In this document: positions 1 through 33,780 of the stretch, one piece after another
How the letters are laid out: every line of letters starts with the position of its first letter
How positions within the stretch are numbered: the first letter of the stretch is position 1
NCBI GenBank assembly: GCA_016840095.1
Contig: JAEOSZ010000094.1
Coordinates: 1 to 33,780 of the forward strand
Direction: 5' to 3'
DNA length: 33,780 nt
Source of the DNA: Candidatus Heimdallarchaeota archaeon
GTDB taxonomy: Archaea; Asgardarchaeota; Heimdallarchaeia; Heimdallarchaeales; Heimdallarchaeaceae
The notes under the pieces: generated by a model
What the model saw: the letters and a program-made list of their open reading frames with translations, nothing else
Told to the model about the DNA's origin: nothing
Database searches by the model: none
Made by a program: the position numbers and the translations under genes

Positions 1-61
1 GGAATCAAAAGTATTTATATTTCATAGTAACAGTTTTTAATACGTATATTTTCTTCAAGAT

Positions 62-1435
62 ATGTCATACAAAGAGATGATTAAACAGACCTTACATCTC
101 ATTGATAATTGGCTTGATTATCAAACTTATATTAAAGAAATTCCTGGTGTAGCTGTTGGTATTTTCGTTGAAGATGAAATCATATTCAAGAAGGAATATG
201 GTTATGCAAATTTAGAGAAAAGGGAGAAATTAAACGACCAACATCTGTTTCGTATTGCCTCTCACTCCAAGCTTTTTACAGCTACATCTATAATGAAACT
301 CTATCATGAAGATAAGCTTTCATTGGATGATAGAATATCAAAACATCTCCCTTGGTTTACATCGGAGAAAGATGAAAACATCAAACAGATTCGTATCAGA
401 CACCTACTTACACATTCTAGTGGAATGACACGTGATGGTGTCACAGGACATTGGATAAAACATGAGTTCCCCACTATTGAAGAAATCAAATCTCAAGTAA
501 AAGATGGAATCAGTTTCTTTGAACCCAGTGAAACATTGAAGTATTCTAACTTTGGATATACGATTCTAGGTCAGATAGTAGAAGCAGTTTCAGGATTAAG
601 TTTCTCAGATTACATCCAACAAGAGATTCTAGATCCACTAGATATGAAAAATACATTTGCTGATGTAGATGAAAACAATTTATCCAGACATGCAACAGGA
701 CATAAAAACAGGTTTCCAAGAAAGGATAGAGAGATTTTCAATCACGTACCAGCAAGAGTTATGCATGCTGCTACAGGTTTGAGCAGCAATGTTGAAGATT
801 TAATCAAATTCTATAAAGCTCATTTCCTTGGAAATAACATTCTGTTTCCAGATTATATTAAACGCGAGATGCAACGCATTCAATTTAAGAATGAAAAAGG
901 AGATAGAGGTTTAGGATTTGGAATGTTGCATCTACCAGGCAAACCAGTGAAGGAAAGTCTAATTGGACATAGTGGAGGTTATCCTGGTTTCATAACTCGC
1001 TCTGGTCTTAATCAAGGTAAGAAAATGATTCTTGTTGTTCTAACTAATGCTTCAGATGGCCCTGCTTCAGATCTCGCTCTAGGATTACTCAAAATCTTTG
1101 CGAAAATAGCTGAAGAAAAACAGAAATTCAAGTTAAAAGCTGAGGAAACTAAACCAGATTACAAAGATATAATTGGCTTTTATGAAGCAAATGGATGGGT
1201 TTCTCTATTTAGTCAAATTGGACCTAAGCTTGTTGCAGTTGGACCTAAAGATGTATTTCCCTCGGATTTCATGCAAATTTATAAGCTTGACAAAAATAAC
1301 AGATTCATTGCTCCAAAAGATCTTCCATTTAGTTCACCAGGACAGCCAGTAGAATTTATTGATGGACCTGATGGTGAGAAAATCTTTGTTGACAGCCATA
1401 GAGCTGAACACAAAAGATTCAATTATGAGTATTAA
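62..1435 (+). CDS. Serine hydrolase, beta-lactamase class C / D-aminopeptidase-like family, probably cytoplasmic
   Basis: SxxK motif in FRIASHSKLF, LLTHSSG, YSN and GHSGG triad motifs; no signal peptide. Confidence 0.9.
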   Translation: MSYKEMIKQTLHLIDNWLDYQTYIKEIPGVAVGIFVEDEIIFKKEYGYANLEKREKLNDQHLFRIASHSKLFTATSIMKLYHEDKLSLDDRISKHLPWFTSEKDENIKQIRIRHLLTHSSGMTRDGVTGHWIKHEFPTIEEIKSQVKDGISFFEPSETLKYSNFGYTILGQIVEAVSGLSFSDYIQQEILDPLDMKNTFADVDENNLSRHATGHKNRFPRKDREIFNHVPARVMHAATGLSSNVEDLIKFYKAHFLGNNILFPDYIKREMQRIQFKNEKGDRGLGFGMLHLPGKPVKESLIGHSGGYPGFITRSGLNQGKKMILVVLTNASDGPASDLALGLLKIFAKIAEEKQKFKLKAEETKPDYKDIIGFYEANGWVSLFSQIGPKLVAVGPKDVFPSDFMQIYKLDKNNRFIAPKDLPFSSPGQPVEFIDGPDGEKIFVDSHRAEHKRFNYEY

Positions 1436-1453
1436 AAGGAGTTGAGAAGATGA

Positions 1454-2908
<1,455 letters not shown>

Positions 2909-2936
2909 TTATATACCACATAGAGAATTTGCTCAT

Positions 2937-3608
2937 ATGAGCAACGAAATCTCAAAAAGCGAAATGAAAACACTCTTAGATCTAATGAAGAGAATCGAAA
3001 AATTTGAGATACTAAATAATACACAGAATTGGGCAGTAGAAAGACTAACTTGGGGTCTACTGCTAATAGTTGGAGGCATTCTTGATTTTGTAATTCTTCG
3101 TTTTACTCATGAAATTATCGGTTTTCTAAATACAATTGCATGGATATTAATTATTATTGTAGGACTATTTATGTCTAATTTCCTAAAACGAAACATGCTT
3201 GTAACGGTTAAAAGGAGAAAATCTTCATTTTTCGTTAGAACACAAATTTATTGGATGATAATCTCAATTGGTATGATTTTTGCTTTTGGATATACTGAAT
3301 TAGATCATTTAACCATTCCTTCAATTGCTATAATGATGGGAGTAGTATTCTTTGTGGATAACTATATTGCAAAAAGGAAGACTCAAACCTTTACAAGTTT
3401 TATCCTTCATTATGCTTTACCAATTGGTTTTATGTTAACAGCAATTATCAATCTAGTGGGATTCTTCGTAGTTGGTGAAGTTTTCGAATTCTATTATGGA
3501 ATAATTTTTGGTTCAATCATTGGGATTATACAAATGTATGGAGCATTTCTACTCCAAAGAATTATAATAAAAAACAGGATATCAACAATTGAAAATCTAA
3601 CAGAATAA
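2937..3608 (+). CDS. Integral membrane protein (about 6 TM), likely partner of the downstream wHTH regulator
   Basis: About six hydrophobic segments; 17 bp upstream of the wHTH gene in the same orientation. Confidence 0.75.
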   Translation: MSNEISKSEMKTLLDLMKRIEKFEILNNTQNWAVERLTWGLLLIVGGILDFVILRFTHEIIGFLNTIAWILIIIVGLFMSNFLKRNMLVTVKRRKSSFFVRTQIYWMIISIGMIFAFGYTELDHLTIPSIAIMMGVVFFVDNYIAKRKTQTFTSFILHYALPIGFMLTAIINLVGFFVVGEVFEFYYGIIFGSIIGIIQMYGAFLLQRIIIKNRISTIENLTE

Positions 3609-3625
3609 TTAGGATTGATTTCATT

Positions 3626-3976
3626 ATGGCTAATGAACAACATAATAACTCTAAGGAGAGTGAACTACCATTGGATGAGGTAGTTGGAATTGATACTATT
3701 TTACACTCTCCACCAAGACTTGCCATAATGATGCTCTTACTACCTAGACTAAAAGCAACGTTTACTTTAATACAAAAAACTCTCAAATTTACTTCAGGAA
3801 ATTTAACAGCTCATCTAAGTAAACTTGAAGAAAATAAGATGGTAGAGATACAAAAAGGGTTTGTGGATGCACAACCCACTACCATCATCTATTTGACGAA
3901 ATTTGGAAGGGAGAAATTGAGAGAGTATGCAAAAATACTTGTGAATATCTTGGAAAAAATGCTTGAAGAAAATTAG
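3626..3976 (+). CDS. Winged-helix DNA-binding protein (HTH_34 / MarR-ArsR-like)
   Basis: LHSPPRLAIM...TSGNLTAHLSKLEE...KGF...PTT..YLTKFGRE matches the HTH_34 pattern. Confidence 0.88.
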   Translation: MANEQHNNSKESELPLDEVVGIDTILHSPPRLAIMMLLLPRLKATFTLIQKTLKFTSGNLTAHLSKLEENKMVEIQKGFVDAQPTTIIYLTKFGREKLREYAKILVNILEKMLEEN

Positions 3977-4065
3977 CTTGTTCCTTTGAAGAAGGAATAT
4001 CTACAATGGATAACATTTTTATCTATAAAGTAAAAGTCGAATCCAGTTAATAAAAAAAGCAGGTT

Positions 4066-5232
4066 ATGATTATGGGTGAATTAGTAAAAACTCCTATGTG
4101 GAAAGTCCACGAAGAAGCTGGAGCTAGAATGATCGACTTTGCTGGTTACTATCTCCCGGTTTCTTACACTGGTATTGATGAAGAAATCATGGCAACAAGA
4201 GAAAATGTATCTATTGTTGAAGTAACAGATATGGGTCGTTATTCCTTAAAAGGTAAATATGCTACAAAATTAATGGAACTCTTAGTACCAAGAGATATGG
4301 CTGCAATGGAAGACATGAAATGTGGTTACACATACTATCTTAATGAAAATGCAGGATATCGAGATGATACAATTATTGGTAGAAGGAGTGAAACTGAATA
4401 TTTCAATGTTTGTAACGCAGGTAGTCAAACTACTAAAGTTCTAGCCTGGATTGGACAGTTTGTTGAACTTTTCAAAGAAATGACTGGTGAACCACTTGAG
4501 TTCAAAGACTGGACTTTAGCAACAACAATGTTTGCAGTTCAAGGACCAAATTACAAAGTTATTCTAGACAATTTAGGTGTTACTGATACTGGTAGATGGA
4601 AAATGGTTGAAGCTGAAGTTGAAGGATGTAAATGTCTATTTACAGGAACAGGTTATACAGGTGAAAACGGTTTTGAAGTAGTAATTTTTGATTCTGATCT
4701 AGCAAATCCGGAAAAAGGTATTAAGGTTTGGAATGCAATTTTAGAAGCAGGTAAAGATGTAGGTATTGCTCTATGTGGTCTTGGAGCCAGAGATGCTCTC
4801 AGAATTGAAGCAGGATTACCACTCTATGGTGAAGATATTCATGAAGAAGTTAACCCCGTTGAAACTGGTTATGATTTCAAAATCTTCTGCAAGCACGACA
4901 AAGAAGCATTCTACTTTGGAAAAGAAGCACTACTAAAAGCAAAGAACGAAGGCGTTAAAATCAAACACGTAGGAATTCAATTACTTGATAAAGGAATTCC
5001 AAGAGCAGATTATGAAATTCTCAATACAGCAGGTGAGAAAATTGGTTACATGGTTAACGGTGTTCGATCTCCTGTTATTGGAAATGTAGGTATAGGCATG
5101 GGTTTTGTTGATATTAAGTACGCAGAACCAGAAACAGAAGTGCTTGTCCAAATACGCAAAAATCAAGTAAGAGCAAAAGTAGTAAAGATGCCCTTTTACG
5201 ATACTTCGAAATGGGGCTGGAAGAGAGATTAA
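4066..5232 (+). CDS. gcvT: Glycine cleavage system T protein (aminomethyltransferase)
   Basis: GARMIDFAGYYLPVSY, AVQGP, TGYTGENGFE, GLGARDALRIEAGLPLYG. Confidence 0.95.
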   Translation: MIMGELVKTPMWKVHEEAGARMIDFAGYYLPVSYTGIDEEIMATRENVSIVEVTDMGRYSLKGKYATKLMELLVPRDMAAMEDMKCGYTYYLNENAGYRDDTIIGRRSETEYFNVCNAGSQTTKVLAWIGQFVELFKEMTGEPLEFKDWTLATTMFAVQGPNYKVILDNLGVTDTGRWKMVEAEVEGCKCLFTGTGYTGENGFEVVIFDSDLANPEKGIKVWNAILEAGKDVGIALCGLGARDALRIEAGLPLYGEDIHEEVNPVETGYDFKIFCKHDKEAFYFGKEALLKAKNEGVKIKHVGIQLLDKGIPRADYEILNTAGEKIGYMVNGVRSPVIGNVGIGMGFVDIKYAEPETEVLVQIRKNQVRAKVVKMPFYDTSKWGWKRD

Positions 5233-5256
5233 TAATCTTCACTCTTTTTATTTTTT
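5221..5256 (+). terminator. Hairpin plus T-tract at the gcvT stop
   Basis: aagag-agatt/aat/aatct-tca-ctctt followed by tttatttttt. Confidence 0.45.
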
Positions 5257-5316
5257 AAACTTCATAGAATATTAATAAGTGTCTTTGAGATTTAATGGAG
5301 TATCGGTTGATACTTT

Positions 5317-6417
5317 ATGAATAAAGCAAAGTTTCTTTCCCCTAAATCAATGTCTTACATTTTTCTTGTTTTTCTACTCTCACTCACATATCTTCCTACT
5401 TCAGATGCTCAAGTTACAGTATATGTCAATAAAGTAGCTAGTATGAGTGTTGATGGAATTGGTTATGATATTACTATTAAAGACAATTATGCTTACATTA
5501 CTGGGAATGATGGTTTTATTGTAGTTGACATAGAAACTCCACATAAACCAAAACAAGTAGGCGAATTCGCATATGGATATGGTGCATTTGGAATTTTTGT
5601 ATGTGACAATATTGCTTTCTTAGCAGCAGGTGGATATGGGTTAGTAATAGCAAATATTAGCAACCCTGAAGATCCTACTTTAATTGGAAGCTGTAGTTCT
5701 GATGGAACTTCTACTGGAGTCTTTTCTTCTAATACTCATGCTTTTGTTTCAAATTTTGAAAATGGTCTTCAGATATTTGATATAACTGATCTATTCAATC
5801 CTATTAAAATTGGAGAGTACACAGCTTATGGCAGAGCTGACAATGTAATCGTAGTTGATGATATTGCATATGTCGCTTTTACAAACTATGGTCTTGTAGT
5901 TCTAAATGTAACGGATCCCTCTTTACCAACCTATATACAAACTGTCTCATATACAGGAGGAGCAAAAGGATTAGCAATTCACCAAAATCTACTATTTGTA
6001 GGATGTTATTCAAGTAGTGTTTTAGTTCTGGATATTTCATTTCCTGAGTCTCCTGTCATACTTGGCGTACATACAGATAGTGACGAGGGGGAAGCACAGG
6101 GAGTTGCAGGAAATAGTACACATCTTTATGTTGCTGATAATTTTGGTGTTGAATATCTTGACATAAGTGATTTACCAACTATTAGCAAAAAAGCTGAAAA
6201 TAGAGAGAGAATCTCTTCAGCTCACGAAGTGGATTTTGTAGGAAATTATATTTTCATTGCTGGTGGTGGAGTAGGAAAAGCTTGTCTTGTTTTTGAGGTC
6301 AGTGACAAACAGAAAAATAGTTTTCTAGGAATCTATATTGGGTTACCAATTGCCATTGTTGCAATTACATCTTTTTTCATAGTTTATAAACTGAAAATAA
6401 AAGCGAAAAAGGATTAA
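5317..6417 (+). CDS. LVIVD-repeat beta-propeller surface protein with signal peptide and C-terminal TM anchor
   Basis: Repeated YAY/G-L-x-I-x-D-I-S-x-P units (GFIVVDIETP, GLVIANISNP, GLQIFDITDL, GLVVLNVTDP); hydrophobic N-terminus; C-terminal TM followed by KLKIKAKKD. Confidence 0.88.
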   Translation: MNKAKFLSPKSMSYIFLVFLLSLTYLPTSDAQVTVYVNKVASMSVDGIGYDITIKDNYAYITGNDGFIVVDIETPHKPKQVGEFAYGYGAFGIFVCDNIAFLAAGGYGLVIANISNPEDPTLIGSCSSDGTSTGVFSSNTHAFVSNFENGLQIFDITDLFNPIKIGEYTAYGRADNVIVVDDIAYVAFTNYGLVVLNVTDPSLPTYIQTVSYTGGAKGLAIHQNLLFVGCYSSSVLVLDISFPESPVILGVHTDSDEGEAQGVAGNSTHLYVADNFGVEYLDISDLPTISKKAENRERISSAHEVDFVGNYIFIAGGGVGKACLVFEVSDKQKNSFLGIYIGLPIAIVAITSFFIVYKLKIKAKKD

Positions 6418-7238
6418 ACATTTTCTTCCTTTTCTTTTTTCTTTTTTAGATAATCTTCTGGGTCTTCCCAAACAGCTATCCTAGCTTTATTATTATGTTC
6501 AGTTAGAAGAACTCTAGCAGCTGTATCTAAATCTAAATCCCCTCCTTTTTTTCTCTTATGACGTTTTTCAGCAAATTTCTCAAGAAATTCGGGGGGTGAT
6601 TCATACTCGATTTCATATGCCTTTTTAATTGCATTAGGGTTAATTTCATCAATGCTTTGAACTAAAGACCAAGCTCCTTTAACAGGATCAGAGAGTTTTT
6701 CAGGTTTAGCTATCCCTAGAAGTATTTGTTGTGCCATTGTTAGTCTTTTAGAAACAACACCAGGTGTATCATAGATTTTCAATCTTGTAGTTATTCGCAA
6801 TGCTTGCAATGCCTTTGTAAAACCAGGAATAGGCGCTACAGGAGCACTAGATCTTCCCTTTAAGATATTTATTAATGAACTTTTTCCAGTATTTGGTAGA
6901 CCAATGAAACAAGCTGTAATATAGAACATATCATCCTTTACAGCTGAAAGTATTGTATTTCTTAAAACGGATGTACTCAATCTTTCTCTTGCTGAAGTTG
7001 GTATAACTTTGAAACCTTCTCTACCAAATATGCCTTTCCACTTATTTACCACATGATCAGGTACAAGGTCTACTTTGTTCATAACAATTAGAAGTCTTTT
7101 AGTCGGATCTCTTTGAACCATTCTTTCGTATCTTCCTGACCTAGATAAACTTGGAAATCTTGCATCTAGAACTTCTACTACAACATCGCTTCCTTTAATC
7201 ATTTTACGTACCATAGTATCGTAGTCATCTTTTGGCAT
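6414..7238 (-). CDS. Circularly permuted ribosome-biogenesis GTPase (YlqF/RbgA/Nug-Nog2 family)
   Basis: Motif order DAR(G5)-NKVD(G4)-GLPNTGKSS(G1)-PGFT(G2)-DTPG(G3); C-terminal KKGGDLDLDTAARVLL. Confidence 0.92.
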   Translation of the reverse strand: MPKDDYDTMVRKMIKGSDVVVEVLDARFPSLSRSGRYERMVQRDPTKRLLIVMNKVDLVPDHVVNKWKGIFGREGFKVIPTSARERLSTSVLRNTILSAVKDDMFYITACFIGLPNTGKSSLINILKGRSSAPVAPIPGFTKALQALRITTRLKIYDTPGVVSKRLTMAQQILLGIAKPEKLSDPVKGAWSLVQSIDEINPNAIKKAYEIEYESPPEFLEKFAEKRHKRKKGGDLDLDTAARVLLTEHNNKARIAVWEDPEDYLKKKKEKEENV

Positions 7239-7269
7239 TGTTTGTCAACCCAGTTTTGTTTGTGATAAG

Positions 7270-7455
7270 TTAGATTTCTTTAGGTCCGATATCAGGACGC
7301 CCAGGTTTGTATGGACGATCAGGAGAAGGTCCAGGCTGAAAGGGTGGTGAAACTCCATGATCTCTGATATGTGTTTCTAACAACTTCTTTAGACGTTCTA
7401 CCTCTTGTTCTAACAATCTTATTCGCTCTTCTAAAGGTAGTAGTTCTTTATTCAT
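7270..7455 (-). CDS. Small hypothetical protein: coiled coil plus proline-rich tail
   Basis: LEERIRLLEQEVERLKKLLETH heptads then PPFQPGPSPDRPYKPGRP; fills an intergenic gap without overlap; co-oriented with the GTPase. Confidence 0.7.
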   Translation of the reverse strand: MNKELLPLEERIRLLEQEVERLKKLLETHIRDHGVSPPFQPGPSPDRPYKPGRPDIGPKEI

Positions 7456-7489
7456 ACATGTATTATTAAACTGAAAAGATATAAAAGAT

Positions 7490-8302
7490 GTGATTGAAGT
7501 TAGAATGATGAAATTTCACGATGCTCATTGTCATTTGGCAAATAAAGATTTTCTGAAGGAATTTGATATTGCCAATTCGATGGAAGAATGGAGTGGTTCT
7601 GGACTCGAATATGTAATAGGAGTATCAACTAAGCTATCAGAGACGCTTAAAATTCTTGAAATGAGTAGAAGTTTCGAAGAAATTATACCTGGTGTTGGAA
7701 TTCACCCATGGAAAGCAAAAAGAAAAATGGATGAAGAATTGAAAGAAGAATTCTTACAGATTGTTAAAAATTATAAGGAAATTGTAATTGGAGAGATAGG
7801 CTTAGATCATCATTTTATCAAGAAGGAAGAACGATATCTGTATCAGAAGGAACATTTCAATTTCTTTCTGCATATAGCAGAAAAAAACAACTTGCCAGTT
7901 AATATTCATTTGAAAGGAGCTGAAAAAGAGACTTCTGAAATTCTAACATCTTACAAAATACCTTCAGAAAATATTCTTATTCACTGGTATTCCGGACCTA
8001 AAAACGTCTTAAGACAATTCATTGAGAGAGATTATTTCTTTAGCATAAACCCATCCATCCTTACTGGATCAACTCATATCGAAGTTCTAAAAAATGTGTC
8101 CTTAAACAGAATTTTAACTGAATCAGATGGCAATGTTAAATACACTATTGATGACATAAGAGTATCTGGATCTCCTGGAATTATTCCAAAAGTTATTAGT
8201 AAAATTGTAGAAATAAAGAACATTCAAACAGATGAGCTACTTAGAATCCTCCAAGAAAATATCAGACTATATGCAAAACTAAAGGCGATTAAAAATGAGT
8301 GA
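7490..8302 (+). CDS. tatD: TatD-family nuclease (start may be ATG 7505)
   Basis: DAHCH, GIHPW, IGEIGLD, NIH, IHWYSG, ILTESD metal-ligand motifs. Confidence 0.92.
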   Translation: MIEVRMMKFHDAHCHLANKDFLKEFDIANSMEEWSGSGLEYVIGVSTKLSETLKILEMSRSFEEIIPGVGIHPWKAKRKMDEELKEEFLQIVKNYKEIVIGEIGLDHHFIKKEERYLYQKEHFNFFLHIAEKNNLPVNIHLKGAEKETSEILTSYKIPSENILIHWYSGPKNVLRQFIERDYFFSINPSILTGSTHIEVLKNVSLNRILTESDGNVKYTIDDIRVSGSPGIIPKVISKIVEIKNIQTDELLRILQENIRLYAKLKAIKNE

Positions 8303-9326
8303 CAAATCCTTAAACAGAGTCTTAAAACAAAAGAAGCAGTATAGAGATGAAGTAATACAACGTGCTTCAAGTAATAAGAAGAAAGTAGCTTATCATTTTA
8401 ATTGTCCTGATGGTCTTGTTTCAGCTGCTTTGTTTCACTATTTATTTAAAGATCAAGATTTAGTCTTTATCCCAATCGATTACCCTCTACTCAAGGATGA
8501 AAAGATTTCAAACATCCTAACAACAGCTGATTGGTTTGCAATATTAGACCTTAGTCCATTTAATTCAAGTACAATTGAATATTATTTTGACCATCATATA
8601 TCAAACCAAGGAGTAGAAATAAAATCTAATGTTTCCGTATTTGAACCCAAATCACCAAGTGGAGCTTCTTTAATTACTGATTACTTTAAAGATAAATTAC
8701 CTGAATTTATGGTGGAATTATCTGAAATCACAAAGATAACAGATACAGCAAGTTATGGTTCTCCATCCCCGATGGAAATAAATGATACTTTAAGTGATAA
8801 TGATTGGGATGAAAGAGTCTGGTTTTTAGAGGATGCATGTAAATCCACATTCACAGTAGCAGAACATGATCTTGTTATAGAATTATTATCGTCAAAGGGC
8901 TTAGTTGGACTTTGGGAAAAGGATATTTTGAATCGTGTAAGAAGATTACGCAATTCTAGAAAAGAATCATTTAATATAGCACAGGAAATTGAGATGACTG
9001 ATTTTATAATTATCATAGATAAACCACTCCATTACAATATTGCTGCTATCTCATCTGAGTTACAGAAAAGAGGTGTTAAGGGAGTGACTTACATCACTGT
9101 TTATCCAGAAGAAGTAAAAATTAGTTTTAGATTGAACAGAGCTCTAAAGCCTGAAGAAGTAGAAAAATATAGGGTTGATTTACTTGCAAATAAAATGGAT
9201 GGTGGGGGTCATAAAGGTGCTTCGGGGGCTGAAATGGAAAATCTTGAAGAAACACTTGGGATAATAAAAAATTGGATTAAGGAAGTACAACTAAAATTGG
9301 GCGTTGTAGATTTAAGAAAAAATTAG
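8295..9326 (+). CDS. DHH-DHHA1 phosphoesterase (nanoRNase/oligoribonuclease-like)
   Basis: YHFNCPDG (variant of the DxD motif I), ILDL, FDHH and C-terminal GGGHKGASG; overlaps the tatD end by 8 bp. Confidence 0.85.
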   Translation: MSDKSLNRVLKQKKQYRDEVIQRASSNKKKVAYHFNCPDGLVSAALFHYLFKDQDLVFIPIDYPLLKDEKISNILTTADWFAILDLSPFNSSTIEYYFDHHISNQGVEIKSNVSVFEPKSPSGASLITDYFKDKLPEFMVELSEITKITDTASYGSPSPMEINDTLSDNDWDERVWFLEDACKSTFTVAEHDLVIELLSSKGLVGLWEKDILNRVRRLRNSRKESFNIAQEIEMTDFIIIIDKPLHYNIAAISSELQKRGVKGVTYITVYPEEVKISFRLNRALKPEEVEKYRVDLLANKMDGGGHKGASGAEMENLEETLGIIKNWIKEVQLKLGVVDLRKN

Positions 9327-9337
9327 AGAAGGATAAT

Positions 9338-10822
9338 TCATCCTTTCACATTACCTATTGGTATGACTCTTACAACAGGGTGACCAATTCCAGATATTTT
9401 CAAAGCTTTAACAACTTCATCAATATCTTTGTATGCAAAACCTGCTTCTTCAGCTAAACCTGGCATTGATGCTCCTTTCACATATATTCCTTTATCTCTC
9501 ATTTTCTGTTGCAGAAAGTCTCCTCTGATTTGTCTTTTTGCTTTGCTTCTACTCATTGTTCTTCCTGCACCATGTGCTGTTGAACCAAAGCTGACATCCA
9601 TTGCTTTCTGGGTTCCAGTTAAGAGATAAGAACCAGTTTCCATAGAACCTCCGAGAATAATTGGTTGTCCAATTTCCTTGTATTCTTGAGGGATTTCAGG
9701 ATGATTTGGTGGAAATCCTCTAGTAGCTCCTTTTCTATGAACCATTAGTTTCTTTTTCTCACCATTGATTCTGTGTTCTTCGATTTTGGCAATATTATGT
9801 GCGACATCATATATTAGATCAAGACCCAATTCATCTTCATCTGCATTGAAAACTTCTGTAAAAACTTGTCTCACATTGTGGGTGATAACTTGACGATTTG
9901 CATATGCCATGTTTGATGCGCAACTCATAGCTGCAAAGTAATCTTGTCCCTCTTTTGAGTTAATAGGTACACTTGCTAGTTCTTGGTCAAGAACAGGGAT
10001 ATTATATTTGGTCATAGCAGTTAAACAAGTTCTTAGATAGTCTGTTGCAACTTGATGACCCATTCCTCTTGAACCACAATGAATCATTGCAGTAACTTGA
10101 TAATCTTTTGTTAAACCAAGTTTGTTACCAATTTCTTTGTCGAATAAATCTCCAGGTTTAACCACCTGTATTTCCAGATAATGGTTTCCAGAGCCAAGAG
10201 TTCCAAGTTGTCTGAGACCTCGACTTTTTGCTTTGTCACTCACCTTTGAAGCATCAGCCATAGGCATTTTACCTTGGCTTTCAATTCTAGGGATATCTTC
10301 TTTTCTGGCATAACCTTTTTCTAAGCACCATTGAGCACCATCTTCTAGAACATTGTTAAATTCTGAACGAGGGATGTTTGCTAAGTATTGATCATGTGAA
10401 AGTTTAACACCTACACCTGCAGGAACCTTTCGAAAGAGCTTCTCAACTAATTCTTTAATTTTAGGCTTTACATCTCTCTCTTCTAATGTTGTAGTGAGCA
10501 TACGTACTCCACAGTTGATATCAAAACCAACACCACCCGGACTTATGACTCCTTCATCCATATCCATAGCAGCAACACCACCTATAGGAAAACCATAACC
10601 TGCATGTGCATCAGGCAAGGCTATTGCATACTTCTGAATTCCAGGAAGAGTAGCAACATTAGTAATTTGATCAATAACTCTACCTTCAATTCCTTTCTTT
10701 AGTGCAGGAGTAACAATCAATCTTGCTGGAACCCTCATTCCTTTCTTAAAGGATGTGGGAACTTCCCAAGTTGTTTCATCAATTTGTTTCATTGGAATGC
10801 TTCCGCTTGACATATTTCTCAT
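9338..10822 (-). CDS. rtcB: RtcB RNA-splicing/repair ligase
   Basis: PDAHAGYGFPIG, GFDINCG, GSGNHY, HCGSRG, YDVAHN, HRKGAT, HGAGR, EEAxxAYK. Confidence 0.97.
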   Translation of the reverse strand: MRNMSSGSIPMKQIDETTWEVPTSFKKGMRVPARLIVTPALKKGIEGRVIDQITNVATLPGIQKYAIALPDAHAGYGFPIGGVAAMDMDEGVISPGGVGFDINCGVRMLTTTLEERDVKPKIKELVEKLFRKVPAGVGVKLSHDQYLANIPRSEFNNVLEDGAQWCLEKGYARKEDIPRIESQGKMPMADASKVSDKAKSRGLRQLGTLGSGNHYLEIQVVKPGDLFDKEIGNKLGLTKDYQVTAMIHCGSRGMGHQVATDYLRTCLTAMTKYNIPVLDQELASVPINSKEGQDYFAAMSCASNMAYANRQVITHNVRQVFTEVFNADEDELGLDLIYDVAHNIAKIEEHRINGEKKKLMVHRKGATRGFPPNHPEIPQEYKEIGQPIILGGSMETGSYLLTGTQKAMDVSFGSTAHGAGRTMSRSKAKRQIRGDFLQQKMRDKGIYVKGASMPGLAEEAGFAYKDIDEVVKALKISGIGHPVVRVIPIGNVKG

Positions 10823-10923
10823 TCTTGAAATCTAAATAACTTTTAATAAACCTCTTGGTTTATCAGAAAATATCTTTAAAGGTATTATTTTTATTAGAAG
10901 ATATTTTCAGTCTGTTTAGACCA

Positions 10924-11352
10924 ATGTTCAATTATAATATACTAACAGAAGAAGTAAAATCTGATTTTGCCTTTGAAGTCATGGCTGATTCCTTAACAGA
11001 ACTATTTAGAGGTGCAGGAGTTGCAATGATGGAAGCAATGATTGATGTTAAAGAACTTAAAGCAGAAAAGGTTTGGGAGTTCAGTTTAGAAGCAGATACA
11101 CTAGAGTTACTTCTATTTGATTTTCTTGGAGAGTTAGTATTTGTAAAAGATGTTGATGCAGCTCTTTTCAATGATTATGAAATCAAGATTGAGGAAGATG
11201 AAGATTTCAAACTCTCATGCAAAGCTTTCGGTTCGGATATTGATTATGAGAAGTATGAGATTCTTACAGATGTCAAGGCAATCACCATGCATAAATTTGT
11301 ATTAGAAGAAAGAAATGATGAATGGTACTGTCATGTTATTGTTGACCTTTAG
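10924..11352 (+). CDS. Archease (RtcB activating cofactor); start reassigned to ATG 10924
   Basis: SDFAFEVMADSLTELF, LLFDFLGELVF, DVKAITMH and terminal IVDL; divergent from rtcB. Confidence 0.92.
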   Translation: MFNYNILTEEVKSDFAFEVMADSLTELFRGAGVAMMEAMIDVKELKAEKVWEFSLEADTLELLLFDFLGELVFVKDVDAALFNDYEIKIEEDEDFKLSCKAFGSDIDYEKYEILTDVKAITMHKFVLEERNDEWYCHVIVDL

Positions 11353-11395
11353 AGGTGCAAAAACTTAAGAAATCAGTAACATAGATTATTTTTGA

Positions 11396-12691
11396 ATGAA
11401 AATTCCAAAAAAACTAATCTCAGTATTTTATACGTCTCTCATTATTTTTTCACTTGTTCCCCTTACTCATAATTTGATGTACAAAGACACTTTAGGTTGG
11501 AGTGGTCCGGAATATTTCTTCTTCGAATATAATAATATAAATTATAATGATATGTACTTCTTTTCTCCTCTTAGAATCTATCAACGTTCTGATGGTAATT
11601 TCATTGGTTTGTTCATGTATGATGACTATCCTAGGCATTACTTCTTAGGAAATAGTGATTCTTCATCTGATTGGAGTGATACTGAGGATCTTTACTATCT
11701 TTTTGAAGAGTACCTTGTTGGTGGAACATCACTTCCAAGTATAGCAGAGTTAAGTGTTCTAAACAATGGATCTTATATGCTTGGAGCGATGTATGACAGA
11801 TTTATTTGGAGAAATTGTTTCACTTTTATACAATCTCCAGATGGGATTAATTGGAATGAAGGATTTTTCTCAAATAACTCTGAAATTGAAATTTTTAAAA
11901 CAGGATGTGATAGAATAAACTTCAACTTCTTTGAGCAAAATGGTGAAATCAAAATTTTTACTGGTTCTACTACCTGGTTTATATATGGCAATAATACACA
12001 CGAAGTTGAAATATCTATTTGGAATATTGAGAGAGTTGCAGATAATTTCGTATTTCAACAAGAAAGTAATATTACATTTGAAGAAATTGACCTAAGATTA
12101 GTTGATGATTATATGGTCTATGGTAAATATTTCACTCTTCAACTCTGGAATGAAACTACTATGCAAAATGAATTAGTATTGGTTTCATATGAAAATGAAA
12201 CATGGGAACAACTGAATATACCTTTCAGCTTTCGTTCAGTTTCTGGATTTTTTAAAGGTAGTTTTACTAAACTTTTCGACTGTAATGATCAACTCTATAT
12301 TACTTATTGTGATACTTATGGATTAGACATAAGCAAATTCTCAGAAAATTATTTTACTCATATTGGGAAAATCAACTTTGATGATAATGAAACAATATCC
12401 ATTTCTGAAACAAAGCGAATTGGAGTAGTTGATGATCCATGGACGGGTTATACAACTATTGTAAGAAATGCAGAGACAAAATCTGTTATTCTAAAAAATA
12501 GACCTAGTAGAGTTAATCGATTTCACCGTCCACCTCCTTCTGATATAGGTGTTTATCAAGAAAAATATGATTCTCATCAAGCTGTAAAGTTTTCTTTTAG
12601 CTTTATTGCCATCTTTGTTGCATCATTATTACCTTTTAGGAAATTTATAACAAAAGAAATTAAAGCAATTATAAGAATTAGAAAAGCCTAA
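11396..12691 (+). CDS. Exported, membrane-anchored hypothetical protein, probably a beta-propeller with Asp-box/BNR-like motifs
   Basis: N-terminal signal-like segment, SPDGINW and NSDSSSDWS motifs, beta-rich composition, C-terminal TM and basic tail. Confidence 0.65.
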   Translation: MKIPKKLISVFYTSLIIFSLVPLTHNLMYKDTLGWSGPEYFFFEYNNINYNDMYFFSPLRIYQRSDGNFIGLFMYDDYPRHYFLGNSDSSSDWSDTEDLYYLFEEYLVGGTSLPSIAELSVLNNGSYMLGAMYDRFIWRNCFTFIQSPDGINWNEGFFSNNSEIEIFKTGCDRINFNFFEQNGEIKIFTGSTTWFIYGNNTHEVEISIWNIERVADNFVFQQESNITFEEIDLRLVDDYMVYGKYFTLQLWNETTMQNELVLVSYENETWEQLNIPFSFRSVSGFFKGSFTKLFDCNDQLYITYCDTYGLDISKFSENYFTHIGKINFDDNETISISETKRIGVVDDPWTGYTTIVRNAETKSVILKNRPSRVNRFHRPPPSDIGVYQEKYDSHQAVKFSFSFIAIFVASLLPFRKFITKEIKAIIRIRKA

Positions 12692-12774
12692 ACAGCTAAT
12701 ATATCGGATTAATAATCTTTATAAACTGAACATCTTTTCGTTAAAACAATCCTAAAAATAATAGAGGAATTATT

Positions 12775-13197
12775 ATGGGTGACATAAGAGTACAAGACAA
12801 ATATACTGTAAAAGAAGGACTTCTTTACACTAAAGAAAGTGAATGGGTTCTTCAAGATGGTGACATCTGGATTTATGGCCTTAGCAACTATGCAAGCGTC
12901 GAACTAGGTGAACTAGCTTATGTAGAACTTCCTGCAGTAGGTGATACTTTTGGTAATGAAGATTCAATGGGTATTGTTGAAGCTCTAAAAGCAGTTGTTG
13001 ATTTCTATTCTCCATTTGATTGTGAAGTAGTAGAAGTTAATGAAGTGCTAGAAGACGATGCTTCCCCAATTACTGAAGATTGCTATGGTGAAGGCTGGAT
13101 TCTAAAGCTTAAAGCCACTGGCCCAATCGATCATCTATTCAACCCAGAAGATTACGTAAAGCTCATTGAGAAAAAGATCGAAGAAGGTTCTCATTAG
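12775..13197 (+). CDS. gcvH: Glycine cleavage system H protein
   Basis: LGELAYVELP, lipoyl-Lys context VEALKAVVDFYSP, DCYGEGWI. Confidence 0.93.
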   Translation: MGDIRVQDKYTVKEGLLYTKESEWVLQDGDIWIYGLSNYASVELGELAYVELPAVGDTFGNEDSMGIVEALKAVVDFYSPFDCEVVEVNEVLEDDASPITEDCYGEGWILKLKATGPIDHLFNPEDYVKLIEKKIEEGSH

Positions 13198-13255
13198 ATT
13201 TTAAGAGGTGAATTTTTTCCCCCTCTATTTTTATCGATTAAAACGAGGAATTTAA

Positions 13256-14662
13256 ATGACAGAAGAATTTAAAGGACATCCTTATCTTGGAAACAGCCAA
13301 CTAGATGTCGATGAAATGCTTCAGTATTTAGGTCTCAGCAGTATCCAGGAACTCTATTCTGATATCCCTGATGAAATAAGATTCGAAGGAGATTTAGATA
13401 TACCTTATTACAAGAGTGAATACGAACTAATTGAGGCCATTAAGGCAAAAATGAGTAAGAATATCACTACTCGAGAAGTTAGATCCTTTATGGGCGGTGG
13501 TGTGTTAGATATCTACATGCCTGCTCTACAAGATGAAGTTCTTAGAAGAACTGAGTTTTATAGTGCATACACACCATATCAACCTGAAACTTCTCAAGGA
13601 ACTACTCAAGCTTTATTTGAATATCAAAGCATGATTTGTGAACTTGTTGGAATGAATGTTGCAAACTGTTCCCTTTATGATTGGGCTACAGCTGTTGGAG
13701 AAGCTGCATTAATGGCTTCTCGTATAACTAAGAGATACAAATTTATCTACACAGCTGCTACAGCTCCAAATCGAGAAGCAGTTTTGCAAAATTATGTTGT
13801 TGGCGCAAATTTGGAATTAGCAGAAATCCCTTATGATCCAACAACTGGAAAAATGGATATAACAAAAGCTAAAGAACTACTAGCAGAAAAAGATGAAAAT
13901 GATAAATACAAAGTTGCTGGTATCTACATCGAAAATCCAAACTTCTTAGGAGTAATAGAAGATGAATTAGATGAAATCATTGCTGATGCTCATGAAAAAG
14001 GAGTTAAAGTTGTTATTGGAGCAGATATGAATTCTTTAGCATTGATGAAACCACCAGGTGAATATGGTGCTGACATTTGTATTGGTGAAGGTCAAACAAT
14101 AGGTGGAGGACCTCTTAATTATGGAGGACCACTGTTAGGAATTCTTGCTATGCAATTTGATAGAAAAGAAACCAGACAAATGCCTGGACGTATTGTTGGA
14201 ATGACAATTACTGCTAATGAAGGAGAAAGAGCTTATGCTAATACATTAGAAACCAGAGAACAACACATCAAAAGAGAAAGAGCAACAAGTAATATATGTA
14301 CAAATGAAGGTTTAGTTGCATTAAGTTGTGCAGTTCATCTAGCACTGTTGGGACCAGAAGGTTACAAAGACACTGCTGAAACAATGTTCCTTAGTGCACA
14401 TTATGTTGCAGCAGAACTTGAGAAAATAGGTGTAAAAAGAGTATTCGATAGCGATTTCTTTAATTCATTTATGATTGATCTCAAAATACCTAAAGCAAAG
14501 AAACAAGAATTTACTAACTTTATGCTAGAACGAAAAATCTTTCCTGGAGTACCTTTCTCAGCTGATGGTAAGAACTTTGACTATATTGTTACAACATCAT
14601 ATTTGCTATGTGAAGAAGACCTTAATGACTACGTTAAGGCTATTGGAGAATGGAGGAGCTAA
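13256..14662 (+). CDS. gcvPA: Glycine dehydrogenase subunit 1
   Basis: YTPYQPETSQG, NCSLYD, GGPLLG, REQHIKRERATSNICTN. Confidence 0.96.
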   Translation: MTEEFKGHPYLGNSQLDVDEMLQYLGLSSIQELYSDIPDEIRFEGDLDIPYYKSEYELIEAIKAKMSKNITTREVRSFMGGGVLDIYMPALQDEVLRRTEFYSAYTPYQPETSQGTTQALFEYQSMICELVGMNVANCSLYDWATAVGEAALMASRITKRYKFIYTAATAPNREAVLQNYVVGANLELAEIPYDPTTGKMDITKAKELLAEKDENDKYKVAGIYIENPNFLGVIEDELDEIIADAHEKGVKVVIGADMNSLALMKPPGEYGADICIGEGQTIGGGPLNYGGPLLGILAMQFDRKETRQMPGRIVGMTITANEGERAYANTLETREQHIKRERATSNICTNEGLVALSCAVHLALLGPEGYKDTAETMFLSAHYVAAELEKIGVKRVFDSDFFNSFMIDLKIPKAKKQEFTNFMLERKIFPGVPFSADGKNFDYIVTTSYLLCEEDLNDYVKAIGEWRS

Positions 14663-14664
14663 AA

Positions 14665-16182
14665 ATGTACAGACAAGCAAAATGGGATGAACCACTTATC
14701 TTTGAATTAGGTAAGAAAGGTAGAAGAGCCCATCTATCACCAAGTTGTGACTTTGATAAAGGTACAATAAAAATTCCAGAAAAACTGAGAAGAACTGTAC
14801 CACCAGAGTTACCAGAGCTTCATGAAGGTGAAGTTATGCGTCATTATGTACATCTAGCTCAACAGAATTATTGTGTAGATTCAGGACCTTATCCACTTGG
14901 TTCTTGCACAATGAAATATAATCCAAAGATTAACGAAACAGTAGCTAGAATGGAAAAAATGATGTATCTACACCCAGATCAACCAGTTGAAACTGTACAA
15001 GGAATATTGGAAATTCTATATGAATTACAAGTAGCCTTGGGAGATTTAGCAGGTTTAAAACATACAACTTTGCAAACTCCAGCTGGAGCAAGCGGTGAAT
15101 ACTGTGGTCTTACTCTAATCAAAGCTTATCATGATGATCATGGAGATTCACAAAGAGATGAAATTATTGCTCCTGATTCAAGTCATGGAACCAATCCTGC
15201 AAGCACTGTTCAAGCAGGTATGAAACTCATTGAAATCAAATCCAATGAAGATGGTAGAGTAAATATGGATGCATTAAAAGCTGCAGTATCAGATAAAACT
15301 GCTGGTTTAATGCTTACTAATCCAAATACACTAGGTGTTTTCGAAAAAGACATCATAGAAATGTCTGGAATTGTAAAAGATGCTGGTGGTTTACTCTATT
15401 ATGATGGAGCAAACTTCAATGCAATTGTAGGTAAGATAAGACCAGGTGACATGGGTTATGATGTGCTTCACTTTAACTTGCACAAAACATTCTCAACTCC
15501 TCATGGAGGTGGAGGACCCGGTGCTGCATCTGTAAGTTGTAACGACCTTCTAGAACCATACTTACCAATACCAACTATTGATTATGATAAAGATAAAGAC
15601 TTCTACTATTATAACTACGATAGACCAAAATCAATAGGTAAAGTCCATGGTTATCATGGAAACGTTGCAATTGCATTAAGAGCATATGCTTACATAGCAG
15701 CTCTAGGTTTCAAAGGACTAAAACATACTGCTGAACATGCTGTTTTAACCGCAAACTATGCTGTTAGGAAACTTGAAAAGCTAGATGGTTTCAGATTAAG
15801 CCACACCTCAGCTATCCCACGAAAACACGAGGGTGTTCTTGAAGCAGTACCATTCAAAACCAAATATGGTGTTGATGGAATGGATATTGCAAAGATGATT
15901 ATCAGCAGAGGTATGCACGCACCAACAGTCTACTTCCCATTAATCGCAGCTGAAGCTTGGATGGTTGAGCCAACAGAGAATGAAAATAAAGACAGAATCG
16001 ACAAATATGTTGAAGCTGTTTCTGAAGAAATGGAAAAAGCTAAAGCTGATCCAGAATATGGTCATGACGCACCAAAATGGACTTCAGTTGGAAGAATTGA
16101 TTCAGCTTGGTCTGTTAGAAATCTAGTTGTATCATACAAAATTTATAAAGAGAAGAAAGAGAAAGGGGAAGAACTTCCTTAA
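14665..16182 (+). CDS. gcvPB: Glycine dehydrogenase subunit 2 (start taken at ATG 14665, after GGAGG)
   Basis: YPLGSCTMKYNPK, HGTNPAS, YDGAN, PLP lysine in NLHKTFSTPHGGGGPG. Confidence 0.96.
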   Translation: MYRQAKWDEPLIFELGKKGRRAHLSPSCDFDKGTIKIPEKLRRTVPPELPELHEGEVMRHYVHLAQQNYCVDSGPYPLGSCTMKYNPKINETVARMEKMMYLHPDQPVETVQGILEILYELQVALGDLAGLKHTTLQTPAGASGEYCGLTLIKAYHDDHGDSQRDEIIAPDSSHGTNPASTVQAGMKLIEIKSNEDGRVNMDALKAAVSDKTAGLMLTNPNTLGVFEKDIIEMSGIVKDAGGLLYYDGANFNAIVGKIRPGDMGYDVLHFNLHKTFSTPHGGGGPGAASVSCNDLLEPYLPIPTIDYDKDKDFYYYNYDRPKSIGKVHGYHGNVAIALRAYAYIAALGFKGLKHTAEHAVLTANYAVRKLEKLDGFRLSHTSAIPRKHEGVLEAVPFKTKYGVDGMDIAKMIISRGMHAPTVYFPLIAAEAWMVEPTENENKDRIDKYVEAVSEEMEKAKADPEYGHDAPKWTSVGRIDSAWSVRNLVVSYKIYKEKKEKGEELP

Positions 16183-16288
16183 GAAATTTCTCTCTTATTT
16201 TATTTCTTTTTTTATTTAAAATATCACTTGTTTAATTTCTCATTAAGAATCTAAACTAGAAAAGTTAAGTAAAAGAGGATTTCTTACT

Positions 16289-16768
16289 CTATTTTCTTCG
16301 TCTTAAGCCTATTTGTGCAGGGGGATTGATAAACAGAGCAATTATCAGCATTATAGACATCCCAAAGATTTCTTTGAAGGTTACACTATCTACTACTCCA
16401 CCAGGCATTATACTTCTTATAGCACCAATTGCTTCAAAACCAAAGAATACGATGAAGATTTGAATGAAAAGGTACAAACCTATACTTATTAGTGATCCAC
16501 GTATAATATAGCGATATAATTTTCTTTCTTTTGTATCTCTGACTCTATTCATTAGAGCTTCTGTAATTAGAAGAGATACTGCAGTTAGACCTATAGCTCC
16601 AAAGATAGGAAATGCGATCAATAACGGAAGATTTTCCCAATTATTAAATTCAACAATATCATGTAAGTAATAGAAGTGAGGTATTTGTGCTAGAAATGCA
16701 AATGCAAAAACTGCGATAACACTGGGCCACATCGACTGTTTGTCTAAAATTCTAATTTTTGAACTCAT
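16289..16768 (-). CDS. Hypothetical membrane protein (about 4 TM)
   Basis: Four hydrophobic segments and a basic C-terminus (RRRK). Confidence 0.7.
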   Translation of the reverse strand: MSSKIRILDKQSMWPSVIAVFAFAFLAQIPHFYYLHDIVEFNNWENLPLLIAFPIFGAIGLTAVSLLITEALMNRVRDTKERKLYRYIIRGSLISIGLYLFIQIFIVFFGFEAIGAIRSIMPGGVVDSVTFKEIFGMSIMLIIALFINPPAQIGLRRRK

Positions 16769-16871
16769 AATAATCTTCCTTGATAGTAAGCTCTTTTTGA
16801 AACCTACAAAAATGTTAAGTTATAACTTTTTTGATGGCTAATCAAATAAATTTCTTAGAAATTAGGTATTA

Positions 16872-18440
16872 CTAATGATCTGATTCATCAAAAGTGTAAC
16901 CTTTCTCTATTTTGAACTCGCAGAAATTATGACCAGTTCCATGGCATTTTGTTTCAGTAACAATAGGAGGATCATTTAGTATTAGTGCTAAACGTCCAGC
17001 AATGTAGCCAGCTTGAAAGTCACACAATACTTCGTTCAAATTTGTTTCAGAGAGGTTTGCACCTGAAGCATATGCGCATTCATGGATTCTTATAAACATC
17101 TCATCTTCATCTTCTCCTTCAAAAACATCAACAAAAGAGTGTTGTCGGGACAAATAGTTTGTTGGGTGAGTTAAATACTTCTTCATAATTTCTGTAGCTT
17201 GTTTTAAAGACTCTATAGGTAATTCTGCATCTTCTGATGCTAACAAATCATAAATATGACTCTTACCTGGTCCTATAACTCCAAGCTCTCTCCCTGCAGA
17301 ATACAGTAGAGCACCACAGAATTTATCTCGAAACTTGAGGGACATTATCTGTTGTTGTAAAGAGCTTATATGGACATAATCAAGATCATTTGGCCTTAGA
17401 GCTTCCTTCATTAGCATAGAATTATATCCATGTTGAGTTGTTTCATGAATAAACTCATAGAATAATTGCCGTCTATGTTCTTCTGCTGGAAATTCTCCTA
17501 GAAACTGAACTTGTTTAGCTTGACTAATATCTAGAATCTTGTAAGGAGCTTTACCAATCTCTTTACCAATGTGTACTTCTATATCAAATTCACAGTAGTC
17601 GTCTCCTAATCCCTTGCACTTTGTTTCAACTACACTAGTTGCTGAACCTATCATTGCTTCTATTGTACCAGCAATCTCACCAGCTGTGAAATGACATAGA
17701 GTTTCGCCTATGTTAATTGCACCTGCACTATTAGCAAGTTCATAGATTCTGAGAGTAGCTGTATATCCTTCCATCTTTGCAACATCACATTGGGTAGCAT
17801 GATAGAGAGGAACAGTAGTGTTATGACTATACAATTGAGCAAGAGCTAGTAAAACTTCTTGGAATCTTTCTTCAGGTTTGACAGCACCAACTCTGGGATT
17901 TAAAACTGTTAAATAGTATGGAGCTGCACCAAAAATACCTAGTTCTCTTCCGCTTTGATAAAGAAGTTGGGGAATTAGTGGGTCTAGTTGTAAAAGAGAC
18001 ATCATCACTGCTTGATATACACTAATATGAACATAATCACCTAGATTTTTGCGAACGATCTCCTGAGAAATAATACTGCTGATGGTATTCTTTGTAAGAA
18101 TCATCATACTTTCTTTTCTTCTTGTATCTTTTTCCTGGCTGATAATGTTTGGTAGAATTTGCGACCAAAGCTTTTCTCTAATAACATCTTCAGTAATTAA
18201 ACCCTCAGCTATCCTTTCCTCATTCATCATGACTACAGGAACACTTAGAATACCATATTTAGCCGCAATCTCTTGTTCTTCAGATATATCGATTGTACTC
18301 ACGTGAAGCATTCCTTTCATTGAGGTACCTGCGATATTTTCAATAACACGTTTAACATCAGGACATGCAAAACAGGTAGGACTAGTAAAGAATAAAAGCC
18401 TCATTCTTTCGGTATCTTGAAGAGTTTCATCTTCGGCCAT
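16872..18440 (-). CDS. Thioredoxin-like (CxxC) domain fused to two tandem V4R domains; start taken at ATG 18440
   Basis: FFTSPTCFACP and YGILSVP thioredoxin motifs. Two repeats of DYVHIS...LLYxxGRELG...LCxFxAGxIAG...ETKC-x7-CEF. Confidence 0.85.
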   Translation of the reverse strand: MAEDETLQDTERMRLLFFTSPTCFACPDVKRVIENIAGTSMKGMLHVSTIDISEEQEIAAKYGILSVPVVMMNEERIAEGLITEDVIREKLWSQILPNIISQEKDTRRKESMMILTKNTISSIISQEIVRKNLGDYVHISVYQAVMMSLLQLDPLIPQLLYQSGRELGIFGAAPYYLTVLNPRVGAVKPEERFQEVLLALAQLYSHNTTVPLYHATQCDVAKMEGYTATLRIYELANSAGAINIGETLCHFTAGEIAGTIEAMIGSATSVVETKCKGLGDDYCEFDIEVHIGKEIGKAPYKILDISQAKQVQFLGEFPAEEHRRQLFYEFIHETTQHGYNSMLMKEALRPNDLDYVHISSLQQQIMSLKFRDKFCGALLYSAGRELGVIGPGKSHIYDLLASEDAELPIESLKQATEIMKKYLTHPTNYLSRQHSFVDVFEGEDEDEMFIRIHECAYASGANLSETNLNEVLCDFQAGYIAGRLALILNDPPIVTETKCHGTGHNFCEFKIEKGYTFDESDH

Positions 18441-18570
18441 TAAAACAACCCCAGTAAAAAACAATTCAGATAGAATGATAAAAATGTTTGCTTAACATCA
18501 ATGACAAACACTCTCGAAAGTGCAGCCAAAATTGTGCATAAAATTTTTCTGGTTATTATAATTTAAAAGG

Positions 18571-18708
18571 ATGACCTATTTATCATGTCCATCCTATATC
18601 GTAGCCAGGATAATTATTGGATTGTTGGTTGGATTGGCACTAAAGAAAATCAGAGAGAAAAAGAAAGAACCTAAAACAGATTATGCGATTTTGATGGGGG
18701 AAATGTAG
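18571..18708 (+). CDS. Putative 45-aa single-TM microprotein or gene remnant (not in the ORF track)
   Basis: Manual translation gives MTYLSCPSYIVARIIIGLLVGLALKKIREKKKEPKTDYAILMGEM*. Confidence 0.4.
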   Translation: MTYLSCPSYIVARIIIGLLVGLALKKIREKKKEPKTDYAILMGEM

Positions 18709-18752
18709 GTAAAACAACAATCTAAAACTAATCAAGAATTTTTTTCAAGAAA

Positions 18753-18810
18753 GCAAAAGTTATATATCAATGATTGAACATGTGCTTGTTCATTACGAAT
18801 TTAATGGTGA
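18753..18810 (+). promoter_or_regulatory. Thermosome promoter: BRE/TATA, palindrome and SD-like site
   Basis: gcaaaag-ttatatat at 18753-18767; TGAACA-N6-TGTTCA at 18775-18792; GGTGA at 18806-18810. Confidence 0.65.
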
Positions 18811-18815
18811 TATAA

Positions 18816-20471
18816 ATGTACGGTCAAGGACAAGTACCTGTAATAATTCTAAAAGAAGGAACTCAAAGGTCTAAAGGTAGAGATGCTCAAAGAAATAATA
18901 TTATGGCAGCCACTGTAGTTGCTGACACAATTAAGAGCACACTTGGGCCCAAAGGTATGGATAAAATGATGGTTGATAGCTTAGGGGATATTTTAATCTC
19001 CAATGATGGTGCTACTATTCTTGATGAAATCGATGTTCAACATCCAGCTGCTAAAATGATTGTTCAAGTAGCTAAAGCTCAAGATCAAGAAACAGGTGAT
19101 GGTACCACTAGCTCAGTAATTATCGCAGGAGAACTCCTCAAGAAAGGTGGAGAACTATTAGATAAGAAAATCCATGCATCCTTAATAGTTGAAGGTTATA
19201 AAGCAGCTTCCCAAAAAGCTCAAGAACTAATTGAAGGTTATGCTAAAAAACTCAATCCAACAGAAGACGATAAACTTCTTTTCCAAATTGCTGAAACCTC
19301 ATTGCATAGCAAATCAGTTCATTCAGCTAAGGAAAATATCGCTCAAATTGCTGTCGATAGTGTGAAGAAAGTAGCTGATGAAACTAATGGAAGTTTCATT
19401 GTTGATCTAGATAATATCAAAATCTTACAAAAGATTGGTAAAAATCTAAGAGAATCAAAATTAATTGAAGGTGTTATAGTTGACAAGGAAGTTGTTCACA
19501 CTGGAATGCCTAAGAACATAAAGAATGCAAAAGTGCTTCTTCTCAACCAGAATGTTGAGGTTCAAAAAGGTGAATGGGACAGAGAAATACGTATAAATGA
19601 TCCCTTAGAAATGAAATCCTTCCTTGATAACGAAGAACAAATTTTAAGAGATATGGTTGATCAAATTGTTGAAACTGGAGCAAATGTAGTTGTTGCTCAG
19701 AAAGGTATTGATGATATGGCTCAATACTTCATGGCAAAACAAAATATCATGGCAATCAGACGTGTTAAGAAAAGTGATATGGAAAAACTTGCACGTGCTA
19801 CAGGTGGTAAAGTAGTAACCAATTTGAAAGATGCTAAGAAAGAAGATCTTGGAGATGCAGGATTAGTTGAAGAAGTAAAAATCGGTGATGAAGACCATGT
19901 TTTCATTGGAGAATGTAAGAATCCAAAATCCGTTTCTATAATACTCTATGGTGCTACAAAATACGTAACTGATGAAGCTGAAAGAGCAATTCATGATGCT
20001 CTATGTGTAGTTAGAAATGTTGTAGAAGACAAGACTTACCTACCAGGCGGTGGAGCAACTTATACTGAGCTTTCATTAAGATTAGATGAATATGCAGATG
20101 AATTCAAGGATAAAAGACAACTAGCTGTTAAAGCTTTTGCAGAAGCACTTCTTGCAATCCCAATAACTTTAGCGGAAAATGCAGGAATTGATCCTTTAGA
20201 CATTCTAAATGAACTTCGTTCAGCTCATGCTGAAGAAAATCTATCTGCTGGTTTAAACCTATTCAAAAATGGTAAGATTGAAGATATGTTCAAAATAGGT
20301 ATCATTGAACCCCATAGAGTAGTTGCTCAAGCAATAAAATCTGCAAGTGAATCAGCTATCATGATCATGCGAATTGATGATGTAATTGTAGCTAGATCAA
20401 GTGCTCCAGCTATGCCACCAGGTGGAATGCCTCCAGGAATGGGCGGGGGAATGCCACCAGGAATGATGTAG
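18816..20471 (+). CDS. ths: Thermosome (group II chaperonin) subunit
   Basis: [42 protein letters not shown] and a Gly-Met-Pro-rich tail. Confidence 0.97.
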
Positions 20472-20474
20472 TTT

Positions 20475-20526
20475 AAAATATGAGTTTTCATATTTTTTAT
20501 TTTTCTTATTTTTCCAATTTATTTTT
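20475..20526 (+). terminator. Thermosome terminator: 9-bp hairpin followed by oligo-T tracts
   Basis: aaaatatga-gttt-tcatatttt (perfect stem), then several T5-T6 runs. Confidence 0.65.
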
Positions 20527-20589
20527 ACAATCTAAAAACAATCCCAATTTGGGTTTAAATATCAATTTTCGGATAATAAGTTAGTTAAA

Positions 20590-21810
20590 ATGGGTGAAAA
20601 AGCAAGGAAGGGAGTAAAAAAAGAATTACTAAAAAAAACTCCTTTTGGTTATGTATATAAAGCGACTAACATCAAAAATTGGAAAATCTATATTGGTAAA
20701 GCCAAGGAAGGTAGAACTGGAAGAGGAAAAAACGCAATTGAAAAGCGTTGGAACGAGGAAATTGAGAGAGCTAGACGATTAGAACGTTGGAATAAAGAAC
20801 ACCCCATGGAGAAAAAGAGAATACGTTATATTGAGAATGCTATAAATAAATATGGAGAAGAGAGTTTTAGATTGGAAGAGGTAGATGTAGCATTTACTAA
20901 AAACGAGTTGAATGAGAAAGAAAGATATTGGATAAACTATTTTGAATCAAGACATCACTCTAAAGGTTATAACTTGAGAGATGGGGGTGAGGGTGGATCT
21001 CATCACGAAAAAACAAAAGCGCTATTATCTAAAAAAGCTCAAGAAAACATAAAAAATCCAGAATACTTGAAAAAACTATCACTTGCTACAAAGAATCTGT
21101 GGAAGGATGAAACATATCAAAAAAAAGTGAGAAAAGGAGTTCAGGAGAAATATAAAGAAAAGGAATATTTGGAGAAGCAAATAAAAGAAAGAAGAACAAG
21201 AGCAAAAAATCCAAAGTGGATAAAAAAGATGTCTCGAATTAATAGAGATAGGAGTAAAGATCCAATATGGAGAAAAAAGCTCAGTAATTATAGTCTCGAA
21301 AAATGGAGGGAACGAGAATATGTTAAGAGACAACTAAAGTCTAGGGAAGCAAAAAGAAAGGTTATTGAAGATAAAGAAGAGTTCCTAAAAGATATAACAA
21401 AGATGCAGAAAAAAGATATTGATGCAAAGTATGGTATGACCAGTAAAACAACCAATAGATATATTCAACGGATACTTGGTCATCAAGGAGTAACAAACTT
21501 TACTCAAGCAAGGGATTACTTGGAAAATAGGAATTTAGTTGATGTTCTAGAGGATATTGAAAATAATAAAGAAAGACTATTTAAGGAAAAAATTGAGAAA
21601 AGAAAAAAACTAGATGACAAAAAGCAATTCTTACAAGATATAAAAGAAATGGAGAAAAAAGATATTGATGCAAAGTATGGTATAACCAGCAAAACAACCA
21701 ATAGATATATTCAACGGATACTTGGTCATCAAGGAGTAACAAACTTTACTCAAGCAAGAAATTATCTGAAAAATAAGAATCTAGCTGAAGTTCTAGAGGA
21801 TATAAGATAA
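20590..21810 (+). CDS. Free-standing GIY-YIG endonuclease with helical repeats and a duplicated C-terminal HTH-like module
   Basis: GYVY...IYIG, conserved Arg (KRW), Glu (NEKERYWI) and GYN motifs; very Lys/Glu-rich. Confidence 0.88.
   Translation: MGEKARKGVKKELLKKTPFGYVYKATNIKNWKIYIGKAKEGRTGRGKNAIEKRWNEEIERARRLERWNKEHPMEKKRIRYIENAINKYGEESFRLEEVDVAFTKNELNEKERYWINYFESRHHSKGYNLRDGGEGGSHHEKTKALLSKKAQENIKNPEYLKKLSLATKNLWKDETYQKKVRKGVQEKYKEKEYLEKQIKERRTRAKNPKWIKKMSRINRDRSKDPIWRKKLSNYSLEKWREREYVKRQLKSREAKRKVIEDKEEFLKDITKMQKKDIDAKYGMTSKTTNRYIQRILGHQGVTNFTQARDYLENRNLVDVLEDIENNKERLFKEKIEKRKKLDDKKQFLQDIKEMEKKDIDAKYGITSKTTNRYIQRILGHQGVTNFTQARNYLKNKNLAEVLEDIR
21001..21357 (+). repeat. Seven in-frame 17-aa (51-bp) degenerate repeats within the GIY-YIG gene
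   Basis: HHEKTKALLSKKAQENI / KNPEYLKKLSLATKNLW / KDETYQKKVRKGVQEKY / KEKEYLEKQIKERRTRA / KNPKWIKKMSRINRDRS / KDPIWRKKLSNYSLEKW / REREYVKRQLKSREAKR. Confidence 0.8.
21411..21803 (+). repeat. Intragenic direct duplication with a 246-bp period (82 codons)
   Basis: A 68-bp identical core at 21445-21512 and 21691-21758, with near-identical flanks. Confidence 0.95.
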
Positions 21811-21914
21811 AATAACATAGTCATCACGATTTTACTTCATTCTTACACACTTTCTTTTTCTTTTGTTTTCGAAAATAGATAAACTTCATATAGACTTTTC
21901 AATCTTTTTTATTC

Positions 21915-23252
21915 ATGTTAAACCAAGCTGAAGCTTTTCTTGGGAATTTTGAAAAATTAGAATTGGTTACTTGTAGTTATAGCATTTCAAATATAACTCA
22001 AGTGTCATTTATACAAGATGGGTTTGATGTTTACATCACTGGTTTAACAAACCAAATCCATATCGAACAGATAAAATATAATCCAAAAGTAAATCTTCAG
22101 TTTGGGGATAAGGAAATTAATCTAAAGTACCAGGGCAGAGCAAAAATCATTAAAGCTAATGACATCGATGAAGAGCGACTCAAGAAACTGATAAAAGCTG
22201 ATTCAATTTCTCAAGAAGGAATTTTTTCTCCTGTTCTAGTAAAAATTGTGCCAGTGGAAATTAGAGTCGAAAAATGGAGCTTCAATCACAAGTTTCTAGA
22301 AAACAAACCTAACTTAGTAAAAGAAATTGTTCGCTCAATCGGAACTTCATCTAAAATCTGGTTCAGGGCAACACGACTTTCATTTGTAACAGTAAGCTTA
22401 ATGGGTGTTTTCGTTGGAACTGCAATATCCTTTTTTGAAACAGGAAATCTGAATTCCTGGCTAAACTTTCTATTAGCTCTTATTGGTATCGCATTCTTCC
22501 ACATAGCTATTGATTTGTTAAACGACTTCTCAGACCATCAATCTGGTCTAGATGAGACCAACGTTCATTTGACTCCTTTTTCTGGAGGATCAAGAATGAT
22601 TCAAAGTAAGTTGTTTTCTCCAGTAAAAGTATTGATAGGGGCAATTTTCAGTTTATCAATTTGTTTAGCAATTGGTCTGTATCTTAATTTTACAGTAAAT
22701 GGAAATATTATACTTTATATTGGATTAGCAGGAGCATTTTTAGGAATTTTTTATGTTGGAGCTCCCATCAAATTGGTTTATTATGGTTTAGGAGAGCTTG
22801 CTATCTTCTTAAGTTTTGGACCTGGAATAGTATATGGTTCATACTACCTGCAACAGAATGAAACTTTTTCATTTAATCCTCTCCTTATATCTATCTTAAT
22901 CGGTTTATTGATTTCATTGATTCTTTATATCAATCAATTCCCTGATTATGAGGCAGATAAAGCTAAGAAAAAACTGAACTGGGTTGTTCTTCTAGGGAAG
23001 AAAAAAGCTAGACATGTTTATACTTTTTTTATGGGGCTAACATATACACTACTAATTGTTTTTTCGATTCTAAACATCTTACCACTTCTGAGTTTAATTG
23101 TTCTTATCTCAATTCCTTTGCCCATTGTAGCAATTATTTATACATACAAAAATTATGAAAATTATCTAGCTATGATTCCAGCTTCAGCAATGACAATTCT
23201 AACCTGTTTAGCTTTTTCAACACTTCTTGGAATATCCTTATTTGTTGCTTGA
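21915..23252 (+). CDS. menA: MenA-like UbiA prenyltransferase with an extra N-terminal PNPOx-like split-barrel domain
   Basis: WFRATR, NDFSD, PFSGGSR, NQFPDYEAD and multiple TM segments. The N-terminal ~120 aa contain QIKYNPKVNL...QGRAKII. Confidence 0.8.
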   Translation: MLNQAEAFLGNFEKLELVTCSYSISNITQVSFIQDGFDVYITGLTNQIHIEQIKYNPKVNLQFGDKEINLKYQGRAKIIKANDIDEERLKKLIKADSISQEGIFSPVLVKIVPVEIRVEKWSFNHKFLENKPNLVKEIVRSIGTSSKIWFRATRLSFVTVSLMGVFVGTAISFFETGNLNSWLNFLLALIGIAFFHIAIDLLNDFSDHQSGLDETNVHLTPFSGGSRMIQSKLFSPVKVLIGAIFSLSICLAIGLYLNFTVNGNIILYIGLAGAFLGIFYVGAPIKLVYYGLGELAIFLSFGPGIVYGSYYLQQNETFSFNPLLISILIGLLISLILYINQFPDYEADKAKKKLNWVVLLGKKKARHVYTFFMGLTYTLLIVFSILNILPLLSLIVLISIPLPIVAIIYTYKNYENYLAMIPASAMTILTCLAFSTLLGISLFVA

Positions 23253-23269
23253 GAAAAATGTGAACATCC

Positions 23270-24544
23270 TTAGTTTACGATTTTTTTTCCATCTTTTATT
23301 ATGATTTTCCCATTTTTGAAAACAGCATCAGTATGATTAACTCCTAGCTGATAAGGAATAGAAGCAACACTTGGTAAATCTAAAATTAAAATGTCGGCTT
23401 TATTTCCAATGTCTAATGTTCCAATTTCATTTTCTCTGTTCAATGCCCTAGCTCCACCATAGGTAGCTGCTTTTAAGGCCTCTTCGGGAAGCATCTTCAT
23501 CATGAAACAACCCAATCCAATAACTAATTGCATATTCAAAATGTAACAATTTGGGTTAAAATCAGAAGATAACGCAACTTCAACTCCTGCATCTTTAAAC
23601 ATTTGATAATTTGCATACTTCTTTAGCATCAGTACAAAAGGAGTTGCAGGTAGAAGATTCGCAACTACATTAGCTTGAGCCATCACATTAGCTGATACTG
23701 CTTCAGCATAGAGCAGATGATCTGCAGAAACTGCACCCATTTCAGCTGCCATAAGAGCTGCACCAACATTTTCTAGCTCATCAGCATGTACCCTTGATTT
23801 GAATCCAAAGGATTTAGCATCTTCCAAAAATTGCTGTGACTCCTCAACAGAGAAAGCTCCTTTATCAGTCCAAATATCGACAAACTCAGCAAGTTGTTGT
23901 CCTTTTATCTGAGGAAGGAGCTGTGTCATGCTTTCAATATACTCCCATTGATTGCCTAGAAAATCAGCTGGTTTAATATGACAACCAAGAAAGGTAGGAA
24001 TAATATCGATTGGATGTTTTTCATTCACTTCTTTGATTACTTCTAGAATTTTGATCTCAGTTTTTGCATCCAAACCATATCCAGATTTTGCTTCAATTGT
24101 AGTTGTTCCATGTAAAAGCATTTCATCCAGTCTTTGAAGTGCTAATTGCTCAAGCTCTGATTTTGTAGCCTCTCTTGTTTTTTTAACTGAAAACATTATT
24201 CCTCCACCACTTTGAGCTACTTCTAGATATGATTTTCCTTGTATTTTCATTCTCAGCTCATGTGATCTGTCTCCAGCAAATACCAGATGAGTGTGTGAAT
24301 CTACAAAACTTGGGCACACTGTTTTCTTCTTTTTACAATCTATTACCTCATGATCAAACTTTGAGTAATTAGATAGGATGTTTGAAGTCTCACCAATTGC
24401 TTCAATCAGTCCATCTTTTATAACAATAGCATCTGGAATTTCATTTGAGTAGATTGGTTCATATTTGGTAACAGGCCCCAGATATAATTCAGAAGCGTTA
24501 GTAATGATTATTCCTTCTTTCTCCTTATTCTGCATGAATCTCAA
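23270..24544 (-). CDS. hutI: Imidazolonepropionase
   Basis: DSHTHLVFAGDR, GTTTIEAKSGYG, HADEL, SADHL, SDFNP. Confidence 0.95.
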   Translation of the reverse strand: MRFMQNKEKEGIIITNASELYLGPVTKYEPIYSNEIPDAIVIKDGLIEAIGETSNILSNYSKFDHEVIDCKKKKTVCPSFVDSHTHLVFAGDRSHELRMKIQGKSYLEVAQSGGGIMFSVKKTREATKSELEQLALQRLDEMLLHGTTTIEAKSGYGLDAKTEIKILEVIKEVNEKHPIDIIPTFLGCHIKPADFLGNQWEYIESMTQLLPQIKGQQLAEFVDIWTDKGAFSVEESQQFLEDAKSFGFKSRVHADELENVGAALMAAEMGAVSADHLLYAEAVSANVMAQANVVANLLPATPFVLMLKKYANYQMFKDAGVEVALSSDFNPNCYILNMQLVIGLGCFMMKMLPEEALKAATYGGARALNRENEIGTLDIGNKADILILDLPSVASIPYQLGVNHTDAVFKNGKIIIKDGKKIVN

Positions 24545-24586
24545 GTTTTAGGCAGAAAAGAAGTTTTTAAAGTTTGCTTAATTATT

Positions 24587-24628
24587 TGAAAAAAGAATAG
24601 AAGGGTGTGAGTGTTTGTATTACACTCA
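24587..24628 (-). terminator. Hairpin plus T-tract between the MIO lyase and hutI
   Basis: tgagtgt (24608-14) and acactca (24622-28) form a 7-bp inverted repeat, followed on the minus strand by ctattctttttt. Confidence 0.5.
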
Positions 24629-24638
24629 AATTAGAATT

Positions 24639-26162
24639 TTAATCTAAGCTTCCAACTTCTTTTTCAACCTCTTCAAGAATCTCACAAGATTTAACAAGAG
24701 CTTTCATTGCATTGTGATCATCAAATAAAGGTCGATCTATATCTAGGAATTCAACATGTCTTCGTATAACTTCTTTAGCTTTAGTTACACCTTTACCAAA
24801 GTTAAATTCTCTGAAGTCTAAAGCTTGAGCAGCAGCCATGAGTTCAATTCCTAAAACACCATAAGCATTATCCATGATTTGGATATTCTTCAAAGCAGTA
24901 TTCATTCCCATTGAGACAAAATCCTCTTGATCTGCTGCAGCTGGAATTGATTGTATACTTGCTGGTGTAGACAGAATTCTCATTTCTACTATTTGCATAT
25001 CAGCTGTATATTGACTAAGCATTAATCCGGACATAAGTCCTCCGTGTTTTGTTAGAAAACCAGGTAGTCCCACACTTAAAGCAGGATGATTCAACCTATT
25101 CATTCTTCTTTCAGACATTACACAAACCATTGTAATTGCTGCACCTACTAAGTCCATTGGTAAGCAAACTGGTGTCCCTTGGAAATTAGCTCCTGTCAAA
25201 GTTAATTTCTCTTCTGTGAAGAAGACAGGGTTATCACCTACACCATTCAGCTCAATTTCTACTTGAGATCTAGCCCAAGCTATGGTGTCATGAGCAGCAC
25301 CTAAAACCTGTGGTGCTGAACGCATTGAGTATGCATCTTGAACCTTAACCTTCAGTTTTCCTTCATATAAATCTCCACCTTTGAAAAGCTTTGAAAGTGC
25401 TTTAGCACACCTCACAGCTCCTGGGAATCCTCTTATTTCATGAAGCTTAGGTGTATATGGTTTCATATTACCCATTAATGCTTCAATTGACATCGCACAT
25501 GCAATTTCTGCCTGTTTCATGAAACGTTCAGCATCATATAGTGTAAGTGCACTCATCGCAGTCAGAAGATTCGACCCATTAATCGCTGCTAAACCATCAC
25601 GTGGTTGCAAACCAGGTATTTCTATACCAGCTCTATCCATAGCTTCTTTCCCTGGTAAGAGTTCACCTTCGTAGAAAGCTCTACCTTCTCCCATTAGTAG
25701 TAAAGCAATTTGAGACATAGGAGATAAATCTCCAGAAGCACCAACTGATCCCTTTTTACAAACCTCTGGTGTAACACCTTTGTTCAACATCTCTACGAAT
25801 GTTTCTGCAATAATTACCCTATTACCTGAATAACCATTCGCTAAAACATTCAATCTTCCTAACATAGCTGCTCTAACATGTTCTATTGGTGCAGGTTCTC
25901 CAATTCCTGCTGCATGATTATATATCAAATATTTCTGAAATAGCAAAACATCCTCATCTGACAATATAGTTTCTGAGAATTCTCCTATTCCAGTTGTTAT
26001 ACCATACATGATTTCTTTTGCTGCTATTTTCTCTTCAATCATATCTCGACATTTCTGCATTCGATCGATTGCATCAGGATGCAACTCTACCTTTTCATTG
26101 TATCGAGCAACATTAACAACATCTTCAATTGTTAACCCTTTACCAGTTATTACATAGGTCAT
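24639..26162 (-). CDS. MIO-dependent aromatic amino-acid ammonia-lyase/aminomutase, HAL-like but with a non-canonical active site
   Basis: GSVGASGDL (MIO), YGITTGIGEF, LIYNHAAG, QDAYSMR, GANFQGTP, DQEDFVSMG. Confidence 0.85.
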   Translation of the reverse strand: MTYVITGKGLTIEDVVNVARYNEKVELHPDAIDRMQKCRDMIEEKIAAKEIMYGITTGIGEFSETILSDEDVLLFQKYLIYNHAAGIGEPAPIEHVRAAMLGRLNVLANGYSGNRVIIAETFVEMLNKGVTPEVCKKGSVGASGDLSPMSQIALLLMGEGRAFYEGELLPGKEAMDRAGIEIPGLQPRDGLAAINGSNLLTAMSALTLYDAERFMKQAEIACAMSIEALMGNMKPYTPKLHEIRGFPGAVRCAKALSKLFKGGDLYEGKLKVKVQDAYSMRSAPQVLGAAHDTIAWARSQVEIELNGVGDNPVFFTEEKLTLTGANFQGTPVCLPMDLVGAAITMVCVMSERRMNRLNHPALSVGLPGFLTKHGGLMSGLMLSQYTADMQIVEMRILSTPASIQSIPAAADQEDFVSMGMNTALKNIQIMDNAYGVLGIELMAAAQALDFREFNFGKGVTKAKEVIRRHVEFLDIDRPLFDDHNAMKALVKSCEILEEVEKEVGSLD

Positions 26163-26325
26163 AATCTTATCCCATTATTTAATTTTAAAAAATCTTTGGA
26201 CGCTTTGTTTAAAATATTTCCCCAATGTAGTTAAAAATTGCAAAAAATAAGATTTTTAGTAAAGATAATTATTTTGAAGGAGCATAACGAATAAATAATA
26301 TAAAAGGTAGGAGTACTAGATAACA

Positions 26326-27870
26326 ATGGGTCAGGAAACTGTAGTTTTAGATGGAGATTCTTTAACAATCAAATCCTTGATTGAAGTAACAAGGAAAGGA
26401 AAATCAGTACAACTAAGTGAAGAAGCTAAAAGAAGAATAAAAGAATCCCGCAAAATAATCGAATCCAAACTTGATAAAGATGAAATAATTTATGGAGTAT
26501 CGACTGGTTTTGGAAAACTATCTGATGCAGTTATTTCTCCTTCAGAAAGAGGAAGTTTACAAACCAACCTAATCAAATCACACAGTATTGGTTTTGGTCC
26601 ATATTTACCTGATGAAATTGTTTTAGGTGCAATGGTTATAGAACTAAATTCCTTTTGTAGAGGAGCAAGTGGAATTCGAATAGATATTGCTGAACTACTT
26701 CAAAAACTAATAAATGAAAAGGTTATTCCACTGGTCCCAAGCATAGGTTCTTTAGGTGCAAGTGGAGATCTTTCACCTCTAGCATACATAGCAAGAATCC
26801 TCATAGGTGAGGGAAAAGCAAGATTCAAGAATGAGGTGTTCAAAGGTGCTGAAATTCTTAACAAAATTGGGGAAAAGCCTATAGATCTGCAAGCAAAGGA
26901 AGGATTATCACTAATAAACGGAACTCATGTATTAACATCATTTGCTGCACACTCAATTTATGATTCAATCAATATTTTAGAAAATTCAGTACTGGCTGTT
27001 GGATTGACCTTAGAAGCTTTTGATGGTAATGCTAAAGCGTTTTCTTCTTTTGTATCCAACTTACGTCCCCATAAAGGACAGATTAAATTTGCTCAAGCTG
27101 TGTTAGATATTCTAGAAGGAAGTAGTTTACTTGTTACTGAACCTAAAAGAATTCAAGATCCATATTCGTTAAGATGTTCTCCACAAGTTCATGGTGCCGT
27201 TCTTGATGTTATTTGCCACTGTAAGAGTGTAGTTGAGACTGAGTTAAATTCAACTACTGATAATCCGCTTATAAATTTAGAAACCTCAGAAGTAATTTCT
27301 GGAGGAAATTTCCATGGGGAACCTGTAGGATTAGCTATGGATTATCTTTCTATTGCAATGACTGATCTGGGAAATATCTCTGAACGAAGAGTTAATCTTC
27401 TATTGGATGCAACAATATCTGGACTTCCCTCATTTCTAATCAAAGAATCAGGATTGAATTCAGGGCTAATGATGATACAGTATGTTGATGCAGCAATTGC
27501 TGCGGAAAATAAAATCCTAGCTTCTCCTGCTTCAATTGATAATATTTCTGTTTCTGCTAACCAAGAAGATCATGTTTCTATGGGTTTTACTGCAAGTAAA
27601 AAGGCCTATCAATTAGTTAGAAACATTGTTCAAATGATTGCTATTGAATTCTATACAGCATATCAAGCTTTAGGATTCAAGAAAGATAGAGAGAAGATAT
27701 CTGAAATTATATTAGAGATTTTTAATTTTATTAGTAAAGATATTCCACTACTAACTGAAGACAAATTCTTTGATGAGGAAGTAGATTGGATTGCAGGGAA
27801 AATTGAAAATCGAGTATTTACAGATATGACCAAGAAGAAAATAGGTTTATTTTTTGGTGATCATTTGTGA
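26326..27870 (+). CDS. hutH: Histidine ammonia-lyase
   Basis: YGVSTGFG, LIKSH, GSLGASGDL, QDPYSLRC, GGNFHG, SANQEDHVSMG are all canonical HAL motifs. Confidence 0.93.
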   Translation: MGQETVVLDGDSLTIKSLIEVTRKGKSVQLSEEAKRRIKESRKIIESKLDKDEIIYGVSTGFGKLSDAVISPSERGSLQTNLIKSHSIGFGPYLPDEIVLGAMVIELNSFCRGASGIRIDIAELLQKLINEKVIPLVPSIGSLGASGDLSPLAYIARILIGEGKARFKNEVFKGAEILNKIGEKPIDLQAKEGLSLINGTHVLTSFAAHSIYDSINILENSVLAVGLTLEAFDGNAKAFSSFVSNLRPHKGQIKFAQAVLDILEGSSLLVTEPKRIQDPYSLRCSPQVHGAVLDVICHCKSVVETELNSTTDNPLINLETSEVISGGNFHGEPVGLAMDYLSIAMTDLGNISERRVNLLLDATISGLPSFLIKESGLNSGLMMIQYVDAAIAAENKILASPASIDNISVSANQEDHVSMGFTASKKAYQLVRNIVQMIAIEFYTAYQALGFKKDREKISEIILEIFNFISKDIPLLTEDKFFDEEVDWIAGKIENRVFTDMTKKKIGLFFGDHL

Positions 27871-28724
27871 AATTCTCTATCATCGGTGATTTACATGGAA
27901 GTTCAGTTTACTTGAGATATATAAGACGAAAAATAAAGAAAACAGATGCACTTTTCATAACTGGAGACATTGCTGGAACTCTATCATATCGTTTGATTCT
28001 CAAATCAATTGTGAAGAATAGGAAGATATCTAGAGAAAAATATGCTGAACTAGTATATGGTAAATATCTCTCTGAATTTGTTAAATTTCAGAAAAGAACT
28101 GCAAGTAGAATATTCAAAATTCTCTCCAAAGCAAAAATTCCAATCTTTTTTACTCATGGAAACAGTGACTCAGAAGAAGTATTAGAATTTTTCAAGAAAT
28201 ACACAGAAAGAAATAATCTATTTCATTATATGGGAAATTCAGTAGAGAAGAATAACAATCTAATAGTTGCAGGATATGGTTATTGCTCTCCAGCCGAATA
28301 TAGAACCCCATTTCAGACTCCAGGAGAAAAAAATAACGAGGAAATAATAGAAGATTTGACTTTATTAGAAAATCAAATTCAAAAATATAAGAAGAACAAT
28401 CATAGTCTGATTATTGGATTATTTCATGAACCTCCTAAAAATACAAAACTAGATTTTATTGATTGGAAATCTACACATTCAGGAAGTGATCTGATTCTTA
28501 ATCATTTACTGAATGTTCCCTATGACATAATATTTGCAGGACATATTCATGAATCACAGAATTACGAGATAAAAGATAATAAGATTCTGGTAAATCCTGG
28601 GTCAATTATTAATAGAAAATGGGCAATCGTTGATTCTGATAGCAAGACTGTTTCTTTGAAGAAGATACCATTCATTCTCTCTGTAAAAGGTTTCATCTAT
28701 CGAACCAGAGAAACTTTCAAATAA
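27867..28724 (+). CDS. Calcineurin-like metallophosphoesterase (Icc-related)
   Basis: GDLHG, GDI, GNSD, HEPP, GHIHE, NPG; the GTG start overlaps the hutH stop (GTGA). Confidence 0.88.
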   Translation: MKFSIIGDLHGSSVYLRYIRRKIKKTDALFITGDIAGTLSYRLILKSIVKNRKISREKYAELVYGKYLSEFVKFQKRTASRIFKILSKAKIPIFFTHGNSDSEEVLEFFKKYTERNNLFHYMGNSVEKNNNLIVAGYGYCSPAEYRTPFQTPGEKNNEEIIEDLTLLENQIQKYKKNNHSLIIGLFHEPPKNTKLDFIDWKSTHSGSDLILNHLLNVPYDIIFAGHIHESQNYEIKDNKILVNPGSIINRKWAIVDSDSKTVSLKKIPFILSVKGFIYRTRETFK

Positions 28725-28804
28725 AAATGTAAGAACTAACCGAAAATTTAATAAGGATTCATTTTTACTGTAATTTACTCAAAAATAGTTAAAAGAGAGA
28801 TAGT

Positions 28805-29941
28805 ATGATTCCTGTTGTTGATATAGATATTAAGGAACGTGAAATGAAGGCGGTTCAAGATGTTATAAAGAGTAAATATCTTGTTGAGGGTCCTAATGCG
28901 CGTTCATTTGAAGAAAAATTCGCTAAGTTTAGTGGATCCAAATTCGCTTCAACCATTGTAAATGGAACTTGTGCTTTACATCTTGCTATGGTGGCATTAG
29001 ATATAGGTCCTAAAGACGAAGTAATCACAACTCCATATACGTTTGTAGCATCATCTAATACAATCCTCTTCTCTGGTGCAATACCCATTTTTGCAGATAT
29101 AGATAAGGAAACCTTTAACATAGATCCAGAGAAAATTGAGGAGAAAATTTCTGAAAAAACTAAAGCTATAATGCCAGTTCATATTTTCGGAAATCCTTGC
29201 GATATGAAAGCAATAATGGATATTGCTGAAGATAGAAACTTAATTGTAATTGAGGATTGTGCGCAAGGGCATGGTGCAGCAATAGATGGTACTCATGTAG
29301 GTAATTTTGGAAGTGTAGGTTGTTTTTCCTTTTATGGCACTAAAAATCTTATTGGTGGAGAAGGAGGAGCAGTTATCACAAATGATGAAGAGCTATTTGA
29401 GAAAATGAAGAGTATTAAGAATCATGGTAGAAGTCCAGCAGGTGGATATGATCATTACTTAATTGGTTATAATTATCGTATGACTGATATGACAGCAGCA
29501 ATAATGAATGTTCAGATGGATAGAGCAGATGAAATTATTTCAAAAAGACACGATACAGGAGACAAATACAGAGAAGCACTTAGTGAGTTTAAAGATATAT
29601 TTGTCCAGAAAGTTCTACCAGGACATCAACATTCGGATTACATCATGGCTCCATTGATAGTTAATAACAAATTTTCGCAAAGTGAAGTTATCGAGTATCT
29701 TAAATCTAAAAATGTTGGATCTAGATCGATATACAGTAAACTTGCTTATCAACAGCCTTGTTACCAAGATTTAACCTCATGGCATTTGTCAAGAGTTATT
29801 GATTATCCAGATTATTCAAAAGTTAAATGCTCAACTGCAGAATATGTTGCTCAAAATCATTTTGAAATTCCAATGGTTACGTCATTGACCGATGAATCTA
29901 TCAATTACATTATTGAAGTAATGAATGAATATTTCAATTGA
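28805..29941 (+). CDS. DegT/DnrJ/EryC1/StrS PLP sugar aminotransferase
   Basis: NGTCALH, PVHIFG, EDCAQ, SFYGTKNL, GEGG, GYNYRM. Confidence 0.93.
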   Translation: MIPVVDIDIKEREMKAVQDVIKSKYLVEGPNARSFEEKFAKFSGSKFASTIVNGTCALHLAMVALDIGPKDEVITTPYTFVASSNTILFSGAIPIFADIDKETFNIDPEKIEEKISEKTKAIMPVHIFGNPCDMKAIMDIAEDRNLIVIEDCAQGHGAAIDGTHVGNFGSVGCFSFYGTKNLIGGEGGAVITNDEELFEKMKSIKNHGRSPAGGYDHYLIGYNYRMTDMTAAIMNVQMDRADEIISKRHDTGDKYREALSEFKDIFVQKVLPGHQHSDYIMAPLIVNNKFSQSEVIEYLKSKNVGSRSIYSKLAYQQPCYQDLTSWHLSRVIDYPDYSKVKCSTAEYVAQNHFEIPMVTSLTDESINYIIEVMNEYFN

Positions 29942-30040
29942 AATAGTCAATACTGAATCTTTTTCTCTTTTTCTATGTTTTTTTGCTAAATAACTAGGGA
30001 TTCTTTCGAAAAGCTTTTTTGATTATAGTGAGAATTATGA

Positions 30041-30955
30041 GTGAGTATAATGAGTGATATAGGTAGTGATGACTTTCCGCTATACATGTCTTCAGCAATT
30101 ATTGAAGAAAAGGAGCATGTTGAAATCGTTGTAATTTATGAAGGAGAAGGGGTTGGAATCGATAATGTTCTACTCATAGGTAAAAGTAACAATTTACAAC
30201 AAGACATTTCAAAAGCAGCTTTATTTACAAAAGAAGACAAAGTTGGAAGAGCAGCTTATAAAATATCTTTTCCTATATGGGAAGATGGTTCGTTTCAAGC
30301 AGTTGTTGAAAAAGAAGGAAAATTCATTTATGAACCTGGAGAAGCTCATAATCTAGTTTTTCGTGGTCGAGGAGTATTTTTGGATCTTAGAAAAATATTC
30401 CACTTATCAAAAGAAATCCAGAAACCAAAACAAAAAACTAAGAAAAAAGGAAAAGAAGCAGCAGAAGAAGTTGTAACTGAAGAGCCAGAAATAAAACATA
30501 CTGAAGCTCCTGCATATGATGACTTCAATATGTTATCTCTTAAACCAAAGGATTTCAAGATATTCACACCAGAGTTGAAAGGAAAACTTATACAAGTTCT
30601 TGATTATCTTGAGAACGACAAAAGTCAATCACTCGTCTTTGATACTGTTATCCTTCCAGAAGTAGCCAGATCTCTTAAAATCTGTATAAATGAAGAACTA
30701 AGAGCTTCGGTCTATGATGTTTGTTTTCCAGTAATTATTTTTATAGAAAAGGCACTTATATTTAGCAATATGATTCATAAACAATTAGAAAAAGAGGAAT
30801 CAAAAGAACGGTATAAGAGGGAAGTTATAGATAGAATTCCAGAGTTTAGGAAAACTTTAGAAGTAACAGAATTTCATCGCGCAACAGATCTAATTAAAAG
30901 AGATTATGATGATGACATTCATTCACTGAAAATGAAGTTTTACGAGGAGATTTAA
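30041..30955 (+). CDS. Hypothetical soluble protein (beta-rich N-domain, Lys/Glu-rich linker, helical C-domain)
   Basis: Long non-overlapping ORF with protein-like composition; no family recognised. Confidence 0.7.
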   Translation: MSIMSDIGSDDFPLYMSSAIIEEKEHVEIVVIYEGEGVGIDNVLLIGKSNNLQQDISKAALFTKEDKVGRAAYKISFPIWEDGSFQAVVEKEGKFIYEPGEAHNLVFRGRGVFLDLRKIFHLSKEIQKPKQKTKKKGKEAAEEVVTEEPEIKHTEAPAYDDFNMLSLKPKDFKIFTPELKGKLIQVLDYLENDKSQSLVFDTVILPEVARSLKICINEELRASVYDVCFPVIIFIEKALIFSNMIHKQLEKEESKERYKREVIDRIPEFRKTLEVTEFHRATDLIKRDYDDDIHSLKMKFYEEI

Positions 30956-32073
30956 TCAGAGCTTTGTATGTTTATCTTTGTTAGTTTATACTGGTGATAA
31001 GCAGTTAATACTTTGATATAACCATTCCTTATATCAGGTACATTTATTGGAGAGTCAAGATCTAATTCAAGTTGATCTATTGTTTCCAATTTTTGTTCTG
31101 ACGAGAGAATCACAAATTTAATGCTTCTTGCATTGATCAAAACTCTGGAGCTTATTTGTTGATTACCGCGTCCTAAAAGAAAACCTTGACCACCTATCGG
31201 AGTAAGAATGATAGTAATATCTTTATCTTTTGTAAGTTCAAACAACTTTTGTTCATTTACATCTCGGTTAACAATTTTACCATTTTCAAAGAAGTCTACT
31301 CCTAGTAAAGTTTTTTCAACATTTATAGCTTTTAACACATGGTAGACAGTGCTTCCAGTTCCCAAAACAACGTTGCTTTCATTGAGATCATGTTCTTCTT
31401 TCAATTCTAGTGCCATTGCTTCATAAGTCTCCACAGATGTTATTGAAGAGGAAATCTTTCCTCCTTGTATCAAACCTGTTTTCTGGGGAACCATTAAATG
31501 TCCGAAAAGAGTTGCATGAACTTTGTTTTCTCTAAACAATGCTTCATTTACATCCATAACATCTTCTGCAGCAGTAATTAATTCTTCAGCTACTAAATCT
31601 TCCATAATCTCTCCCAGATCTTGGGGATGATAAAGAAAACATCCACTGAACATTTTCACTCCAGAAGGAATTCCTAAAGTAGGGATTTTATCCTCTATAA
31701 CTGAAGCAACATCTCTTGCGGTTCCATCTCCACCCACAAAAAGTATTAAATCAACTTCTTTTTCCAGAAATACTCTACATGCTTCTTGTGTATCTTCAGC
31801 AGCAGTTCTCTCCTCTAAAGGAGTGTAAACTAAATCTTTCTCAAAGGAAAACTCTTCTAGAATTTTTGCTCCCATTGGATTATCACAATAATAAAAAATT
31901 AATGGTAAATTAGGTGATAATGATGACAGTGCTTTTTTAACTCTTCCAAAAGAATACTGCTCTCCGCTTTCGAAATATTCCCAAGCTTCTTCTATTAAAT
32001 CAGTTCCTTTCCACCCTTTCTTACCACCTAATCCAGCAATGGGATTAACTAGAAATCCTACTTTGAATAACAC
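30952..32073 (-). CDS. ATP-NAD/AcoX kinase-family protein; start taken at GTG 32073 (track start 32118)
   Basis: GFLVNPIAGLGG, GGDGTARD, GIPSGVKMFSG, TPIGGQGFLLGRGNQQIS. Confidence 0.88.
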   Translation of the reverse strand: MLFKVGFLVNPIAGLGGKKGWKGTDLIEEAWEYFESGEQYSFGRVKKALSSLSPNLPLIFYYCDNPMGAKILEEFSFEKDLVYTPLEERTAAEDTQEACRVFLEKEVDLILFVGGDGTARDVASVIEDKIPTLGIPSGVKMFSGCFLYHPQDLGEIMEDLVAEELITAAEDVMDVNEALFRENKVHATLFGHLMVPQKTGLIQGGKISSSITSVETYEAMALELKEEHDLNESNVVLGTGSTVYHVLKAINVEKTLLGVDFFENGKIVNRDVNEQKLFELTKDKDITIILTPIGGQGFLLGRGNQQISSRVLINARSIKFVILSSEQKLETIDQLELDLDSPINVPDIRNGYIKVLTAYHQYKLTKINIQSSD

Positions 32074-32140
32074 AAGCTTGTTTAAAACAAAGGTTAGATT
32101 AAGTTTTTCATCTGGCATGAAAAAGAAAATGAGGAGAACT

Positions 32141-32689
32141 TTACTTGTTCTCTTGGTTAGTAGTGAGTTTCCTTAAACCTAAAAATTGGAAGACTGATGC
32201 AATAATTGGTGATACTAACTGCATCCAAAAAATCCAATAATTATAAGGTACCTTGACCATGTAAACTAGAATATCTGATGACAAAGAACTTAGAACTGTA
32301 TCTGTAAGAAACGGTTCAGGAATTTGGTAAATTAGATTTATTGAGTGATTTGTTAAAGGTAAAATCACTGCCAGTACTAAAATAATTGTAATAGCTGGAA
32401 GAATGAATGTATTGAGCATTTTTGGTTTCATATACGTTAAATAGAATAGATTCCCGATAAACAACAGACTGCTAATAATGAATATTATACCCATAATTAT
32501 CATCAAAGTTACTGTTGGTTGAAGATCATGTCCATGACCCAAGCTAGCTACTATAAAGGGTTTCAACTGTGAATGAAGTTTGAAGAAATGCGTTATATCA
32601 ACAGCAAACAGGAATGTTGTAAATAACCAAAATGTTGTAGAAATAATTCCAAAGATATTTTTGGAGTAGATGGAAAAATCATATCTCAT
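32141..32689 (-). CDS. Hypothetical membrane protein (about 4 TM)
   Basis: Hydrophobic segments; ATGA overlap with the upstream gene. Confidence 0.7.
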   Translation of the reverse strand: MRYDFSIYSKNIFGIISTTFWLFTTFLFAVDITHFFKLHSQLKPFIVASLGHGHDLQPTVTLMIIMGIIFIISSLLFIGNLFYLTYMKPKMLNTFILPAITIILVLAVILPLTNHSINLIYQIPEPFLTDTVLSSLSSDILVYMVKVPYNYWIFWMQLVSPIIASVFQFLGLRKLTTNQENK

Positions 32690-33084
32690 TCTTCTTTTCC
32701 TCCTGCAGGTGCGGGTTGTTTCTTCTTAACAGGGAAATAGAGATTTAACACTTTACCAATGTGTAATTCTTTACCTAGTTTTCTCTCAAGCACTTTTACA
32801 TGGAGCTGATACGATAAGAATAAACCAGCTACAATTATGAAATATGCCAGAATAGATAATGCAGGATCTAAAGAAAGTGTAGTTGGATCAGCATCCAAAA
32901 AGAACATTGGATAACCAAACATAGCAACTATCCAGATTAATCCCCACATACTGAAATTCAAAAACCAACCACGGGTTGTCCATTCTCCAATAATCGCAGT
33001 AAAAAGAAAAGTTAGTATTATTCCTATTACTAAATAAGCTAAGCCATATATTAACAATAGATGCCTTTTTTTAAATTCAGTCAC
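32686..33084 (-). CDS. Hypothetical membrane protein (about 3 TM)
   Basis: GTG start; hydrophobic segments and a charged tail. Confidence 0.7.
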   Translation of the reverse strand: MTEFKKRHLLLIYGLAYLVIGIILTFLFTAIIGEWTTRGWFLNFSMWGLIWIVAMFGYPMFFLDADPTTLSLDPALSILAYFIIVAGLFLSYQLHVKVLERKLGKELHIGKVLNLYFPVKKKQPAPAGGKEE

Positions 33085-33262
33085 AAATTAAAGAGAGTTA
33101 AGACTGTTTTAAGTTTAACTAATTTACATAAAAGAGAATAGAAAAAAACAGAAGAAATATAGGTATTACATGTAAAAAGTTACAAAATTATTCATTTTTT
33201 TGAAAAAATGCAAAAAAGTCAAAAAATGATATATAAATGTATTCTTTTTTGCTCTATTTTGA

Positions 33263-33422
33263 GAAAGCTATATAAGTGAGAATAGCCAAGTATTATTACT
33301 AGAACACTAGAAACAAGCAAATTCACATTTTGCACACGAAGTGTTAAATACGTATTAGCGATACATAAAAAAACGGCTGAAATCCTCAAAATATCGCTTT
33401 TGAGCCTCCCAAAACTTTATAA
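33263..33422 (+). promoter_or_regulatory. Tandem BRE/TATA promoter candidates upstream of the terminal wHTH gene
   Basis: gaaagctatataag at 33263-33276 and aaaactttataa at 33411-33422. Confidence 0.55.
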
Positions 33423-33531
33423 GGGTTAAGATTAGAGAACAGTATCGCTAACAAAAATTCGACTCTTAGACGAGCTCTAAAGAGTAAGACAGCCATTCAA
33501 GCTGGCTGAACATCGAAAAAGGTGTATTAAA

Positions 33532-33780
33532 ATGAAAAGACGAAAACTGCCACGCGGTGGAGAAGACATAATTAAAGTCTTAGATGTAAGCGGTCCTATG
33601 ACTCAGAAGCAAATCCTTGGGTCAGTTAGTCAACCTGAAAGGACTGTTCGTTACGGTATTAGAAGGTTGCTTGAGAAAGGAATCCTTAAGAAAATGTCCA
33701 ATTTATCAGATATGCGTAGTGTATTTTATTATTTGGATCCTGCAATACGTGACAACTTTGAGTTTCTTATTGGAGAAACA
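33532..33780 (+). CDS. Archaeal MarR/TrmB-like winged-helix regulator, truncated by the window end (not in the ORF track)
   Basis: Manual translation gives MKRRKLPRGGEDIIKVLDVSGPMTQKQILGSVSQPERTVRYGIRRLLEKGILKKMSNLSDMRSVFYYL..., matching the GP-x-TQK...RTVRY...D-x-R..Y pattern; GGTG lies upstream. Confidence 0.85.
   Translation, partial: MKRRKLPRGGEDIIKVLDVSGPMTQKQILGSVSQPERTVRYGIRRLLEKGILKKMSNLSDMRSVFYYLDPAIRDNFEFLIGET

What the first reader, a model, noticed from the sequence alone, without database searches (positions are those of the whole stretch)
16872..18440. Thioredoxin-V4R-V4R protein with no output domain: candidate redox-gated ligand sensor
Seen: an N-terminal thioredoxin fold with CFAC (18363-18374) and a cis-Pro-type SVP motif, then two internally duplicated V4R modules that each keep C...E-x2-C-x7-C. 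There is no HTH, kinase, cyclase or TM segment. Established: that Cys/Glu pattern is the zinc site of the V4R sensors in DmpR/MopR/PoxR, and V4R shares its fold with H-NOX and TRAPP Bet3. Inference: a single-chain pseudo-dimer whose ligand or zinc binding is coupled to thiol redox state and which signals through protein contacts. The two copies differ at one loop (ELANSAG vs ECAYASG), suggesting functional asymmetry. It is divergent from the thermosome, so a stress link is possible.
Basis: partly seen in the sequence, partly recalled or inferred. Interest (0 to 1): 0.7.

Follow-up and report, generated by a model that had tools for sequence, protein, structure and literature searches.

The report
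Thioredoxin fused to twin V4R sensors
A Heimdall-group archaeon encodes a soluble, uncharacterised protein that joins a thioredoxin domain to two copies of a zinc-binding V4R sensor domain (the fold of the eukaryotic vesicle-traffic protein Bet3), and an unfused version in Loki-type archaea sits in an operon with a Ras-like GTPase.

Summary
Window 16875-18440 (-) encodes a 522-aa soluble protein with three parts:
- a thioredoxin domain with invariant CxxC and cis-Pro;
- two V4R modules, 35% identical to each other (E 2e-29);
- in each module a C-x22-E-x2-C-x7-C set, with the spacing of the XylR/MopR zinc site and of the redox-sensitive cysteines of MsvR.

No other domain and no membrane segment is present. 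The architecture is uncharacterised and found only in Asgard archaea. It occurs in about 87 of 400 species genomes: all Heimdallarchaeia families with more than one sampled genome, including Hodarchaeales, plus Borr/Sifarchaeia. It fills about 30 clusters among 1.84 billion proteins. A tree shows one ancient duplication.

New here: about 140 Loki-type genomes lack the fusion. They carry instead a tight operon of Ras-family GTPase, thioredoxin and a single V4R. One Heimdall family has a Ras GTPase directly downstream of the fusion, and Hodarchaea have a divergent Roadblock gene.

Best reading (0.45): a thioredoxin-reset zinc-thiolate V4R switch that signals in trans, probably to small-GTPase machinery. 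The thermosome link holds in two genera only.

The scan had flagged the same fusion in eight other genomes (first-reader notes only).

The parts
16872..18440 (-). Trx-V4R-V4R gene (522 aa plus stop), protein P0001
   Evidence: Homologues at 29-95% identity.
18156..18407 (-). Thioredoxin-fold domain, residues 12-95. CFAC (C23, C26) lies at 18363-18374 and the cis-Pro P68 at 18237-18239.
   Evidence: Pfam Thioredoxin_3, Thioredoxin and Glrx-like all score above cut-off. phmmer to 1fo5 (MJ0307 thioredoxin) gives E 5e-9. VIA to 1v98 gives Z 11.5, rmsd 1.5 over 88 residues. C23, C26 and P68 are invariant.
17565..18107 (-). V4R module 1, residues 112-292. Putative zinc ligands: C249 (17694-17696), E272 (17625-17627), C275 (17616-17618), C283 (17592-17594).
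   Evidence: Pfam V4R covers 232-288. VIA to MopR 5kbe gives Z 11.7 over model residues 114-306. The ligands are invariant. Module 1 sequences form one clade in the tree.
16899..17453 (-). V4R module 2, residues 330-514. Putative zinc ligands: C473 (17022-17024), E496 (16953-16955), C499 (16944-16946), C507 (16920-16922). A further conserved Cys is C375 (17316-17318).
   Evidence: This is the second Pfam V4R stretch. It is 35% identical to module 1, E 2e-29. VIA to Bet3 3kxc gives Z 11.4 over residues 355-517. Module 2 sequences form a clade with support 99.
18441..18815 (.). 375-bp divergent intergenic region shared with the thermosome gene
   Evidence: The arrangement is kept in genera g1 and g2 only.
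18816..20471 (+). Thermosome (group II chaperonin), a divergent neighbour. The link is lineage-specific.
   Evidence: PF00118, E 1e-174. The synteny is lost in Heimdallarchaeum and genus g4.
16289..16768 (-). 159-aa multi-pass membrane protein 103 bp downstream on the same strand. It is the only neighbour kept across the whole family f1.
   Evidence: No Pfam match. Hydropathy peaks above 2. It is adjacent to the fusion gene in 28 of 30 other f1 genomes, falling to 48% identity. In other families its distant homologues are unlinked.

Best explanation
The protein is a cytosolic, stand-alone thiol-redox switch.

Anatomy. Two V4R modules, products of one ancient duplication, pack as a single-chain version of the V4R/Bet3 homodimer. 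Each module holds a Cys3Glu zinc site that ties the beta-hairpin to a helix over an internal cavity.

Proposed mechanism (inferred). The tethered MJ0307-like thioredoxin domain, with its CxxC and cis-Pro, exchanges electrons with those zinc-thiolate cysteines. Oxidation would give a disulfide and release zinc. Re-reduction would restore the site. The V4R pair would thus flip between two conformations, with or without a small hydrophobic ligand in the cavity.

Output (inferred). With no output domain, the state must be read by partner proteins. The most likely partner class is the Ras-family small GTPase and Roadblock machinery.

What is shown and what is not. Shown: the domains, the conserved residues, the fold, the age and spread of the fusion, and the unfused GTPase-thioredoxin-V4R operon. 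Inferred: zinc binding, electron transfer between the domains, and the partner.
For: Thioredoxin domain:
- It scores over the Pfam cut-offs, and C23, C26 and P68 are invariant down to 29% identity.

Zinc site and redox precedent:
- Both modules keep C-x22-E-x2-C-x7-C. This is the spacing of the proven zinc site of PoxR/MopR/DmpR, which in XylR numbering is C149/E172/C175/C183.
- It is also the spacing of the redox-sensing cysteines of MaMsvR, C206/C232/C240.
- The M. acetivorans thioredoxin system re-reduces oxidised MsvR.
- The best NCBIfam hit is the MsvR V4R part, E 8e-14.
- The nearest non-Asgard relatives found are HTH-V4R genes, mostly next to rubrerythrin-like ORFs that I judged by eye and did not Pfam-scan.

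Fold:
- The model has pLDDT 78 and pTM 0.82.
- Structural matches to Bet3, Thor-TRAPPC3, MJ1460 and MopR give Z 11.7-13.1.

Gene-fusion (Rosetta-stone) link between thioredoxin and V4R:
- In 21 of 22 loci from three Loki-type families, a ~100-aa CxPC thioredoxin and a single V4R with the same Cys/Glu set lie side by side behind a Ras-family GTPase. Gaps are 4-55 bp in the loci read in full.
- That V4R is single-copy in 140 of 150 genomes of those families and absent from Heimdall families. The two forms are complementary.
- The operon thioredoxin and the fused thioredoxin domain are reciprocal best or tied-best hits.
- hhalign between the two V4R families gives probability 97.6%, E 3.5e-12.
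- A clade of the Loki V4R with both Heimdall modules is not rejected (p-AU 0.66).

GTPase-related neighbours of the fusion gene:
- A Ras GTPase lies directly downstream in 5 of 6 genera of family f4.
- A Roadblock gene is divergent-adjacent in 7 of 15 Hodarchaeal loci.
- Three Roadblock-like genes lie near a second copy of the fusion gene in family f33 (locus group f33b).

Other context:
- A Bcp peroxiredoxin starts 12 bp downstream in family f7.
- Elsewhere V4R is an input domain fused to HisKA, SpoIIE, GGDEF and KaiC outputs, and in tandem to Roadblock.
Against: - Nothing biochemical is known for any member.
- The zinc site is described as structural in MopR/XylR, so it need not be a switch.
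- I could not read model coordinates, so whether the CxxC can reach a V4R cysteine is untested.
- The gene context of the fusion is not conserved across families. Neighbours are thermosome and membrane protein (f1), DUF2110 (f3), PCNA/GINS/TFS/TFE (f4), and DapA/IPMS-like ORFs by eye (Borr/Sif).
- The window's own family has no GTPase or Roadblock gene within 5 kb.
- The f4 GTPase is 126-700 bp away and is not a reciprocal best hit of the Loki operon GTPases.
- The Roadblock genes near the fusion in f4 and in f5 are not orthologues.
- With 25-46 Ras genes and 4-9 Roadblock genes per genome, some adjacency is expected by chance. My rough count of expectation was made after seeing the data.
- The V4R tree leaves the Loki clade unplaced.
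Confidence: 0.45

Rival explanations
1. Bet3/TRAPP-like platform. The V4R pair is a fixed structural pseudo-dimer that binds and regulates a small GTPase as exchange factor, GAP scaffold or effector. The zinc sites are purely structural. The thioredoxin domain is a structural or accessory subunit, not a switch.
For: - The best structural matches are Bet3/TRAPPC3, with Z 13.1 to 6aq3 and 12.8 to Thor-TRAPPC3 7yh3.
- The GTPase-thioredoxin-V4R operon is kept in three Loki-type families, even where the internal order changes (L159).
- A Ras GTPase lies downstream in f4, and Roadblock genes are neighbours in f5 and f33b.
- Tandem V4R-Roadblock fusions exist elsewhere.
Against: - There is no Pfam TRAPP hit in any of 15 members at E up to 5.
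- Z-scores for Bet3 and prokaryotic V4R are tied for the fusion.
- The Loki V4R is nearer to PoxR/MJ1460 (Z 14-15) than to TRAPP subunits (Z 11-12).
- An invariant CxxC plus cis-Pro over 29% identity argues for catalysis, not scaffolding.
- No longin partner is linked.
- There is no GTPase near the gene in most families.
Confidence: 0.2
2. Dedicated electron donor. The thioredoxin domain is the working part and reduces a client such as the Bcp peroxiredoxin. The V4R pair tunes or targets it through a bound ligand or metal.
For: - An AhpC/TSA peroxiredoxin (E 3e-38) starts 12 bp after the fusion gene in family f7.
- I know Bcp-type peroxiredoxins as thioredoxin-dependent (own knowledge).
- The CxxC is invariant.
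Against: - The peroxiredoxin neighbour occurs in one family only.
- This reading does not explain why two V4R modules with full zinc sets are conserved more strongly than the thioredoxin part.
- It also does not explain the GTPase operon.
Confidence: 0.1
3. Carrier or buffer for a hydrophobic small molecule or lipid, bound in the V4R cavities. The thioredoxin domain only protects the cysteines. There is no signalling role.
For: - V4R/Bet3 cavities bind phenols (MopR, PoxR) and palmitate (Bet3).
- Tran et al. conclude that Asgard TRAPPC3/V4R proteins are likely ligand binders.
- Sources annotate the family as 'predicted hydrocarbon binding protein'.
Against: - No pocket residues could be checked.
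- No metabolic genes are consistently linked.
- This reading does not explain the fusion with a redox enzyme or the GTPase operon.
Confidence: 0.1
4. Redox-activated holdase of the Hsp33 or CnoX chaperedoxin type that hands clients to the thermosome.
For: - The gene is divergent from the thermosome gene in genera g1 and g2.
- There are weak phmmer hits to chaperedoxin/YbbN, E 0.02.
- Zinc-thiolate switches drive Hsp33 (own knowledge).
Against: - Thermosome adjacency is lost in Heimdallarchaeum, in genus g4 and in all other families.
- No TPR or other client-binding domain is present.
- The YbbN hits cover only the thioredoxin fold.
Confidence: 0.05

Closest known systems
MsvR (methanogen-specific V4R-domain regulator)
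   Same: The V4R domains share three conserved cysteines at identical spacing (C-x25-C-x7-C). In MsvR these cysteines control a redox-dependent conformational change and are re-reduced by a thioredoxin system. MsvR is the best NCBIfam hit.
   Different: MsvR has an N-terminal HTH and one V4R, and is a homodimer reduced by free thioredoxin. This protein has no DNA-binding domain, two V4R modules in one chain, and thioredoxin fused in cis. It scores 51.9 bits against a cut-off of 220.
Sensor (A) domains of XylR/DmpR/MopR/PoxR
   Same: They share the fold (Z 11-12) and the Cys-Glu-Cys-Cys zinc site at identical spacing. Those domains act as dimers.
   Different: Those domains are fused to AAA+ sigma-54 activator and HTH domains, sense phenols or xylenes, and are bacterial. 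The pocket residues were not compared.
Bet3/TRAPPC3 family, including the crystallised Thor-TRAPPC3 (7yh3)
   Same: They give the best fold matches (Z 12-13). Bet3-family proteins work as dimers or heterodimers (Bet3-Trs33, Bet3-Trs31), which a tandem V4R mimics. Thor-TRAPPC3 also binds zinc through cysteines. TRAPP acts on a Rab GTPase, and the unfused Loki form is in a GTPase operon.
   Different: There is no sequence-level TRAPP match, no longin subunits are linked, and eukaryotic Bet3 has lost the zinc site. A thioredoxin partner is unknown for TRAPP.
MJ0307-type small archaeal thioredoxins
   Same: The closest solved relative of the N-terminal domain is 1fo5, E 5e-9. It shares the CxxC, the cis-Pro and the ~85-aa minimal fold.
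   Different: The domain scores 47 bits against the equivalog cut-off of 92.75. The inner CxxC residues vary across homologues (CFAC, CYAC, CTWC, CAYC and others). The domain is fused rather than free.
Stand-alone H-NOX sensors encoded next to their signalling partner
   Same: The fold superfamily is related. The logic is the same: a sensor with no output domain that acts on a partner encoded in the same operon.
   Different: H-NOX binds haem. No haem ligands were examined here. H-NOX partners are kinases or cyclases, not GTPases.

Membership tests
Thioredoxin superfamily | Thioredoxin fold detected by profile and by structure | tested here: met
   PF13192 scores 32.7 bits (cut-off 24.8) and PF00085 scores 26.1 (cut-off 23.5). 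VIA to 1v98 gives Z 11.5, rmsd 1.5 over 88 residues.
Thioredoxin superfamily | CxxC active site and cis-Pro loop | tested here: met
   C23, C26 and P68 are invariant in 15 homologues. Whether the Pro is cis is inferred from alignment position only.
Thioredoxin superfamily | Disulfide oxidoreductase activity | not testable with these tools
   Needs an insulin or DTNB reduction assay.
MJ0307-family thioredoxin (TIGR00411) | Score over the equivalog cut-off | tested here: not met
   47 bits against a cut-off of 92.75. It is a relative, not an equivalog.
V4R domain (PF02830) | Profile match over the gathering score, in two copies | tested here: met
   87.7 bits against a cut-off of 31, in two stretches. 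All 15 members match.
V4R domain (PF02830) | Cys-Glu-Cys-Cys zinc-site pattern at XylR/MopR spacing | tested here: met
   C249/E272/C275/C283 and C473/E496/C499/C507 compare with XylR C149/E172/C175/C183. Metal binding itself was not tested.
V4R domain (PF02830) | Two-layer alpha/beta V4R fold | tested here: met
   MopR Z 11.7 and MJ1460 Z 11.9. Foldseek probability is 1.00.
MsvR (NF053755) | N-terminal HTH DNA-binding domain plus one V4R, with score over cut-off | tested here: not met
   51.9 bits against a cut-off of 220. Only the V4R part aligns and no HTH is present.
XylR/DmpR/MopR NtrC-type regulators | AAA+ sigma-54 activator and HTH domains after the sensor | tested here: not met
   No such Pfam hits. 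The protein ends after module 2.
TRAPP Bet3 family (PF04051) | Sequence-profile membership | tested here: not met
   No TRAPP hit at E up to 5 in any of 15 members.
TRAPP Bet3 family (PF04051) | Bet3 fold | tested here: met
   6aq3 Z 13.1 (rmsd 3.3, 158 aligned) and 7yh3 Z 12.8. These are tied with prokaryotic V4R structures, so the fold does not discriminate.
TRAPP Bet3 family (PF04051) | Assembly with longin subunits and action on a Rab GTPase | not testable with these tools
   Only gene-neighbourhood hints exist.
Chaperedoxin CnoX/YbbN | Thioredoxin domain followed by a TPR client-binding domain | tested here: not met
   No TPR is present. The hits (E 0.02) cover the thioredoxin fold only.

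The most novel reading that the evidence does not exclude
Thioredoxin plus V4R is an ancient Asgard module dedicated to a Ras/Rab-like GTPase. It is unfused in the Loki-type operon and fused and duplicated in Heimdallarchaeia, including Hodarchaeales. On this reading a Bet3-fold protein already regulated a small GTPase in archaea, under thiol-redox control. That would make it a prokaryotic forerunner of TRAPP-type GTPase regulation with an input that eukaryotes lost.
Probability: 0.25. Interest if true: 0.9.

Novelty: new variant of a known kind. Interest (0 to 1): 0.68.

Why it matters
V4R is thought to be the prokaryotic ancestor of Bet3, the core of the TRAPP exchange factor for Rab GTPases. 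What V4R proteins do in Asgard archaea is unknown.

The one structural study of Asgard TRAPPC3/V4R proteins states that GTPase genes are not generally found in operons with such genes. It adds that this makes GTPase-regulator pairs hard to predict.

This family gives two concrete, testable handles:
- a covalent thioredoxin-V4R link conserved across the archaea closest to eukaryotes;
- a near-universal Loki-type operon that names one specific GTPase as the likely partner.

If the link holds, it gives the first matched GTPase-regulator candidate pair in Asgard archaea. It also gives an example of redox input into small-GTPase signalling.

If it does not hold, the protein remains a clean new model for the MsvR-type V4R thiol switch, with its reductant built in.

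Tried and rejected
I took context from the genome search, the fetch from genomes and the search for related loci instead.
- Thermosome link. It is conserved only in genera g1 and g2 of family f1, so I rejected it as a family-wide clue.
- 159-aa membrane protein as a general partner. It is linked only in f1. Its distant homologues in other families lie elsewhere.
- Orthology of the f4 downstream GTPase with the Loki operon GTPases. It is not supported. Neither is the other's best hit, and all Ras paralogues are about 40% identical.
- Orthology of the Roadblock genes near the fusion in f4 and f5. I rejected it. The f4 gene's orthologue in f5 lies 400 kb away from the fusion gene. The f4 Roadblock, five genes away in a PCNA/GINS/TFS block, is probably coincidental.
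- Placement of the Loki V4R by tree. The backbone is unresolved. The AU test only fails to reject the clade.
- The tandem V4R-Roadblock fusion (P0095). It is not an Asgard protein, with no full-length match in 400 genomes.
- ESM Atlas. It returned only the family's own cluster.
- Model coordinates are not exposed, so I could not measure the CxxC-to-zinc-site distance or the packing of the modules.
- The best Bet3 alignments draw on both modules (model range 133-519 with about 155 residues aligned). I cannot explain this without coordinates.
Full report
**What is in the window.**
The ORF at 16872-18440 (-) gives a 522-aa protein, P0001, from the ATG at 18440. Homologues begin at that ATG rather than at the upstream TTG at 18464.
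- Pfam finds a thioredoxin domain at residues 20-89. Three thioredoxin-type models score over their cut-offs. It also finds V4R twice (87.7 bits, cut-off 31) and nothing else.
- NCBIfam's best hits are the V4R part of MsvR (E 8e-14) and the MJ0307-type thioredoxin. Both are far below the equivalog cut-offs.
- The closest solved sequence relative of the N-terminus is the MJ0307 thioredoxin 1fo5.
- The highest 19-residue hydropathy is 1.16, so the protein is soluble.
- The two V4R modules are 35% identical over 178 residues, E 2e-29.

**Conserved residues.**
I aligned 15 homologues at 29-84% identity. The invariant positions include:
- C23 and C26 (the CxxC) and P68;
- in module 1, C249, E272, C275 and C283;
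- in module 2, C473, E496, C499 and C507.

The spacing C-x22-E-x2-C-x7-C is that of the zinc site proven in PoxR, MopR and DmpR. In XylR numbering this is C149, E172, C175 and C183. The three cysteines also have the spacing of C206, C232 and C240 of M. acetivorans MsvR. Mutating those changes redox-dependent DNA binding. Oxidised MsvR is re-reduced by the organism's NADPH-thioredoxin reductase-thioredoxin system (citing Sheehan et al. 2015). The inner residues of the CxxC vary across homologues, but the two cysteines never do.

**Structure.**
AlphaFold2 on the 15-sequence alignment gives mean pLDDT 78 and pTM 0.82. It shows a thioredoxin fold, a long helix, and two helix-plus-sheet modules.
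- Foldseek's top matches are Bet3/TRAPPC3 chains, then DmpR/MopR/PoxR sensor domains, H-NOX and Thor-TRAPPC3.
- VIA-align scores are:

| Match | Z | Detail |
|---|---|---|
| Bet3 (6aq3) | 13.1 | rmsd 3.3, 158 aligned |
| Thor-TRAPPC3 (7yh3) | 12.8 | |
| MJ1460 V4R (2oso) | 11.9 | |
| MopR (5kbe) | 11.7 | model residues 114-306 |
| thioredoxins | about 11.5 | rmsd 1.5 |

These are ties. The repeats model as the V4R/Bet3 fold, but the fold does not say which branch they belong to. By sequence they are V4R, since no member hits the Pfam TRAPP model at E up to 5.

**Distribution.**
The window comes from a Heimdallarchaeote near strain AB_125 (95% identity).
- A six-frame search of 400 Asgard species genomes finds full-length matches in about 87. 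These cover the window's family f1, including Ca. Heimdallarchaeum. They also cover five more families of the same class, one of which holds a contig named Hodarchaeota. Outside the class they cover four further families, one of them Borrarchaeum/Sifarchaeum.
- A profile search of 1.84 billion representative proteins finds about 30 full-length clusters. Scores then drop sharply to proteins without thioredoxin.
- I found no paper describing the fusion.
- The study that solved Thor-TRAPPC3 discusses Heimdall V4R/TRAPPC3 models and a longin-TRAPPC3 fusion. It does not mention thioredoxin.

**One ancient duplication.**
I built a maximum-likelihood tree of 92 V4R domains (quick IQ-TREE, LG+G4).
- All module 1 sequences fall in one clade (SH-aLRT 83).
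- All module 2 sequences fall in another (99).
- The two together form a clade (99).
- The two subtrees mirror each other.

The three-domain architecture therefore predates the split of these lineages and has been inherited vertically.

**Gene context of the fusion.**
No neighbour is conserved across families.

| Lineage | Neighbours |
|---|---|
| f1 | The 159-aa membrane protein follows in every genome seen. The thermosome is divergent only in genera g1 and g2. |
| f7 | A Bcp peroxiredoxin starts 12 bp downstream. |
| f3 | A DUF2110 gene follows. |
| Borr/Sif | Two flanking ORFs look DapA-like and isopropylmalate-synthase-like by eye. I did not Pfam-scan them. |
| f4 | The gene sits in a TFS-PCNA-Gins51 ... 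TFE-alpha block. A Ras-family GTPase (E 1e-48 to 1e-53) lies directly downstream in 5 of 6 genera, 126-700 bp away. A 121-127-aa protein with no significant Pfam match follows the GTPase closely, overlapping it by 4 bp or up to about 80 bp away. |
| Hodarchaeal loci | A Roadblock/LC7 gene (E 5e-16) is the divergent neighbour in 7 of 15 loci. |
| f33, second copy of the fusion (locus group f33b) | Three Roadblock-like genes and a TrmB-type HTH gene lie just upstream. |

These genomes hold 25-46 Ras genes and 4-9 Roadblock genes each. Direct adjacency is uncommon by chance but not rare across a dozen lineages. The f4 and f5 Roadblock genes are not orthologues. On its own this evidence is only suggestive.

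**The unfused form.**
Weak matches of P0001 in the largest Asgard family spanned residues 14-287 with in-frame stops. Reading those loci showed three separate genes in a row:
- a Ras-family GTPase (PF00071, E 3e-46);
- a ~100-aa thioredoxin with a CxPC motif and the cis-Pro;
- a ~160-aa protein with C-x22-E-x2-C-x8-C.

Gaps between them are 4-55 bp in the loci read in full.
- The third protein scores below threshold for Pfam V4R. It models with pLDDT 87 as the V4R fold: PoxR Z 14.9, MJ1460 Z 14.4, and TRAPP subunits Z 11-12. It matches the Heimdall family by hhalign at probability 97.6%, E 3.5e-12.
- In 22 loci from three families, the GTPase orthologue (51-83% identity) and the V4R gene are adjacent. 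The thioredoxin ORF was called in 21 of them. The flanking TBP, CinA and second-GTPase genes move about. In one family the order is GTPase-V4R-thioredoxin with a 4-bp overlap.
- The V4R gene is single-copy in 140 of 150 genomes of these families and in no Heimdall family.
The closest database proteins include one from the Loki's Castle LCGC14 metagenome and one labelled Lokiarchaeota, among inconsistent labels. I therefore call these families Loki-type.
- The operon thioredoxin's best hit in 4 of 5 fusion-bearing genomes is the fused thioredoxin domain. The fused domain's best or tied-best hit in 5 of 5 Loki-type genomes is the operon thioredoxin.
- The tree leaves the Loki V4R clade unplaced. 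Forcing it together with both Heimdall modules gives a slightly better likelihood (p-AU 0.66).

I read this as a gene-fusion link: thioredoxin and V4R work together. In Loki-type archaea they are co-transcribed with one specific GTPase. The published statement that MK-D1 GTPase genes are generally not in operons with TRAPPC3 genes suggests this operon has not been described.

**V4R as an input domain.**
Other representatives found by the profile search carry V4R in front of signalling outputs:
- histidine kinase;
- SpoIIE phosphatase;
- GGDEF;
- a KaiC-type ATPase;
- a Cache domain.

In two clusters, tandem V4R stands in front of a Roadblock/LC7 domain. That last type is not Asgard. This fits a sensor role and gives an independent V4R-Roadblock link.

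**Verdict.**
The feature is real, ancient, conserved and undescribed. The best-supported mechanism is a zinc-thiolate V4R switch with its own thioredoxin, read out in trans. The GTPase partner is a good lead from the unfused operon. It is not shown for this window's family, which has no GTPase or Roadblock gene within 5 kb. The thermosome link is local.

I class it as a new variant of known kinds (V4R sensors and thioredoxin fusions). There is about a one-in-four chance that it is part of an archaeal Bet3-fold GTPase regulator.

Noticed in passing
Loci L143-L152 and L155-L166 (three Loki-type families): A conserved operon of Ras-family GTPase, ~100-aa CxPC thioredoxin and ~160-aa V4R-fold protein. 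It is single-copy in 140 of 150 genomes and is usually near TBP and a second Ras GTPase. It appears undescribed.
   Followed up: yes
L003:1081-2328 (-), own genome contig C22: A 415-aa paralogue with a longin/roadblock-looking N-terminus and one V4R domain. It is probably the 'Heimdall longin-TRAPPC3 fusion' type mentioned by Tran et al. 2024.
   Followed up: no
L153 and L154 (genomes G004 and G002, family f9): Three to four tandem single-V4R genes flanked by KaiC-like ATPases, a Gtr1/RagA-Arf-like GTPase, a Roadblock gene and two longin-looking ORFs without Pfam hits. KaiC-V4R-V4R fusions (P0138, P0159) exist elsewhere.
   Followed up: partly
window 20590-21810 (+): A 406-aa ORF with no Pfam hit. 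By eye it has a GIY-YIG-like N-terminus and a duplicated ~70-aa C-terminal unit. It is absent between the thermosome and UbiA genes in most related loci, so it is likely a mobile insertion.
   Followed up: partly
L087 and L088 (bacterial MAGs); L075, L077, L116 (Borr/Sif): In the bacterial MAGs, a ~400-aa V4R protein sits among ORFs that look by eye like a dapF-dapA-dapB-aminotransferase operon. In Borr/Sif archaea, a DapA-like ORF (also judged by eye) lies directly upstream of the thioredoxin-V4R-V4R gene.
   Followed up: no
P0095 and P0133 (metagenome proteins): Tandem V4R fused to a C-terminal Roadblock/LC7 domain. Their origin is unknown, and the P0095 type was not found full-length in 400 Asgard genomes.
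   Followed up: partly
window 24639-26162 (-) and 26326-27870 (+): Two divergent aromatic amino acid lyase genes (PF00221, E 1e-160 and 4e-173). Most of the rest of the window is glycine-cleavage genes (T, H, P1, P2).
   Followed up: no
G052:C219:49522-50291: The distant homologue of the 159-aa membrane protein in a family-f4 genome lies next to a Roadblock gene.
   Followed up: no
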